Part shown: piece by piece, positions 1 to 64,000 of the stretch
Numbering within the stretch: the first letter of the stretch is position 1
How the letters are laid out: every line of letters starts with the position of its first letter
Source: Candidatus Poribacteria bacterium
GTDB lineage: Bacteria > Poribacteria > WGA-4E > PCPOR2b
DNA: 64,000 nt
Direction: 5' to 3'
Assembly (NCBI GenBank): GCA_965215015.1
Contig: OZ244042.1
Coordinates: 1,760,001 to 1,824,000 of the forward strand
The notes under the pieces: generated by a model
What the model saw: only the letters and a program-made list of their open reading frames with translations
Databases searched by the model: none
Told to the model about the DNA's origin: nothing
Position numbers and translations under genes: made by a program

Positions 1-408
1 TCCTATCCGATCGAGACAGGGGTGTTCGTCGGGCATCGGCAGCTGCAACGGTCTGAACAGGGGAGACTGAAATCCGACCGCCGCAATTGAACTGGCGAGA
101 ACAAACTTCTTGCAGCCACCATCCACAAAATATCGCACGAGTTGATATGTTCCCATAACATTGACTCGGAGTTGTTCCGCTTCGCTCCCTCCACCCGTTA
201 CCGCTGCAAGATGAACCACTACATCAATGCTGTGCGGATTTAACTTTCGCAGATCATCGGGCGATGTAAAATCTCCTTGAACCGCTGTTACGCCCTCTAC
301 TTCTGTCCGCTGCCTAGATATACAGAAAACTTCATGGTCTTGCGCCATTGAACCCGCGAGTGCATGCCCGATAAATCCGCTGGTGCCGGTGATTAGTATT
401 CCGCTCAT
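1..408 (-). CDS. NAD-dependent epimerase/dehydratase (extended SDR), 5' part, runs off the window edge
   Basis: Not in the ORF track. My translation from ATG 408 gives MSGILITGTSGFIGHALA...IDVVVHLAAVTG...VNVMGTY...FVLASSIAAVG, with the TGxxGxxG motif. GGAGG RBS upstream. Confidence 0.85.
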   Translation of the reverse strand, partial: MSGILITGTSGFIGHALAGSMAQDHEVFCISRQRTEVEGVTAVQGDFTSPDDLRKLNPHSIDVVVHLAAVTGGGSEAEQLRVNVMGTYQLVRYFVDGGCKKFVLASSIAAVGFQSPLFRPLQLPMPDEHPCLDRIG

Positions 409-449
409 TCTGTGTTCCTCCTTCCGAACTCATTCGTGTGGTACAACAA

Positions 450-1463
450 TCAATCTGCCGACCATCGTATGACTGCACCGACCACCTCCTTGGCGTTACC
501 TTTGTTGATAGTGTTGTAAAGGGTTGGCGATTCCTCCGATTCGACCCGATGTGTAATCGTATGATGCCACGGCAGGACACCTGTGGCCATATTCTTGAGT
601 ACAGCGCGTCGGCAAGGAGCGAAACCATCGTCACATGGGTAGAACATGGTCAACCGTTTGCCGTGGGGCGGTGCAAATTGATAGGAGAGCGGAGCTGTGC
701 CGTAATGCCCTTGAAGCACAAACTTGCCGTACATCTTACACAGCTCGATCGCCGGATCGATACACGCAGGAACGCCGGTGGATTCAAAGACCACATCGGC
801 ACCTTCAGGCGCGATTTTTTCTAGCTCTTCCATCACGTTCTGGGCCGCACCGTTGATAAGGTAATCCGCTCCGAGCTTTTGGGCAATCTTCAATCTGTTC
901 TGCTCAAGGTCAACGGCGACGACAACGCAGCCCCGATGGCTACAAGCAGCGATAACCCCCAAGCCGACCAATCCGGCACCGTAAACCGCGACAACATCTC
1001 CCATTCGCGGGTTTGCCATATCGACACCGTTCAAGCCGACCGCCGGCATCACAAACAGGCTCGCAGCGTCGTCAGGGACATCCTCGGGCAGCAGTTCCAA
1101 GCCATGCGTCGTTTGCGGATTGACGAGTGCGACGGAGCAATGAACACCGGTTACGGCTGAAACCTCGGTACCATCGGACAACTGCATCCCCTCCCGGTTA
1201 TCGCGGTAATAGACCTTATCACCGACCTTGAACGCATTGACGTTCTCACCAGCGTGCTCGACGACACCGACCCCTTGATACCCGGTGCATAGTGGATATT
1301 CCCTTCCAGATATTTTGTTGCGGATTAGCGCAAATTCTGTCCCAATGCTAACCCCACTGTACAACGCCCGTATCAGGAGGTGTTTCGGGCCCGGATCGGG
1401 TAGGGTGACATCAGCGTAGCTAAAGTTCTGATTTTCGTCACAGATAAGTGCTTTGGCGTGCAT
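450..1463 (-). CDS. Medium-chain (Zn-binding-type) dehydrogenase/reductase
   Basis: N-terminal SGVSIGTE...GYQGVGVV; NAD-binding GAGLVG; GADVVFESTG. Confidence 0.85.
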   Translation of the reverse strand: MHAKALICDENQNFSYADVTLPDPGPKHLLIRALYSGVSIGTEFALIRNKISGREYPLCTGYQGVGVVEHAGENVNAFKVGDKVYYRDNREGMQLSDGTEVSAVTGVHCSVALVNPQTTHGLELLPEDVPDDAASLFVMPAVGLNGVDMANPRMGDVVAVYGAGLVGLGVIAACSHRGCVVVAVDLEQNRLKIAQKLGADYLINGAAQNVMEELEKIAPEGADVVFESTGVPACIDPAIELCKMYGKFVLQGHYGTAPLSYQFAPPHGKRLTMFYPCDDGFAPCRRAVLKNMATGVLPWHHTITHRVESEESPTLYNTINKGNAKEVVGAVIRWSAD

Positions 1464-1537
1464 CTTTTAACACCTCGTGTAAGTATTCTGTTGAGATGTG
1501 AATCTTGACCTACAGGTTCTGTTGATATTTAACTTAA

Positions 1538-1881
1538 TAGGAGTTACGCACTTGAGTGTGTAATAGCACCATTCATTGCGACTCTTTAGGGTAGTAGGCA
1601 TACGGTGTATGCCTACTACCCCCCTTCTCCCCGCTAAATACCCGGCAGGGTGTCCCCGTGTGGGTATTCGGGATTAGAGAGGGGACAGCACAGTGGAGCG
1701 TGCCTGCCACTGTCGGATAAATCGTAGTTGTCCGATTCATTGGGTGTCGTGAGTCGTATGGTCCGGTGATGAGTCCCCGAGGATACCATGACTATTGCGC
1801 CATAATCCTGGCTCAACCAACCATAAACATTGCACGACCTTTTTTGGTGTTGGCTCTGAGTATTCAGCTGCGTAAGTCCTA
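1538..1881. mobile_element. Non-autonomous MITE-like element, family A (TAGGA(G/C)TTACGCA termini)
   Basis: Imperfect terminal inverted repeats TAGGAGTTACGCA / TGCGTAAGTCCTA; flanking direct repeat ACTTAA; internal GTAG palindrome at 1590-1620; homologous to 41520-41811 and 56817-57102. Confidence 0.75.
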
Positions 1882-1882
1882 C

Positions 1883-4800
1883 TTAAAAACGCGGCAGCTC
1901 ATGCATCACACGGCGTGTATTGTATTCCAGTTGATAGCGAAGGTGCTCTGGGGTCTCCGGGTACTTTTCCGCGTCGGGATACGGATAAGCGGACATGCCG
2001 TGAAAAGGGAGCGGCGCAACCGTCTGCGAAGACAGCGTATTGATGTCACCGTCCTTGTCCCAACCGTCGCTGTAGAGGATAAAATCTCGCTCCCAACCCG
2101 CTTCCAGCGGCGGCAATCCGTCCGCATCAAACTCGACAGTCATCTCGTCCCCGGCGTTCAAAATGACATACATATCGTCGATCTTCTCTAGCAAGGATGT
2201 TACTTCTCCGTACCGGGTGTAATTGCCTGCCAGATCCCGCCACTGTTTTGGCGTTGCGACTTCGTTATAATCAAATAGATGCGGCGCGTGGGGGGTTGGG
2301 CGATACATCTTGGAAAAGCCGCGGTAATGGAGCACTGCGCGATTCGGAAGCAGCCTCGTAATGCGGGTCGGCACCTCTTCCCCACCGATCTCAAAAAACG
2401 CTGAATCCCAGTAAATCTGCATATTGGTCGCAATTTTTACCCCCCGATCTTCCGAAAGGAATTTGCCTGTCAGATCGATGCAGATAGTCTTGTTTTTGCC
2501 CGCGGGTATGCCAATAGGATCGATGACTGTCCGCCACCTCCCATCCTCATCACGCACCTGTAGGTAAGGAAAACCCGGGTTAATTGACGGATTCTGTGAG
2601 AGTGCAAGGTTGATACTGGTATCTGTTGGGAAGATCCAACCGTTGAGGAATAAGGTAAGTTCCAAATCATCAGGCACGTCCCCCAAATCAAGAACGATGA
2701 AGTGGGGGGCAACGACGCCTTGGAACGCTCCCGGTTCGTGTTCAATCGCATAGCGATAATCGACGGCTTTGAGTGCGTCGGAGACATCGGATCCATGGTG
2801 GTCGAGTGCCGTATATGGGTGGTGAACCTCTTTCGCTGTGTAGATCTTGAACGCTGAAAGCGGCAGTGGGGTATATTTCTCATCAACAAAAATTTGTGTG
2901 CCTACGGGATGGTCTACGGCAAGCAGCTTGACCAGATCAAAATAGGCGGTCTCCCACAGTTCCTCCGTAATTTGAAGCGAATAGACACCTGCTTTTGGCT
3001 TCATGAGGTCGCCGGGAATTTTGACGTAATCCGCGGTTTCAGCAGCCGCGAGAAATCCCATCGGCGTGACCATCCCAAGCGGGCTGCGCCACAGAAGGTC
3101 TGTTACGAACTGATAACCTTGACCGTCATAAACGTAGAGGAATGGACACGATCCCTTCAACACCTGCTTTTCGAGGATGCGTTGGTTTGATTGAGGGGTG
3201 ACAACATTCTGTGGAACACCGTTTGTCCAGACAACCCGCAGCACATCCGCCTGTTTCTCTTTTCCTAAACCGAAATGTGTTATTGGGGCGGTAACATATT
3301 TCATCTGGTAGAGCTCACCAGCCTTGAGCTCTACTTTTGCACCGATGCCATCAATGTTATTCTTGTTGTTGCCTGCGTTGACACCCTCTAACTTCACTTG
3401 CAGCCAACTATTTTGGTCCCCACCTTCGTTCCGCAGCGCAATCACCTGACCATCGGCGTCAACCAGAAAAAGGTCAAGGTCTCCATCGTTGTCATAATCT
3501 CCAACGGTGCCGTCGTCTCCACTCCGGATCGTATCAGGTAGTGCATTTGAAGCATCGGTGAAGTGACCTGTCCCATCGTTCCGAAACAGAAAAATGCCAC
3601 GTCCATCCGTCGCTAGCGGCGCGCCGATAAGCCATAAATCCAAAAAACCGTCGTTGTCATAATCGAGGAAATGGGCACCTGAGCTGTGCACACCCTTTGC
3701 AGCAGCAATCGCTTCCTCATACGAACGCGTATCCGGAGCATAAGTGCCATCGCCGCGGTTTCGATAGAGCTGATGAGGTGTTTCACCATCGGTGGCTATA
3801 AACAGGTCAATATCGCCATCGTTGTCATAGTCACCGACTGCGACCGCTGTGAAGGAGGGGTTTTGGGGCACCCCTATTTCAGCGTTCAATGCCTGCATCT
3901 TTCCCTGACGTAGGTTTGTGCAGAGCGTACAGCCCCTCCTATCGTTTACGATTAATAGATCAATATCGCCATCATCGTCAAAATCACCGAGTGCTGCGTC
4001 CCGTGCGCCGGGGCGTTCCAGTGGGAGGAAAGTCTGATCGCTAACATCGGTGAAGACGCCATCGCCATTATTGCGATACATTTCTACCTGGGCCCCCGTT
4101 GTGAACAAATCTAGATCGCCATCATGGTCATAATCGAGGAACAAGTTTACTACTCTGCCCCGTTGCTTTAAACCCTGATTTGATTGGATACCAGTCAAGT
4201 CGATCATCTCGGTGAAGTTGCCCGTTCCATCATTGTGAAGGAAGGCACTTCCCTCGGCTCCTGACATATAGAGATCTGGGTCACCATCCTTATCGATATC
4301 CGCAAAAGCGGCCGCGTCTCCGCGACGTCCAACTATGGCGGCGGGGATAAAGTTTCCATCTTCATTCCGAAAAAGATTAGGTTCAGTGGCTAAAAAAGCG
4401 GGGAGGGTATACAAGTCAAGATCGCCGTCGTTATCGTAATCTGTCAGCAGAATGTTGGACCGTTTCCCGTTCAGGTTGCCAAGCCCAATCTCTTGAGTCA
4501 CATCAACAAAGTTGGCTCCGATTGGTGGCGTCTGCTTCGCTTTGGTTCGTGCTCTAAACCCAGTACTAAATCCTTCGATCGGGTGCCCCAAGATGTTCGT
4601 CACCAACTCCCCAATCCCTTGTTGATAGCGGGGGCTTCGCTTTTGAACGTTCTCAAAAATCTGAATATATCGGGCTGCCCCTTTAATATCGCCTTGATCT
4701 ATCAAAAGCAGTCCCTGTTTTAGGTACTTGAGGAATTCTTCAGCCGCATCCCACAGCAGGGCGTTCAACTCCATGCAGATCCGCTTCGCTTCCTCAACCT

Positions 4801-5404
4801 GTTCTCGCCGCAAAAGGGCGTTTGCTAACTTAAGCATTACCACCACATTTGCTGGGGTTCGCTCTCGCAACGCCCACAGGTGAAAAATCGCCTCATCCGC
4901 CGCATCTGGGTTATTCCGCTGACTCAAATAGTGGCGTGCCAATTTATATCGCACTTCAAGGTCATCAGGCGCAAGCCTCACCGCTTCCTGAATCGCTGCA
5001 ATCGCTTCCGCAGTTCTACCCTGCGATTGATAGATCTCCGCCAAAATGAAATGTAACTGGCTGTCCATCGGTTCAACTTGAAGTCCGCGTTTGACCCATG
5101 TTTCGGCTTCCTTGTGCTGCTTGAGGCGTAAGTGTGCAACAGCAAGATTGCCATAACCAATCGATTCATCAGGTGCTAAATTGACCAATCCCTGAAACTG
5201 CTCAATCGCTTGATGCGCTTGAGATTCTTCGAGGTAAGCTAATCCAAGGTTCTGATGACGTATCGCAGCCGAGATAGTTTTTTCGACGGTCTGCTGAGGG
5301 TTGGCAATTGGACTGTAGATAAGAAGTAAAACGTGAAGCGTGAAACATGAAATGTAGAGAACGATGGGGCGTAGGTTGTGCCCCTTGTGTAAAGAGAGTT
5401 CCAT
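1883..5404 (-). CDS. Secreted TPR + FG-GAP/VCBS repeat + ASPIC/UnbV (CRTAC1-like) protein
   Basis: N-terminal TPRs, many DYDNDGDLDL repeats, ASPIC/UnbV region (HFGLG...VVWTNG), GSCPFLY C-terminal domain. Start moved from 5500 to ATG 5404 to avoid overlapping the upstream gene. Confidence 0.85.
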   Translation of the reverse strand: MELSLHKGHNLRPIVLYISCFTLHVLLLIYSPIANPQQTVEKTISAAIRHQNLGLAYLEESQAHQAIEQFQGLVNLAPDESIGYGNLAVAHLRLKQHKEAETWVKRGLQVEPMDSQLHFILAEIYQSQGRTAEAIAAIQEAVRLAPDDLEVRYKLARHYLSQRNNPDAADEAIFHLWALRERTPANVVVMLKLANALLRREQVEEAKRICMELNALLWDAAEEFLKYLKQGLLLIDQGDIKGAARYIQIFENVQKRSPRYQQGIGELVTNILGHPIEGFSTGFRARTKAKQTPPIGANFVDVTQEIGLGNLNGKRSNILLTDYDNDGDLDLYTLPAFLATEPNLFRNEDGNFIPAAIVGRRGDAAAFADIDKDGDPDLYMSGAEGSAFLHNDGTGNFTEMIDLTGIQSNQGLKQRGRVVNLFLDYDHDGDLDLFTTGAQVEMYRNNGDGVFTDVSDQTFLPLERPGARDAALGDFDDDGDIDLLIVNDRRGCTLCTNLRQGKMQALNAEIGVPQNPSFTAVAVGDYDNDGDIDLFIATDGETPHQLYRNRGDGTYAPDTRSYEEAIAAAKGVHSSGAHFLDYDNDGFLDLWLIGAPLATDGRGIFLFRNDGTGHFTDASNALPDTIRSGDDGTVGDYDNDGDLDLFLVDADGQVIALRNEGGDQNSWLQVKLEGVNAGNNKNNIDGIGAKVELKAGELYQMKYVTAPITHFGLGKEKQADVLRVVWTNGVPQNVVTPQSNQRILEKQVLKGSCPFLYVYDGQGYQFVTDLLWRSPLGMVTPMGFLAAAETADYVKIPGDLMKPKAGVYSLQITEELWETAYFDLVKLLAVDHPVGTQIFVDEKYTPLPLSAFKIYTAKEVHHPYTALDHHGSDVSDALKAVDYRYAIEHEPGAFQGVVAPHFIVLDLGDVPDDLELTLFLNGWIFPTDTSINLALSQNPSINPGFPYLQVRDEDGRWRTVIDPIGIPAGKNKTICIDLTGKFLSEDRGVKIATNMQIYWDSAFFEIGGEEVPTRITRLLPNRAVLHYRGFSKMYRPTPHAPHLFDYNEVATPKQWRDLAGNYTRYGEVTSLLEKIDDMYVILNAGDEMTVEFDADGLPPLEAGWERDFILYSDGWDKDGDINTLSSQTVAPLPFHGMSAYPYPDAEKYPETPEHLRYQLEYNTRRVMHELPRF

Positions 5405-5430
5405 AGCCCTTGTTTCCAACGGTTTTGCCG

Positions 5431-6468
5431 CTATTTGCCTTCCAGTTCGGCACGGACAATACGCGTCCCAGCGACGAGATTTTGCAGCTTCAAACAGCAC
5501 ACCCAGCGTGGAAGTTGAAAGAAGCCACAGTCAGGTGAAAGACTCAATCGTTCGGGAGGACAGTGCTGTAACACTTGGCGGATGCGGTTGGCGACTTCTT
5601 CGGGGGGCTCATTCCAAAAACTCTTGATGTCCACAACACCCGCCATAAAGTCGAACTGTCCCTCAAATCTGCTGTAGATGTCGTGTTCAACCATTTCGCG
5701 ATTGGCGAATTCCATCGACAGACAATTGACATTCATCTCCAGCAACGCAGGGAACATCCAGTCGTACCGACGCTTACCACGGGGACGGGACCCCAAATTG
5801 CCGAAGCAGATGTGCAGATTCTTGTCCACCGAGACTCCATCAAGAGCGCGGTTGAGCAGTGCTACCCAATCTTCGAGTTTGCCCGGGATGATTCCGAAGC
5901 TCGGTTCGTCAAGTTGGACTTCGGTACACCCTTCTGCCTCAAGGGCTTTCAATTCCTGGTTGATAACCTCAGCAAATTCCCAGCCAAGTTCGACGCGATC
6001 TTTGTACGGATCGTTTTCCCGGATTTGGATGTGCATGGTCAGCGTCAGGGGACCTGGACAACACGCCTTAATCCGTTGCCCTTCGCCGGCATTTGCCTTC
6101 AGAAACCGAAATTCATCTAAGATACCTAAACCTTCCGGGACACGCACCTGATCCTCAATATAGTAGCGGGGGACACTATCGTACGCATACAGTCCAGTTT
6201 GGCGGAGTACCGGCCGTTCACGTAATCCTTCCATGCGTCCGTAGAAATTTTGCACGAAGTACCAGCGGCGCATTTCACCGTCCGTGATGATGTCGATCCC
6301 AGCTTCCTTCTGATCCCAGATTGCTAACCGGACAGCGTCATCATAAACCTCTCTTTCGTCGGTGGGTCCATACTCGCCGCGTTTTTGTGCCTCCATGGCT
6401 GTCCAAAACCAGCCCGGCAGCGCATGGGAACCAATCACCGTAGTAGGAAGCAATTGTTCGTATGGCAT
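5431..6468 (-). CDS. Cobalamin-independent methionine synthase-like protein (MetE C-terminal catalytic domain only)
   Basis: TTVIGS, ITDGEMRR, VQLDEP, Zn ligands LHICFGN and PDCG. Start at ATG 6468 after AGAGGAG. Confidence 0.8.
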   Translation of the reverse strand: MPYEQLLPTTVIGSHALPGWFWTAMEAQKRGEYGPTDEREVYDDAVRLAIWDQKEAGIDIITDGEMRRWYFVQNFYGRMEGLRERPVLRQTGLYAYDSVPRYYIEDQVRVPEGLGILDEFRFLKANAGEGQRIKACCPGPLTLTMHIQIRENDPYKDRVELGWEFAEVINQELKALEAEGCTEVQLDEPSFGIIPGKLEDWVALLNRALDGVSVDKNLHICFGNLGSRPRGKRRYDWMFPALLEMNVNCLSMEFANREMVEHDIYSRFEGQFDFMAGVVDIKSFWNEPPEEVANRIRQVLQHCPPERLSLSPDCGFFQLPRWVCCLKLQNLVAGTRIVRAELEGK

Positions 6469-6480
6469 GAGTTCTCCTCT

Positions 6481-6831
6481 TTGACGTACTCCCACCCCTA
6501 AAGGATTGGGATTCTAGGATTGTTAGCGTGCCGCTAACAAGCGTCCCATTCCTATAAGAGGCGAATTGTGGTATCAACGGCACTTGCGAAGGGATTTGTC
6601 AACCTTCAGGTTATAAACCAGAAGGTTATAAATCCTTAACACGCTCCTGTCGGAGTATGGGAAAACCGTTGCGGAGTTTACCCCGGCTAACCGTTTTCAG
6701 CAGTACCACCGTCTCTATCTAAATGGGTTGAAACCTCAAACGTTTTTTTGCAAAAAAAACGCTAAGGCGCGTGGGTGTATCCCCAAGACTTATCTTTGGG
6801 ATACACCCCTAAAGGATTTTTAATAGATTAA
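6481..6831 (-). mobile_element. Non-autonomous IS200/IS605-family element (no tnpA/tnpB) with a structured interior
   Basis: Minus-strand end GAAT-CCCAATCCTTTAGGGGTGGGA-GTACG-TCAA has the IS608-type right-end layout. Second hairpin at 6773-6808 and a TTAC (6835-6832) at the other side; left boundary uncertain. Confidence 0.65.
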
Positions 6832-6884
6832 GTAAAGCTTAACGTGTCTAAGGTGTATAGTGAGTCTTAGAATTGCTGCTGCTA

Positions 6885-6921
6885 ACTTTAGCATACTTTA
6901 GCACACTTTAGCAACACTTTA
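6885..6921. repeat. Short tandem repeat (ACTTTAGCA(C/T))n
   Basis: actttagcat actttagcac actttagcaa cacttta. Confidence 0.6.
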
Positions 6922-6945
6922 TCATGGCTGCCCATCAATTATCCC

Positions 6946-6974
6946 TTGACAATATCGCCGGATTAAGATAAATT
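6946..6974 (+). promoter_or_regulatory. Sigma70-type promoter for the FAH-family gene
   Basis: TTGACA-17 bp-TAAATT. Confidence 0.55.
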
Positions 6975-7052
6975 GTTCGCTGTTTACAAGGAAATTCATC
7001 CTTATAATTCAAAAGCCTGTCATCATTGGCGGGAAAATTGCTGGAGGATTTT

Positions 7053-7808
7053 ATGAAATTTGTTCGATACCAATCTGGTGGAAATGTCAGTTACGGGACG
7101 CTTTCGGGCGGCACCATTAACGAAATAGATGGCGACCCGATCACCGGATATAGTGAAACAGGGAATACGGTCCCATTAGGAGATGTAAAACTGCTTGCGC
7201 CGGTCACGCCGGGGAAAGTGCTAGCGGTTGGGCTAAATTATAGAAGCCATCTCGGCGGTGAGCCGGAGCCAGCCAATCCGGAGATTTTCATCAAGACACC
7301 TACTTGCCTAAACGATCCGGAAGGAAACATTGTGCTGCCGGCTGGTGACGATAACGTTCACGCAGAGGGCGAATTGGTCGTCGTTATCAAGAATCGCACG
7401 AAAGGGGCGACCCCCGAAGGAGCCGCCGCGAACATCTTAGGTGTCACCTGCGGCAACGATGTAAGTGCCCGAACATGGCAAAGCAACGACATGCAATGGT
7501 GGCGTGCGAAAGCCTCTGATACATTCGGCCCCGTCGGTCCCGCCATTGTGACCGATCTCAACTATAACGCACTCCAATTGGAGACACGAATCAACGGTGA
7601 GGTTGTGCAGTCGCAGACCACCGCCGATCTGATTTTCCCCGTGGAAGCAGTTGTCAGCTTTGTCTCACAGGCGATGACGCTTGAACCGGGAGATGTTATC
7701 TTCACCGGAACCCCCGGAACAACATCTGCCTTGAGAGCCGGGGATGTGGTCGAGGTAGAGCTTGAAGATATTGGTGTCCTGAAAAACACTGTCGTTGATG
7801 CGACCTAA
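7053..7808 (+). CDS. Fumarylacetoacetate hydrolase family protein
   Basis: VGLNY, EGELVVVI, NDVSAR, KASDTFGPVGP, GDVIFTGTP. GGAGG before ATG 7053. Confidence 0.9.
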   Translation: MKFVRYQSGGNVSYGTLSGGTINEIDGDPITGYSETGNTVPLGDVKLLAPVTPGKVLAVGLNYRSHLGGEPEPANPEIFIKTPTCLNDPEGNIVLPAGDDNVHAEGELVVVIKNRTKGATPEGAAANILGVTCGNDVSARTWQSNDMQWWRAKASDTFGPVGPAIVTDLNYNALQLETRINGEVVQSQTTADLIFPVEAVVSFVSQAMTLEPGDVIFTGTPGTTSALRAGDVVEVELEDIGVLKNTVVDAT

Positions 7809-7917
7809 GCCGATGTATAAATCAAAAAGCGTAAGGGGCGATTAAGAGAGAAGCGAGTCGATCCACATATTCCCGTAATTTGGTCGGACCTGTCAACCCA
7901 AATTCAAGGATTGAACG

Positions 7918-8463
7918 GTGCCAATTATGAACAACCTGAATCAGGCAAATCCTTATTTTAGTTTTCATGACGATTTTTTCCCGGTGAAGATACTCGCCGG
8001 CAACTATGTTTTTGAGCGATTTGCACCACAGCGGACGAGTATCATCTTTGGAGTAACAGAATTGCCGTGGGCCGTCGCCGCTTATCGGATCGATCGGCTT
8101 ATTGTACAGCTAGAGCCAAATCTTGACGAAGCGGATGCAATTGCTATTGAAGATTCAGGAAAAGCACGACTTGTCCGTGATAATGCTGTTGTCTACGAGT
8201 TAGATTGCATCATTCCGCCAGACATTACCGGGCTGCACTCCAATTTCTTCTACCGTTGCCCCGAATGCAATGGGCATATCTACGAATGTACCCATCTCCG
8301 AATCGCTCATCGGGAGGAACCTAAACCGTCGCCCTTACCGTCTGTCACCCCGGAGGACACCGTCTGTCCTATCTGTGGCGGTAAAATCCAGCACCTCGCA
8401 CCGGGGATAAGCTTTTGTCTCGACTGCGATTGGGATTATGGCTTGGAACCAATTACCCGATAA
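7918..8463 (+). CDS. Hypothetical protein with Cys-rich Zn-ribbon motifs
   Basis: CPECNG..ECTH and CPICGG...CLDC; start may be ATG 7927. Confidence 0.55.
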   Translation: MPIMNNLNQANPYFSFHDDFFPVKILAGNYVFERFAPQRTSIIFGVTELPWAVAAYRIDRLIVQLEPNLDEADAIAIEDSGKARLVRDNAVVYELDCIIPPDITGLHSNFFYRCPECNGHIYECTHLRIAHREEPKPSPLPSVTPEDTVCPICGGKIQHLAPGISFCLDCDWDYGLEPITR

Positions 8464-8506
8464 AATGGCTGACAATCAATTGGTAAAACGGAGGGCATTA
8501 GCTGTT

Positions 8507-9598
8507 ATGAAAATCGCTCGTATCAAACTCTATATCGTCAACGTACCTGAACGAAAATGGTGGTGGTCTGATGACTGCTATGGTCAGCCAGCACACCAAC
8601 GATCGGAGCACGGCATTGCGGAAGTCGAAACTAGCGAAGGACTAATAGGCCTCACCCAGATAGGGCGTGCGACTCCGATGGCAACTATCGAGGAAACGCT
8701 AAACGACTGGTTGGGACAGGATGTTCTGGAGGTCAACTTCGCTGTGCCGACAGCCCCAATGGTGGGTGCTTTTGAACAGGCAATACTCGATCTGCGCGGT
8801 CAGGCACTCGGTGTTCCAATCTGGAGTTTGCTTGGTGGTAGGCTCCGAGATCGCATCTTTGTCACCCAATGCACCGGCTACAAGACGCCGCAACATACAG
8901 CAGAGGACGCACAGTGGGGCTGGGAACACGGTTTTCGTGCTTATAAGATGAAGTGCATCACTAGCAGAGAAACGACGCCGGAGGAACGCATCCGCTATGT
9001 CGTTGATCGCATCGAGGCCATCCACAAAGTTCTACCGGATATGGCAGTCCGTCCCGATATTCGCTGGCGGCTTCAAGAGGTCTGGGTGGCTCAAGAACTT
9101 GCCCGCCGTTTGCGGGGGCACCGGGTGGAGAGTCTAGAAAGTCCAATAACTAAACGCGCGGCGGGCGGCACCTTTTCTGAATGGCGCCGTCTGCGGCAGA
9201 CCATCCACCTCCCTGTGGGAGACCACGTCTATAACAGCGAAGACCTCATCCAGCGGTTTCAGGCGGAGGCACTTGATTACGCGATTATTAGTGGTCAGAC
9301 TGCTTTTGAAGCAATTAACCACTCACGTCTCGCTCATGAACTGGGTATGGATGGCTGGTCCCAAACGGTGGCGTACGGACCGGGAGCGGCTATGGGGTTG
9401 CATGTGGCTGCCTGCATGCCCCACCTGACTCAGCCTTACGATATGGTTGGACCGATGGCTTGGGAAAACACTCTAGTCAATGAAGACTTCCCGTTTGAAG
9501 ATGGTTGTTTTCTGGTGCCGGATCGCCCTGGATTGGGATATACCCTGAATCACGACGCGGTTAAAAAGTATCTGGTTGCTAATCGGGTTTTTGAATGA
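8507..9598 (+). CDS. Mandelate racemase/muconate lactonizing enzyme (enolase superfamily) protein
   Basis: DLRGQALGVPIWSLLGG, KMK motif, PDRPGLG. Start chosen at MKIARI. Confidence 0.85.
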   Translation: MKIARIKLYIVNVPERKWWWSDDCYGQPAHQRSEHGIAEVETSEGLIGLTQIGRATPMATIEETLNDWLGQDVLEVNFAVPTAPMVGAFEQAILDLRGQALGVPIWSLLGGRLRDRIFVTQCTGYKTPQHTAEDAQWGWEHGFRAYKMKCITSRETTPEERIRYVVDRIEAIHKVLPDMAVRPDIRWRLQEVWVAQELARRLRGHRVESLESPITKRAAGGTFSEWRRLRQTIHLPVGDHVYNSEDLIQRFQAEALDYAIISGQTAFEAINHSRLAHELGMDGWSQTVAYGPGAAMGLHVAACMPHLTQPYDMVGPMAWENTLVNEDFPFEDGCFLVPDRPGLGYTLNHDAVKKYLVANRVFE

Positions 9599-9663
9599 AC
9601 TATTTCCACAACTCACCTCATCTGAAAACAGCAGCCCCCTAGACATAAAAAGAAAGCCTATCA

Positions 9664-12600
9664 ATGAAATTCGATAAAAAAACTGGAAGTAGAAATCTCC
9701 CATATGTGCGGCAGCCCTCCCTCTCACCGGACGGGAGCAAAATGGCTTTCTGTTATGCGGGGGATGTTTGGATTGTCCCCGCAGGCGGCGGACAGGCAAG
9801 CCGTATAACATCACACGCAAGCAACGATTCACATCCAATCTTCTCTCCCGATGGAACGCAATTGGCGTTTGCATCTCAGCGCACAGGTGGTGGAAATATT
9901 TACGCTATTTCCCTCCAATCGAACCATCCACCGAAGCGCCTGACCTACCACAATGAATCCGTTCCACCGGCTTGCTGGTCCCCGGATGGGCAATGGCTCT
10001 ACTTTACCTCCGATTATGATGGACTTCGAGGGGCGATTTATAAGGTTTATACAGAAGGAGGCACACCAATCCAAGTCACTGGCGATCCGCGGGAAACGTA
10101 CTACCATTTAGCAATCTCGCCCGATGGAAAGATGTTAGCTTTTAACAATAACGGGTCCCCATGGTGGCGACGTGGACAGCACCCCTCCGGGCATTCCGAC
10201 ATCTGGATAGTCAGTGAAGCAGTTGGAGCGAATGACCACCGCCGATTGACGCAATATCTTGGTAAAAATCTGAGACCGATGTGGAAGGCTGAGGGCACTG
10301 GACTTTACTACCTGAGTGACCGCGACGGTCAAGAAAACATCTGGTATATGACACTAAAAGGCGATGCGGAGACTGAACAGCTCACTCACTTTGTCGACGG
10401 ACGGGTGCTGCGTCCATCCATCTCGGCGGATGGGAAGTGGATTGCTTTTGAACGCGATTTTCAGATCTGGCGACTGAACCTTGAAAGCCGCGTGTCTGAG
10501 CCGGTGGAGATTATTCTTCAGACTGACGAAAAATCGAATCCAATCCGACATCATAGCTACACCTCAGGCATCAACGAATTTGAACTTGCTCCTGATGGCA
10601 AGAAGGTCGGCTTTATTGTTCATGGCGAGGTCTTTGCGGATTTGGCGGACAAAGGGGATAAGGTCAAAAAGGGAGGGGATTCGTTTAAGGTTACAGACAC
10701 CCCTTCCCGCGAAAGCCAGCTGCGGTGGCATCCTGAAAGCGACCGTGTGGTGTACATCTCGGATCGGACAGGGCACAACGAGGTCTTTCAATATCGCTTC
10801 AAAGAACGGGTGGAAACCCAACTGACGGATTCACCGGAGCAGAAATACACGCCAAAGTTCTCACCCGATGGGAAGTGGCTTGCTTATATTCAAGTCTCCG
10901 TGAATCCTGATACAAGGGGGAGTGCTGGCGAAATCTGGTTGATAGATACAGAAACCGAGGAGAAGCGATCTTTTATTACCAATCAGAATTTTATAGGAGT
11001 GCCTCAACCAACAGAGTTTGGGTGGTCCCCGGATAGCCAGTGGTTAGCTTTTATCGCAACGGATACCAATTTCTTCAGCAACCTCCATGTTCAGCATATT
11101 GAAGCGGATACTCCCAAGCAACTGACCTTTTTGAGCAACATTAGCACGGATGACATCCTCTGGTCTCCGGACGGAAAATTTATCATATTTAATACGGGAC
11201 AGTACCGCACTGAGTCACAAATTGCGCGGCTAGATCTAAGGCCGATTCGACCGGTCTTTAAGGAGGATGATTTTGATCGATTATTTCAGGTCAAAGACTC
11301 TCGGGATGGAGAGAAAAAACAGGACAAGCCGCAGCCGCCTGAAGCAGAGTCCAATGAAGAAGAAGAAGCCGATTCACGCCCCGAAAACTCGGATGAATCA
11401 GAAAACGAACAGGACGCTGAGGGCAAAAAGGCGAAAAATAAAAAGATTGAGCCGGTTGAGATTGAGTTTGAAGGGATAAAACACCGGCTCCGTTTCCTCA
11501 CTGATTTCAAGCTGAATGCCGTAGCTGAAAGTATTCATCCCAACAGCAAAACCCTCATCTTCCGCGCTGCCATGACCGGACAGTCGAATCTGTGGAGCCT
11601 GTCACTTGAGGAGGATAAGCGCGATGAGCTTCCCAAGCAATTGACAGGGACGGCCAGCGGGAAAGGTAACGTGCATTTTATACCGAATGGCAAAAGGTTC
11701 TATTATACCGATGGAGGACGCATCCATTCTGTGGGGATGGGTGAAGATGGCGCAAAGGAGGGAGATACAAGGGCGTTGGATACAAAGGCAGAGGTCCAAG
11801 TCAACTTTCATCTCGAAAAGATGCAAGCCTTCGACGAAGCGTGGCGGTTAATTCGAGATGGATTTTATGACCCACAATTCCACGGTTGTGATTGGGAACA
11901 GATACACCAGACGTTTCGTCCGATGGTGGAAGGGGTACAAACTCAGGCGGATTTTCGTGAACTTTTGAATCTTATGGTTGGGGAGTTGAACGCCTCCCAT
12001 CTCGGTGCCGGGGGGCGGACTGACAACGCGCCGGATAGCTTTCTCGGTGTGGATTTCGATCGGGAGGCGTTGGAACGGGATGGGCATTTCAAGATTTCGG
12101 AGATCATCCCCGAATCTCCACTAACGCTTATAGCAGAACCTGCACAGGTTGGGAAGTATTTGGTCGCGGTTGATGGCGTGATTCTCAACCGGCAGGCCAA
12201 CCTACCTGCGCTACTCCAGCGAAAACAAGGGAAACGGGTAATTGTAAAACTCAACGATAAACCCCAGCTTGAGGATGCCCGCGAATTCACCGTCCAACCT
12301 ATTGACAGTGGTCAGCACCGAAACCTCCGTTACAAGGAATGGGTACATTGGAATGAGACATACGTCCACAAAAAAAGTAATCGACGGCTTGGATATGTTC
12401 ACATCCGTGAGATGTCTTACGAAGCTTACCTCCAATTCATCGCTGACCTTGATACTGAAACCCACGACAGGGAGGGGGTTGTGCTCGATGTTCGATTTAA
12501 CCCCGGTGGACATATCGCCCCTTTCATCCTCGATGTTTTGCACCGTAGAGCCTATACTCAATCGAATTATCGCGGTCTAATCAGTACAACAGATACAAAC

Positions 12601-12963
12601 CTCGCAGGCAATCGCATCTTGGAGCAGCCTGTTATTCTTATCACCAATGAACACTCTGGGAGCAATGCGGAGATGTTCAGCGAAGGTTTCCGAAAATTGG
12701 GACTTGGTAAAGTCGTCGGTATGCCTACGGCCGGTGCGGTCATCTGGACCTGGGGTTGGGGTCTACTTGATGGCACAAGCTTCCGTTTACCCCGGTTGAG
12801 GGTCACAACCTTGGACGGTGAGAATACGGAAGGCACCGCCCGTCCGGTTGACGTTCAAGTTGACCGCCCGCTTGGCGAGGCTGCACAGGGGATAGACAGT
12901 CAACTTGACGTTGCTGTTGAGCAATTACTGGCACAGATTGATCGAAATAGTGGGGATACGTAG
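9664..12963 (+). CDS. Tricorn-like S41 protease (PD40 propellers, PDZ, S41 domain)
   Basis: SPDG repeats, GELNASH, GYVHIREM, DVRFNPGG, catalytic SGSNAE; no evident signal peptide. Confidence 0.9.
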   Translation: MKFDKKTGSRNLPYVRQPSLSPDGSKMAFCYAGDVWIVPAGGGQASRITSHASNDSHPIFSPDGTQLAFASQRTGGGNIYAISLQSNHPPKRLTYHNESVPPACWSPDGQWLYFTSDYDGLRGAIYKVYTEGGTPIQVTGDPRETYYHLAISPDGKMLAFNNNGSPWWRRGQHPSGHSDIWIVSEAVGANDHRRLTQYLGKNLRPMWKAEGTGLYYLSDRDGQENIWYMTLKGDAETEQLTHFVDGRVLRPSISADGKWIAFERDFQIWRLNLESRVSEPVEIILQTDEKSNPIRHHSYTSGINEFELAPDGKKVGFIVHGEVFADLADKGDKVKKGGDSFKVTDTPSRESQLRWHPESDRVVYISDRTGHNEVFQYRFKERVETQLTDSPEQKYTPKFSPDGKWLAYIQVSVNPDTRGSAGEIWLIDTETEEKRSFITNQNFIGVPQPTEFGWSPDSQWLAFIATDTNFFSNLHVQHIEADTPKQLTFLSNISTDDILWSPDGKFIIFNTGQYRTESQIARLDLRPIRPVFKEDDFDRLFQVKDSRDGEKKQDKPQPPEAESNEEEEADSRPENSDESENEQDAEGKKAKNKKIEPVEIEFEGIKHRLRFLTDFKLNAVAESIHPNSKTLIFRAAMTGQSNLWSLSLEEDKRDELPKQLTGTASGKGNVHFIPNGKRFYYTDGGRIHSVGMGEDGAKEGDTRALDTKAEVQVNFHLEKMQAFDEAWRLIRDGFYDPQFHGCDWEQIHQTFRPMVEGVQTQADFRELLNLMVGELNASHLGAGGRTDNAPDSFLGVDFDREALERDGHFKISEIIPESPLTLIAEPAQVGKYLVAVDGVILNRQANLPALLQRKQGKRVIVKLNDKPQLEDAREFTVQPIDSGQHRNLRYKEWVHWNETYVHKKSNRRLGYVHIREMSYEAYLQFIADLDTETHDREGVVLDVRFNPGGHIAPFILDVLHRRAYTQSNYRGLISTTDTNLAGNRILEQPVILITNEHSGSNAEMFSEGFRKLGLGKVVGMPTAGAVIWTWGWGLLDGTSFRLPRLRVTTLDGENTEGTARPVDVQVDRPLGEAAQGIDSQLDVAVEQLLAQIDRNSGDT

Positions 12964-13002
12964 AGGCAGCCTCAGGTGCTGTTGGTTCGTCCGAGACTTA
13001 CA

Positions 13003-13030
13003 GTAGGGAACGCGGATCTGTGTTCCCTAC
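13003..13030. repeat. GTAG-type REP-like palindrome; related copies at 22290-22317, 26083-26109, 35879-35905, 47027-47054, 59851-59919
   Basis: GTAGGGAAC-n10-GTTCCCTAC and variants, all intergenic. Confidence 0.7.
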
Positions 13031-13046
13031 CGCCGGGCATACTTTC

Positions 13047-13805
13047 CTATCCGAGCGTCTTCCAAACTAGCCCAGTTGCAGACGCCAGCACCGCGAAGAC
13101 AAGAACGACCCGAATCCATTTATCCCCTTTGGCAACCGCCCAATGACTGCCGATCCAAGCCCCTGTGGCATTTCCAACAGCAAGCGTCAGTCCAAGAGGC
13201 CAATCCACATATCTAATGAAGGCAATTAGTGCGATGATGGTGTAAAAGAATATCACAAACACCTTGATTGCATTGGTACGAGCCAGATCGAAACCGTTTG
13301 TCAGCGTCAGGGATGCGATGACGATGAACCCCACTCCTGCCTGAATGAAACCGCCGTAAACACCTACTAAAAAAAAGACGAGCACCCCGATGATTTTGCG
13401 GAATAGGCTGAGATTTTCAGTTTCACCTTGCAACTTCTTAGGTGGATTAAAAAGGGTCAAAAGTAGCACCGCAATCATGATGCCAGCGAGCACGCGGTTG
13501 AAGATAACTTCATCCGTCTCAATGGCAATTTGCGCGCCGAACCATGCCCCGACAAGTGCAGGCAGGGTAAGGAGTGCACTATAGCCAAAATCAGAAACAC
13601 CTTTGCGGCGGAACCCCATAATTGCACTGGCATTTTGCACGAATACCGCGACTCTGTTGGTGCCATTTGCTGATGTCGCTGGGGGTAAGCCGAGAAAAAT
13701 TAGAACAGGAAGGGTGAGTAATGAACCCCCGCCGGCAACGGTGTTGAGAAAGCCGGCGCAGACACCGGTGACGAGAATTAACGGGATTGCCCAAAGATTT
13801 TCCAT
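13047..13805 (-). CDS. TauE/SafE (TSUP) family membrane transporter
   Basis: AGGGSLLTLP, ANGTN, GVYGGFIQAGVG; multiple TM segments. Confidence 0.88.
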   Translation of the reverse strand: MENLWAIPLILVTGVCAGFLNTVAGGGSLLTLPVLIFLGLPPATSANGTNRVAVFVQNASAIMGFRRKGVSDFGYSALLTLPALVGAWFGAQIAIETDEVIFNRVLAGIMIAVLLLTLFNPPKKLQGETENLSLFRKIIGVLVFFLVGVYGGFIQAGVGFIVIASLTLTNGFDLARTNAIKVFVIFFYTIIALIAFIRYVDWPLGLTLAVGNATGAWIGSHWAVAKGDKWIRVVLVFAVLASATGLVWKTLG

Positions 13806-14217
13806 ATTGTTTTTGCAGCTTCTTGTTGGTTGGATTGAAAGATTACAACCAAGATTATATCAGCTTCTAACCAGTTTATCCAGCGGAAAACTGGGAATAC
13901 TCGGTAGAATAGGGCTTTTTGACCGATTTTGGCGGGTAAAAGGTCGCAGACATATAGTAGTAGGCATACTCCGTATGCCGTATTGGTACAGAACTGTTGA
14001 CATCTGACAAGCGGTATGTCGGGATTTGGAAATCCCTCCTACTAAAGAACTAAATGCCTCTAACGGCAGAAATTGTACAGGTTGACTTATTCAGGGATAG
14101 TGTGCTAAATTAGGGAGGTCTATTCTGGATTCACCCATTCAGGGTTAGCGGAGGTAAGATGTCCTTACTCAGCGGCCCCTCACTAATTCGTTGTTTTCAG
14201 AGCAGGAGGAGAGTATT

Positions 14218-14688
14218 ATGTTAGCCGTTAAAGAACTGGGTCATGTAGGAATCTACTGCACCGACCTGCAACGTTCCAAAGATTTTTACACACGCCTCTT
14301 GGGACTCACAGTTACCGACGAAGACCCTGACGGTAACATCACCTTCCTCAGTGCACAGCCAGAGGAGGAACACCATGAAGTCGCGCTCTGCCCGGGCAGG
14401 GATGTACCAGCGGGGGCAAAGGTTATTCAACAGGTCTCCTTCATCGTGGAAGATCTGCCAACCCTGAAGCAGTTTTATCATCGACTGAAGCAGGAGGGGG
14501 TGCGCTTCCGCAGTATTGTTAGTCACGGTATCGCCCTTGCCATTTACTGCTACGATCCTGATGACAATGTTGTTGAGATCTATGCCAAAACACCGTACAA
14601 GATAGCGCAACCGCTCTCTGAGCCGGTAGATCTCGAGTTGTCAGACGAAGAGTTGCTCGCCATCGCTGAAGGGGGTAAACAGGCGTAG
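14218..14688 (+). CDS. VOC (glyoxalase/extradiol dioxygenase) family protein
   Basis: LGHVGI...FYTRLLGL, HHEVAL, YCYDPDDNVVEI. GGAG before ATG 14218. Confidence 0.85.
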   Translation: MLAVKELGHVGIYCTDLQRSKDFYTRLLGLTVTDEDPDGNITFLSAQPEEEHHEVALCPGRDVPAGAKVIQQVSFIVEDLPTLKQFYHRLKQEGVRFRSIVSHGIALAIYCYDPDDNVVEIYAKTPYKIAQPLSEPVDLELSDEELLAIAEGGKQA

Positions 14689-14712
14689 CAACGTTACACA
14701 AAGGAGGATGTC

Positions 14713-15315
14713 ATGAGCTTAGAATATTCATCGACAATTGCAAGTATTGTAAAGAAACTAGAAACTCGCAATCCGCTACCACCGCTCGCCCCAAGCGAAG
14801 AGTGGGACCGTGAACTCACCCATCAAATTAAAGATATTTCACTGGAAAAGCTCTTTGATGGGCAATTCATTAACGATTCAACAATGGGATACGCTATGCA
14901 GAGTGGATTGCTGCTCTGGAACGATGCGCTTGATGCGTCACACACAATCTCCCAAGGCATCGAAAGCGAAACGGGTAGCTATTGGCACGGTATTATGCAC
15001 CGCCGCGAGCCGGACTATAGCAACGCAAAGTACTGGTTTAGGCGCGTTGGGAGCCATCCCACCTTTGCCGTACTCCGCGAACAAGCGTTAGTGCTGCTTC
15101 AATCAGGTTCAACCGAATCAGATTCGCTCACAAGTTATGCCAAGGCAATTGAGCAAACAGATGACTGGGACGCTTTCCGGTTCGTTGACTGGTGTCGGGC
15201 TGCAGATGAGAATAGGTCAACGCCGGAAGCCGTGAAAGCGTTTTTACAAACTGTACAAGTTGAAGAGATTAAACTGTTACTGAATTACTCCTACCAGGGA
15301 GCACTCACCCAATAA
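14713..15315 (+). CDS. Hypothetical protein
   Basis: Clean ORF with AGGAGG RBS; motif-like SHTISQ...[20 protein letters not shown]. Confidence 0.75.
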
Positions 15316-15395
15316 GAGTGATGCAGTTACACTATGCTATTGGAATGAAGTAGGACAGGTCCCATACCTAATCAAACCGAACAGGAGATATTACC

Positions 15396-16406
15396 ATGCG
15401 TTCTCACAATGACTTCCGCTGCTATCCCTTACTCATCGCGATTGGTTGTATATTCACAACAGTTTGCATCTTTTCTGTTGATGCATCTTCAATCAAAACC
15501 AGTTACAAGTATCAAGAGATTAAGCGGCTCCATAAAACGATCCTCCAAAACAGTGAACCGGCAGGACTCAACATGCTGATTCAGAAATCACGCGCGTTTA
15601 TCGCGGAGCATCCGAAATACAAACGAATTGATCAGGTCTACTACATCTGCGGCAATGCGCTGACTCGTGCAGGTAATACCGAGGAAGCGGTTAAGGCTTA
15701 TCAACAACTTGTGAAAAATCATCCAAAAGCCACCTATTTTGCGCCTGCCCTGCTGGAGATGGGATTGGCCTACGATCGGCTCGGCCAGTACGACAAAGCG
15801 GATACAGCGTACCGTCAATTGGTTGAGCACCCAAAATACGGGGCGCGCTCATCTGCGCGGACGGCGAAGCGGTTGCTGGCACTGGAAAAAGAGAACCGCA
15901 CCGGTGAAGTTCCCGCAAGAGCTTCATACAGAGGTCGGCCGGATGTACTGGTTGGCAAAAAAGCAATCGAATTCAATGTGAAAGATCTCAACGGCAATAA
16001 TCTGTCGCTGGAGCAATACCGTGGCAAGGTGGTCCTGCTTGATTTCTGGGCGGTTTGGTGTGAACCGTGCGTTACTGAAATGCCTAACGTAAAGCAAGTT
16101 TACCAGAAATATAAGGATGAAAATTTCCAAATTATTGGCATTAGTCTCGATAAGAGTCGGGATACACTGGTGGGTTACCTAGAAAAGGAAGGAATTATGT
16201 GGCCCCAGTTTTTTGATGGAAATGGTTGGAAGAATCAGGTGGCGGGGATGTACGGTATCAGGGCCATTCCGCACATGTACCTCATTGATGGCGAAGGCAT
16301 GGTTCGTAAATCAGATGTGCGGGGCAGAGCACTTGAACCGGCGGTCGCCGAACTGATCCGAGAAAATAACGCGAAATTACAGGGCGACAAGCCGGCTGAG
16401 AAATAG
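15396..16406 (+). CDS. Secreted TPR + TlpA/redoxin thiol-disulfide oxidoreductase
   Basis: Signal peptide, TPR-like helices, GKVVLLDFWAVWCEPC. Confidence 0.88.
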   Translation: MRSHNDFRCYPLLIAIGCIFTTVCIFSVDASSIKTSYKYQEIKRLHKTILQNSEPAGLNMLIQKSRAFIAEHPKYKRIDQVYYICGNALTRAGNTEEAVKAYQQLVKNHPKATYFAPALLEMGLAYDRLGQYDKADTAYRQLVEHPKYGARSSARTAKRLLALEKENRTGEVPARASYRGRPDVLVGKKAIEFNVKDLNGNNLSLEQYRGKVVLLDFWAVWCEPCVTEMPNVKQVYQKYKDENFQIIGISLDKSRDTLVGYLEKEGIMWPQFFDGNGWKNQVAGMYGIRAIPHMYLIDGEGMVRKSDVRGRALEPAVAELIRENNAKLQGDKPAEK

Positions 16407-16601
16407 CGTAATACCCTCAACAATTGACGTAATGAGTAGATAGAGGTTGTCCTCTTAATTTAACGCAAAGTCGCATTGGCGGCGTGTAAGAGGCAAGAAT
16501 CTTCAGCTTCTACTTGCGCTTTCTATGACTATGCTGTTTCTTTTTTTTATTACATCTCACTATAATAAAATTTACGCGTATCAAGGAGGAGTAGAGAAGG
16601 T

Positions 16602-17115
16602 ATGCGATGCTAGGTGGTGGTACGACTCTGTTTCACTGTTCATCGAGTCCCATTTCACAGAAAAACTCCACCTACAGGGTTTATACGCTTCCTGATCGAG
16701 ACTCAGCATTAGGTAAACGTACCGTAGGTTCTCAAGAGAAACTGCCTGCCGTGGGTGATTCGCCAGAATCAACGGATCAGGCGCAAGCGTTACCGCCGTC
16801 GGATTCAAGCTCTACTAACACTAGCGATCTGAAGATAACATCCCAAGCAACGGTGGAGGTGTGGGAAGAGCTAATAGATGAACTTCAGAGGCAATGGCTA
16901 CTGGAGGGATTAGCGGAAATTGGTTTCGATGATCCGGAGCAATAGGAGGAACTGGCAACTTCGCCGTTACTAGTGGTTAGATGGCAGGGTGAAAATCTCA
17001 AAGCCAAAATCTCAAAGCCAAGGTAAGCGAACTTGTAGAGTCGGGGGCTATCACATTTGAATCAACACAAAATCCCCCTGAGTCGAAAACCAAATCGTCG
17101 CTGAAAAGCAAGTGA
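16602..17115 (+). pseudogene. Probable decayed gene of unknown function
   Basis: AGGAGG then ATG-CGA-TGC-TAG; the 16607-16945 ORF stays open past its TAG; a 14-bp tandem duplication (16992-17019) shifts the frame. Confidence 0.4.
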
Positions 17116-17178
17116 GTTGCGTGCCTAGTGAACTTAATTCCAACTCTCAGACGTTGTACAAGCAAGAACACCCCACCC

Positions 17179-18894
17179 CTATCGGCTCGATTTTACGCTT
17201 CCCTCGACTAACGTGAGGGCTTGATTCACTTCCACCTCTTCAAGCCGTTCCTGTAGACCGCTTGGCCATCGGAATTCAATCGAATCGATCCGACGATGTT
17301 TCCCCAGTCCGAAATGCAACCGCATGTCGTTCTGCGATAGGTAGCTTGAGCCGCTCCGAACCTCCCGAATCTGTATCAGGTTTCCAGTTGTTACCTTGAC
17401 CTTTGCCCCAATCGCATCCCGATTGCTGCGCGTACCAACCAGTTTGAGAGTCAACCACGTATTCTGGCCTCCCCTATTCTCCAATAGGTCGGGAGACCCC
17501 CTCAGGTTCGTCACGAGCAGGTCGAGATCGCCGTCGTTGTCGTAGTCAGAGTACGCAAAGCCACGACTGACTTTCTCTAAGCGAATGCCAAATCCTGAAT
17601 TGACGCCGACCTCGTCAAAGGTGCCATCCCGATTGTTTCGGAAGAGCAGATTGGGCTGTTGATAAAATCCGGTTGGGTTGAATGCTTGAACATTCTCGTC
17701 CAAATGTCCGTTGGCGACGAACAAATCTTGATAACCGTCGTTGTCGTAATCGCAGAAACTCACCCCCCACGCCAAGTAAGGCAAACTCATTGTCCCGATT
17801 TTTGACGCATAGCTCACCTCCGAGAATAACCCATGCCCCTCGTTATGGTATAGGGTGTTCGTCTGCCCTTGGAAGTTGGTAACGATGAGATCTAAACGGC
17901 CATCGTTATCGTAATCCCCGAAGTCAACGCCCATGCCGTTCTCCGGCTCCCCATCTTCACTGAACCCAACGCCCGCGGTCAAGCTGACATCAGTAAAGGT
18001 GCCATCACCATCGTTGCGATAGAGGAAATTTTGGTCCGCGTCGTTGGCGATATAAACATCCATGTCCCTGTCGTCATCGTAATCTCCCCAAGCGAGGGCG
18101 AGGCCACGCCCTGTTGCCCCAGAAAAGCTCGCGAATTCCGTCACATCAGTAAAGGTGCCATCGCCGTTATTGTGATAGAGGATATCCAATTCCCCTTCAT
18201 AAAGGCGTGGATCGCAGTAAACACGCACTCCTTTGTTCATGCAGATCTGATCTGATTCGATGGTATACTTCACATAGTTTGTCACATAGAGGTCTAAAAA
18301 GCTATCGTTGTCGTAATCTACGAAGGCGCAGCTTGTTCCCCAACGCGTGTCCCCGGTGCCTGTCTCTGTCGTGACATCGGTAAACGTGCCATCCCCATTG
18401 TTACGAAAAAAGATGTTTGCCCCGAAGTTTGTCACGTACAGATCGGGAAACCCATCGTTGTTGTAGTCTCCAACCGCACACCCCATGCCGTAGCCTATAT
18501 CGGCGACCCCTGCTGCTCTCGCTACATCGGTAAAGGTGCCGTCACCGTTATTGCGATAAAGTGCGTTTCGCGGTGGTTCGTCCCTGTCTAATCGCCCTTT
18601 CGGAAGGAGAGAGAGGTCTGCGCCATTGACAAAGTAGATATCCTGAAATTTGTCGTTGTTATAGTCGAGAAACGCTGCGCCTCCACCGAGGGGTTCTATG
18701 AAGTATCGTTGTCCGCGCGCTCCGTCGTGGTGTTTGAAGTGAATGCCTGCCTCCTTTGTGACTGATGTAAACTTGGGCGGGGTTGCGGAGGCAGGACTGC
18801 TGATGAGAAGCAGTAGGAAACATACAAAGAAAGGCTCATAGAAAAAGAAAGTGCAAAACGCAAAGCGCGTGAAACGTGAAAACCATCTGTTCAT
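17179..18894 (-). CDS. Secreted CRTAC1-family FG-GAP/ASPIC-UnbV protein
   Basis: DYNNDG repeats, GSSYLSQND..LHFGLG, signal peptide ending SPASA. Start uncertain; ATG 18894 chosen. Confidence 0.85.
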   Translation of the reverse strand: MNRWFSRFTRFAFCTFFFYEPFFVCFLLLLISSPASATPPKFTSVTKEAGIHFKHHDGARGQRYFIEPLGGGAAFLDYNNDKFQDIYFVNGADLSLLPKGRLDRDEPPRNALYRNNGDGTFTDVARAAGVADIGYGMGCAVGDYNNDGFPDLYVTNFGANIFFRNNGDGTFTDVTTETGTGDTRWGTSCAFVDYDNDSFLDLYVTNYVKYTIESDQICMNKGVRVYCDPRLYEGELDILYHNNGDGTFTDVTEFASFSGATGRGLALAWGDYDDDRDMDVYIANDADQNFLYRNDGDGTFTDVSLTAGVGFSEDGEPENGMGVDFGDYDNDGRLDLIVTNFQGQTNTLYHNEGHGLFSEVSYASKIGTMSLPYLAWGVSFCDYDNDGYQDLFVANGHLDENVQAFNPTGFYQQPNLLFRNNRDGTFDEVGVNSGFGIRLEKVSRGFAYSDYDNDGDLDLLVTNLRGSPDLLENRGGQNTWLTLKLVGTRSNRDAIGAKVKVTTGNLIQIREVRSGSSYLSQNDMRLHFGLGKHRRIDSIEFRWPSGLQERLEEVEVNQALTLVEGSVKSSR

Positions 18895-19292
18895 TGGTAC
18901 AGGCGGACTAGGAAGCTCGATCCACGAGCCCAAGCGGTAGTAGCCCGTAGGTTGAGATTCATATCTTGGGATTAGCATGTCAATTTTGGAAAATTGACCT
19001 ACTATAAATAACTGAGGGGTGCTCATAAAGTAATAGGCACGATCCACGTGCCGTAAACCCCGCAACTGTTATGGCATATGGCTTGGCTAACACGCAACTG
19101 CCATTAAACTCCCAACCTGAATTGGGAAAAACAAAAGGGAATAAGTCGTTACCGGCTTTTAATAAAACGCAAAGCCGCCAGGGAGCTAGGACGAAAAAAA
19201 GAAAACGAGAGAACCGTATTCCCTGCGTTATTCTCCCGATGAATCCACGATACCATAAGTATTTCCTTTGGAGGATAACCGAGTGATGCGGA

Positions 19293-20039
19293 TTAATCAA
19301 CTTTCACGTAAGTATGCGCCAAGGGTTCCCAGCCGAGCAGTCTCTTGGCTTTTGACAAATTAATCTCACACTGTTCCTCGTCACCGGCGATGAATACGGC
19401 ATCAAAGCCGGTGTGTTCGACGGAAAGCCCCGCAAGGTAAGCCCGCGCCAGATCTTCCTCATCTGTCGCCCAAATGTGCACATGATCGGACTTGGGTTGT
19501 CTACGTCGCTCAATCCACTGCTGGCGAGTCGAGGGCCCCGTGATTCGTAGAGCGATGATTGACATACCGTGTTCACGGCAGAAGTATTGACAAATTTGCT
19601 CCCCAAACCCTTTTGTCAAACCGTACACGCCGGGGTTATCAAGTGGGACCTCTTCCTCAGACGGGAATTTATTGCGTGTCCGTTCATGGACGGTGAACGT
19701 GCTCGTGTGCACGCCACGCGTGATACCCTCTTCTTTCGCAGCGTGTAACAGAATATGTAGCCCCATGGTGTTAACCTGATAGTTAGCGATGACATCATCA
19801 AAATCCGCTGCCGATGAGGCGTGATCGGTGGGACGCCGCATGACCATGTAGATGAACGCGTCCATGCCCTTAACCGCCTGTTGGACAACCTCCGGATCGG
19901 TCACCGAACCTGCGATATATTCGACGGTTGAATCTTTGGGTGGGGAGAGATCGAGGATGCGAAACTGGTGATGTGATTTCATGTAGGGCAGCGTCATCGT
20001 CCCGACATGCCCCGCGCCCCCAACAATTAGCACTTTCAT
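19293..20039 (-). CDS. NAD-dependent epimerase/dehydratase (uronate dehydrogenase-like SDR)
   Basis: GGAGHVG and YGLTK motifs; GGAGG before ATG 20039. Confidence 0.85.
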   Translation of the reverse strand: MKVLIVGGAGHVGTMTLPYMKSHHQFRILDLSPPKDSTVEYIAGSVTDPEVVQQAVKGMDAFIYMVMRRPTDHASSAADFDDVIANYQVNTMGLHILLHAAKEEGITRGVHTSTFTVHERTRNKFPSEEEVPLDNPGVYGLTKGFGEQICQYFCREHGMSIIALRITGPSTRQQWIERRRQPKSDHVHIWATDEEDLARAYLAGLSVEHTGFDAVFIAGDEEQCEINLSKAKRLLGWEPLAHTYVKVD

Positions 20040-20052
20040 GGCGAGCCTCCTT

Positions 20053-20847
20053 CTAGTTGTCCCTAATTTCACTGAGCGGACGAGCATCGATGAAGAGTTT
20101 AGCACCGTGGCTGACATCTGGGGTGGTATCCACACCGCATAACCAATTCCATGTGCACTGACGCCGTGCGAGATCACGATAGGACTCCACTTCAGTGACG
20201 TAAGGGTGTCGCTCTCGGTTGGCATAAGGCGGTATTTCCTCCGACGCTATCAGCCAATCTCGATTCGGCGGTGAATTTCGGAAGTACGAAAATTTGATCA
20301 TCCCACGACGTTTCGCATTCAACTTCGGTCCCGCTTTGTGCCAGATGCCATAGTGGGTCAAAACAACCGTCCCGGCTGGGACAGTCAAGGAGACCTGACC
20401 CAAAATGTCGCCGTAATGGGCGATGGCCTCTCGATCGACCAAGCGATGATGCGAACCGGGAAGCACCATTGTGGGACCATCCTCAAGCGTAACGTCCTGA
20501 GGGTAGTAGTAGCACTGCAAGTGATTGACACCGTAGCCGTATTCGGATAGGCCATCGGAGTGCCATGTCTGGCCGGGGTGTGCTTCTTCATACAGGTGAT
20601 GGTGCGCGGTTATGGGAATGAAAAAATTTCGTCCGAGCAGGGAGCGAGCGACACCAGCAACTTCCGGGTGTAACAGCACTTCATTCCGAAATCCGGGGGT
20701 AGAAACGAATTCGTTAATTCTGCCCCCCGGCAAAGTTCCACATTGACGATTGAACTCGTCGGAGACGACTCCCCCCAGGACCACGGAGCCCCTCGAAACA
20801 AAATCCATCACCTGACTGTCGTTCATGGTGGGTTGAATATCGATCAT
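20053..20847 (-). CDS. Phytanoyl-CoA dioxygenase (PhyH) family Fe/2OG oxygenase
   Basis: WHSDG, GPTMVLPGSH, distal WH. Confidence 0.85.
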   Translation of the reverse strand: MIDIQPTMNDSQVMDFVSRGSVVLGGVVSDEFNRQCGTLPGGRINEFVSTPGFRNEVLLHPEVAGVARSLLGRNFFIPITAHHHLYEEAHPGQTWHSDGLSEYGYGVNHLQCYYYPQDVTLEDGPTMVLPGSHHRLVDREAIAHYGDILGQVSLTVPAGTVVLTHYGIWHKAGPKLNAKRRGMIKFSYFRNSPPNRDWLIASEEIPPYANRERHPYVTEVESYRDLARRQCTWNWLCGVDTTPDVSHGAKLFIDARPLSEIRDN

Positions 20848-20859
20848 CGTTTTCTCCTG

Positions 20860-21228
20860 TCATAGGTCTGAAGTCAATTTTTCCAAGATAAATTCGTAAC
20901 CTAGATAAGCGTTGTCGACATCTGAAAATTGGTAGAATTCTGCTCTCGGGAATTGAACAATTCGCCATCCGTCGTTAACCGCTTCGATAACCGAGGCGTA
21001 TGGGGCGTCTTGTGACGGCAGTGTAGGTTTATAGGACACTGTCGGGTCATACGACGCCCAACCGGCAATCGCTGAGCGCATACTTGTTGACTTTGAATAG
21101 AGATACAGCACCATCTGCCTTGGCTCGGTCAGAAGTACCTCTAACCGTTGAAGGTCAGTTTCCGTGAAATCTCCCGCTTGAAGTTTTTTACGGCTTTCGT
21201 GCAGCCACTGTTTGACTGTAGTTTCCAT
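20860..21228 (-). CDS. Hypothetical protein
   Basis: Clean ORF packed tightly within the operon. Confidence 0.7.
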   Translation of the reverse strand: METTVKQWLHESRKKLQAGDFTETDLQRLEVLLTEPRQMVLYLYSKSTSMRSAIAGWASYDPTVSYKPTLPSQDAPYASVIEAVNDGWRIVQFPRAEFYQFSDVDNAYLGYEFILEKLTSDL

Positions 21229-21255
21229 TGAATTTATCCCTGTTTCTTAAAATCG

Positions 21256-22260
21256 CTAATCCCAATCAAATACTACTTTGCCGCATCTTGATTCGTCGGC
21301 GACGCGGAGTGCTTCAATGCCATCATCAACGCGGAAATGATGCGTCACCGCAGGCACAAATGTCAATCCAGTTTGGGCGCAGTACCTCACGAAATCCTTC
21401 AGCCACGCGATTGGGAATACAACAGACCCCATCAAGGTAATTCGGCGATAAACCATATCCCCCGGATTGATGACCTTGTCATCGCTCCCGACGCCGACAA
21501 GGGCGGCTTTCCCCTCACGGCGAAGGGACGGGATGATGCTGCTTCGCCCGCCGGCACTACCGGAGGTTTCGACAAGGTAATCAACGCCTTCCGTTCCACT
21601 GAACGCGACCACCGCTTCAACTGGATCTTCCGTTGCGGCATTAACTGTAGCATCCACCCCGCACCTCTCGGCAACCTCGATGCGCTCCTCCATAACATCA
21701 ACCCCGATAACCCGTGCTCCCATTGACTTCGCAATCCGCACAGTGCTTAATCCCACAGGTCCCAAGCCGTATACGGCAATCGTTTGTGGGAAATACGGTT
21801 CCACCCCTAATCGCCTCAAGGCGGCATACGCTGTGGTTCCGACGCAGGCGAAAAACGGACCGTCGATGAAATCAATCGAATCCGGGAGTACCACACAATT
21901 CCGTTCATTTGCAACGACATACTCGCCAAATGCCCCACTGACTACCTTATCGTCCGGACACCATACGAAATCTCCCAATGAGCAGTAGTAGCACTGTCCA
22001 CACCCTTGGTGGTGATGCACGGTCACCCGGTCGCCCACTCTGAGATTGGTCACATTCGGTCCTAATTTTTCAACCACCCCTGACGATTCATGCCCTTGGA
22101 CCCAATCTCTTTCCTCCGCAGCTCGATACACATGGAGATCGCTACCACAAATCCCTGATACCTTCATCTGGATCCGAACCTCTCCACTCCCCGGCTCTGG
22201 GAGGGGGACCTCTTTGACAATACATCGGCGGTTGCCTAAAAAGACGATGCCTTTCATCAT
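21256..22260 (-). CDS. Zinc-dependent alcohol dehydrogenase
   Basis: GICGSD, GHE, CGQCYYC...C, GLGPVG. Confidence 0.9.
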   Translation of the reverse strand: MMKGIVFLGNRRCIVKEVPLPEPGSGEVRIQMKVSGICGSDLHVYRAAEERDWVQGHESSGVVEKLGPNVTNLRVGDRVTVHHHQGCGQCYYCSLGDFVWCPDDKVVSGAFGEYVVANERNCVVLPDSIDFIDGPFFACVGTTAYAALRRLGVEPYFPQTIAVYGLGPVGLSTVRIAKSMGARVIGVDVMEERIEVAERCGVDATVNAATEDPVEAVVAFSGTEGVDYLVETSGSAGGRSSIIPSLRREGKAALVGVGSDDKVINPGDMVYRRITLMGSVVFPIAWLKDFVRYCAQTGLTFVPAVTHHFRVDDGIEALRVADESRCGKVVFDWD

Positions 22261-22331
22261 GAATACTCCAATCAATCCGTTGGTTTGTAGTAAGGAACAA
22301 CGATTGTTGTTCCCTACAGTTCCTTTTAAGA

Positions 22332-23747
22332 TTAAGTCGAAGTTGAACCGAACCAGTAAGCGTAAAAGCGTCCGTTTCGCAGGGTGAAGCGCAGACGGAT
22401 AGTTTGTCCCAGAAATTGAGCGATATTGCTATCAGCCCATGCTATCCGCGCCGTGGGGTAACCACCGTGAAGGCGGACGGAGGAGGCGAGCGTCTCGCCA
22501 TCAACGGAAAGCATTTCAACCCCCAACTCGCCATTGGGTACATCAACATTGACGCAGAGTGAGTCACCGTTCAGCGTAAAAGGCTGCGTGCAAATGACCC
22601 CAACCGCCTTTCCTGCATCGAGAGAGATAAACCCATCGCGCCGCAGCACGGCCAAACAGACCGCGCCGGTGTCGGGATAGTAGTCGTCATATCCCGGCAG
22701 CTCGCCGGAGGAGATGAACGCATACTGCTTGGTGCCTGTGTAGTAGAACCATAGCTCGTCACCTCGCACGACAGCGTTGGAGGGACCGAGCAATCCCTGC
22801 AAGTCATAGGCACCGGCACCCAACGGTGAGGTCTCAATGAACGGTTTGCGTTCGCCGAGTCGCGTCCAGTTTTTCAAATCGCGGCTGCATACCATCTGAA
22901 TATTGTAGAAACCGGTATAATCTCCATGCGCGTTGACACACTCTTGGATATACGGCGACAGACGCAGCCTGTCAAACCCAGGCCAATCCGTAGGGACTTT
23001 GCCTGTGTGATGGTACATAGATGGCAACCCGATATATATCCCCTCGTAGCGAAATACGCCCATATTGTAGATTTGCACGCTATAGTGTTCGGGTGTGTTG
23101 TATTCCGTTTGCCGGAGGTTGGGATTGGTAAGCCGCGCTTCGATGACGGCTTTGCCCATTTCCTGATCCACGTCGTCGGCGTGAAAAACAACCCCATAAT
23201 CATCCCAGTGCTCAAAGTCCATGCTGGTTGCCATAGCGACTGATCTGCCGTAGGGACCGGGACGCTTCACTGTGTGGATGAATAACCCCTCCTTTTCATT
23301 GTAGGAGAAGTTCCCTTCATCTGAACTCGGCACGGCGGGCACAGCCAGCTTTGTCCAGCTCACGCCGTCCGGTGAGACCGCGAAACCCGCGTTGAGAAGT
23401 GCCCCTTTGTATCGCCTGCTCGGATCCGGATCGCTTGCATCGCGAACTGCCATTGTTCCCCAAATATTTGGTCTGGGACCCGGTATCCAGTGCAGTCCAT
23501 CCGCGCTGATACGGTAACTATCGTCCGTCCCGATGACCCAGAACTTGTAAACCCCTTCCTCCGGATCCCAAGTCGGTGCGGTGCGTGTTTGGATCGTCTG
23601 GGTTGGATTCGCACTCCGAACCACCGCACCTCTCTTGGAAGGCTGGTGCAGCGTCCGGGTGAGATTTTCGATGTGTTCAATCCCGACATCGTCAAGAAAT
23701 AGTTGCCGCTGGCCGCATGGGACGCTAAATTCCGTTGTATCGTTCAT
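22332..23747 (-). CDS. Glycoside hydrolase-like beta-propeller protein (GH32/43-like fold)
   Basis: QLFLDD, SADGLHW / SPDGVSW / SRDLKNW blade motifs, LRRDGFISL. Confidence 0.65.
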   Translation of the reverse strand: MNDTTEFSVPCGQRQLFLDDVGIEHIENLTRTLHQPSKRGAVVRSANPTQTIQTRTAPTWDPEEGVYKFWVIGTDDSYRISADGLHWIPGPRPNIWGTMAVRDASDPDPSRRYKGALLNAGFAVSPDGVSWTKLAVPAVPSSDEGNFSYNEKEGLFIHTVKRPGPYGRSVAMATSMDFEHWDDYGVVFHADDVDQEMGKAVIEARLTNPNLRQTEYNTPEHYSVQIYNMGVFRYEGIYIGLPSMYHHTGKVPTDWPGFDRLRLSPYIQECVNAHGDYTGFYNIQMVCSRDLKNWTRLGERKPFIETSPLGAGAYDLQGLLGPSNAVVRGDELWFYYTGTKQYAFISSGELPGYDDYYPDTGAVCLAVLRRDGFISLDAGKAVGVICTQPFTLNGDSLCVNVDVPNGELGVEMLSVDGETLASSVRLHGGYPTARIAWADSNIAQFLGQTIRLRFTLRNGRFYAYWFGSTST

Positions 23748-23804
23748 ACAAGGCTCCCATCTGTTGAGGGAATCGTAAAGATGGATGGCCCCACCTTCAC
23801 GCGC

Positions 23805-24794
23805 TTATGATGGAGGCTCGTTAAGTGCCTGCATCAGTGCATGGATATAACCGAAGCAATACCCGAAACCGACACCGCCGGGGTTTTCGCCGGTAATTCC
23901 CGGTACGTGATCTGGCATCACCATGTACGGGTAGTCAACCGCTTTGAGAGTTCGGAGGGCCTTGAGCATATCCACATCGCCTTCGTCTGGAAACACCTCG
24001 ACAAAATCGAGGAGCCCCCCCTTGATGTTGCGGAAGTGGATGTTAAACAGCTTCTTCCGATCGCCGAAGTAGCGGATAATATCGTAGATGTCTTGACCCG
24101 GGTTCTCTAGGGATTCCGACACCGTTCCGATGCAGAAGTTCAAACCGTGGTAAGGACTCTCGTGCATCTCGACGAATTTCTTGAGACCCTCAACCGTGCC
24201 CATGACTCTGGCAACTCCTCGATATAGCCGATCACCAATGCTCGGATCCTGCGGGTGGCAAGCAAGCCTTATTTTGTACTCCTCAGCCACAGGGACAACC
24301 CGTGAAAGGAAGTAGTCAATTCGCTCCCACATCTCGTCCGCGTCGGCGGGACCGTCTTCAAACTCGTCCAATGTCTGGTCCAGTTTATGATACTCAAACG
24401 ACGACAAACTGGCACCACCCCGTCCAAACCGCCTTTCCGTCCGCAGATGACCAAGAATCGTGATATTGTAACGTCCGGCTGGAATGCCCGCCTGTGCCAT
24501 GTTACGGAGTAGATCGCAGATTTGATCAAGCTCCCGATCCCGCTCGGGACTGGGACCGAGGAAAACATGAGGGGCACCTTGTGTTCGCGCAGGTCCCGAC
24601 GCTAACGGCAGAATCATCATATCGAGCGAAATGGCTAGGGATGCCAGTTTCTCCTTAAATTGCGATAGAACGTCTACATCCCAATCCTGCCATTCGCCGG
24701 GGGGATTGGATGAAACATGATTCACACCCAACTGGGGAAGCACCTTGTAGGCATCCCAGTTATCTCCTGAAATGTGCTGTGTACCAACGTACAT
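23805..24794 (-). CDS. uxuA: Mannonate dehydratase (UxuA family)
   Basis: VVPVAEEYKIRLACHPQDP, GLNFCIG, HFRN, DEGDVDM, MPDHVP. Family-level call. Confidence 0.75.
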   Translation of the reverse strand: MYVGTQHISGDNWDAYKVLPQLGVNHVSSNPPGEWQDWDVDVLSQFKEKLASLAISLDMMILPLASGPARTQGAPHVFLGPSPERDRELDQICDLLRNMAQAGIPAGRYNITILGHLRTERRFGRGGASLSSFEYHKLDQTLDEFEDGPADADEMWERIDYFLSRVVPVAEEYKIRLACHPQDPSIGDRLYRGVARVMGTVEGLKKFVEMHESPYHGLNFCIGTVSESLENPGQDIYDIIRYFGDRKKLFNIHFRNIKGGLLDFVEVFPDEGDVDMLKALRTLKAVDYPYMVMPDHVPGITGENPGGVGFGYCFGYIHALMQALNEPPS

Positions 24795-24845
24795 TTTGAA
24801 CTCCTTTGATTGAACTGAAAACGAGACGAATTTGTATCGAATGAT

Positions 24846-26048
24846 TTAGGGGCGCGTTGGACTCCCATCCGGCAAGCGGGTCTGCGTCCACCACTCAACT
24901 TCATCCCGACACGGATATTTCGCTGCCAAATCCTCATTGATATCGATTCCCAACCCCGGCTTGTCACTCGGATACATGTATCCATTGCGAACTTCCGGCA
25001 TACCGGGAAAAATTTCATACACATGTTCAGGGAAGCCACACCATTCCTGAATCCCAAAGTTCGGTGCCCATAGATCTAGGTGTAGGTTTGCAGCGTGTCC
25101 CACCGGAGACGTATCGCCGGGGCCGTGCCACGCCGTGCGGACGCCGTACATGTTGGCGAATGCCGCAACATGACGCGCGGGAGTCAGTCCCCCCATCTGA
25201 CTGACATGCATCCGAGCAAAGTCGATCAAGCGACCGGCGATTAACGGTTGCCACTCGCGGGGATTGTTAAACAGTTCGCCCATCGCAATCGGGGTGCAAC
25301 ACTGTTGGCGGATACTAGCGAACCATTCCAGATCCTCCGGGGCAAGTGGATCCTCTAAAAAGAAAAGATTAAACGGTTCCACATCCTTAGCGAATTTGAC
25401 TGCATCAATAGGATGCAACCGCTCATGAATGTCATGCAAGAGTTCAGCCGCATCTCCCACTTCAGCTCGGACATGTTCAATCATCCGCAACATATTTAGC
25501 ATGTACTCCCGGGGGTCAAAGTACGCCCCGTCATGCGCGCCTTCTGGTTTAACAATTCGACTCGCCTCCCCACCGTAGCCACCCATCTGAATCCGAATGT
25601 AGCGGTAGCCATTTCCCATGAATTGCCGGACACTGTCAGCGACGGCTTCGGGGGAATTGCCGCCCGCATGTCCGTAGACCGCAGCAGCTTCACGACATTT
25701 TCCGCCCAAAAGCGCATACACCGGCATCCCCGCCTGTTTCCCTTTGATGTCCCATAGGGCTTGATCCGCACCAGAAATTGCATTACTCAAAACGGGTCCG
25801 TTACGCCAATAGCTATGCACCATCCCCATCTGCCAGATCTCTTCAATGCGCGAGACATCGCGCCCAATAAGGAAGGGTTTCAGGTGTTTTTCCATCGCGG
25901 TGACAACGGCGTGGAATCGCTGTGTAAAGGTTGCACACCCCAAGCCGTACAGCCCCGGCTCCGAGGTGATAATTTTGACAATAACCAACCGTGAACCCGC
26001 CGGTTGCGTTGTGATTGTCTGAACATCCTTAATCGTTACTGTAGCCAT
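24846..26048 (-). CDS. rspA: RspA/ManD-type D-mannonate dehydratase (enolase superfamily)
   Basis: YWRNGPV, DIKGKQAGMPVYALLGG, LLHDIHERL, EDP, MGE, AWHGPGD. Confidence 0.8.
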   Translation of the reverse strand: MATVTIKDVQTITTQPAGSRLVIVKIITSEPGLYGLGCATFTQRFHAVVTAMEKHLKPFLIGRDVSRIEEIWQMGMVHSYWRNGPVLSNAISGADQALWDIKGKQAGMPVYALLGGKCREAAAVYGHAGGNSPEAVADSVRQFMGNGYRYIRIQMGGYGGEASRIVKPEGAHDGAYFDPREYMLNMLRMIEHVRAEVGDAAELLHDIHERLHPIDAVKFAKDVEPFNLFFLEDPLAPEDLEWFASIRQQCCTPIAMGELFNNPREWQPLIAGRLIDFARMHVSQMGGLTPARHVAAFANMYGVRTAWHGPGDTSPVGHAANLHLDLWAPNFGIQEWCGFPEHVYEIFPGMPEVRNGYMYPSDKPGLGIDINEDLAAKYPCRDEVEWWTQTRLPDGSPTRP

Positions 26049-26228
26049 ATAAATCCCTTCTCTCCACTTGGGGGAGCTTAGGGTAAGGACGCAGATTTGC
26101 GTTCCTTACCTTTACCTAGCCAATCCCTTTCATCAAGACATGATTTTTTCTCTTGCTCTAGTTGGACAGATTTGTTAAAATCTTCTCACTATCGAACAAT
26201 AACACTGCACCAAAGAAAGGAATGAAAT

Positions 26229-27293
26229 ATGTTGAATACTCAATCTCTTCAATTCAAGTGTTTTTGTTTTCCGTTTGCTCTGATTACTGGTTTCGTCGTC
26301 ACTACCATCGGGATAGCTGACAAACATTCGTCAATGCCGAGCGGGGATGCAAGCATCGTTTCCCCAGATGCTAAGTTGGAGAAATTGTTCGGCGACGCGG
26401 TTTTCACAGAGGGAGCTGCTGTCGCACCGGATGGCACCGTTTACTTCAGCGATATAACCTTTACACATACGTCAGGGATGCAGGCGGGACACATCTGGAG
26501 GTATGACCCCAAGACCGGGACCGCTTCCGTTTTTCGCTCGCCGAGCGGGATGTCCAACGGCATCAAATTTGATGCCCAAGGGCGAATGGTTGTCGCCGAA
26601 GGGGCGGACTTCGGTGGACGCCGTGTCACTCGGACGGATATGACCACAGGCAAAAGTGAGATTATCGCCGGCCTGTATGAGGGACGGCCGTTTAATGCGC
26701 CCAACGACATCACCATCGATGAAAAAGGGCGAATCTATTTTAGCGACCCCCGGTATCTAGGGCATGAACCGATAGACCAACCCATCATGGCAGTATACCG
26801 CATCGATACAGATGGCTCGATTCACCGCATTATCACCGATGCGGGAAAGCCGAACGGTGTGGCAGTGTCGCCCGACCAGAAATCGTTGTACGTGGTCAGT
26901 AATGACAACGGAATGACCGGCATTGGTCGGATTCCCGAAGATACACCCCTTCATAGAGGGCGTATGGCGTTGCTAGCGTATGACTTAGCGGCGGCCGGGA
27001 CTGCCACGTTTCGGAAAGTATTGGTTGACTACGCCCCACAAGATGGGCCTGACGGACTAGTCGTTGATGTAGACGGAAATCTTTATGTCGCTGTGCGCGA
27101 TACCACTCGGCCGGGCATCTGCGTCTACTCGCCTGAAGGGAAGGAACTGGCGTATATCCCAACGACGCCGGAACTCCCGACCAATGTTGCGTTTGGCCGC
27201 GGAGATGAGAGCAAGACGCTGTATGTTACATCGGGAAACAGTCTCTACCGCATTCAAGTGATGAAAGACGGCTACCATCTGCCATCAGAATGA
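26229..27293 (+). CDS. Secreted SMP-30/gluconolactonase family protein
   Basis: FTEG, FNAPND, YFSDP, PNG, PDGL, PTNVAFG. Confidence 0.9.
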   Translation: MLNTQSLQFKCFCFPFALITGFVVTTIGIADKHSSMPSGDASIVSPDAKLEKLFGDAVFTEGAAVAPDGTVYFSDITFTHTSGMQAGHIWRYDPKTGTASVFRSPSGMSNGIKFDAQGRMVVAEGADFGGRRVTRTDMTTGKSEIIAGLYEGRPFNAPNDITIDEKGRIYFSDPRYLGHEPIDQPIMAVYRIDTDGSIHRIITDAGKPNGVAVSPDQKSLYVVSNDNGMTGIGRIPEDTPLHRGRMALLAYDLAAAGTATFRKVLVDYAPQDGPDGLVVDVDGNLYVAVRDTTRPGICVYSPEGKELAYIPTTPELPTNVAFGRGDESKTLYVTSGNSLYRIQVMKDGYHLPSE

Positions 27294-27454
27294 AACGTGA
27301 AACGTAAAACGTATTTCCACCGCAGAGACACAGAGAACACTGAGAAAAACAATGACAAAAAACTCTGTGTTTCTGTGGTCGGTTCTCTCGCTTTCTCCTT
27401 TTAGAGTGGATCAAGTTTATGCGAAACGAGATCCGCCGGTAGGGCTACGCGGGA

Positions 27455-28954
27455 CTATCCAACCCCAAACAACTTCCCAATCAACCCCCATCCACCAATT
27501 CCTGCGAAAACAATCAGAATTGCCGCCGACACGATCGCACCAAGCAGCATCGGCAGCCGTGTCCGATAAACGGCGGGCAGTTTGAAGTTCAAATATAACG
27601 CGCCAAGCATCATCAGGGCGATTGATAGGTTCGCCAAGATAAATCCGGCAATCTGTGTCAGGATATCGAACGGAATATTAAGCCAAACGATGACAAACGT
27701 GGTTATGAAGATATAGACACAGATATAGCGTCGCATTTTATCGTAATCCCACTCCCGGTTGGGCCAAATTGCTTGGAAAAATTCCTGTGACACGCGAGCA
27801 TAAATTTCGGGCAGCGCCTGTAAAGTTCCCCAAAGTGCCGCGATAATACAGATGTAATAGACCCAGATGAGTGAACCGTGGATATTACTCCAGACATGAC
27901 GTTGTTCGGTGAGCAGACTCCATCCCTTAAATTCACTTTGGAGCGGGTACAAAACAGCGGCACCGGATAACATGAATGCCCCCGTTACAATGAACAGAAC
28001 AATCGCTCCCATACCGACATCCCACCGCAACGGTGCTACAATTTTTCGCAATCGACTCACCTGCTCTGGACCATCAGGCAGGTAGTCAATCTTATCGTGC
28101 GTGAAAGCGTGCTGGCGAATCTCTTCAATGTTTTGATGCCCTGTCAGCCCCCAACGGTGGATTCCGACCCAGTTAGCATAGACAATGTAACCCATGACCG
28201 AACCGCCCACATAAGCAAATGCTGTAGCCATCGTTAGGAGCGGGTTTTGAACGGCATCTTGCGGTGCCCATTCGGGAAACTCCGGCAATTTTCCGAAACC
28301 GAGACTTCCGATAAACGCTTTCCCTAAATCTGGACGCACCATTAGGGTTCCGATAATGGTCCCCACAACGAGGATGGTGCAAATGATGAGCTGCTGTTTC
28401 TCTAGTCTTTCAAACGAAAGCCGTAAGCCAAATCCGAGGGCAAGGCCGATGAAGCAGCACGTGATAATGTTCTCATAAGTCCCCTCCGAGATGGAGGGAG
28501 GCAACATGCCACTGAGAAAGAAGTGGAACAGATCCCCGCACGGCTTCGCAATCGGCACCCAAGCCAGTGGTGCCCCGATCATCTCCATCAACATAATTGC
28601 AATCAGCAGCCAGCCGCGCGGCCCCGGCAGCCGTACAAGCCGATGACCGATATATTCCCCGCTGACCGCTGTGTAGCGTCCGAGCAGGTAGGTGACGAAG
28701 ACTCCCTTAACAACGCAGCTGAGAAGCACAAGCCATAGCAGTCCATAGCCTGCCCACGCCCCCGCTCTGACAACAACAATCGTTTCGCCTGCACCGATAC
28801 TGACCGATGCTACAATCGCGGCGGGTCCAAAAACAGCAAACAACCCGAACACTTTGTTCATCGACCACGGTTGGGCAAACACGCCGCTGACAGGGGGCAC
28901 TTCAACTTTGCCAATATCTTCTTCTGTCTCCTGAACTGTTTCTCTATCGTCCAT
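27455..28954 (-). CDS. Nramp-like (APC superfamily) membrane transporter
   Basis: GPAAIVASVSIGAGE..AGAWAGYGLLW; about 11 TM segments. Confidence 0.8.
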   Translation of the reverse strand: MDDRETVQETEEDIGKVEVPPVSGVFAQPWSMNKVFGLFAVFGPAAIVASVSIGAGETIVVVRAGAWAGYGLLWLVLLSCVVKGVFVTYLLGRYTAVSGEYIGHRLVRLPGPRGWLLIAIMLMEMIGAPLAWVPIAKPCGDLFHFFLSGMLPPSISEGTYENIITCCFIGLALGFGLRLSFERLEKQQLIICTILVVGTIIGTLMVRPDLGKAFIGSLGFGKLPEFPEWAPQDAVQNPLLTMATAFAYVGGSVMGYIVYANWVGIHRWGLTGHQNIEEIRQHAFTHDKIDYLPDGPEQVSRLRKIVAPLRWDVGMGAIVLFIVTGAFMLSGAAVLYPLQSEFKGWSLLTEQRHVWSNIHGSLIWVYYICIIAALWGTLQALPEIYARVSQEFFQAIWPNREWDYDKMRRYICVYIFITTFVIVWLNIPFDILTQIAGFILANLSIALMMLGALYLNFKLPAVYRTRLPMLLGAIVSAAILIVFAGIGGWGLIGKLFGVG

Positions 28955-29375
28955 GTCCTTCCTTTCATTTCAAAAGCAACTTTTCCACTGCCTTCTTTTG
29001 TTATGTAGGCGAAGTTTGCCGTTCGGATTTTGAAGAAAAATGCTAGCAGCTATCTTAGCATACATCCGAAACCTTGTCTATCAAAAAAGAACCCCGAGAC
29101 CTGCGTTCACAGGAACAGGTTTTGGTGTCGATTTTAAGTGCAACTTGTGCTAAAATAAAGCTATCGTTTGAGGATGGTCTGCTTTCAACAGGAAGGGCAC
29201 CGACTCACTTAATAATCGGTATTTTCGATTTTGGAAAATCAACCGCCAGAGGGCCTATGTGGGTGCATTTGGCAGCTTAAACGACCCCAATTTCAGCGAG
29301 GACAGGCTCTGCCCTACCCTTACAGATTCGGTGACCATGCCTCGCAACGCCCGCTTCATCGGATGGCGACAGTTA

Positions 29376-29441
29376 GCGATTTATCGTCTATCGTAACGCG
29401 GGTTGAATGACGTTACGACACACTCAAGTGCGTAACGCCTA
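29376..29441. mobile_element. Partial family A MITE (one end only)
   Basis: Aligns with 41746-41811 (...ttgaatg..ttacgaca.actcaagtgc.taac.ccta). Confidence 0.6.
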
Positions 29442-29571
29442 AAGAAGTTAAACAATGATTGACACCGGTAGTTACTATGTAGTAGGTGCAATCGGATTAA
29501 AAGCAAACAAATTCAAGAGGTTCTCGTCGCAATTTTGAAAGAGCGAGCATTACACAGCTAGGAGAAAATTT

Positions 29572-30660
29572 ATGAACTGTCCTACTTATGAGTCGATCGG
29601 TGTACGACCACTGATCAATTGTCGGGGTACTTATACGATTATAAGCGGATCGGTTATTCTGCCCGAAGTCCGCGAAGCGATGCTCTTGGCTTCCCAACGC
29701 TATGTCAATCTCGATGAACTGATGGATTGTGTTGGGGCGCGAATTGCTGAGTTGATGGATTGTGAATGGGGGTTGGTCACCGATGGATGTGCTGCGGCAC
29801 TGTGTCAGGTGACAGCGGCTTGTGTGGCCGGCAGCGACCCAGAAAAGATGATTCGACTCCCCGACACCACCGGTATGAAAAACGAGGTTATCGTTCAAAC
29901 CTGCCATCGGAATGTCTACGACCATGCAATCCGTATGGTTGGGGTCAAGATGATTGAGATTGAAACAAAAGATGAACTCAAAGCTGCCCTCAATGATCGG
30001 ACTGCGATGCTCTTTGTTTTCGGAGACGCCGAAGAACGCGGTCAAATAACGACGAAGGAGATGGCAGAAATTGGCCACGAACATGGCGTACCCACCTTCG
30101 TTGATGCAGCAGCAGAACGGCCCGATGTGCCCAACTGGTATCTTGAGCAGGGGGCCGATGCCGTTGCCTATAGCGGCGGTAAATGTCTCCGAGGTCCCCA
30201 AGCCTCCGGCTTGGTCCTAGGGCGTAAGGATTTACTCCAAAACGCTTTTCTCAATGGTGCACCCCATCACTCGTTGGCACGTCCGATGAAAGCCGGTAAG
30301 GAGGAAATTATGGGACTCTTGGCAGCGGTTGAGCAGTGGGTAAAAAGAGACCATAAGGCGGAGTGGAAAGAATGGGAGAGACGATTGGGGGGTATAACGG
30401 AGGTTGTGAAAGATATTGATACCGTAACGACTGCAATCCGTCAACCGGGCAGATCGAATGTCGCACCGGTGCTTGAGATTAACTGGGAGGTTGGGACGGT
30501 AGGAATGAGCGGTACAGAGGCCGCAAATCAGTTGTCGACAGGCGAGCCACGGATTGAACTCCACAACAATGAAAACGGTATCTCCATCATGCCCTACATG
30601 ATGGAAGAGGGCGAAGACGAAATCGTTGCCGATCGAATCCGTCAGGTGCTCAATTCATAG
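29572..30660 (+). CDS. SelA-like PLP-dependent enzyme (DgaE / D-glucosaminate-6-phosphate ammonia-lyase-like)
   Basis: GVRPLINCRGT, FVDAAAE, PLP lysine in YSGGKCLRGPQ, RPMKAGKEE. Confidence 0.8.
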   Translation: MNCPTYESIGVRPLINCRGTYTIISGSVILPEVREAMLLASQRYVNLDELMDCVGARIAELMDCEWGLVTDGCAAALCQVTAACVAGSDPEKMIRLPDTTGMKNEVIVQTCHRNVYDHAIRMVGVKMIEIETKDELKAALNDRTAMLFVFGDAEERGQITTKEMAEIGHEHGVPTFVDAAAERPDVPNWYLEQGADAVAYSGGKCLRGPQASGLVLGRKDLLQNAFLNGAPHHSLARPMKAGKEEIMGLLAAVEQWVKRDHKAEWKEWERRLGGITEVVKDIDTVTTAIRQPGRSNVAPVLEINWEVGTVGMSGTEAANQLSTGEPRIELHNNENGISIMPYMMEEGEDEIVADRIRQVLNS

Positions 30661-30776
30661 CTAGGAGATCAGTCCAACGCACAAATCCGTGAGGTGCTCA
30701 ATTCATAACCGGTTAGAATCTGCGGACAGATTCGCCTCGCGCGATACAAAGCAACGCGGTCCCTGCTTCGTTTGAG

Positions 30777-30926
30777 CTATAACCAATCTTGGTCCGGATT
30801 GCTTGATAAATGCCGGTCGCCATGGTGCGGTGTTGCTGAGTGATCCATCGAATTTTCTCCCCCAATTTTCCTAGCGCCGCAACCGATTAAGATAATCAAC
30901 GCTAAAAACGATGTAAATCGCCCCAT
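30777..30926 (-). pseudogene. Short or truncated lipoprotein (49 aa)
   Basis: AGGAG RBS, then MGRFTSFLALIILIG-C lipobox and an early stop. Confidence 0.4.
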
Positions 30927-30956
30927 AGGATTCACACTCCTATGGGGCTTTTTCTT
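30920..30956 (+). terminator. Intrinsic terminator-like hairpin
   Basis: GCCCCATAGGA-ttcacac-TCCTATGGGGC-TTTTTCTT (perfect 11-bp stem). Confidence 0.6.
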
Positions 30957-31155
30957 GAAGCCCTTAAGTATATAGTTCCCAAACTTTAGGAATATTAAAA
31001 AAAAATGAAAAAAAGAGCTTAAGATTTTCCAGCGAACTGAATATATATAAGTGAGGGCAGAATCGCCCTCAAAAATAGGAAGGTTGATATAGAGGCAGTG
31101 GACCCATCTGTTGCCTCTCACATTTTCACCTCGTTTTACCAGGAGGAGGTTCATC

Positions 31156-31707
31156 ATGACACGCCTGAAGCAACACCCGAAGGCATTCGTGTTTGTCAGT
31201 TTGTTAGCACTGGCATTGGTACTGGGGCTAATTCACCGGGGCGTCGCAGGACGTTTAGACGGGCTCCCAACTTCAGCTTACAGCAATGACTACACCGAAG
31301 ATCATATACGGTATAACGTCTCAGTCGGCTCTCTGAGGTATAACTCCAGCACCCAAGAGACAAGTAGCTTTCACCTGATTTTCCTCGAAAATCATTCCAA
31401 TTTTGTGATTACATCGAGGCATCTATACGCCCAGCACGTTTACAAAGACGATCAGCAGACCATTGTGAGGAGCAACTTCACCCCATGGCTCACCGGTCCC
31501 CGGGTGGAACCGATTGAAGACACGCCGCCCCCGGAAGAGGTCAACACGAGGGACGATACGCTCACAAACAATGTTGGTGGTTTATCAGAGGGCCACTATT
31601 GGATTAACGCCTATACGGAGCTGGAGTTCAAGAGAGAAGGGAGCAACATCAACCTTCGGACCCCCAGAGCCGAGGCGGCAAAAAGATTTTTGAAGATGAG
31701 GAACTAA
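31156..31707 (+). CDS. Secreted hypothetical protein (cassette copy 1, full length)
   Basis: AGGAGGAGG RBS; signal peptide MTRLKQHPKAFVFVSLLALALVLGL. Confidence 0.75.
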   Translation: MTRLKQHPKAFVFVSLLALALVLGLIHRGVAGRLDGLPTSAYSNDYTEDHIRYNVSVGSLRYNSSTQETSSFHLIFLENHSNFVITSRHLYAQHVYKDDQQTIVRSNFTPWLTGPRVEPIEDTPPPEEVNTRDDTLTNNVGGLSEGHYWINAYTELEFKREGSNINLRTPRAEAAKRFLKMRN

Positions 31708-31709
31708 CC

Positions 31710-32678
31710 ATGCGTACTCTAACGATATACCTCACCTGTTGTCTCTGGTTGGGCACGATGAGTGCTCATGGCAAAATTGTGTTTCAATCGGGTCGGGATG
31801 GGAATCTTGAAATCTACGTCATGAATTCAGACGGAACGGGTCAAACCCGTCTGACACATAACGAGGCGCGCGATCTCCAAGCTGCCTGGTCTCCTAATGG
31901 GAGACAGATTGCGTTCACACGAACGTGGGATGATGAGGACTTGGAGATTTATGTGATGGATGCCGATGGTGGCAACCAGCGCAATCTGACCAACCATCCC
32001 GCCCTCGATAGCTCTGCCGATTGGTCTCCGGATGGGTCCCAGATTGCGTTTACGAGCGATCGGGTTCGTAATGGGTTGAGCATTTTCGTGATGGACGCCG
32101 ATGGTGCCAACGTCAGACAACTGACTGAGGGGCCGTTTGACGTCGTGCCGAAGTGGTCTCCGGATGGGAAACAGATTGCCTTTGAAGCGGTGTTGGGGTT
32201 GGGGCACGGTCGGCAAATCTATATGATGAATGCCGATGGCACCAACATCTGGCAGGTGTCAGAACCGGTTCCCAAGGCGGGGATGTTTTTGAGGGGGTGG
32301 TCGCCGGATGGCAAACGGATTTTGTATACAGCGGCTATTGATTACTTAGCCCAAAGTGCGTTTTTAGTCATTGCGACGTTGCATCCGAGAAGGCATAAGG
32401 CAATCAAGCATGAGCGGGTGCCGCTGCCAAAAAAAATGCACCTCGAGACATCTGCATGGGGTGCCGATGGGAAGTCGGTGCTCGCCACTCTCAGAAGGGG
32501 TTCTAGGGAAGCGGGTGGTGCCTGGAATATCTACCGGTTTCGTCTCTCAACGGGTGAACTCATCCAGTTGACCGATAATCCGACGACGGATATAGCTCCT
32601 CACGAATGGAATCCTCGGCTGTCGATTTCGCCACAGGGGTTAGCTCCCAAACGTTGGGTGGAGATTAAATCGAACTGA
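31710..32678 (+). CDS. Secreted TolB-like PD40 beta-propeller protein, copy 1
   Basis: Signal peptide, KIVFQSGRDGNLEIYVM, WSPDG repeats, C-terminal SPQGLAPKRWVEIK. Confidence 0.88.
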   Translation: MRTLTIYLTCCLWLGTMSAHGKIVFQSGRDGNLEIYVMNSDGTGQTRLTHNEARDLQAAWSPNGRQIAFTRTWDDEDLEIYVMDADGGNQRNLTNHPALDSSADWSPDGSQIAFTSDRVRNGLSIFVMDADGANVRQLTEGPFDVVPKWSPDGKQIAFEAVLGLGHGRQIYMMNADGTNIWQVSEPVPKAGMFLRGWSPDGKRILYTAAIDYLAQSAFLVIATLHPRRHKAIKHERVPLPKKMHLETSAWGADGKSVLATLRRGSREAGGAWNIYRFRLSTGELIQLTDNPTTDIAPHEWNPRLSISPQGLAPKRWVEIKSN

Positions 32679-32733
32679 CCGCATCACCGAGGGGTTGGGT
32701 TGCCCCCAATCCCTCCCACTCCTTACCCCTTTG

Positions 32734-32821
32734 GCTCATGTTAAGAAATGGTGCAACAGTCCCCGAGTTTTTTCGGAAACACTCGGTTTCTCTAAGCATC
32801 TGTGCACTTTCTTTTGCATGA
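32734..32821. repeat. Palindromic miniature repeat, family B; copies at 34275-34361 and 63103-63192, core at about 52105-52137, half copies at 18834 and 38255
   Basis: GCTCATG..AAGAAA..GTGCA ... CCGAG-ttttt..aaaa-CTCGG ... TGCACTTTCTT..CATGA. Confidence 0.7.
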
Positions 32822-33026
32822 ATTTCATTTTTTTTCTAAAAAAAGAGCTAAACTTTTTGAATTGAGCGCAATATAATAAGTGTAGGCGGAATTAATCAGA
32901 GCCTACGAGTGAAGCGATGTTTTGAGGCTGTCTGAGTGGTTGTCCTCAAATATAATAAGGGTAGAGGCAGTGGACCCATCTGTTGCCTCTCACATTTCAC
33001 CGCATTTTACCAGGAGGAGGTTCATC

Positions 33027-33248
33027 ATGACATGCCTACCCCGGGTGGAACCGATTGAAGACACGCCGCCCCCGGAAGAGGTCAACACGAGGGACGATAC
33101 GCTCACAAACAATGTTGGTGGTTTATCAGATGGCTACTATTGGATTAACGCCTATACGGAGCTGGAGTTCAAGAGAGAAGGGAGCAACATCAACCTTCGG
33201 ACCCCCAGAGCCGAGGCGGCAAAAAGATTTCGGAAAATGAGGAACTAA
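33027..33248 (+). pseudogene. Internally deleted, in-frame copy 2 of the secreted hypothetical gene
   Basis: Same RBS and start; 330 nt shorter than copy 1; lacks the signal peptide. Confidence 0.7.
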
Positions 33249-33250
33249 CC

Positions 33251-34219
33251 ATGCGTACTCTAACGATATACCTCACCTGTTGTCTCTGGTTGGGCACGAT
33301 GAGTGCTCATGGCAAAATTGTGTTTCAATCCGGTCGGGATGGAAATCTTGAAATCTATGTCATGAATTCAGACGGAACGGGTCAAACCCGTCTGACACAT
33401 AACGAGGCACGCGATTTTGAAGCTGCCTGGTCTCCTAATGGTAGACAGATTGCGTTCACACGAACGTGGGATGATGAGGACTTGGAGATTTATGTGATGG
33501 ATGCCGATGGTGGCAACCAGCGCAATCTGACCAACCATCCCGCCCTCGATGGCTCTGCCGATTGGTCTCCGGATGGATCGCAGATTGCGTTTACGAGTGA
33601 GCGGGTTCGTAATGGGTTGAGGATTTTCGTGATGGACGCCGATGGTGCCAACATCAGACAACTGACCGAGGGACCATTTGACGTCGTACCGAAGTGGTCT
33701 CCGGATGGGAAACGGATTGCGTTTGAATCGATGTTGGAGTTGGGGCACGGTCGGCAAATCTATATGATGAATGCCGATGGCACCAACATCTGGCAGGTGT
33801 CAGAACCGGTTCCCAAGGCGGGGATGTTTTTGAGGGGGTGGTCGCCGGATGGCAAACGGATTTTGTATACAGCGGCTATTGATTACTTAGCCCAAAGTGC
33901 GTTTTTGGTCATTGCGACGTTGCATCCGAGAAGGCATAAGGCAATCAAGCATGAGCGGGTGCCGCTGCCAAAAAAAATGCACCTCGAGACATCTGCATGG
34001 GGTGCCGATGGGAAGTCGGTGCTCGCCACTCTCAGAAGGGGTCCTAGGGAAGCGGGTGGTGCCTGGAATATCTACCGGTTTCGTCTCTCAACGGGTGAAC
34101 TCATCCAGTTGACCGATAATCCGACGACGGATATAGCTCCTCACGAATGGAATCCTCGTCTGTCGATTTCGCCACAGGGGTTAGCTCCCAAGCGTTGGGT
34201 GGAGATTAAATCGAACTGA
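33251..34219 (+). CDS. Secreted TolB-like PD40 protein, copy 2
   Basis: 322 aa, near-identical to copy 1. Confidence 0.88.
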   Translation: MRTLTIYLTCCLWLGTMSAHGKIVFQSGRDGNLEIYVMNSDGTGQTRLTHNEARDFEAAWSPNGRQIAFTRTWDDEDLEIYVMDADGGNQRNLTNHPALDGSADWSPDGSQIAFTSERVRNGLRIFVMDADGANIRQLTEGPFDVVPKWSPDGKRIAFESMLELGHGRQIYMMNADGTNIWQVSEPVPKAGMFLRGWSPDGKRILYTAAIDYLAQSAFLVIATLHPRRHKAIKHERVPLPKKMHLETSAWGADGKSVLATLRRGPREAGGAWNIYRFRLSTGELIQLTDNPTTDIAPHEWNPRLSISPQGLAPKRWVEIKSN

Positions 34220-34580
34220 CCGCATCACCGAGGGGTTGGGTTGCCCCCAATCCCTCCCATTCCTTACCCCTTTGGCTGATGTTAAGACAGAGTGCAACAG
34301 CCTCCGAGTTTTGCCGAAAAAGCTCGGTTGCTGTTCGCGCTTTGCACTTTCTTTTGCATGAATTTCATTTTTTAGTAAAAAAAGAGCTAAACTTTTTGAA
34401 TTGAGCGCAATATAATAAGTGTAGGCGGAATCAATCCTGCTAAATTGAAAAGAGCCTACGAGTGAAGCGATGTTTTGAGGCGGTCCGAGGGACTGTCCTC
34501 AAATATAATAAGGGTAGAGGCAGTCGAACCATCTGTCGCCTCTCACATTTTCACCTCGTTTTACCAGGAGGAGGTTCATC

Positions 34581-34811
34581 ATGACACGCCTGAAGCAACA
34601 CCCGAAGGCATTTGTGATTGAAGACACGCCGCCCCCGGAAGAGGTCAACACGAGGGACGATACGCTCACAAACAATGTTGATGGTTTATCAAACGGCCCC
34701 TATTGGATTAACGCCTATACGGAGCTGGAGTTCAAGAGAGAGGGGAGCAACATCAACCTTCTGACCCCCAGAGCCGAGGCGGCAAAAAGATTTTTGAAGA
34801 TGAGGAACTAA
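34581..34811 (+). pseudogene. Internally deleted, in-frame copy 3 of the secreted hypothetical gene
   Basis: 321 nt shorter than copy 1, with different breakpoints from copy 2. Confidence 0.7.
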
Positions 34812-34813
34812 CC

Positions 34814-35782
34814 ATGCGTACTCTAACGATATACCTCACCTGTTGTCTCTGGTTGGGCACGATGAGTGCTCATGGCAAAATTGTGTTTCAATCCGGTCGG
34901 GATGGGAATCTTGAAATCTACGTCATGAATTCAGACGGAACGGGTCAAACCCGTCTGACACATAACGAGGCCCGCGATCTCCAAGCTGCCTGGTCTCCTA
35001 ATGGGAGACAGATTGCGTTCACACGAATGTGGGATGATGAGGACTTGGAGATTTATGTGATGGATGCCGATGGTGGCAACCAGCGCAATCTGACCAACCA
35101 TCCCGCCCTCGATGGCTCTGCCGATTGGTCTCCGGATGGGTCGCAGATTGCGTTTACGAGCGAGCGGGTTCGTAATGGGTTGAGCATTTTCGTGATGGAC
35201 GCCGATGGTGCCAACGTCAGACAACTGACTGAGGGACCGTTTGACGTCGTGCCGAAGTGGTCTCCGGATGGGAAACGGATTGCGTTTGAATCGATGTTGG
35301 AGTTGGGGCACGGTCGGCAAATCTATATGATGAATGCTGATGGCACCAACATCTGGCAGGTGTCAGAACCGATTCCCAAGGCGGGGATGTTTTTGATGGG
35401 GTGGTCGCCGGATGGTAAACAGATTCTGTATACAGCGGCTGTTGATTACTTAGTCCAAAGTTCGTTTTTAGTCATTGCGACGTTGCATCCGAGAAGGCAT
35501 GAGGCGGTCAAGCATGAGCGGGTGCCGCTGCCAAAAAAAATGCACCTCAACACGGCTGCGTGGGGTGCCGATGGGAAGTCGGTGCTCGCGACTCTCAGAA
35601 GGGGTCCTAGGGAAGCGGGTGGTGCCTGGAATATCTACCGTTTCCGTCTCTCAACGGGTGAACTCATCCAGTTGACCGATAATCCGACGACGGATATAGC
35701 CCCTCATGAATGGAATCCTCGGCTGTCGGTTTCGCCACAGGGGTTGGCTCCCAAGCGTTGGGTGGAGATTAAATCGAACTGA
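34814..35782 (+). CDS. Secreted TolB-like PD40 protein, copy 3
   Basis: 322 aa, near-identical to copies 1 and 2. Confidence 0.88.
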   Translation: MRTLTIYLTCCLWLGTMSAHGKIVFQSGRDGNLEIYVMNSDGTGQTRLTHNEARDLQAAWSPNGRQIAFTRMWDDEDLEIYVMDADGGNQRNLTNHPALDGSADWSPDGSQIAFTSERVRNGLSIFVMDADGANVRQLTEGPFDVVPKWSPDGKRIAFESMLELGHGRQIYMMNADGTNIWQVSEPIPKAGMFLMGWSPDGKQILYTAAVDYLVQSSFLVIATLHPRRHEAVKHERVPLPKKMHLNTAAWGADGKSVLATLRRGPREAGGAWNIYRFRLSTGELIQLTDNPTTDIAPHEWNPRLSVSPQGLAPKRWVEIKSN

Positions 35783-36251
35783 CCGCATCACCGAGGGGTT
35801 GGGTTGCCCCCAATCCCTCCCATTCTTTACTGCCATTAAACTCGCAACCCGAATGAGGAACAAAATATCCCTAACCCCGTAGGTGGGGCCTCTTGCCCCA
35901 TCTACTACCTGAGCCCCATACCTGCATCCGTGCTTTCTGTGCCACCAGTTTAAGCCGTGATTCAGGCAATAATTATAACCCCCTTCAACTGCCACTTTGC
36001 ACACTGGACGTTAAAGGCGACAACCGAGTTGCACGGTGTTGGGCAATTTCTGAACCATCCCCTTAACTGCACGAGTATTTCGTGGGTGGTTGCCCCTATT
36101 CGGTTTTGACGGTGAGATTCACCGGTTGGAGGGATCTCCTATGTTTCTCATTGTTAATAGATGTTTGGCACAAAGATTGCCCAATAACTACTAAGAGGCC
36201 CCACTGGAGTGAAGACAAACAACTGCCGCTTATAAGTAAGGAGGAACGACC

Positions 36252-36875
36252 ATGACACAACAACGGAATCCACGAAACCCAGAAAAATGTCCCTTCTATA
36301 TTCAACCCACAGACCCCTTAAGCGCAGAGAAATCAATTGATCGATGTGTGGCGTGTGTTACTCGCGGCAACCAACAGCTTCAAAGCCTGAAAGCGGATTT
36401 GCGTCAAACGGCATACCTGACAATTCGCGAACAGACGCCGAAGTATGACCCCAACCATGAAACGGGGGCCAGTTTCAGCACATTTATCCGTTCCTGGGTG
36501 TGTGGCAAGCTCTGGAGCGAAAGAACAGAATACCTCAAGTTAATTCCGTTTCCGGTCTATGAGGGTAGGGAAGATGCTCAACCCTTTGCCAACAATCCAT
36601 TGGTTGATGGAATGGTAGCCGAAGCATGGCAATGTGAAGGCGTCGAGGACCGGGCGACCCACTGTGTTGAGGTTGAGCAATTTAAACAGCAGCTGCCCCA
36701 ATTCTTAGAACGTTTGTCCGAGCGGGAACGGTTGGTCTTGAAGTTAAAATTCTTTGAGGAAAAAAAGTCAGTTGAGATAGCTAAAGTCCTTGATGTGAGT
36801 GAGGCGCGTGTGAGCCAATTGATTAGCACTACCCTTGCTAAATTGAAAAAAACTATCAGTGCCCGGTTCTGTTGA
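36252..36875 (+). CDS. Sigma-70 family alternative sigma factor (regions 2 and 4)
   Basis: DLRQTAYL...KYDP..GASFSTF (region 2); LSERERLVLKL...EIAKVLDVSEARVSQL (region 4). Confidence 0.8.
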   Translation: MTQQRNPRNPEKCPFYIQPTDPLSAEKSIDRCVACVTRGNQQLQSLKADLRQTAYLTIREQTPKYDPNHETGASFSTFIRSWVCGKLWSERTEYLKLIPFPVYEGREDAQPFANNPLVDGMVAEAWQCEGVEDRATHCVEVEQFKQQLPQFLERLSERERLVLKLKFFEEKKSVEIAKVLDVSEARVSQLISTTLAKLKKTISARFC

Positions 36876-37101
36876 CATTTGACAAATCAACCAATCTTGA
36901 GATCAATGTAGTGGGTACGCTCGGTTGTGCTGTCCACAGAAGAGAGTGAGGCCTTCAGTTGGTCAATTTGCTAAGATCGACCAACTGGGAATCGAAATAT
37001 GAATCTAGATTGATCGGCTTAGCCGCGCAATCTGCTAAATTCGTTTAATCCGTGATTCAGACAATAATTATGCACATCCCTCAATGAGGTTATAATAATC
37101 A

Positions 37102-38082
37102 ATGAATAACAATAGACCGACGCGGATTGCCGATGTAATTGGCGGACACATTCATCCGGCAATCTGTGTCACGCAAAGCGGAACGCTGCTTGGCGTCTAC
37201 AATAAAGAGGGCGGTGGTGGGAAAGAACTCCTATTAAGCCGATCGGACGATGGAGGCGGGACGTGGAGCCGTCCAATCCCCATCCCTGTCATCCGTAACT
37301 GCTCAATCTATCCCGGATCGCTGACAACGTTGAGCGATGGACGGGTTCTGCTCAATTGGTCCTGCTATCACAAAGCGGGGAAGAAACTCTGGCGGACACC
37401 TCAATTTTCAATCAGCCGCGACGAGGGCGAAACGTGGTCTGAACCGAGAGATTATCCTATCACCGACCTCACCAACTATACCTGTATGCGTCATGCACAG
37501 ATTGAATGGTCAACCGATACGTGGGTGTGTCCATTCTATGACCGCACCGTGCTGTACGATATGAGGGCAGATCAGATTAAGGCTTTCGGGGATGGACGCA
37601 ATCACGGCATGGTGCCGATTGTCCGTACCACTAAGGGAACGCTAATCAGCGGTGCCCCGCAGGCGGTTGCGCCCGTGCCTGTAGGTGTGCCGGGGAATAT
37701 GGTCAGAGGGCTTCGTTCGACAGATAACGGTAACACATGGGATGCGTTGAACGTCTTTCCGCACTTTGGTGTTGCTGGATATGATCTAGCTGCGCTGACA
37801 AACGGTTGGATCGTCTTAACCTACATCGTCTACGGCGTTGGCGTCGATGGGGAGTTTAGCTATGAGTTAGTTGTATCGCGTGATGATGGGGTAACGTGGA
37901 ATTTCGATCGCGCAATTGAAGTCCACAATCCGGGTAGGCCCATCGTGGGGCGGGGTTGGCCGCGCACGGTGCAGCTTGACGCAGAGACCCTTGGGACCCT
38001 CTTTTATGATCTTGACCAAGACCAACCTGGGGGGCCGGGGGTGTTCTTTGTTCGGACACCACTGACGCAATTGGGCGGTTGA
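37102..38082 (+). CDS. BNR/Asp-box sialidase-like protein
   Basis: Four Asp boxes: SDDGGGTW, SRDEGETW, STDNGNTW, SRDDGVTW. Confidence 0.8.
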   Translation: MNNNRPTRIADVIGGHIHPAICVTQSGTLLGVYNKEGGGGKELLLSRSDDGGGTWSRPIPIPVIRNCSIYPGSLTTLSDGRVLLNWSCYHKAGKKLWRTPQFSISRDEGETWSEPRDYPITDLTNYTCMRHAQIEWSTDTWVCPFYDRTVLYDMRADQIKAFGDGRNHGMVPIVRTTKGTLISGAPQAVAPVPVGVPGNMVRGLRSTDNGNTWDALNVFPHFGVAGYDLAALTNGWIVLTYIVYGVGVDGEFSYELVVSRDDGVTWNFDRAIEVHNPGRPIVGRGWPRTVQLDAETLGTLFYDLDQDQPGGPGVFFVRTPLTQLGG

Positions 38083-38393
38083 GACAAAATACCTGAGGGT
38101 GCTCATAAATAGACCCTCGGTTGGGTTGAACAGGTAATCCCTAATCTCTGCCCACATCAACCAATGTTCGGCGTGTCGCGCAACATATTGGGTATTTTGG
38201 GGACAAGAATCCGTGATTCAGACAATTTATTATCAGCACTTCTCAAAGACCTACGCTCATGTCCAAAGAAAGTGCAAAACGCAAAGAACGTGAAACGTGA
38301 AAAACCATTTGTTCATGGGGGCATTGGTTCGTTAATGCGGGCGGGCTAGGAAGGCCGGATTCTATTGCACGATTGCTTAACATCAACGAAATT

Positions 38394-38438
38394 AAAAAGC
38401 CGTAGAGACACAATATACCGTGCCCTTACGGCTTTCTT
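38394..38438 (-). terminator. Probable terminator after leuA
   Basis: Stem AAAAGCCGTA...TACGGCTTTC, with an A-tract on the + strand giving a U-tract on the - strand. Confidence 0.55.
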
Positions 38439-38455
38439 GTTATGGATTTCTCATT

Positions 38456-39991
38456 TTATTCTTCATAGCGCAGATGGACAATCTTGTTGAGGACATCAAT
38501 GTAGGCTTTCGCGCTCGCTTCAATAATGTCCGTGCTAGCACCATGCCCGATAATAACATTCCCGTTGTCCTGCACCCGGATTGTCACCTCACCGATCGCA
38601 TCCTTTCCCTCGGTAACAGACCGGATGTTGTAGTCTGCGAGCAGGAGGGGAATCTTGGCGATCCGGTCAATTGCCTTATAGGCTGCATCAACAGGACCAT
38701 CGCCAGTGGAGGCTTCCTCAATAACACCTGCTTCGGTACGGACGCCTACCGTCGTTGTTGGGGAGATTTTCGTCCCGCTGACCAGCTGAATGTACTCCAA
38801 TTGGAAGGTTTCAGGAATCGAGCGGACCTCGTCTCTCATGATGGCCTCAAGGTCGGCGTCGTGAACCTCTTTCTTCTTATCGGCGACGTTGAGGAATCGT
38901 TCATAGATTTTTTCCAGCTGTTCCTGTGTCACCTCATAACCGAGCGCATTCAGACGGTGCCTGAGGGCGTTGCGCCCGGATCGCGGACTGAGGATAATCT
39001 GACTCTCCTGCCAACCGACATCTGCCGGATCGATAATCTCGAAAGTATTTCGTTGCTTGATAACACCATCTTGATGAATGCCAGAACTGTGTGCAAAAGC
39101 ATTCTCCCCAACGATAGCTTTGTTCGGTTGAACCGATATTCCCATCGTCCGACTGACACGACGGCTAATCGGAACAATCTCTTTCGTGTTGATGTCCGTA
39201 TAGTAGTCGCTGAAATAGTCTCGACGGGTTCGGATTGCCATCACAATCTCTTCGAGCGATGTGTTACCAGCGCGTTCACCGAGCCCGTTGATGGTGCATT
39301 CGACCTGCCTTGCCCCATTTTCAATCGCTGCGAGACTGTTCGCAACAGCGAGTCCGAGGTCATTATGGCAGTGGACACTGATGATTGCTTGATCGATGTT
39401 CGGGACATTCGCTTTGATGTCCGCGATGAGTTCCCCAAATTCAGCTGGCACCGTCCAGCCTACCGTTTCGGGGATGTTCACGATCGTTGCGCCCGCCGCG
39501 ATCGTCGCCTCAACCACTTCATAAAGATAGCTTGGCTCCGTACGTCCGGCGTCCATCGGCGAAAATTCGATAACTGCGCTGGGGTGTCCGGCAGATAGCC
39601 CCTTCGCGTAGCTGACGGCGTCGAGTGCCATCTGCAGCGTCTCTTCGGGAGAGGTGCGGGTGATACGTTCTCGGTGAATGGGTGAGGTCCCGACAAACGT
39701 GTGAATACGAGGTTTTTGGGCATCTTTAATCGCTCCCCACGCCGCGGTGATATCCTTCTCGACCACGCGTGAAAGCGCGCAAATTTCTGGACCCTCAACT
39801 TCATTGGAGATGCGCGTCACTGCATCAAAGTCACCGGGTGATGAGACAGGGAACCCAGCTTCGATAATATCGACTTGCAGCTTTGCGAGGTGTTTCGCTA
39901 TTTCCAGCTTTTCCTCAAGATTCAGCGCGGCACCGGGCGTTTGCTCAGCATCCCGCAGGGTGGTATCAAAAATGTAAACTTTCTCAGACAC
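38456..39991 (-). CDS. leuA: 2-isopropylmalate synthase
   Basis: [46 protein letters not shown]-terminal regulatory domain GDGPVDA; GTG start after AAGGAG. Confidence 0.93.
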
Positions 39992-40019
39992 TGTGTGATT
40001 CTCCTTTTTAGGGGTGCGC

Positions 40020-41084
40020 CTACGCTAGGCTTTTATGTGCAGTCCTAAGTAATGAAGCCGTTGTTTCCAGATCAATGCAACTGTCGGTGACGGAAACACC
40101 GTATTCAAGCGTGGATCGATCAAACCCGGTTAAGTCAGAAGGTATTTGCTGACTTCCAGCGTTAATATTTGATTCTAGCATGATTCCTACTATCCCATCA
40201 TTTCCGTCACGAACCTGTTTTAATATTTCCTCAAAAACAGCGGCTTGTTTGCTGTAATCTTTCTCTGAATTTCCGTGACTACAATCTATCACAACATTTG
40301 GAGGCAGCTCCGCTTCCGTCAGCATCCCTTGAACATCTTGAACACTTTGTGAGTCATAATTTGTGCCCGTATTGCTCCCCCTTATTACAATATGAGTATA
40401 TGGATTACCCGTTGTTCGTACAACAGACGGAGCCCCATAGCCATCAATTCCCAGAAAAGAGTGTTCGCCGTTTGCTGATAGAATCGCGTTGATCGCAACC
40501 GAGATATCGCCCTGAGTGCTGTTTTTGAAGCCAACCGGCATCGAAAGACCCGAAGCTAGCTGTCTGTGTTGGGGCGACTCAGTCGTCCGCGCCCCAATTG
40601 CCGCCCAAGAGACCAGATCCGAATTATATTGAGGCGTGAAGGTTTCAAGATATTCAGTGGCACATGGCAGTCCGATTTCAAGACTATCCATTAATATCCG
40701 TCTTGAGATATATAAGCCATCCTTGATATCTCCTGCCCCATTTAGATGTGGGTCATAGATTAAGCCTTTCCAACCGAGACTGGTGCGGGGTTTTTCAAAA
40801 TAAGACCTGACTATAATAACTAAGCGATCTGAAACAGCATCCGAAACCTCTTTTAATCTTACCGCATAGTCATGGGCGACCTCTGCATCATGGATAGAAC
40901 AAGGGCCAACTATGACGAATTTTCGGGAATCGGTGCCATCCAAGATATTTCTGACGCTTGTTCTGCCGTATTGGACCGTCTGTGTCATCGCATCTGTTCT
41001 TGGGAGATCGATTAGCAACTGTCTTGGACTCATTAAGGTTTGATAGTCTTTGACATTTCTGTCAATCGTACCGTTGGTCTGCAT
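40020..41084 (-). CDS. aroF: 3-deoxy-7-phosphoheptulonate (DAHP) synthase, class I-alpha (AroF/G/H type)
   Basis: GPCSIHD, YFEKPRTSLGWKG, AIGARTTES, PVGFKN, DCSHGNS, YGVSVTDSC. ATG 41084 after GGAGG. Isoenzyme identity cannot be determined from sequence alone. Confidence 0.92.
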   Translation of the reverse strand: MQTNGTIDRNVKDYQTLMSPRQLLIDLPRTDAMTQTVQYGRTSVRNILDGTDSRKFVIVGPCSIHDAEVAHDYAVRLKEVSDAVSDRLVIIVRSYFEKPRTSLGWKGLIYDPHLNGAGDIKDGLYISRRILMDSLEIGLPCATEYLETFTPQYNSDLVSWAAIGARTTESPQHRQLASGLSMPVGFKNSTQGDISVAINAILSANGEHSFLGIDGYGAPSVVRTTGNPYTHIVIRGSNTGTNYDSQSVQDVQGMLTEAELPPNVVIDCSHGNSEKDYSKQAAVFEEILKQVRDGNDGIVGIMLESNINAGSQQIPSDLTGFDRSTLEYGVSVTDSCIDLETTASLLRTAHKSLA

Positions 41085-41106
41085 TATTTTGCTGCCTCCT
41101 ATAGAC

Positions 41107-41149
41107 AAAAAAAACGCCCACCATCGAACCTGTTTTCGATGATAGGCGT
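41107..41149 (-). terminator. Attenuator terminator upstream of the DAHP synthase gene
   Basis: Minus strand ACGCCTATCATCGAA-aacagg-TTCGATGGTGGGCGT followed by a T-tract; 15-bp stem with 2 G-U pairs. Confidence 0.88.
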
Positions 41150-41177
41150 GAATGAAAAACTAAATGTGGGATAATCT

Positions 41178-41303
41178 CTACATCTCCGATGCGAGGTCTA
41201 CCCGCCCATCATCGCAGCACAAGTACAACAAAAAGAGATAGAGATAAAGGAAGTACAGCGTTGTTTGACGTGCGATGTGGGTATGTGGGTAGAAATTTTT
41301 CAT
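41178..41303 (-). CDS. Leu/Tyr/Phe-rich attenuator leader peptide (41 aa)
   Basis: MKNFYPHTHIARQTT-LYFLYLYLFLLYL-CCDDGRVDLASEM*; lies between the promoter and the terminator; too short for the ORF track. Confidence 0.8.
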   Translation of the reverse strand: MKNFYPHTHIARQTTLYFLYLYLFLLYLCCDDGRVDLASEM

Positions 41304-41325
41304 TAGCCTCTTGTGGTTCCTATGT

Positions 41326-41354
41326 ATTCTATACCTAACCTATACGTTCATCAA
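41326..41354 (-). promoter_or_regulatory. Sigma70-type promoter of the leader-aroF-leuA transcript
   Basis: TTGATG (41354-41349), 17-bp spacer, TAGAAT (41331-41326). Confidence 0.7.
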
Positions 41355-41519
41355 CTGCTAGAAATGTCTGTAAGTTTGGTGAAAAGACACTTAATTTTAA
41401 CAAACCCCTTGACAAGATGTCAAGGCAATTTTCGTTGACAACCCTTTTTCTGGGTGTTATAGTTATATTTCGGAGCGTCAATAAAACAGATTTAATCGGG
41501 ATTTGAGGATTAAAGAATC

Positions 41520-41811
41520 TAGGACTTACGCCGTTGAACCCTCGAAGCCAATACCCGAAAAGGGCGCGCAATGTTCATCGTTGGTTCAAAACACCCAGAC
41601 TCTAGCGCAACGTTCCGGGCGGATTGAGCCAGGATTATTGCTCCATAGTATCTGGTATTCTCTTGCGCTCTAGTCATGGTATCCTCACCCCCCTCTGGCC
41701 CCCGCAAGCAGGGGGACAGCATAAGGAGTATGTCTACTACTGGCGACGATTTATGGTCTATCGTGATGCGGCTTGAATGGCATTACGACAAACTCAAGTG
41801 CATAACTCCTA
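41520..41811. mobile_element. Family A MITE, opposite orientation to 1538-1881
   Basis: TAGGACTTACGC...GCATAACTCCTA; flanking direct repeat AAGAATC. Confidence 0.75.
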
Positions 41812-41853
41812 AGAATCAAGAGAATCCGCCAATCCTGACAAAGGAGTAGTCGT

Positions 41854-43266
41854 TTGAACGCTGAAGAAAAGTGTCTATTTATTAACAGTCAGATTCCCAA
41901 AGGGGGGCTCTTCACCGGCGAAAAGAAGACCGTCCACCCCGATAGCAATGTAACGTGGCGAATCTCGCCGGAGCCATTTTGGATTCTCCAAGAACACTTA
42001 GATTGGCTTGAGGAACTGGGAACACACCTATTGCGGTTCTACAAAGCCTGTAACTTACTCTACTCGCAGAGTGTACGTGGCATTCAGCCGGATTGGGTCG
42101 CAGCGTATCTTGATCAGGGGAAGCCTGAGTCTGTGATAGAACTCGGACGGATGAATCGGTTCAAGAGCCAACTACCACAAGTTATTCGTCCCGATATCTT
42201 GCCGACTCCCGATGGTTTTATTATCACCGAATTGGATTCCGTCCCCGGCGGCATGGGATTTACCGGCAGCCTAGCGACACAATATGCCAAATTGGACTAC
42301 GACATCATTGGCGGTAGCAATGGGATGCAGCTCGCTTTTGCGGAGATGGTCAGGTCGCTAGCGAAGGTTGAACACCCAACGTTGGCAATTGTCGTCTCCG
42401 ATGAATCCGCGGATTATTGGGACGAAATGAAGTGGTTAGAATCAGCACTGCGAGGGGTAGGCTTGGCTGCCCACACCATCAAACCCCGCGACGTGATTTT
42501 TACAGAAAATGCGCTATTCCTTGAATTAGATGAAGGAAAAATCCAAATTGATGTCCTCTACCGCTTCTTTGAACTGTTTGATTTGAAAAACATTCCCAAA
42601 GCAGAGTTGATGCTCTATGGTGCCAAAAGGCGAACGGTGGTCATGACCCCGCCCCCGAAGACATACCTTGAGGAAAAGTTGCTGTTTGCCCTGTTTCATC
42701 ACCCATCCCTCCAACCTTTCTGGCAAAGAGAACTTGGGAAGAAAACCTACCAGTTCCTACCGAACATTCTCCCACAGACATGGCTGCTCGATCCGCGTGA
42801 GCTACCACCACACGCTGTCATTCCGGCACTTGAGATGGATGGACTGCCTGTCACAAACTGGAAACAAATCATTCCTGTCTCGCAACGGCAGCGTGAACTT
42901 GTCCTCAAGCCATCGGGGTTCTCCGAATTGGCATGGGGAAGTCGTGGCGTTGCAATCGGACATGACCTTCCCACCGAAGATTGGGAACACGCAGTGGAAA
43001 ACGCATTGACCCGTTTTCATCAGACACCCTATGTCCTACAAAAATTCCACAGAGCGGAACGCCTCACTATGACTTATTACGACTTTGAGCAGGGGGCAGT
43101 TCAAAGAATGCCGGGGCGAGCGATGATTCGTCCGTATTACTTCGCAATGGGTGACAAGGTGCGCCTCGCTGGGATTCAAGCGACCATCTGCCCCGAAGAC
43201 AAAAAAATCTTGCATGGGATGGTTGATTCGATTATTGTGCCGTGTGCGGTTAAAACGGATATATAG
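41854..43266 (+). CDS. ATP-grasp-type ligase (glutathionylspermidine synthase / circularly permuted ATP-grasp-like)
   Basis: IRPD...ITELDSVPGG, DVLYRFFE, LVLKPSG...WGSRGV, YVLQKF; TTG start after AAGGAG. Confidence 0.65.
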   Translation: MNAEEKCLFINSQIPKGGLFTGEKKTVHPDSNVTWRISPEPFWILQEHLDWLEELGTHLLRFYKACNLLYSQSVRGIQPDWVAAYLDQGKPESVIELGRMNRFKSQLPQVIRPDILPTPDGFIITELDSVPGGMGFTGSLATQYAKLDYDIIGGSNGMQLAFAEMVRSLAKVEHPTLAIVVSDESADYWDEMKWLESALRGVGLAAHTIKPRDVIFTENALFLELDEGKIQIDVLYRFFELFDLKNIPKAELMLYGAKRRTVVMTPPPKTYLEEKLLFALFHHPSLQPFWQRELGKKTYQFLPNILPQTWLLDPRELPPHAVIPALEMDGLPVTNWKQIIPVSQRQRELVLKPSGFSELAWGSRGVAIGHDLPTEDWEHAVENALTRFHQTPYVLQKFHRAERLTMTYYDFEQGAVQRMPGRAMIRPYYFAMGDKVRLAGIQATICPEDKKILHGMVDSIIVPCAVKTDI

Positions 43267-43333
43267 TTCTAGTTCAGGGGAGGCTTAAAGGATTGAGATT
43301 TACTAGACTTATTCTTTAAGAAAGGACATCGCC

Positions 43334-44155
43334 ATGAAAATAGTAACCATTCCAGCCAACGGAGAAATCCTTGATAAGAAAGACCCTTATCCCTACGGGT
43401 GGCGTGAAGCGATACGTACTTTGCCAGACGGAACAGAGGTTCTGGAACGGACCGCCCTGACACTTGAGGACATCCTTCACCCACAGGTTGGAGATTACCG
43501 AATGCACGATGAAGAACATGAACGATTCTGTAATTATCTCTACAACGTGCTATCCGCCCGGATTGCAGATGACCCGAATGCCGTGGTCTTGCACGATGTG
43601 CGCGTGGCGTGGGCACTGCCCGGTCTGAGAGCGCATGGGCCCGACATTTCAGTGATTTTTGACCTCCAGCGGCACATCAATTGGAGCACCTTTTCGGAGG
43701 GAGAGGAGGAAACCAAGCCAAGCCTGATTATCGAGATTGTCTCACCTTCAACCCGATCAGTTGATGTTGTCACGAAGGTTGACCACTATGAGAGGGTCGG
43801 CGTACCGAATTACATCATCGTGGATCGGTTTGAGCGGCGGGGGGTAATGGTACGAGAGTTGGTGGGATACCGACTCACACCGGGGGGCTATGAGGAATTG
43901 AGTCCCAATGCGGATGGCTGGCTATGGATTGAGCCTGTCAATCTTTGGATCGGCTTGAATGGCGAAGATTTAGTCTGCTATAATGAAAGCGGCGAAGCCA
44001 TCCTGGATTACGTGGGAGTGACAGCGGCCCGTGCGGAAGCGGAAACGCGGGCCACTGAAGCGGAAACGCGGACCGCTGAAGAAGCCCAAGCCCGCGCTGC
44101 GGCAGAGGAACGGATTCGCCAACTTGAAGCTGAATTACAGCGTCGTATACCGTAG
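43334..44155 (+). CDS. Uma2-family (PD-(D/E)xK) endonuclease-like protein with a coiled-coil tail
   Basis: GPDISV, IIEIVSPSTRSVD..KVDHYERVGVPNYIIVD; AETRA repeats at the C terminus. Confidence 0.85.
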   Translation: MKIVTIPANGEILDKKDPYPYGWREAIRTLPDGTEVLERTALTLEDILHPQVGDYRMHDEEHERFCNYLYNVLSARIADDPNAVVLHDVRVAWALPGLRAHGPDISVIFDLQRHINWSTFSEGEEETKPSLIIEIVSPSTRSVDVVTKVDHYERVGVPNYIIVDRFERRGVMVRELVGYRLTPGGYEELSPNADGWLWIEPVNLWIGLNGEDLVCYNESGEAILDYVGVTAARAEAETRATEAETRTAEEAQARAAAEERIRQLEAELQRRIP

Positions 44156-44180
44156 GTTTCCTCGAACGGAACCAGTCACA

Positions 44181-45143
44181 TCACTCTCTGCGATAAGGTA
44201 GGGCAAGCGCGGCAGGGGGCCTGGCTTGCCCGACAAATCCTGCCAACACAAGAAGCGTCAAAACATAAGGCAGCATCAGGAAGAATTGGTAGGGGATAAA
44301 TCCGAGATCGGCGACCGCCTGCAACCGGTCGGGTAGGGCGTTGGCAAGCCCAAACAGTAATGCCGCTCCACACGCCTTGACCGGATGCCACTTGCCAAAG
44401 ATAACGATTGAAAGCGCGATAAAGCCGCGACCGGCGGTCATCTCTGTGCTGAAGAATGGTACGTCGACTAACGAAAGATACCCGCCGGCCAGTCCTGCCA
44501 TGAACCCGCCAAAGAGGACGCATCGCGCCTGCAGCCAGAGCACACTAACACCGACCGTATCCGCCGCCTTGGGGTGTTCACCGCAGGCTTGGATAGCAAG
44601 TCCATGATAGGTGTGAAAGAGATAAAAATAGACAGCGGGAACAGCGAGAAATGCTATGTAGACCAACAGATTTTGCTGAAATAGGATGGGACCAATAAAC
44701 GGAATATTAGACAACAACGGAATATGAAGCGGCTGGAAAATCGCCACCTTCAGTGCATCCCCAGTTGCACCAAAGATGCGGCGGTACAACACCTCGACGA
44801 GTCCGAACGCCAAGAGGTTGATACCGGTGCCCGTCACGACCTGATCGGTCTTTAGCCGCAGACTTAAGGTCGCAAAGATACTGGCTAGGACCACGCCACT
44901 CAACCCACCCAACAGGATGCCGAACCACGGTGCAAGCCCAGGGTTCATACCTTGGATGTAGAAAGAACCGATCCAGCCGGTAAATGCCCCCAAAATCATC
45001 ATGCCTTCCAACCCGATATTGATGACCCCCGCGCGTTCAGCGATAATTTCTCCGAGGGCGACAAGCAAAAGCGGAGTTGCGTAGCGAACTGTTGCTTCGA
45101 GAATGTGTTCAATCATGTCGCGTGAAATTTTCTTTAAGGCCAA
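44181..45143 (-). CDS. ABC transporter permease (nucleoside/simple-sugar type)
   Basis: ERAGVINIGLEG, GEHPKAADTVG, GRGFIALSIVIFGKW, LPYVLT. Start may be ATG 45116. Confidence 0.88.
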   Translation of the reverse strand: MALKKISRDMIEHILEATVRYATPLLLVALGEIIAERAGVINIGLEGMMILGAFTGWIGSFYIQGMNPGLAPWFGILLGGLSGVVLASIFATLSLRLKTDQVVTGTGINLLAFGLVEVLYRRIFGATGDALKVAIFQPLHIPLLSNIPFIGPILFQQNLLVYIAFLAVPAVYFYLFHTYHGLAIQACGEHPKAADTVGVSVLWLQARCVLFGGFMAGLAGGYLSLVDVPFFSTEMTAGRGFIALSIVIFGKWHPVKACGAALLFGLANALPDRLQAVADLGFIPYQFFLMLPYVLTLLVLAGFVGQARPPAALALPYRRE

Positions 45144-45149
45144 CGGTAG

Positions 45150-46388
45150 CTACGTCAGGGAGAGTGCTTCATCGATTTCGGCCTGATATTCGTAAACCTC
45201 GCCGTTTTCCACCTCGGCTATTCGTAGGGCACGCCCAGCCCTGGAGGACTCAAATATCGCGTAGAGTGCCGCCACATCCTTCAATCCGCAGATGCCATCA
45301 ACCTCAATTTTCCGTCCGTTGCGAATCGACGCTGCCAGCTCGTAATATTCGAGCGCAATCAGTTTCCAATCCACAGCGGGGTCTCCCGCGGAAACGCCCG
45401 ATGGAAAGAAATGTTTCGCCAGCGGCTCTAGGGAAAATTCATCCACGGACGCTAGAATCTCTTCTTGGTTCATCGTTTCCTGAGTCCTTCGCTGCATGCT
45501 GATCCTGCCGCCGCGTGTGCCAAAGCCATTGATGCTTCCCCCATCACCAAAGATGAGTTCACCACCGCAACCACCGTGCCCGCTAAGACCGACCAGCCAG
45601 TTGACAGTCGTCCCGTTCTCCATTTTAAACATCGCCAGCGAGGTGTCCTCTGCCGTTGCTGGAACCTTCGCTGCCATCGCCCGAAAACGGTTCTGGTAGA
45701 AGGTATAGGTGTCGCCGATGCTGTCAGGCTTTTTTCTTACTGGTTCAACCAACTCCACATCCCCGTAGACTTCCGCTATATCCCCAAGTTGATACCGGAT
45801 CATGTGAGTGAAGTGAACCGCCATGTCGAGGAGGGCTCCGCCGCGTTCCTTAAGATGCCGCCAAGGCGTGATGAAAATCCTGTCCCCCGGACTCAACGAA
45901 TGGAACAACGCCATATAAGGTGCCCCGATTGCCCCCGTCTCCAACAGATAGCGGACGAGTCGAGCGGAGGGATCGCGTCGGAAGTTCTCCGCCACCGACA
46001 GATGACGGTTGTTTCGCGCTGCGGCTTCAATCATCTGCCGGCACGCCTTTACCGTAATTGCCATCGGTTTTTCCACCATCACATGAAGTCCCAAGTCTAG
46101 TGCTTGACACACAACCTCATGGTGTACCGACGGATCCGTCACTACATCTACAGCGGTGAGGTCGGGCACGGTGCGGGTCATCTCCTCCAGGTCGGTGAAA
46201 ATCTCTGGACTGACACCCATCAATTTCTCCGCTTCTAGCGCGGCAAGCTCGGCATTCTCCCTGCGAATATCGCACACGGCACAGAGCTCCACGTTGGAGA
46301 AAGGGCTTTGCGCCAATTCCCGCAAGCCATACAGATGCCGCGTCCCCATCCCACCGCAGCCCACCAGTCCAAGTCTGATTTTGTCCAT
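45150..46388 (-). CDS. Gfo/Idh/MocA oxidoreductase
   Basis: GLVGCGGMG, VEKPMA, GGALLDMAVH. Confidence 0.9.
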   Translation of the reverse strand: MDKIRLGLVGCGGMGTRHLYGLRELAQSPFSNVELCAVCDIRRENAELAALEAEKLMGVSPEIFTDLEEMTRTVPDLTAVDVVTDPSVHHEVVCQALDLGLHVMVEKPMAITVKACRQMIEAAARNNRHLSVAENFRRDPSARLVRYLLETGAIGAPYMALFHSLSPGDRIFITPWRHLKERGGALLDMAVHFTHMIRYQLGDIAEVYGDVELVEPVRKKPDSIGDTYTFYQNRFRAMAAKVPATAEDTSLAMFKMENGTTVNWLVGLSGHGGCGGELIFGDGGSINGFGTRGGRISMQRRTQETMNQEEILASVDEFSLEPLAKHFFPSGVSAGDPAVDWKLIALEYYELAASIRNGRKIEVDGICGLKDVAALYAIFESSRAGRALRIAEVENGEVYEYQAEIDEALSLT

Positions 46389-46402
46389 GACTCCTCCGCT
46401 AG

Positions 46403-46924
46403 CTACGGGGTATAATTTTCTAAATCCGGTTCGATAGCCAGACCTTGCTCCAGATCGAAATCGACTTCGACCGAGTGCGCGTGATAGTCCTGATCACCAC
46501 GAACCGTTTGGTAGACATCGGTGCCCTCCACACAAATAGGCATGGTATGCCAGACCTTAAGCCCCAAACAGACCCCCACACTCCCATCCGAATAGAAGGC
46601 GCGTACATCTTCAGCCTCTAGGGTATCCTGTACAGGACCGACCAGAAAGACTGTTGGCTGGTGCAGGCTTGGGTAGAACGCCTGACCGGCGTCGGTGTGA
46701 AAGGCGAAGTGTGCTCGCTGCAGCCCTTCGGAGAGCGGCGTTTTTTGGGGTTCGGCGTCCGCGGATATCTCAGAAAGGGCCGCGGTTACGGGATATGCAG
46801 CTGAACGGAGTCCCCCTTTTGCGATTTCTGGTTTGGCCTCCTCAAACGATTCAATGACCTCTCCGAACGGCGCGAAGGCTTCAGGGGTCAACGGTTCAAC
46901 TTTGACTTTGAAGCTTTTCCACAT
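46403..46924 (-). CDS. Ureidoglycolate lyase-like cupin
   Basis: EPLTPEAFAPFGEVI, H...QAF, VWH; GGAGG before ATG 46924. Confidence 0.7.
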   Translation of the reverse strand: MWKSFKVKVEPLTPEAFAPFGEVIESFEEAKPEIAKGGLRSAAYPVTAALSEISADAEPQKTPLSEGLQRAHFAFHTDAGQAFYPSLHQPTVFLVGPVQDTLEAEDVRAFYSDGSVGVCLGLKVWHTMPICVEGTDVYQTVRGDQDYHAHSVEVDFDLEQGLAIEPDLENYTP

Positions 46925-47062
46925 GGCTTTATCCCTCCTCAAGTTATCGCCTATTGATTTTGTCCAACGATTCTTTGCTTTGAAAAGATACCCGATAGAA
47001 TTAACCACTAATGGCGCAGGTTGTGGGTAGGAAACAACAATCGTCGTTCCCTACTATTTTTG

Positions 47063-48070
47063 CTATAGCCGCATTGTCGGTGGCAAGCCAAATTCTTGGG
47101 CGATTTGATTGAGTCGCTCAATATCTACGAAACTGATAGGTGCACCATCGCGCTTGTATTCCTGTTCCCTGCGAGATTCAGGGGTGCCGGGAAGCGTTGC
47201 CTCATCGTAGCCTCGTAACGGTGCCATAGTTTCCCGTACTCCACGCACCAAGTTATCGACTCCGGCCCGAAATTCTTCTGGATCAGTGAATAGCCCTATA
47301 TCCATAACCACAATCAAGCCCCCGGCTTGTCCGCGGGGCCATTTCGCTTTTACCGCTTTCGCCCGTGCACTGTCTGTACCAACAAAGGGCCCACCGAGCC
47401 CCCTAGCGACGCCGGTATAACCCATAGACTTGAAAAAGGCAGCTGGAATCATTGACTGCAAGGCATCAAATTCTTCACCACGCTGGTAATCAGCGAGGAT
47501 GCAGGTTGCCATGTCGGGAATAAGCGGCGGTTCGTTCCCGCCGGGCAAGCCAAAGCAGAGCGGGGGATTGCCCCAATAGGCGGAAGGAGGGCGGTTGTTT
47601 GGGTCCGCTGGACCAAATTCACTTGAACCGCCCTGAACGGAAAAGGCAGTACATCCTGCCTCCATCGCCCGGCGAACGTAATGCCCTGCCGAACCGTAGT
47701 GGCCGATGTGACAGGTCGCGCCAACAGCCACGCCGCTCACCTTTGCCTTGGTGATAGCACTTTCAGTTCCCATCATCATAGGCGCATACCCCAAGCCACC
47801 ATCGCCATCAATCAGGATAGCGGTCGGAGTTTCTTTGAGGACTTGGCAGTTGGGGTTGGGGTTAATCAGTTTGTCTCGCAAGCTCTCACAATAACCGGGC
47901 ACCTGCCGGAGACCGTGGGAGTGCACCCCTCGTAGGTCGGCGTTGGTCAATAATTGGGCGAGTTGCTCCGCATGATCCCCGCGTAAGCCTGCGGCTTTGA
48001 AACAGGCCCCAGCGAAGGCTCGCAGCTGTGGTTCTGAGATGCGTTTGGATTCTGTGGGGGGACGGTTCAT
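47063..48070 (-). CDS. Ldh_2 family (AllD/ComC-like) 2-hydroxyacid dehydrogenase
   Basis: ADLRGVHSHGL, IDGDGGLG, HYGSAG, LPG. Confidence 0.85.
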   Translation of the reverse strand: MNRPPTESKRISEPQLRAFAGACFKAAGLRGDHAEQLAQLLTNADLRGVHSHGLRQVPGYCESLRDKLINPNPNCQVLKETPTAILIDGDGGLGYAPMMMGTESAITKAKVSGVAVGATCHIGHYGSAGHYVRRAMEAGCTAFSVQGGSSEFGPADPNNRPPSAYWGNPPLCFGLPGGNEPPLIPDMATCILADYQRGEEFDALQSMIPAAFFKSMGYTGVARGLGGPFVGTDSARAKAVKAKWPRGQAGGLIVVMDIGLFTDPEEFRAGVDNLVRGVRETMAPLRGYDEATLPGTPESRREQEYKRDGAPISFVDIERLNQIAQEFGLPPTMRL

Positions 48071-48081
48071 TGTATATCCTC

Positions 48082-49251
48082 CTATCCCTTTTGTTCTTTC
48101 TCATGTAACGTTTTCATAACTTGGTGGTGTCCCATACCCTGATTTCGCAGCTCGGCATAGGCTTTTTCGTCAATGGCATCGCGCTTGAGAAAGCCACGGA
48201 TATCGTATCTGCCCGGTTTTTCCACCGGCAGCTTGCCCTCACCCACCATCAACTCCAACGGATAACCCTCCTCCTGTAGGGGCAGGTGGATAACACGATG
48301 TTGTCGAGCAGATTCGTAGAGTGCCATCATGATTTCCACCGTCGCGCGGGCTTTTTTGCCGGTGCCACGGTGTTCGGGACCGCCCTCGATCCAGGCTATA
48401 AGTTCACGCACCTGTGCGGCGTTGGTCCGCCCGCCGATTGCTTGAATTTCTTCTGCTTCTACGCGCAGGGGCACCTGTTCCCAACCGTTGGAGTTGGCGT
48501 TAAACAGTCTGACCCGTGCTTCGCTAACATCCAGCATACCCTCGGTGCCTTGGATGAGAAAACCTCCCGCCGCTGCACCCTCCATGCACAGGTCAGACTG
48601 TATAAAGAGCTGCAGCCCACCTTCCATCTGCACCAGGGCCATGCAGCGGTCTTCGATCGGCGTATCCCTCTCATACCGATCTGTATCCCGCTCTACCGCT
48701 CCCATTACCCAGAGTGCTTGCGGATCCCCCAAGACGAAACGTGAGCCATCAATTGCATGTGTACCACAATTGAGTAATCCCTGCTGAATCTTGCAGTTTA
48801 CCCAAACCGGATCGCCGATAGCCTTCTGTTGAATCAGTTCACCTGCCTTCTCCCAACCGGGCGTAAAACGTCGCTGATGGCTGATTATCAACTTGGTGCC
48901 GCTCGCCTCGCACGCATCAACCATACTGTTTGCCGCGCCTAAGCTGGTCGCCATCGGTTTTTCGCAGATTACAGCTTTGACGCCGGCTTGCGCCGCTGCG
49001 ATGGTCGGTGCTGGATGGAGCGGATGCCAAGTGCAAACACTGACGATATCTGGCTGCGCTTTTTCCAGCATTTCTTCAACAGTGGAGTAGCCCTGTGGAA
49101 TGTTATACTTTTCCATATATTCCTCGCGGGCGACCAACAGCGGATCGACGACGGCTACCACTTCCACATTGTCATTCAAACTATAGCCATCCATGTGGGC
49201 ATTGCCGATAGATCCACAGCCGATAATTGCTGCAGTATATTTTCTAGACAT
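48082..49251 (-). CDS. Gfo/Idh/MocA oxidoreductase
   Basis: IIGCGSIG, CEKPMA, HQRRF. Confidence 0.9.
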   Translation of the reverse strand: MSRKYTAAIIGCGSIGNAHMDGYSLNDNVEVVAVVDPLLVAREEYMEKYNIPQGYSTVEEMLEKAQPDIVSVCTWHPLHPAPTIAAAQAGVKAVICEKPMATSLGAANSMVDACEASGTKLIISHQRRFTPGWEKAGELIQQKAIGDPVWVNCKIQQGLLNCGTHAIDGSRFVLGDPQALWVMGAVERDTDRYERDTPIEDRCMALVQMEGGLQLFIQSDLCMEGAAAGGFLIQGTEGMLDVSEARVRLFNANSNGWEQVPLRVEAEEIQAIGGRTNAAQVRELIAWIEGGPEHRGTGKKARATVEIMMALYESARQHRVIHLPLQEEGYPLELMVGEGKLPVEKPGRYDIRGFLKRDAIDEKAYAELRNQGMGHHQVMKTLHEKEQKG

Positions 49252-49301
49252 CTACTGTTTCCTTTCTATCTAGGGGAAACGCGTCCGCGCAGCTACGCTA
49301 A

Positions 49302-50054
49302 TTATGATTCGTGGAGACACCTCGGCAGCTTTCGCATCAATCGCTGCTCGCGTTCCGAGAACCCCGCCCAGACATATTCAGGAATCGGGTTCCGTTCCCG
49401 GTGTTCTCGCTGCATCCAGCCACGAAGGCAGGCAAATACCGCAACGGGACGTGGGGTGTCTGTGCGATTGGGTGTTCCTCGGTGCAGACAGCGCGGGTCT
49501 CGGATGAGGACATCCCCGACGTTCATCAGTAGCGGTTCAAGCGGGATCTCACCATCTTCAATCCGTCGCAACGCCTCCGTTTTTGGAAGCAGATGTGTCC
49601 CACGTGCGACCTCAAATGGTCCGTGTGCCGATGTAACATCAATAAAAGGGAAATTCACCGCAAGAATCGCAGGCGGATGTTGGAAATCGGGCTTTTCAGG
49701 GAAGAGGGGACCAACATCGCCATGAATTTCCTGATACACCGAACCCTTGAGCGGCGTATCGCTGGCGTACTGATCGATCGCGAAATCCTCCCCTAGCACT
49801 TGGCCCGCGATGGCGATAACCGTATCGTCGTCAAAGAAGCAGGGATCATACAACGGCGGCTCGAAAGGGAGTGTGATGTAATGCCTCGCTGGCCCGCGGT
49901 TTGGGTCGTCCCTATGTTCTGCGACATAATCGCGTAAGATTGGCGCAAAAGCTTCGTTGCAAACTTCAATAGCAGATATAGGAAACTGATCTCGCAGGAT
50001 GCAGAAACCGTCTACCAGAATTTGCTCCACCTTTCCCTGAACTTCCACTGACAT
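49302..50054 (-). CDS. PhyH family dioxygenase
   Basis: IHGD, GPFEVARGTH, LHRGTPN. Confidence 0.85.
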   Translation of the reverse strand: MSVEVQGKVEQILVDGFCILRDQFPISAIEVCNEAFAPILRDYVAEHRDDPNRGPARHYITLPFEPPLYDPCFFDDDTVIAIAGQVLGEDFAIDQYASDTPLKGSVYQEIHGDVGPLFPEKPDFQHPPAILAVNFPFIDVTSAHGPFEVARGTHLLPKTEALRRIEDGEIPLEPLLMNVGDVLIRDPRCLHRGTPNRTDTPRPVAVFACLRGWMQREHRERNPIPEYVWAGFSEREQRLMRKLPRCLHES

Positions 50055-50084
50055 TGTGTGATTCTCCTTGTTTCTTTCGTGCCA

Positions 50085-51093
50085 TCAAATCTGCGTCCGT
50101 CCCTGATAGATGAGGGGATGAACAATCCCAATATCCTCAATAGCAGCATTGAGGTCGCCCGGGAGTGCCCCACGAAGTGCAGCAGACATATTGAGTTCAA
50201 CCTCCCGGAGATTACTGAAACCAACGACGATGGATTGTTGCCTTTGCTCTGAAAGCATCCACCGGATGCAGAGTTCTGCCATGGGCATCCCAGCATCCGC
50301 ATGAATATCAAGGAACCTGAAATAGGATGCTTTGAAAGTCTCGTCCATCCAATCGGGAGGGCTCTCCTGCCATGCGTCTTGGGGAACAGCAAGCCAGCCT
50401 TTCATCAGCGGGGCACCAATTACAACGCCCACCCGTAGGTCTTGAGCGGTCGGGAACAGGAACTCAACGGCGTTCCTAAAGACCGGGTTGAATTGATGCG
50501 CTGTCATGACAGAATCAACCTCAACTACTTTCAGTATCCGTCCCAACAGGCGTGCATTTTTAGCTGTCAGCCCTATAAAACGCGCCTTACCACTACGCTT
50601 TGCATCTGCGAGGAATTCGACCGCTGGCGCATTAGAGAAGTTGTAGTTTCTATCATCCTCAATGAGTGCGCTCCAACTCCCCTCATTTTCACCATCGGGC
50701 ATATCGTCAGCCCACCACTTCAGAAAGTCTGCCTCGTGGATTTGAATAATGTCCACGTAATCGGTCTGAAGCCGCTGGAGAGAACCCTCGAATTGTTCCA
50801 TAAGCTGGGCGGCACTACGGTGCGCTTTCAAACTATAACGTTGGCGGTTTATAAATCCCACTTTGGTGGCAAGAATGACCTTATCCCGCTTTCCCTTCAG
50901 GGCAGCACCCAGCATGGTCTCATCCCTGCCGTCCCCGTAGTTTGCGGATGTGTCGAAATAGTTCACGCCGCGATCAACCGCATAGTCCACGCAACGATTC
51001 ACACCCTCCTGCCCCCTGACCTGCCATGAAAGCAGAACCAAGACCGAGCGCGCTGACATTGAGTCCTGTCTTACCAAGTATGCGTGTTTTCAT
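50085..51093 (-). pseudogene. Aldo/keto reductase with a +1 frameshift near the 5' end
   Basis: ATG 51093 gives canonical MKTRILGKTGLNVSALGLGS, one base out of frame with the body (GVNYFDTSANYG, LATK, SLQRLQTDYVD); the shift falls at a G5 run (51012-51016). Confidence 0.75.
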
Positions 51094-51201
51094 TTTCTTT
51101 CATTTTCATTCAATAAGCAATTAAATGTGAATCTCGTATTGATTCGCCCAGGCCCTTCGGACGTGGAAGGACAAATAATGACAGCTTTCAAGAGAGGATG
51201 T

Positions 51202-51591
51202 TCACCTAGTCAAGAAATCACAGAAATTCTGCAAGACCTCCGTCATCTGCGGGGTAAATGCAACCGTATCAGGATTAGCAACATACATGGAATGAAGTAA
51301 ATTTGCCAGATGGGTTAAATGGCGAATCACAGAAACACCTTCCGTGTAGGACATATCGGGGATCGAAAATTTTTGATGCCACTGTTGAATTGGTAGGTCG
51401 CCCGGCGTCACGTAAAGCGTTAGCCACGCCCACCCCTGATTCAGGTTCCAAGCCAGCTCAATCCACGGATTCGGTTCATAGGCATCAGCAGGAACACGCC
51501 GTATCCCTTCGGGAGGGATGTCGTTGGGATTCCGAAATTCCGTCCCTGGTCCTGCAGCGGGCGCGGCAGCGAATGGTCGATTTGTATCCAT
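51202..51591 (-). CDS. Hypothetical protein
   Basis: Clean ORF 18 bp downstream of the lipoprotein gene. Confidence 0.5.
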   Translation of the reverse strand: MDTNRPFAAAPAAGPGTEFRNPNDIPPEGIRRVPADAYEPNPWIELAWNLNQGWAWLTLYVTPGDLPIQQWHQKFSIPDMSYTEGVSVIRHLTHLANLLHSMYVANPDTVAFTPQMTEVLQNFCDFLTR

Positions 51592-51609
51592 GTATCCGTC
51601 ACTTTACAG

Positions 51610-52050
51610 TTATTGGTCGCTACCATGGGTTTGCATTTTGCGAAGAACAACTTTGCCGGGACTCTTGATTTTCAATGTCTCTGCCAGATATCCTTCGTTA
51701 ATAGCAATTTTGAGCACACTCTGCTCTATGCTGAAACGTACCAAATAATCTCCGACCGGTACATCACCGTAGTTTTCAACGTAGAGACAGTTGATTTTTT
51801 GCCCATCTTCAAATTCGACTGTGATAGCATCTTTTAGATTCCAGCCGATTGCAGTAAATGCGGCGGGTTTAATATCGGTTACGACGTTGGCATGGTTGTC
51901 AATCGCCGTAATTTGCCCCATAATTTCCTCATGGGTCACCTTTTCGGCTTTTGCCATACCCTCCTCTGTGCCTGTCTTTCCACTGCACCCCATCCATAAC
52001 ATTGTCCCAACCATCAAGGTCAGGGCATAAAACAAAAATTGGTGTTTCAC
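51610..52050 (-). CDS. Lipoprotein resembling the SAM hydrolase/halogenase C-terminal domain
   Basis: Lipobox WMG-C; GQITAIDNHANVVTDI...YGDVPVGD...KIAINEG..AETL. Confidence 0.65.
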   Translation of the reverse strand: MKHQFLFYALTLMVGTMLWMGCSGKTGTEEGMAKAEKVTHEEIMGQITAIDNHANVVTDIKPAAFTAIGWNLKDAITVEFEDGQKINCLYVENYGDVPVGDYLVRFSIEQSVLKIAINEGYLAETLKIKSPGKVVLRKMQTHGSDQ

Positions 52051-52300
52051 AGCAAATCTCCTTGTATATGTGTAGGTTAATTTTTTAAAACCGATAAGGC
52101 ACCAGAAACCGAGCTCTTAGCAAAAACTCGGTTTCTCTATCCTTAACGCAAGCTGCACATGTCGCCCCACTGGGGCTTTGATTTGATATGTGTGGATTAT
52201 GTATCTATACACTTCCTCGTTTATCTGCTTACGATGAAATGTTAATAGAACCTAGACTTGGGTTATCCTTATGTCTATATTCTCCTCCAAGTCAGATTGC

Positions 52301-53776
52301 TTAGTTGATATCGTTGATGTTCTTAGGGTAGGGACGTTGCCAATCTTCCTTACCAAACGTGGGATCACCAGCAAGCGGTTTAGAATAGACCCGTTTGCTC
52401 TCATGAGAGAGGCTTAATGAATTCATAATCTCTCGGGTCAATTCGGCATCCAATCTGATATACTCCTCCAAATATCGGTTGTCTTTCATAAGGTTATGTT
52501 GTTCGTTTGGATCTTCCGACAGATTAAAGAGCAACACCTCGCCGGTCGAGTATTTACACAGCTTCCACTGACCGTCATAAATCATCCAACCGCCCCCGAC
52601 CATGCCGATGACACGCTCCCTGTGATTTTTCCGCGGGATGTCGAGTTCGGGCAACGGTATCGAATCCATGTAGTCAGGGATCTCGCCCCCACCAAAATGT
52701 AGCATTGTTGCGGTCACATCGCCCAATTCCACCAGATCCGTACACGTCCGCGATTGGTCAGTCCAAGGCAGGTGAACTAAGAGCGGGACATGGATACTGG
52801 ATTCAAAGAACGTTCCCTTGCCGATGAAATTGTGATCACCAAGGTAATCACCGTGATCGCTGGAAAAAATGATAATTGTGTTATCTGACAGCTCTTTTTC
52901 GCGCAAGGCATCAAGTATTTGTCCGACTTCGTAGTCAATCTGTTTGACCAACCCTGCATAGTGGGCGCGAATCTTCTTCTTGTGCGCTTCCGTAAATTCG
53001 GTGTAATCGACACCGTTCCACGCTTGACGGTTGCCCTCAATATTTTGCCGACGGAGCCCGGGGGCGTCGCCATCTACTTCCGGGATGGAATCCGGCATGT
53101 CGGCCGGGTCAAAGGCATCTAAAAATTCGGCGTTGGGATCATAAGGACAGTGGGGCCCTGGAAAACCGACCATCATCGCAAAAGGGGTCTCATCGCCGTA
53201 GTTGCGGATAAAACGACACGCCTCCTGCCCCACAAAGTGATCGACCGAATAGCCCCAAGGAATCTTGTTGATGATCGCGCCCCTGTTTTCGTGATAGCCG
53301 CGGTGTTCGTTTCCGTGGAGTTTTCGGTAACCACCTTCCTTCAAAAAGTGATAGTAGTCATCGCGGATCTCCAGCCATCGTTTGTCTTCGGCCGCAACTC
53401 GGTACTGGAATCCCAGATTGATATCCCACGGATAGAAGTGCATCTTGCCGATGGCAGCAGTGTAATAGCCCTGTTTGGATAGCGTTTGGGGCCATGTTTC
53501 TATGCCGCCCGCAGCGAGGTCGGGATTTAGCCACTGACCGTTATCTGTCACACCGTTTTTGATTGCGTTGAGACCTGTTAGGAGTGACGCTCTGGCTGGC
53601 ACACATATTGGCGAGGCAGAATAGGCGCGCTCGTAACGCACACCGGACTCCGCAATGCTGTCGATATGGGGTGTATCAATGAAGGTTGCACCGTAGCAGC
53701 TCAGGAAATCCGCCCGCAGCTGATCGGGCATGATGAAAAGCAGATTCGGCTTCTTCGCCGTTTGGGGTTCGGACAT
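52301..53776 (-). CDS. Formylglycine-dependent sulfatase
   Basis: PNLLFIMPDQLR, CVPARASLLTG (CxPxR), GKMH, SDHGD. Confidence 0.92.
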   Translation of the reverse strand: MSEPQTAKKPNLLFIMPDQLRADFLSCYGATFIDTPHIDSIAESGVRYERAYSASPICVPARASLLTGLNAIKNGVTDNGQWLNPDLAAGGIETWPQTLSKQGYYTAAIGKMHFYPWDINLGFQYRVAAEDKRWLEIRDDYYHFLKEGGYRKLHGNEHRGYHENRGAIINKIPWGYSVDHFVGQEACRFIRNYGDETPFAMMVGFPGPHCPYDPNAEFLDAFDPADMPDSIPEVDGDAPGLRRQNIEGNRQAWNGVDYTEFTEAHKKKIRAHYAGLVKQIDYEVGQILDALREKELSDNTIIIFSSDHGDYLGDHNFIGKGTFFESSIHVPLLVHLPWTDQSRTCTDLVELGDVTATMLHFGGGEIPDYMDSIPLPELDIPRKNHRERVIGMVGGGWMIYDGQWKLCKYSTGEVLLFNLSEDPNEQHNLMKDNRYLEEYIRLDAELTREIMNSLSLSHESKRVYSKPLAGDPTFGKEDWQRPYPKNINDIN

Positions 53777-53807
53777 TTGATTCTCCTCAAAAGTTGCATG
53801 ATTCATA

Positions 53808-55010
53808 CTAAGAAACAGGGCGACGCTTCCCTATTCCTTCACGTCTCGCTACCTCGGAGATGAGATGCGTTGGGCGACGACGGTTGGGATTGGCGATTGC
53901 CCGCGGCGTGTCCCCACCTAGCGTTTCCGCTGAACGGATATATAGGCTACGATCGATAAGCGGGAGGTCTACCCGCACATTGCCCCGGCGGTGCGATTCA
54001 CGGATGGCGATGGCGAGTTCCAACAGATGGCGTCCCATATCGCCAGAACAGTTGGGCGTTTTACCCGTTTCAATACAGGTGATGGCATCCTTGACCTGTC
54101 CCACACCAGCACTCCAGATGCGTTGGGGACGCGGAAAGATGTGCCGCACCGGCGTGGCGGGCGCGTCGTCGGTGACGTGTCCCATTTTCCACAACTCGAA
54201 CTCATAGCCGTCGTTGGCGTTGCGGAGGTGAATCGTGCCGCGTTCACCGATTGCGTCAAGCGTCCATGTTGATGCCCCGCTCGGCAGCATGCGGCAGAAC
54301 CCGCGGACACCGTTTTCAAATGCTAGATAGGCGTTGCCTGCAAGGTCTGTATCGCCCGCGGCCTTTTCGTCGCTCTCTACCTCTCCCACAACCCAAGAAA
54401 CACGTTCACTCCCACCAGCCAGAACACACATCGCGCCGAGCCAGTGGACACCCATGTGGGACAGATTTCCCGCGCCGTGGGCGGTTATTTGCAGCATCAC
54501 CCCCAGCATACCTTCGTCGATAAGTGCCCGTGCCCTGCGATAGTATACATCAGAGGCGCGCATTGCGTTCATCATGAGGATGATACCAGCCTCGCGGCAG
54601 CCTTCGACCATCGCATCGGCGTCCTCCAGAGAAATCGCCATCGGCTTCTCCACCCAGATGCACTTCACACCGGTCCGCCCCTCACGTACCATACGCACGA
54701 TGTCCAGCGTAATCTTTGCGCGTGGCGCAGCGGAGGTGCAAATGCTCACGATGTCGGGCTTCTCGCGCTCAAGCATTTCCTCGTAGCTCTCATAAAGATG
54801 TGCGTCTTCAATGGTCCAGCGTTCACCAAATGCCTCACGTTGTTCGGCGTATAGGTCCGCGGCACCGACCACCTCTACTTCTGGTACGTCCATGTAGCTG
54901 CCCATGTGGCTGAACGGCACAAGCCAGCCATCGCCCACCACTTCGTCGTCGATGGTATCTGCGATACGTCCTAAACCGATAAGGGCTGCTCGATAACGTT
55001 TGTCGGTCAT
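53808..55010 (-). CDS. Gfo/Idh/MocA oxidoreductase
   Basis: IGLGRIA, PDIVSICT, VEKPMA. Confidence 0.88.
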   Translation of the reverse strand: MTDKRYRAALIGLGRIADTIDDEVVGDGWLVPFSHMGSYMDVPEVEVVGAADLYAEQREAFGERWTIEDAHLYESYEEMLEREKPDIVSICTSAAPRAKITLDIVRMVREGRTGVKCIWVEKPMAISLEDADAMVEGCREAGIILMMNAMRASDVYYRRARALIDEGMLGVMLQITAHGAGNLSHMGVHWLGAMCVLAGGSERVSWVVGEVESDEKAAGDTDLAGNAYLAFENGVRGFCRMLPSGASTWTLDAIGERGTIHLRNANDGYEFELWKMGHVTDDAPATPVRHIFPRPQRIWSAGVGQVKDAITCIETGKTPNCSGDMGRHLLELAIAIRESHRRGNVRVDLPLIDRSLYIRSAETLGGDTPRAIANPNRRRPTHLISEVARREGIGKRRPVS

Positions 55011-55112
55011 ATCGTTCTCCTAAATACCCGATGTGTCGCGCTATCGCCTCTGGTTTATTGAGCCAAGGCACTCTGACGCGACGCTGTTGGTATCTTCTAT
55101 TTTTCAACTCTT

Positions 55113-56639
55113 CTACGAATCCACGATTGGCGGATGGTTTCCAAGGATAGTCGGTGTAAGCCCAGGTATCTCCGTATCGATCGGAAAGTAGGGGCGTTTG
55201 AGATGTTTGTAGGGCAGGTGACGGCATGTCGCCGGTGTTGCGCCGGGCGTGTCAAGGATAAAAGCTGCTTTGGCAATCTCACCGTAAGCGAGGCGATAGT
55301 TCATCGGATTTTTGACGACGATGAACTTGGCATCAGGGGGCTGCAGTTCCATAGAACGAAATTGCTCATCCGCCCAGTCATAGGTGCCGTGGGTGGCAAT
55401 AAGTATCTGAATCCCACCTATTGTCAACACCGCCGATGGGCCCATGTTGCCCTCAACGCCATCCCAAATCCCACCGATATAGCGGAAGCGACCGTCACTC
55501 AAGCGAGTGACAGTTCCCGTAACAATCACCGGTTTACCCCAGCGCGGGTCCAACCGATGTCCCAGCGCAACTGTAACTTCCTGACCAACATCGGCTCGAT
55601 GACAAGCGGCGGCAGCTTCCGGATCCGCCACAGGTACGAGTGAAGGCCCTGTTACCTCTGCGTCAAGTAGTGCCATCAATGTGGCAACACTATCCCCCGC
55701 TGCACCGCCGCCACAACAATCCGCCGCTTCTACCAAGAGCACCGGACCACCATCTATCTCCAAACCCTTGGCAATGGCTTCGCTTGGGGTGTGGATATCG
55801 GGTTCAAGGTCAAACCGCCGCGTCCAGTACTGCCCGGCAAGCTGAGTTGCAAGCGATACCGCTGTCTCCATATCGTTATCTGTGATTACCAATGCACCGC
55901 TGCCCATGTCCGGCTGATCTAAGTAAGGATGAACCAAGAAAACGCTAGTGGACAGAACACCATCACGCCCTTCGTGTGCTTTGGCGGCACGCATAATCTG
56001 GGCAAAGGGGCCATCGCCTTCGGTCGAGCCGTGGATTGCGCCAGTAATCACCGGCACCTTCGCCATCGCCATGGTTGGACGGCAGCGTCCCGCCAGGGTA
56101 TCGCAGAGTAGTCGGGCACCGCGCACGCCGGTGGTAAACGTATCGCGGTGGGGATAGGTTTCCCACGCAACCAGCCCATCGGCGAAACGGGCCATGTCGG
56201 CGGTGACATGTGCGTGTAGGTCAAGTGTGACGACAATCGGTATCGCCTCCCCGACAATTGCACGCACCGCTTTGATGAGATCGCCCTCCGGGTCACCGAT
56301 GTTTTCAACTGTCGCAGCACCGTGCAGCGGCAACAACACACCATCAACGGGTAAGGCTGCATGTAAGCGGTCTATAAGTTCCGTCTTCAGTTGAGTATAA
56401 CACTCGGCAGTCAGGGGACCGCCGGGGCAGGTACTCGCGTAAATCAAGGGAACGACATCCGCTCCGTATTCGCGCATCACCTGCATCATCCCACCTACCA
56501 CGCCGGCGTCAACCAGTAAGACCTCTTCCCCCCGACATAGCTCATAACGCTCAAACCAGCCTATATCGATGGGCACTCCGCCAAATTCGTTGCACTCGGT
56601 GAGAATGGATCCGAGTGCAACGCGCGCTTTACCTTTCAT
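55113..56639 (-). CDS. M81 family metallopeptidase (MlrC-like)
   Basis: TECNEF, LPLHGA, DPEGDL, LDLHAH, TYPHRD, GGGAAGD. Confidence 0.88.
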   Translation of the reverse strand: MKGKARVALGSILTECNEFGGVPIDIGWFERYELCRGEEVLLVDAGVVGGMMQVMREYGADVVPLIYASTCPGGPLTAECYTQLKTELIDRLHAALPVDGVLLPLHGAATVENIGDPEGDLIKAVRAIVGEAIPIVVTLDLHAHVTADMARFADGLVAWETYPHRDTFTTGVRGARLLCDTLAGRCRPTMAMAKVPVITGAIHGSTEGDGPFAQIMRAAKAHEGRDGVLSTSVFLVHPYLDQPDMGSGALVITDNDMETAVSLATQLAGQYWTRRFDLEPDIHTPSEAIAKGLEIDGGPVLLVEAADCCGGGAAGDSVATLMALLDAEVTGPSLVPVADPEAAAACHRADVGQEVTVALGHRLDPRWGKPVIVTGTVTRLSDGRFRYIGGIWDGVEGNMGPSAVLTIGGIQILIATHGTYDWADEQFRSMELQPPDAKFIVVKNPMNYRLAYGEIAKAAFILDTPGATPATCRHLPYKHLKRPYFPIDTEIPGLTPTILGNHPPIVDS

Positions 56640-56930
56640 AACGATTCTCCGATTATATCCTTAACCGGTTAGGAGTTACGCCCTTGAGCTTGTAATAACA
56701 CCATTCAACCTGCGTCCAAAGTAGCATACTCCGTCTGCCATCCCCCACTTGCGGGGGGTGGTTCGTAGTAGCGCAATTCATTTCATAACGATTCTCCGAT
56801 TATATCCTTAACCGGTTAGGAGTTATGCCCTTGAGCTTGTAATAACACCATTCAACCCGTGTCCAAAGTAGCATACCCCGTCTGCTGTCCCCCCCGCTTG
56901 CGGGGGGTGGTTCGTAGTAGCGCAATTCAT
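56634..56930. repeat. About 147-bp tandem duplication of the M81 gene start, its upstream region and the left part of a family A MITE
   Basis: TTTCATAACGATTCTCC... begins at both 56634 and 56781; the copies differ at a few positions. Confidence 0.85.
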
Positions 56931-57102
56931 TGCGCGTGGAATGGCCAACCCCCCTAACTCCTCACAAACAGGCGGATGGCACGGGGGCGTGCTACTATTA
57001 TAGAAGTCCAGGCTCAATTCACCAAACACGGTCGCACAACATACCGGGTATTTGATGAGTCCCCGAACTACGAGGCCTAAACATTCAACTGAGTAAGCCC
57101 TA
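56817..57102. mobile_element. Family A MITE
   Basis: TAGGAGTTATGC...TGAGTAAGCCCTA; flanks ACCGGT / ACCAGT. Confidence 0.65.
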
Positions 57103-57122
57103 CCAGTTTCTAACGCTCGCAA

Positions 57123-57992
57123 CTACGCGGGGGCACCGACAGGTTCACCGTCTTGGCAGACTCTAGGGAAATGTTCGCCAGCTTCAGCCATAGGCTCGCC
57201 ATCTTCCAGTGTTACAAACTGCTTCATTAAATGCTGACCGCTTGCCACAAAACGCGATTCCCCGGTCATGTAGTGAATAGCGATAGCGCGCCGTGGTCGA
57301 TCTGAGTGGTTGAAAGGCGAACCGTGCCAAGTCAGAGAATGATGGAATGACACCTCACCACTCTTGACGGGCCTGGGTTGTGGGACCACAGCTTTGACTT
57401 CAGAATCGGCGGGCGGGGAAAACCCTTGAATGTCCATGAATTCTTCGCGCTGTTCAAGGTGTTGTTGGGTGCGAAGAAAATCCATCTGATCCCCCCATTT
57501 GTAGCTGCCGGGCACCATCCACATACAACCATTGTCCTCGTCGGCATCATCCAAGGCGATCCACGCTGATACAGGCGTCATCGGGAGGATAATGGGCCAC
57601 AGCGGGGCATCTTGGTGCCATCGGGTTGCACCACCGTGGTTGGGGGGTTTGTACTGAATCTGGTCGTGCCAGACCATTAGATCGGGGGCATCCGTCAACT
57701 GACTTATTCCCTTAACGATGGCTGGGTGATAGATCAACCGTCTAAAGGCTGAGGACGCCTCCCAGATATTGACAATTTGCCAAACGGCGAGTGCAGCAAG
57801 TTCGTCACCTCGCTGGGACATGTTGCGAAACGACACCGGCTGCGGCTCCTCGCTGGCAAAGCCATCGGGCCCTTTCTCCAAGATGCAATCTAAATCCGCC
57901 CTCAGTCCCTCCAATTCATCATCGGTGAGGATGCAACCACCGTTAAGGAAGCCGTTGCGATGAAACTCGTCAATTTGCGATGGTGTTAGCAT
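57123..57992 (-). CDS. PhyH family dioxygenase
   Basis: QYKPP, WHQDA, WIALDDA..NGCMWMVPGS, WHGS. Confidence 0.9.
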   Translation of the reverse strand: MLTPSQIDEFHRNGFLNGGCILTDDELEGLRADLDCILEKGPDGFASEEPQPVSFRNMSQRGDELAALAVWQIVNIWEASSAFRRLIYHPAIVKGISQLTDAPDLMVWHDQIQYKPPNHGGATRWHQDAPLWPIILPMTPVSAWIALDDADEDNGCMWMVPGSYKWGDQMDFLRTQQHLEQREEFMDIQGFSPPADSEVKAVVPQPRPVKSGEVSFHHSLTWHGSPFNHSDRPRRAIAIHYMTGESRFVASGQHLMKQFVTLEDGEPMAEAGEHFPRVCQDGEPVGAPA

Positions 57993-58125
57993 AGCGATAC
58001 ATCTCCATATTTATAGTTTGCCCCGGACAGCGTGATAGTTGTAACTGCAAAGCTTCCGCCTATACAGTGTTTCCTTACCCTACTAAGGAAGGGCAGCGGC
58101 TGGCAGATTAACAAAACAGCAGAGG

Positions 58126-59013
58126 CTACCTCTCCCCCGGATTCGACATTCCACCTGCTTCCCAACGTTCGGACAACGCTGCACACTCGGCAGCGACCTG
58201 TTCTGCTGTCTCTTCTGTACGTCCCGCCAACGCCTCTATCGTCCACGCACCGTCAAAGCCAATCGCTGAAAGTGCCTCCCCCAAGGCAGACCAGTCAATG
58301 ACGCCGTGTCCCGGAACCCAGTGACAGTCAGCCTGTCCATCGACATCCTGTATGTGCAGCGCATAAAGCCTTTCTGAGGCGATCCGTGCCTGCTCCGCCG
58401 GATCGAGACCACTGATACAGGCGTGACCTGTGTCCAAGCAAAGCCCCACATGTTCAGGTGGAAAGCCAGCGATGAACGCGCGTAGTTCCTCCATAGACCT
58501 CAGTGGACGACACGGCAAGCTTGTATTCGGTAGGTTCTCCAGTGCAATACGGACTCCGGTTTCCGCCGCAACCGGAACCAATTCACTCACAGAGCGATGG
58601 ATACGTTCCGCCGCCGCGCCGATGTTCTCCAATGCGTAAGGCGGTTCTTCGGGGCTGGGGCTGCCTGTTGGGTGGACAATCGCAGCCCGCCCACCAAGCT
58701 CCCCGAGAAACCGCATTGCATCCCCAATACGCGCAACGCTGTCCCGCCGAATCGCCTCGATCGAGCTTGCCAAATTCACGCCCGACATAGGTGTGTGTAT
58801 TGTGTGGGGAAAGATCTTAAATCGCTCCAACGCATCACGACACGGCCCCGCGTCGTGTGAACCCGGCTGCTGCCACTCATCGCCTTCAGCCATCAGTTCG
58901 GTTTCGCTGAAACCAGCGGCAGCGATCGACTCAAGTGCCGCTACGGGGTCATGTCTGGCTTCGCTCTCCGCGTCAAGAAAGAAAAGCCCCGAAGCTAAAC
59001 TGTATGTAGCCAC
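58126..59013 (-). CDS. Sugar phosphate isomerase/epimerase (xylose isomerase-like TIM barrel)
   Basis: IALENL, LDTGH, LHIQD, HWVPGHGVIDW, TIE. Confidence 0.88.
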   Translation of the reverse strand: MATYSLASGLFFLDAESEARHDPVAALESIAAAGFSETELMAEGDEWQQPGSHDAGPCRDALERFKIFPHTIHTPMSGVNLASSIEAIRRDSVARIGDAMRFLGELGGRAAIVHPTGSPSPEEPPYALENIGAAAERIHRSVSELVPVAAETGVRIALENLPNTSLPCRPLRSMEELRAFIAGFPPEHVGLCLDTGHACISGLDPAEQARIASERLYALHIQDVDGQADCHWVPGHGVIDWSALGEALSAIGFDGAWTIEALAGRTEETAEQVAAECAALSERWEAGGMSNPGER

Positions 59014-59047
59014 TATAACCTCCTACTTTTATTATTTAGTAGATGAC

Positions 59048-59728
59048 CTACGCTTCATCAAGCATCTGTTGAATGCGCTCCGTAACGCCTACGACAACGG
59101 CGTCGAGAATCTGTCCGCCCTTCGGGATACTTGCCAACTTTGCGTTGTCGTAGTTGACCTCGTCCGCGCGGATACGCTCCGGAAAAACGACCATCGCAAA
59201 TGAGGTCTCAAACTCACCGGCGTGGCCCGCACTCCGCTCCAACTCTAGATTCGCCTCATAAAAGGATTGCGGAGCAGTCTCCCAATAGGTCACATACGTG
59301 ACACCCATATCATCAAGCCGCTTCATCTGGTCGGGAGCGACAGGCTCCAGATTCTCTCGCTTGTTGCCACCGTGCCCGTTGAGCACCATGACTTTCGGGA
59401 CACCTAACCGTTTCAGGCTATGACACACATCGTGGACATATTCAAGATGGATCTCCGGACGTATCGTCAAAGCACCGCCCCGATTCATGTGGTGCTCCGA
59501 CACAGACATGGGGACGGTGGGTGTGACCAGCACATGGGGATAAAAGTTCGTCGCAGCCCGCTTGGCAATTTCTGTGACACTGGCAGTATCGTGAATCATT
59601 GCCAGATGGTCTTGATGCTGTTCGCAGGCACCTGTTGGGACAATTGCCCCCTTCACAGTGCCGCTGGAGATGGCTTCCCCCAGTTCTTTCCGTGTCAGTT
59701 CACCTAAAAATACGTTGTTGTCTAGCAT
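59048..59728 (-). CDS. Creatininase/amidohydrolase family protein
   Basis: PTGACEQH.DHL..HD, NGHGGN, HAGEFETS; GAGG before ATG 59728. Confidence 0.88.
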   Translation of the reverse strand: MLDNNVFLGELTRKELGEAISSGTVKGAIVPTGACEQHQDHLAMIHDTASVTEIAKRAATNFYPHVLVTPTVPMSVSEHHMNRGGALTIRPEIHLEYVHDVCHSLKRLGVPKVMVLNGHGGNKRENLEPVAPDQMKRLDDMGVTYVTYWETAPQSFYEANLELERSAGHAGEFETSFAMVVFPERIRADEVNYDNAKLASIPKGGQILDAVVVGVTERIQQMLDEA

Positions 59729-60238
59729 TGATATTCCCTCTGATTTGTTAAAGCAACGGTTATGCAAAAAAAATAGTGCATATTGCACCAATGGTGCGAG
59801 TTTGCAACTGTTAATACACTCTCCAATTAAAGACCAAGCCTGAAACCGACAGTAGTAGGCATACGCCGTATACCCTCCCCGTTGTCCCAATGACAGCACG
59901 GCGGAGCGTGTCTACTACTTTAGGATTAGCTGTCACCGCCCGAGGAATCGGACGGTGAGCGGTATCTTCACCTAATTTGTAATCATGGCGCAGAGTCTGA
60001 CCTCGCTGAAATCAGGGTTGCCTAAAGCACCAACATAGGACTTCTGTCTGTCAATTTTCCAAAATTGACACTATGGACATTTCGGTGTCGAGGTATGTAT
60101 CTTGACCGATGTGGAAACCACAACTTCACCAACTTGCACCAAAGATTATTGAGGATAGGAATTAGTTGGGCACGAAGGAAGAGTAGAAGAATGGGAGATG
60201 CCCCTCCTACCTGTGTGGTCTATATCGCAAAATTTCAA

Positions 60239-60766
60239 TCACCTGCGTTTTTTGTCCATAATAATGTCGGACCACCCCTCAAGGTCATTAAAAGATTCCG
60301 TATGGGAGTGCGGCAATGATTCAGTAATTTTGTTGATTGAATCTGTATCCAACTGAATCATTGATTGGAGGAGCGGGCCTATTGCCCGTTCACGACTCTT
60401 GGCTGTTATCATAGGTAAGCCGTGATTCTGTGCAAAGTTACGAATATCTCCCAGGCGCGGCAGAACGGTTTTGGATAGAAGCGTATTATGGAACCGAGTT
60501 AGAGCTTGATGTTTTTCTGGGTCTTCAGACTTGATGCGCTCCAATTCCGATTTTATGGCATGGCGCGGTCGCCGTTGCCGCTTACCACCTTGCTCGAATC
60601 CAGCCGTCCGAGCTGCGAGCGAACTCTCTCTTAGAAAATTCTCCCATAATTGAATGGTTTCAGGTGAAGAAAGCAGATCCGCAAGCTCCTCAAACGGCTT
60701 TGTTCCGTACTTGTCGAATAACTTAGCCAGGTCTATCAATAGTTCTTTCTGTTGTCGTGTAATCAT
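60239..60766 (-). CDS. Hypothetical protein, possible partner of the ParA-family ATPase
   Basis: Clean 175-aa ORF ending DLEGWSDII; co-oriented downstream of parA. Confidence 0.65.
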   Translation of the reverse strand: MITRQQKELLIDLAKLFDKYGTKPFEELADLLSSPETIQLWENFLRESSLAARTAGFEQGGKRQRRPRHAIKSELERIKSEDPEKHQALTRFHNTLLSKTVLPRLGDIRNFAQNHGLPMITAKSRERAIGPLLQSMIQLDTDSINKITESLPHSHTESFNDLEGWSDIIMDKKRR

Positions 60767-60902
60767 AATCTGATTGAACCCCTAATCCTGAGAATCCTGA
60801 TGCACATTCATGTTCTTAACCGCTTGTTAGGCCTCTGGGCTTGCCCTAACAATCTTCCTCACAGGCGTTGAAGGTTGACAAATCCCATCTGTTTGACGCT
60901 GA

Positions 60903-61481
60903 TCATGATTCCCTCCGCTCATGTTGTGTTAAGTGATCAATGTGATTCTGGTTGAGTTGTCGGATGCTCGATTCTATGTCCGATAGGCGTTGGTTCGTTT
61001 CGGCTTGCATGTCAGACAAACGCTGATTGGTTTCGGTTCGGACTTCATCAATGCGCTTGTTCGTTTCGTCCAATCGCTGATTGGTTTCGGTTCGGACTTC
61101 ATCAATGCGCTTGTTCGTTTCGTCCAATCGCTGATTGGTTTCGGTTCGGCCTTCATCAACGCGCTTGTTCGTTTCGTCCAATCGCTGATTCATTATGCCG
61201 ATGACTTCAACGAACCGCTTGTCCATCCGGTCTTCGAGGCGTTCAAGGGCGTGAAAGAAGGTCTCGCCTTGCTCTTTGAGTGCAAGATTTATATCGTCGC
61301 CTTGCTCTTTGAGTGCAAGATTTATATCGTCGCCTTGCTTGTCAATTCTCTCGTCGGTTTTGTCCTGGTGTTTTTCCAGCCGTGAGGTGCGATAGAACAG
61401 GATGGCTACCTGTCCTATGAAACCGAGGATGATAAAAAGTACAAGGACGGTGTGTGAGGGGCTCCATTGTAAAAAATCCAT
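60903..61481 (-). CDS. Membrane-anchored coiled-coil repeat protein
   Basis: N-terminal TM segment; 3 x 54-bp repeats (61021-61182) and 2 x 33-bp repeats (61264-61329). Confidence 0.75.
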   Translation of the reverse strand: MDFLQWSPSHTVLVLFIILGFIGQVAILFYRTSRLEKHQDKTDERIDKQGDDINLALKEQGDDINLALKEQGETFFHALERLEDRMDKRFVEVIGIMNQRLDETNKRVDEGRTETNQRLDETNKRIDEVRTETNQRLDETNKRIDEVRTETNQRLSDMQAETNQRLSDIESSIRQLNQNHIDHLTQHERRES

Positions 61482-61499
61482 TTGTTGAGTTTCCTTTCT

Positions 61500-61718
61500 T
61501 TATCGCCCTTTTTTTGCGAATTTCCTGCCTGCCTCGAAGGCGAGTCCTCGCAGAAATTCCCTGTTGAATGCTTGATAGTCCGCATTTTTTCTCTCCAGTA
61601 GCCCGATTGCTTGCTTCTGACAACCGATAATTTTTGCGACTTCGGCTTGGGTCTTTCCTTTGAAGCGAAGTTGTGCAATTCGTTCCCAATCTTGGGGTGT
61701 GATTGTTTGCACTGGCAT
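61500..61718 (-). CDS. Small helix-turn-helix protein
   Basis: LRFKGKTQAEVAKIIGCQKQAIGLLE; AGGAG RBS. Confidence 0.7.
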   Translation of the reverse strand: MPVQTITPQDWERIAQLRFKGKTQAEVAKIIGCQKQAIGLLERKNADYQAFNREFLRGLAFEAGRKFAKKGR

Positions 61719-61871
61719 TGTAAAAATCTCCTTGGAGGGTAATGGGTTGGGGATTACGGGCGCGATGTTGACAAAGCTTATTTTGGCGTTTATACCACAA
61801 AGGATCTATCACATTCATGTTGTCTGAATCAGGATTTTCAGGATTAAAGGATTTTCAGGAGTCCTGACAAG

Positions 61872-62258
61872 CTCTATCTTGGAATTCACTAGCGAAGGCA
61901 CGGAATTCTTGTTTCTTGCACGATCTAGCGTAGGAAGTACCAGAGATTGGTTTGCCTTCACGTGCTCCCTTGGGGTATGAACGCGAGTAAGATATTTCGT
62001 TATCAAACAGGTACCAGTTACGCTTATTTGCTTCTTGGCGTACCATTTGCTTAGCTTTCTCCGCTTCTGGAATATACTCGTCAGATTGATTAAATACAAT
62101 CCCTGCAAGCTGGATCTGTCTATCTGGGTATTTGTCATTGAAGTGCTCCATTGATCGTGCCAAGAGTGGGAGACCAATAGTAGACAGAAATTCGGGTTTG
62201 ACTGGCACTAGCACATAATCGCTCGCTAGACACGCCGCGGTAGTGAACAATGACTCAG
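61872..62258 (-). pseudogene. Diverged tandem duplicate of the 3' ~390 bp of parA
   Basis: Near-identical to about 62270-62652; the junction shares TCAGT; no start codon of its own. Confidence 0.85.
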
Positions 62259-63085
62259 TATCCGATTCTATCTGCGAATTCACTAGCGAAGGCATCGAAT
62301 TCTTGTATCTTGTACGGTCTAGCGTAGGAAGTATCAGAGATTGATTTGCCTTCACGTGCTCCCTTGGGGTATGAACGCGAGTAAGATATTTCGTTATCAA
62401 ATAGGTACCAGTTACGCTTATTTGCTTCTTGACGTACCGTTTGCTTAGCTTTCTCCGCTTCTGGAATATACTCGTCAGATTGATTAAATACAATCCCTGC
62501 AAGCTGGATCTGTCTATCTGGGTATTTGTCATTGAAGTGCTCCATTGATCGTGCCAAGAGTGGGAGACCAATAGTAGACAGAAATTCGGGTTTGACTGGC
62601 ACTAGCACATAATCGCTCGCTAGATACGCTGCGGTAGTGAACAATGACTCAGTTGGGGGACAATCAAAGAGTATCAGGTCATAACTGTTTTCGACCTCGG
62701 AGATAAACTCCGCCAATAGATGCTCTTTTTGTGCTGGCTCGCGTAGGGTATGGGCCAATTCCAAACGTGAAGGAATCAAATCCACCCATGAATCTCCATA
62801 CTCGGCCCAGCAGCCTGTATAAACCCTGTGGATAACACCTGTATAAGCGATAACACTTAATGGGGCTTCACGCTCCTCGAATATATTTTGAACTGTCGGC
62901 GCATTTGCTTCGTGAATCCTTCTATACCTATACCTGCCAAGCATATATTGGCTTGCATTAAACTGAGGGTCAAGGTCAACTAACAGAACACGTGCTCCAT
63001 CACCCCAATTCCAAGCGAGATTCACGGCAAGCGTTGTTTTACCAACTCCGCCTTTCATATTAATTAGTGATACCTTTATCCCCAT
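62255..63085 (-). CDS. parA: ParA/Soj family ATPase
   Basis: Deviant Walker A KGGVGKTT, VDLDPQFNAS, YDLILFDCPP; no parB in the window. Confidence 0.88.
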   Translation of the reverse strand: MGIKVSLINMKGGVGKTTLAVNLAWNWGDGARVLLVDLDPQFNASQYMLGRYRYRRIHEANAPTVQNIFEEREAPLSVIAYTGVIHRVYTGCWAEYGDSWVDLIPSRLELAHTLREPAQKEHLLAEFISEVENSYDLILFDCPPTESLFTTAAYLASDYVLVPVKPEFLSTIGLPLLARSMEHFNDKYPDRQIQLAGIVFNQSDEYIPEAEKAKQTVRQEANKRNWYLFDNEISYSRSYPKGAREGKSISDTSYARPYKIQEFDAFASEFADRIGY

Positions 63086-63211
63086 CTATCTAATCTCCTA
63101 TCGCTCATGTTAAGAAAATGGTACAAAGAAACCGAGTTTTTGCCAAAAACTCGGTTTCTCTGATCTAGTCTGCACTTTCTTCTGACATGAGCCCCTACTG
63201 TCTCTTAATTT

Positions 63212-63868
63212 CTACATTGCAAAGTTTCCAACGAAAACGTTGTTTGTCTCCTCATCACAACTCCAAGTGACGGAGAGAATTTTGTCTTGATAGCAATAGG
63301 AGGTCGATTTACCGACGATAGGGGTATCAAGTTGCTCCAGCGGCTTGTACCAAATCTGGTGCGGCTGGGTGCAGTTTTGGCACGGGTAGCGCGAAACCGA
63401 TAGTGTTAGCACCTTTCCAACATGCAAATCATATTTCACATCTTTCTTCGTGAAAGTGATTGGCGCGCGCTCTGTGCTAACGACCTCGCCGAGGAGCTCG
63501 CCGCGTTTCGTGGTCATCAGATCGGTTAAGACAGAACGCTGTTCCAAAGTCGCTTTTTCGTCGAGATACAGGACGCTGCGGCGTGTGTCGCTATCAAGTG
63601 CAAGGTTATTCTTTGCTGTTACCACTGCGACCACAATCAATCCCTTCAACGAAACGCCCTTCCAGGTCCCTTGACGGATATTCCAAACGAGTGTCGCCTC
63701 TCTACCCCCTTCGACGTACTCAGCCCCATAATGGCATGCCCCGACATAAACACTGACAGATCGAGCTTCCAAATACTCGCCCTGCACAGTTTCGGGTTGC
63801 GTAGCCAACCCACCGGGGACGGTCAGTAAAAGCGCAATTGCCGTTAAGGTAAAAATCTTGGTTATCAT
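63212..63868 (-). CDS. Secreted DUF1326-like protein
   Basis: Signal peptide, GEYLEARSVSVYVGACHYGAE, YLDEKATLEQR. Confidence 0.6.
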   Translation of the reverse strand: MITKIFTLTAIALLLTVPGGLATQPETVQGEYLEARSVSVYVGACHYGAEYVEGGREATLVWNIRQGTWKGVSLKGLIVVAVVTAKNNLALDSDTRRSVLYLDEKATLEQRSVLTDLMTTKRGELLGEVVSTERAPITFTKKDVKYDLHVGKVLTLSVSRYPCQNCTQPHQIWYKPLEQLDTPIVGKSTSYCYQDKILSVTWSCDEETNNVFVGNFAM

Positions 63869-64000
63869 CTTTGGACTCCCTTCTAAATATCAAACGTGAA
63901 AGCTGCTATTTGCAGACACGTGTACAAGTTGCAAGGCAGTTTATCACACCCAAGTTATGACGTCAAGTGAAAAGAAAACCTCCGACATTTAAGAAACCTC

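Follow-up and report, generated by a model that had tools for sequence, protein, structure and literature searches.

A putative leader-peptide attenuator with leucine, tyrosine and phenylalanine codons upstream of a DAHP synthase–leuA gene pair in Candidatus Poribacteria

The window analysed here, a 64-kb stretch of Candidatus Poribacteria DNA, carries on its minus strand a gene for a DAHP synthase followed by leuA. The first gene, which we call aroF (40020–41084), encodes a 354-residue protein that NCBIfam models place in the type-I-alpha (AroF/G/H-type) family, with 430 bits against TIGR00034 (cut-off 173) and 461 bits against NF009395 (cut-off 343). Its scores fall short of the AroG and AroH equivalog cut-offs. 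The best match in a PDB search was the tyrosine-sensitive AroF of E. coli (6agm, 349 bits), with a slight edge over the phenylalanine-sensitive AroG (322 bits). The second gene, leuA (38456–39991), encodes a 2-isopropylmalate synthase (IPMS) of 511 residues and begins with a GTG codon 9 nt after AAGGAG. A group II intron candidate inside leuA scored 17.6 bits in Rfam against a gathering score of 49 and was treated as a chance match.

DAHP synthase is the entry step to phenylalanine, tyrosine and tryptophan, and LeuA is the committed step to leucine. LeuA homologues that act on phenylpyruvate do exist in homophenylalanine pathways, and a diverged IPMS homologue whose substrate for elongation was an aromatic 2-oxo acid would sit naturally beside a DAHP synthase gene; the operon would then serve the aromatic pathway alone. 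We find this hardly probable at all. The protein exceeds two IPMS equivalog cut-offs over its full length, C-terminal part included (residues 2–506; TIGR00973, 699 bits versus 598.7; NF002086, 759 versus 532), its nearest solved relatives are IPMS enzymes, the closest being that of Neisseria meningitidis (3rmj), and the leucine codons of the leader described below suggest leucine as the product.

Family models and coordinates together uphold the gene order of the original prediction, a DAHP synthase gene with leuA 28 bp further on. The leuA Shine–Dalgarno sequence lies inside the 28-nt gap, and scans for sigma-70-type promoters and for terminators found no promoter-like or terminator-like site on the minus strand from 41114 to 38481. 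A weak hairpin (38417–38432, minus strand), 24 nt past the leuA stop codon and with a 5-pair stem and a poor T tail, possibly marks the end of the operon. The two genes would therefore be expected to share a transcript. Their arrangement differs in the closest genome among the matches listed, a Candidatus Poribacteria metagenome-assembled genome that we refer to as L001: both genes are present, but ∼1 kb separates them, taken up by a methyltransferase gene (253 residues) and a 190-nt spacer. Because of this intervening sequence leuA of L001 could have start signals of its own, and our promoter scans were confined to sigma-70-type consensus sites; both points favour separate control of aroF and leuA, through a promoter of leuA itself or a transcript end after aroF. 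We nevertheless consider separate control distinctly improbable, given the short gap in the window with its embedded ribosome-binding site and its lack of signals, and the lack of any terminator-like site between aroF and leuA in L001. Separate control would also leave the leucine codons of the leader without explanation.

Upstream of aroF, the probable main promoter is TTGACA-18-TAAAAT (41394–41423, minus strand), which matches the consensus at 11 of 12 positions and has a TG before the −10 hexamer. The same site occurs in L001 at 3519–3548 and is conserved in the alignment of the two sequences; transcription would start from it near position 41387. It lies 70 nt upstream of the promoter originally proposed, TTGATG-17-TAGAAT (41326–41354, minus strand). 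The latter sequence is indeed present, as a weak site with 9 of 12 matches, but both of its hexamers are altered in L001, where the promoter scan misses it, and a 155-nt insertion separates its counterpart there from the leader ORF. Judged from these sequences, it is probably not the main promoter. A promoter-like site on the plus strand (41435–41463) stands back to back with the upstream promoter.

Between the promoters and aroF lies a short leader ORF of 41 codons plus stop (41178–41303, minus strand), identified by ORF calling and translation. Its ATG at 41303 is preceded by GAGG at a distance of 3 nt, which is at the short extreme among genes of the window, where 6–10 nt is usual. Codons 16–28 (41220–41258) consist of seven Leu, four Tyr and two Phe codons, and the leader contains no Trp codon, in both respects as originally described. 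These 13 consecutive codons match end products of the operon, leucine being made by the IPMS route and tyrosine and phenylalanine by the shikimate route. The control run is the only stretch of more than six Leu, Tyr or Phe residues in a six-frame translation of the 64-kb window, and none of 200,000 mononucleotide shuffles of the 39-nt tract gave an in-frame reading made up entirely of these residues. A search of the leader peptide against a set of 5.8 billion proteins returned no candidate sharing a word with it, a result that is uninformative on conservation because ORFs so small are apparently not called in protein sets. We propose, from the features of the sequence, that the ORF is translated.

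The transcript downstream of the leader start can adopt three mutually exclusive pairings. In minimum free energy (MFE) folds, region 1 (41259–41281, codons 8–15) forms the 5′ strand of an anti-antiterminator hairpin whose 3′ strand (41230–41205) belongs to region 2 (41203–41230). This 1:2 hairpin has 22 pairs (41281–41259 with 41230–41205) around a 28-nt loop and a duplex energy of −19.6 kcal/mol (core −15.5). The control codons occupy its apical loop and the upper part of its 3′ strand. A pairing that sequesters the antiterminator had been foreseen, and such a pairing does exist, although it is larger than was then thought. The antiterminator strand of region 2 (41214–41203) overlaps the hairpin and pairs in turn with part of region 3 (41148–41137), forming standard pairs at all 12 positions, including one G–U, at −22.5 kcal/mol; this antiterminator is the one originally proposed. 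Region 3 as a whole (41135–41149) contains the 5′ arm of an intrinsic terminator that stands between the leader ORF and aroF, and region 4 (41128–41114) with the T-run (41113–41107) completes it (41107–41128). The terminator scan returned the 15-bp stem (41149–41114, 7 G–C pairs) and T-run that had been predicted. All four regions are on the minus strand. The leader fold beats 200 of 200 shuffles (z=−3.74).

Outer helices (41287–41304, minus strand) also appear in the MFE fold of the window and are uncertain. One, 41304–41294 with 41161–41151, would cover the leader start codon; the other joins 41293–41287 to 41203–41197. By eye the first seemed to be maintained by compensatory changes, an impression we discarded when a column-wise count gave three changed positions that break pairs in L001. 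We treat this helix as a mere possibility because of these breaks and because the MFE structure of L001 itself folds part of the region differently.

L001 keeps the start, frame and stop of the leader ORF, the run of Leu, Tyr and Phe codons and each of the three pairings, including the antiterminator that excludes the terminator and the upstream hairpin that excludes the antiterminator. The leader core is ∼95% identical between the two genomes, as against 66–71% at third codon positions of both genes, whose products are 91% and 94% identical. Within the core (41281–41203) there are four substitutions in 79 nt and one in-frame 6-nt indel. Across the leader ORF we counted five synonymous and seven non-synonymous codon differences, and all of the non-synonymous ones lie outside codons 9–31. 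The control run itself differs by two substitutions, both synonymous (one in a Leu codon and one in a Tyr codon), and by the indel, 6 nt of the window run being tandemly duplicated in comparison with L001. Region 1 has a single substitution in 23 nt, at an unpaired position, and the paired positions of the 1:2 hairpin are all unchanged. All 12 pairs of the 2:3 helix remain standard in L001, the changes in region 3 at 41148 and 41144 retaining their pairs. The L001 terminator has 14 pairs and keeps every pair of the window terminator but the apical one. The conserved upstream ORF by which the original prediction could be checked is therefore found in this relative, but the covarying stems are not: there is no strictly compensatory double change in any helix between the window and L001, the changes being one-sided and accommodated through G–U pairs. 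Among the matches listed, these two close genomes are the only carriers of the element.

The compact multi-helix fold with its base stem, the weak spacing of the ribosome-binding site and the hydrophobic character of the control run could together point to an element in which translation of the ORF is not needed for control, the RNA serving instead as the target of a protein, small molecule or tRNA, or to a functional small hydrophobic peptide. We judge this quite improbable. Searches of Rfam gave no leader match, T-box included, within 10 kb around the locus at E up to 1, only two chance-level matches for the 361-nt leader at E up to 10, and none at the gathering score for L001 and nine distant loci; T-box and other known leader families were accordingly discarded for the window leader. 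In the single-stranded loop no first or second codon position differs between the two genomes, a third position does, and upstream ORFs at homologous genes share aromatic codons only. A functional peptide is further disfavoured by the lack of conservation outside the run, where the seven non-synonymous differences fall, and by the hydrophobic stretch of L001, which is two residues shorter and below the length of a membrane helix.

We examined the expected effect of a translating ribosome on these pairings by folding a transcript that ends ahead of region 4, under a 30-nt ribosome mask. With no ribosome the probability of the 2:3 pairing was 0, and with the A site at codons 4–16 it was 0.94. 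For an A site at codons 17–26 it was 0.86–0.95 only when pairs spanning the ribosome were forbidden and ∼0 when they were allowed, so that the release of the antiterminator expected from the original prediction is obtained on the former assumption and lost on the latter. From codon 29 onward the probability was again 0. The L001 leader behaved identically in kind. In the complete leader at equilibrium the terminator formed under every ribosome mask, from which it follows that the switch must be kinetic.

Among the matches listed, we considered 78 distant loci with homologous DAHP synthase genes and scored as aromatic leaders those ATG-initiated upstream ORFs in which 5 or more residues out of 8 are aromatic. 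Such ORFs were found at 16 of the 78 loci; the control scans gave two in 78 for the reverse complement and none in 67 for sequence lying far upstream. They precede the same enzyme family as in the window and come from Desulfobacterota-like, Dehalococcoidia, DPANN-labelled and other phyla; unlike the window leader, they have shorter runs with Phe, Tyr and Trp codons only, and their partner genes are aroB or none. Some contigs with aromatic-leader DAHP synthase loci bear archaeal marker genes. In five of the leaders (L016, L033, L042, L066 and L038) the folds show a hairpin ahead of a terminator, with the aromatic codons in the apical loop of this hairpin, as in the window, and with a 3′ strand able to pair with the 5′ arm of the terminator. 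This geometry of the loop thus recurs. Leucine accounts for none of the 31 residues that stand between aromatic residues in the 16 distant leaders, compared with 5 of 5 in the window and 4 of 4 in L001. Among the matches listed, leuA adjoins the DAHP synthase gene at 1 of 80 loci, that of L001, and near none of the 16 aromatic-leader loci; pathway partners at distant loci, where there are any, are aroB, tyrA or trpG. Leucine codons and leuA thus occur together in the window and L001 only, and the sequences compared support a tie, among the matches listed, between leucine codons in DAHP synthase leaders and leuA in the operon.

A simpler reading of the leader is that it senses tyrosine and phenylalanine alone, the leucine codons being tolerated as pyrimidine-rich filler that keeps the loop open and leuA being an unselected passenger. 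Leucine codons are rich in U and C like those for phenylalanine and tyrosine (the 39-nt tract contains 22 T and 9 C), one Tyr–Leu unit arose from the 6-nt duplication, leaders devoid of leucine are common upstream of this DAHP synthase family, and in theory a leader with mixed codons is less sensitive to any one amino acid, as parts of one published treatment indicate (PMC1183508). We consider this reading unlikely, for filler of this kind would not be expected to be leucine throughout in the window and never in 16 other leaders, and the sole substitution in a leucine codon of the loop is synonymous. Moreover, a stall anywhere in the effective zone should give read-through on physical grounds, and the six to seven leucine codons there would therefore not be silent under leucine shortage.

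We hold with moderate confidence that the locus is a ribosome-mediated transcription attenuator placed before a two-gene DAHP synthase–LeuA operon in a Poribacteria-like genome. In this mechanism, transcription would start, most likely from the conserved promoter at 41423–41394, and the nascent leader would fold into the 1:2 hairpin. A ribosome initiating at 41303 would melt the 5′ strand of the hairpin (codons 8–15) and then enter the Leu/Tyr/Phe run. With tRNAs for leucine, tyrosine and phenylalanine all charged, it would cross region 2 to the stop codon at 41180–41178, leaving region 2 beneath the ribosome or paired once more with region 1, whereupon regions 3 and 4 would pair and RNA polymerase would terminate at the T-run (41113–41107). 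Scarcity of any of the three amino acids would instead be expected to stall the ribosome with its A site in codons 16–26, where it would act as a wedge parting regions 1 and 2; the 12-bp 2:3 pairing could then form, no terminator would follow and both genes would be transcribed. Stalling and read-through at the leader would amount to an OR gate in which output rises on shortage of leucine, tyrosine or phenylalanine. The response should be strongest for leucine, whose codons are the most numerous, and weakest for phenylalanine. Feedback inhibition is known in both the DAHP synthase and LeuA enzyme families, and we suggest that pathway-specific control would be left to it.

The fuller proposal is that the charging states of three tRNA species, drawn from two unrelated pathways, are combined by a single leader peptide, which thereby sets transcription of both entry enzymes together. 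The leader would have begun as an aromatic-only aroF attenuator of the type that many uncultured lineages carry today, and would have gained leucine codons after leuA entered the operon. To this we give an even chance. In leader-peptide attenuators, which are textbook devices, the codons are assumed to reflect one pathway. Those of the window leader reflect a chimeric operon in which the committed steps of leucine and aromatic synthesis are brought together. If the proposal is correct, the locus would show attenuator codons evolving in nature to track such an operon, as a cross-pathway multivalent attenuator, and would indicate that plain codon turnover is enough to rewire an attenuator after its operon has been rearranged. 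A single transcript would give a graded response as an ‘any of three’ sensor, transcription providing the coarse setting and enzyme feedback sorting the pathways. It would also offer an early view of gene regulation in the uncultured phylum Poribacteria and compact sensor parts for leucine, tyrosine and phenylalanine. The aromatic leaders before DAHP synthase genes in many uncultured lineages extend the known range of the mechanism.

The nearest known counterpart on the aromatic side is the aroR leader peptide of Corynebacterium glutamicum, reportedly the subject of work by Neshat et al. in 2014. It lies upstream of aroF, where the parts of a review that concern it describe attenuation of DAHP synthase and a response to phenylalanine, not to tyrosine (PMC11802643), and it is predicted in a further source, taken here from an excerpt (PMC4046766). 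Like the window leader, it is a short ORF with Phe and Tyr codons before a DAHP synthase gene and acts by ribosome-mediated attenuation; compared by description, it has Phe-Tyr-Phe only, it lacks leucine codons and its operon does not contain leuA. The arrangement had been put forward as undescribed. Since a Phe/Tyr leader of DAHP synthase was already known, at least from the passages of these two sources on aroR (PMC11802643, PMC4046766), we narrow the novelty to the mixing in of leucine and leuA, for which our literature search, Poribacteria included, found no report of a leader that combines aromatic and leucine codons with leuA. On the leucine side, leuL of enterobacteria and the leuA leaders of Shewanella (PMC2659441) and Actinobacteria (PMC1262725) likewise use leucine codons and terminator, antiterminator and anti-antiterminator structures to control leuA. 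As far as the relevant parts of those accounts go, they have a pure leucine run directly before leuA, whereas leuA of the window is the second gene. A precedent for cross-regulation of leucine and aromatic biosynthesis is the LtbR repressor of C. glutamicum, which, according to the section of the review that deals with it, places leuCD and the trp operon under one regulator and has a reported site upstream of aroG (PMC11802643); LtbR differs in being a DNA-binding protein rather than a leader peptide and in acting on different genes.

Multivalent attenuators provide the closest parallel to the proposed logic. The ilvGMEDA leader has Ile, Val and Leu codons, and the thr leader has Thr and Ile codons. 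These operons of E. coli and Salmonella are named in the portion of a study that bears on them (PMC1183508). In each of the operons, one peptide reads several amino acids and any stall favours read-through, as we propose for the window. The amino acids that each of them reads come from one branched pathway and belong to one biosynthetic family sharing enzymes, whereas leucine on the one hand and tyrosine and phenylalanine on the other are products of unrelated pathways that in the window are joined by the operon only.

The leader upstream of the aroF-leuA pair is a genuine sequence feature, built like a classical attenuator. On the minus strand, codons 16-28 (41258-41220) of a 41-codon ORF (41303-41178) translate as seven Leu, four Tyr and two Phe residues, exactly as the original prediction had it, and the second-longest run of these three residues alone in a six-frame translation of the whole window extends to six. 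None of 200,000 mononucleotide shuffles of this T-rich 39-nt tract gave an in-frame reading made up entirely of Leu, Tyr and Phe. Three pairings on the same strand that had been proposed were all recovered: region 1 (codons 8-15, 41281-41259) pairs with 41230-41205 in a 22-pair sequestering hairpin (1:2), region 2 (41214-41203) forms 12 standard antiterminator pairs with region 3 (41148-41137), and region 3 doubles as the 5' arm of a 15-pair terminator-like stem (41149-41114) followed by a T-run ending at 41107, the top-ranking such site within 37900-42000. Duplex energies were −19.6 kcal/mol for 1:2 (−15.5 for its lower core), −22.5 for 2:3 and −24.9 for 3:4, the terminator. Folding of the leader gave a minimum free energy of −67.6 kcal/mol (z = −3.74), beating 200 of 200 dinucleotide shuffles, and RNA begun at 41387 gave an identical core fold. 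Within the 1:2 hairpin, codons 16-24 lie inside a 28-nt loop and codons 25-28 in the upper 3' strand.

Behind the terminator follow, in the order first proposed, a type-I-alpha DAHP synthase gene (41084-40020, minus; above the TIGR00034 and NF009395 cut-offs), whose closest solved structure is the E. coli Tyr-sensitive AroF with AroG barely behind, and, 28 nt on, leuA (39991-38456, minus). Since no additional leu or aro gene turned up when 48 other ORFs of the window were scanned with Pfam, aroF and leuA form an isolated pair. That the second gene encodes a LeuA homologue using another substrate is extremely unlikely, because its product is a full-length 2-isopropylmalate synthase (IPMS) above the TIGR00973 and NF002086 cut-offs, with Neisseria IPMS as the nearest solved structure. 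Inside leuA (38577-38770, minus), a group II intron domain model of Rfam gave a sub-threshold match (17.6 bits against a gathering score of 49, E = 0.12), which was rejected as chance within an intact coding sequence. On the plus strand the window also carries three tandem paralogues of 322 aa each with PD40 beta-propeller repeats (31710-32678, 33251-34219 and 34814-35782), at least one of which has a roughly 100-aa ORF ahead of it that lacks a Pfam match.

A DAHP synthase search of genome contigs returned at least 80 loci, one of them close among the matches listed: a Candidatus Poribacteria MAG contig (L001) with 91% identity in DAHP synthase, 94% in LeuA and flanking genes matching those of the window, which makes it very probable that the window belongs to a related Poribacteria genome. 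The L/Y/F-rich uORF whose conservation had been proposed as a check is present there with start, frame and stop as in the window, and its run of six Leu, three Tyr and two Phe codons is one 6-nt unit shorter. Against third codon positions of both genes that are 66-71% identical, our gauge of neutral divergence, the core 41281-41203 differs by 4 substitutions in 79 nt and the leader flanks by 7/30, 5/24 and 7/28. The control run holds two substitutions, both synonymous (one Leu codon, one Tyr codon), and its first and second codon positions are constant although the run is mostly single-stranded across all predicted structures, which points to selection acting on the codons as such. All seven non-synonymous differences in the leader ORF lie outside codons 9-31, as would be expected for a leader peptide with an unimportant product. 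Control without translation of the uORF seems to us very unlikely.

The relative also retains the terminator with its T-run, and no paired position of its 1:2 hairpin has changed. As to the covarying stems proposed as a check, 13 positions paired in the minimum-energy fold of the window have changed, and 9 of these keep a standard pair (three of the four broken pairs lie in a doubtful outer helix, the fourth is the terminator's apical pair), but all pair-keeping changes are one-sided, via G-U, so that strict covariation is absent. In L001 aroF and leuA stand further apart, with a gene for a 253-aa methyltransferase and 190 nt of spacer in between, and it is therefore the linkage that is conserved, not the tight junction. 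This arrangement would suit separate control of leuA, to which we give little credence, since in the window the leuA Shine-Dalgarno sequence lies inside the short gap and no promoter-like or terminator-like site was found on the minus strand between 41114 and 38481; nor was a terminator-like site predicted between the two genes in L001. The intervening gene (L001 5103-5864) is of the class-I SAM methyltransferase type, and LeuA could be about 40 residues longer there if translation began at a GTG/ATG that lies upstream in frame (L001 5937-6056) and has a strong Shine-Dalgarno sequence.

The promoter originally proposed was not kept: in L001 its hexamers are degraded and a 155-nt insertion (3618-3772) directly follows the −10 element, whereas both genomes preserve a stronger site upstream of it, TTGACA-18-TAAAAT with TG. 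This site (minus 41423-41394) stands back to back with another strong promoter-like site (plus 41435-41463), each with 11/12 matches and TG and each conserved in L001; a 19-nt palindrome containing the minus-strand −35 (41425-41407) is not kept there. The insertion resembles a small mobile element, because short repeats like those at its ends recur at a number of intergenic positions in the window (41520-41539 and 41796-41812; 1538-1553 and 1863-1881; 56668-56694; 29426-29442). These repeats suggest a family of such non-coding elements, of which one copy, about 290 nt long, would occupy the divergent intergenic region adjoining the attenuator.

At equilibrium the full leader forms the terminator under every ribosome mask, as is usual in attenuators, where the choice precedes the existence of region 4. 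We therefore folded the transcript ending just before region 4, stepping a 30-nt ribosome mask codon by codon. The probability of the antiterminator pairing, P(2:3), was 0 without a ribosome, region 2 being held by the 1:2 hairpin, 0.94 with the A site at codons 4-16, and 0 from codon 29 on, where the ribosome covers region 2. With the A site at codons 17-26, P(2:3) was 0.86-0.95 when pairs spanning the ribosome (region 1 behind it with region 2 ahead) were forbidden, but about 0 when they were allowed; L001 gave the same pattern. The attenuation model would therefore depend on one assumption, its main mechanistic uncertainty: that a ribosome in the 54-nt loop holds strands 1 and 2 apart, or that region 1 is covered by another ribosome queued behind the first.

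Distant DAHP synthase loci were compared using 78 of those listed (all except L001 and L047, the latter with less than 300 nt of upstream sequence), with uORFs from ATG starts scored by aromatic residues among eight consecutive. Within 450 nt upstream of the gene, 16 of 78 listed loci had a uORF with at least 5/8 aromatics and 11 one with at least 6/8; the reverse complements of these stretches gave 2/78 and 0, and stretches 950-1400 nt upstream 0/67 and 0. The records are labelled Dehalococcoidia, Chloroflexi, delta-proteobacterial lineages, Polyangiaceae, Binataceae and DPANN archaea; among these 78 loci aromatic leaders before type-I-alpha DAHP synthase genes span several uncultured lineages. 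Such ORFs (for example in L016, L020, L033, L038, L042, L046, L057, L066, L067 and L076) are mostly followed by terminator-like hairpins, and a scan of L001 and nine aromatic-leader loci found no Rfam family match. Folding of L016, L033, L042, L066 and L038 likewise placed the aromatic control codons within a hairpin's apical loop, with a terminator downstream, a predicted layout that is hence not peculiar to the window's leader. In three DPANN-labelled loci (L002 3889-3927, L025 about 3706-3777, L079 about 3795-3848) the Phe/Tyr/Trp run of the uORF continues right up to the stop, with a bacterial-type DAHP synthase gene behind. These contigs look genuinely archaeal, since L079 encodes archaeal EF-1 alpha (598 bits against a cut-off of 540) and archaeal-type DnaG (403 bits against 300), and L002 encodes an apgM-type mutase and has a weak S3ae match; for an archaeon, control by a leader peptide would be unusual.

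These loci also bear on whether only the aromatic codons exert control, Leu being filler. We consider this unlikely, as none of the 31 residues between aromatics in the 16 distant leaders is Leu (they are A, C, G, H, N, P, R, S, T or V), whereas Leu accounts for 5/5 in the window and 4/4 in L001. Of the 80 listed loci, L001 is the only one with leuA in the neighbourhood of the DAHP synthase gene; among 39 of 50 downstream same-strand ORFs compared with NCBIfam (L001 and ten with a wide gap or short ORF were dropped), pathway-related partners were aroB at five loci, chorismate mutase/prephenate dehydrogenase at three and trpG/pabA at one. Among the window and the listed loci, Leu codons and leuA thus coincide only in the Poribacteria pair; this coincidence, which goes back to one evolutionary event, is the strongest argument for Leu codons as control codons. 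We think it reasonably probable that a lack of any one of Leu, Tyr and Phe would raise transcription of both genes.

In the ilv and thr leaders, the amino acids that are mixed belong to a single pathway family. A leader mixing aromatic and Leu codons, or an aroF-leuA operon, was not found in the full-text literature searched, which takes in only a minority of subscription-journal papers; to specialists a Leu/Tyr/Phe attenuator would be neat rather than startling. Leu-codon leaders precede leuA in Shewanella (PMC2659441) and Actinobacteria (PMC1262725), and a Phe-Tyr-Phe leader peptide is predicted before aroF of Corynebacterium glutamicum (PMC4046766), where, according to a review, attenuation responds to Phe and not to Tyr (PMC11802643). 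The Elf and Ehrenberg model ties a smaller codon share in the control region to lower sensitivity to that amino acid (PMC1183508) and therefore predicts a graded response, strongest to Leu (7/13) and weakest to Phe (2/13). Leu-aromatic coupling itself has a precedent in LtbR, described in that review as a repressor common to leucine and tryptophan genes (PMC11802643), but through a different mechanism.
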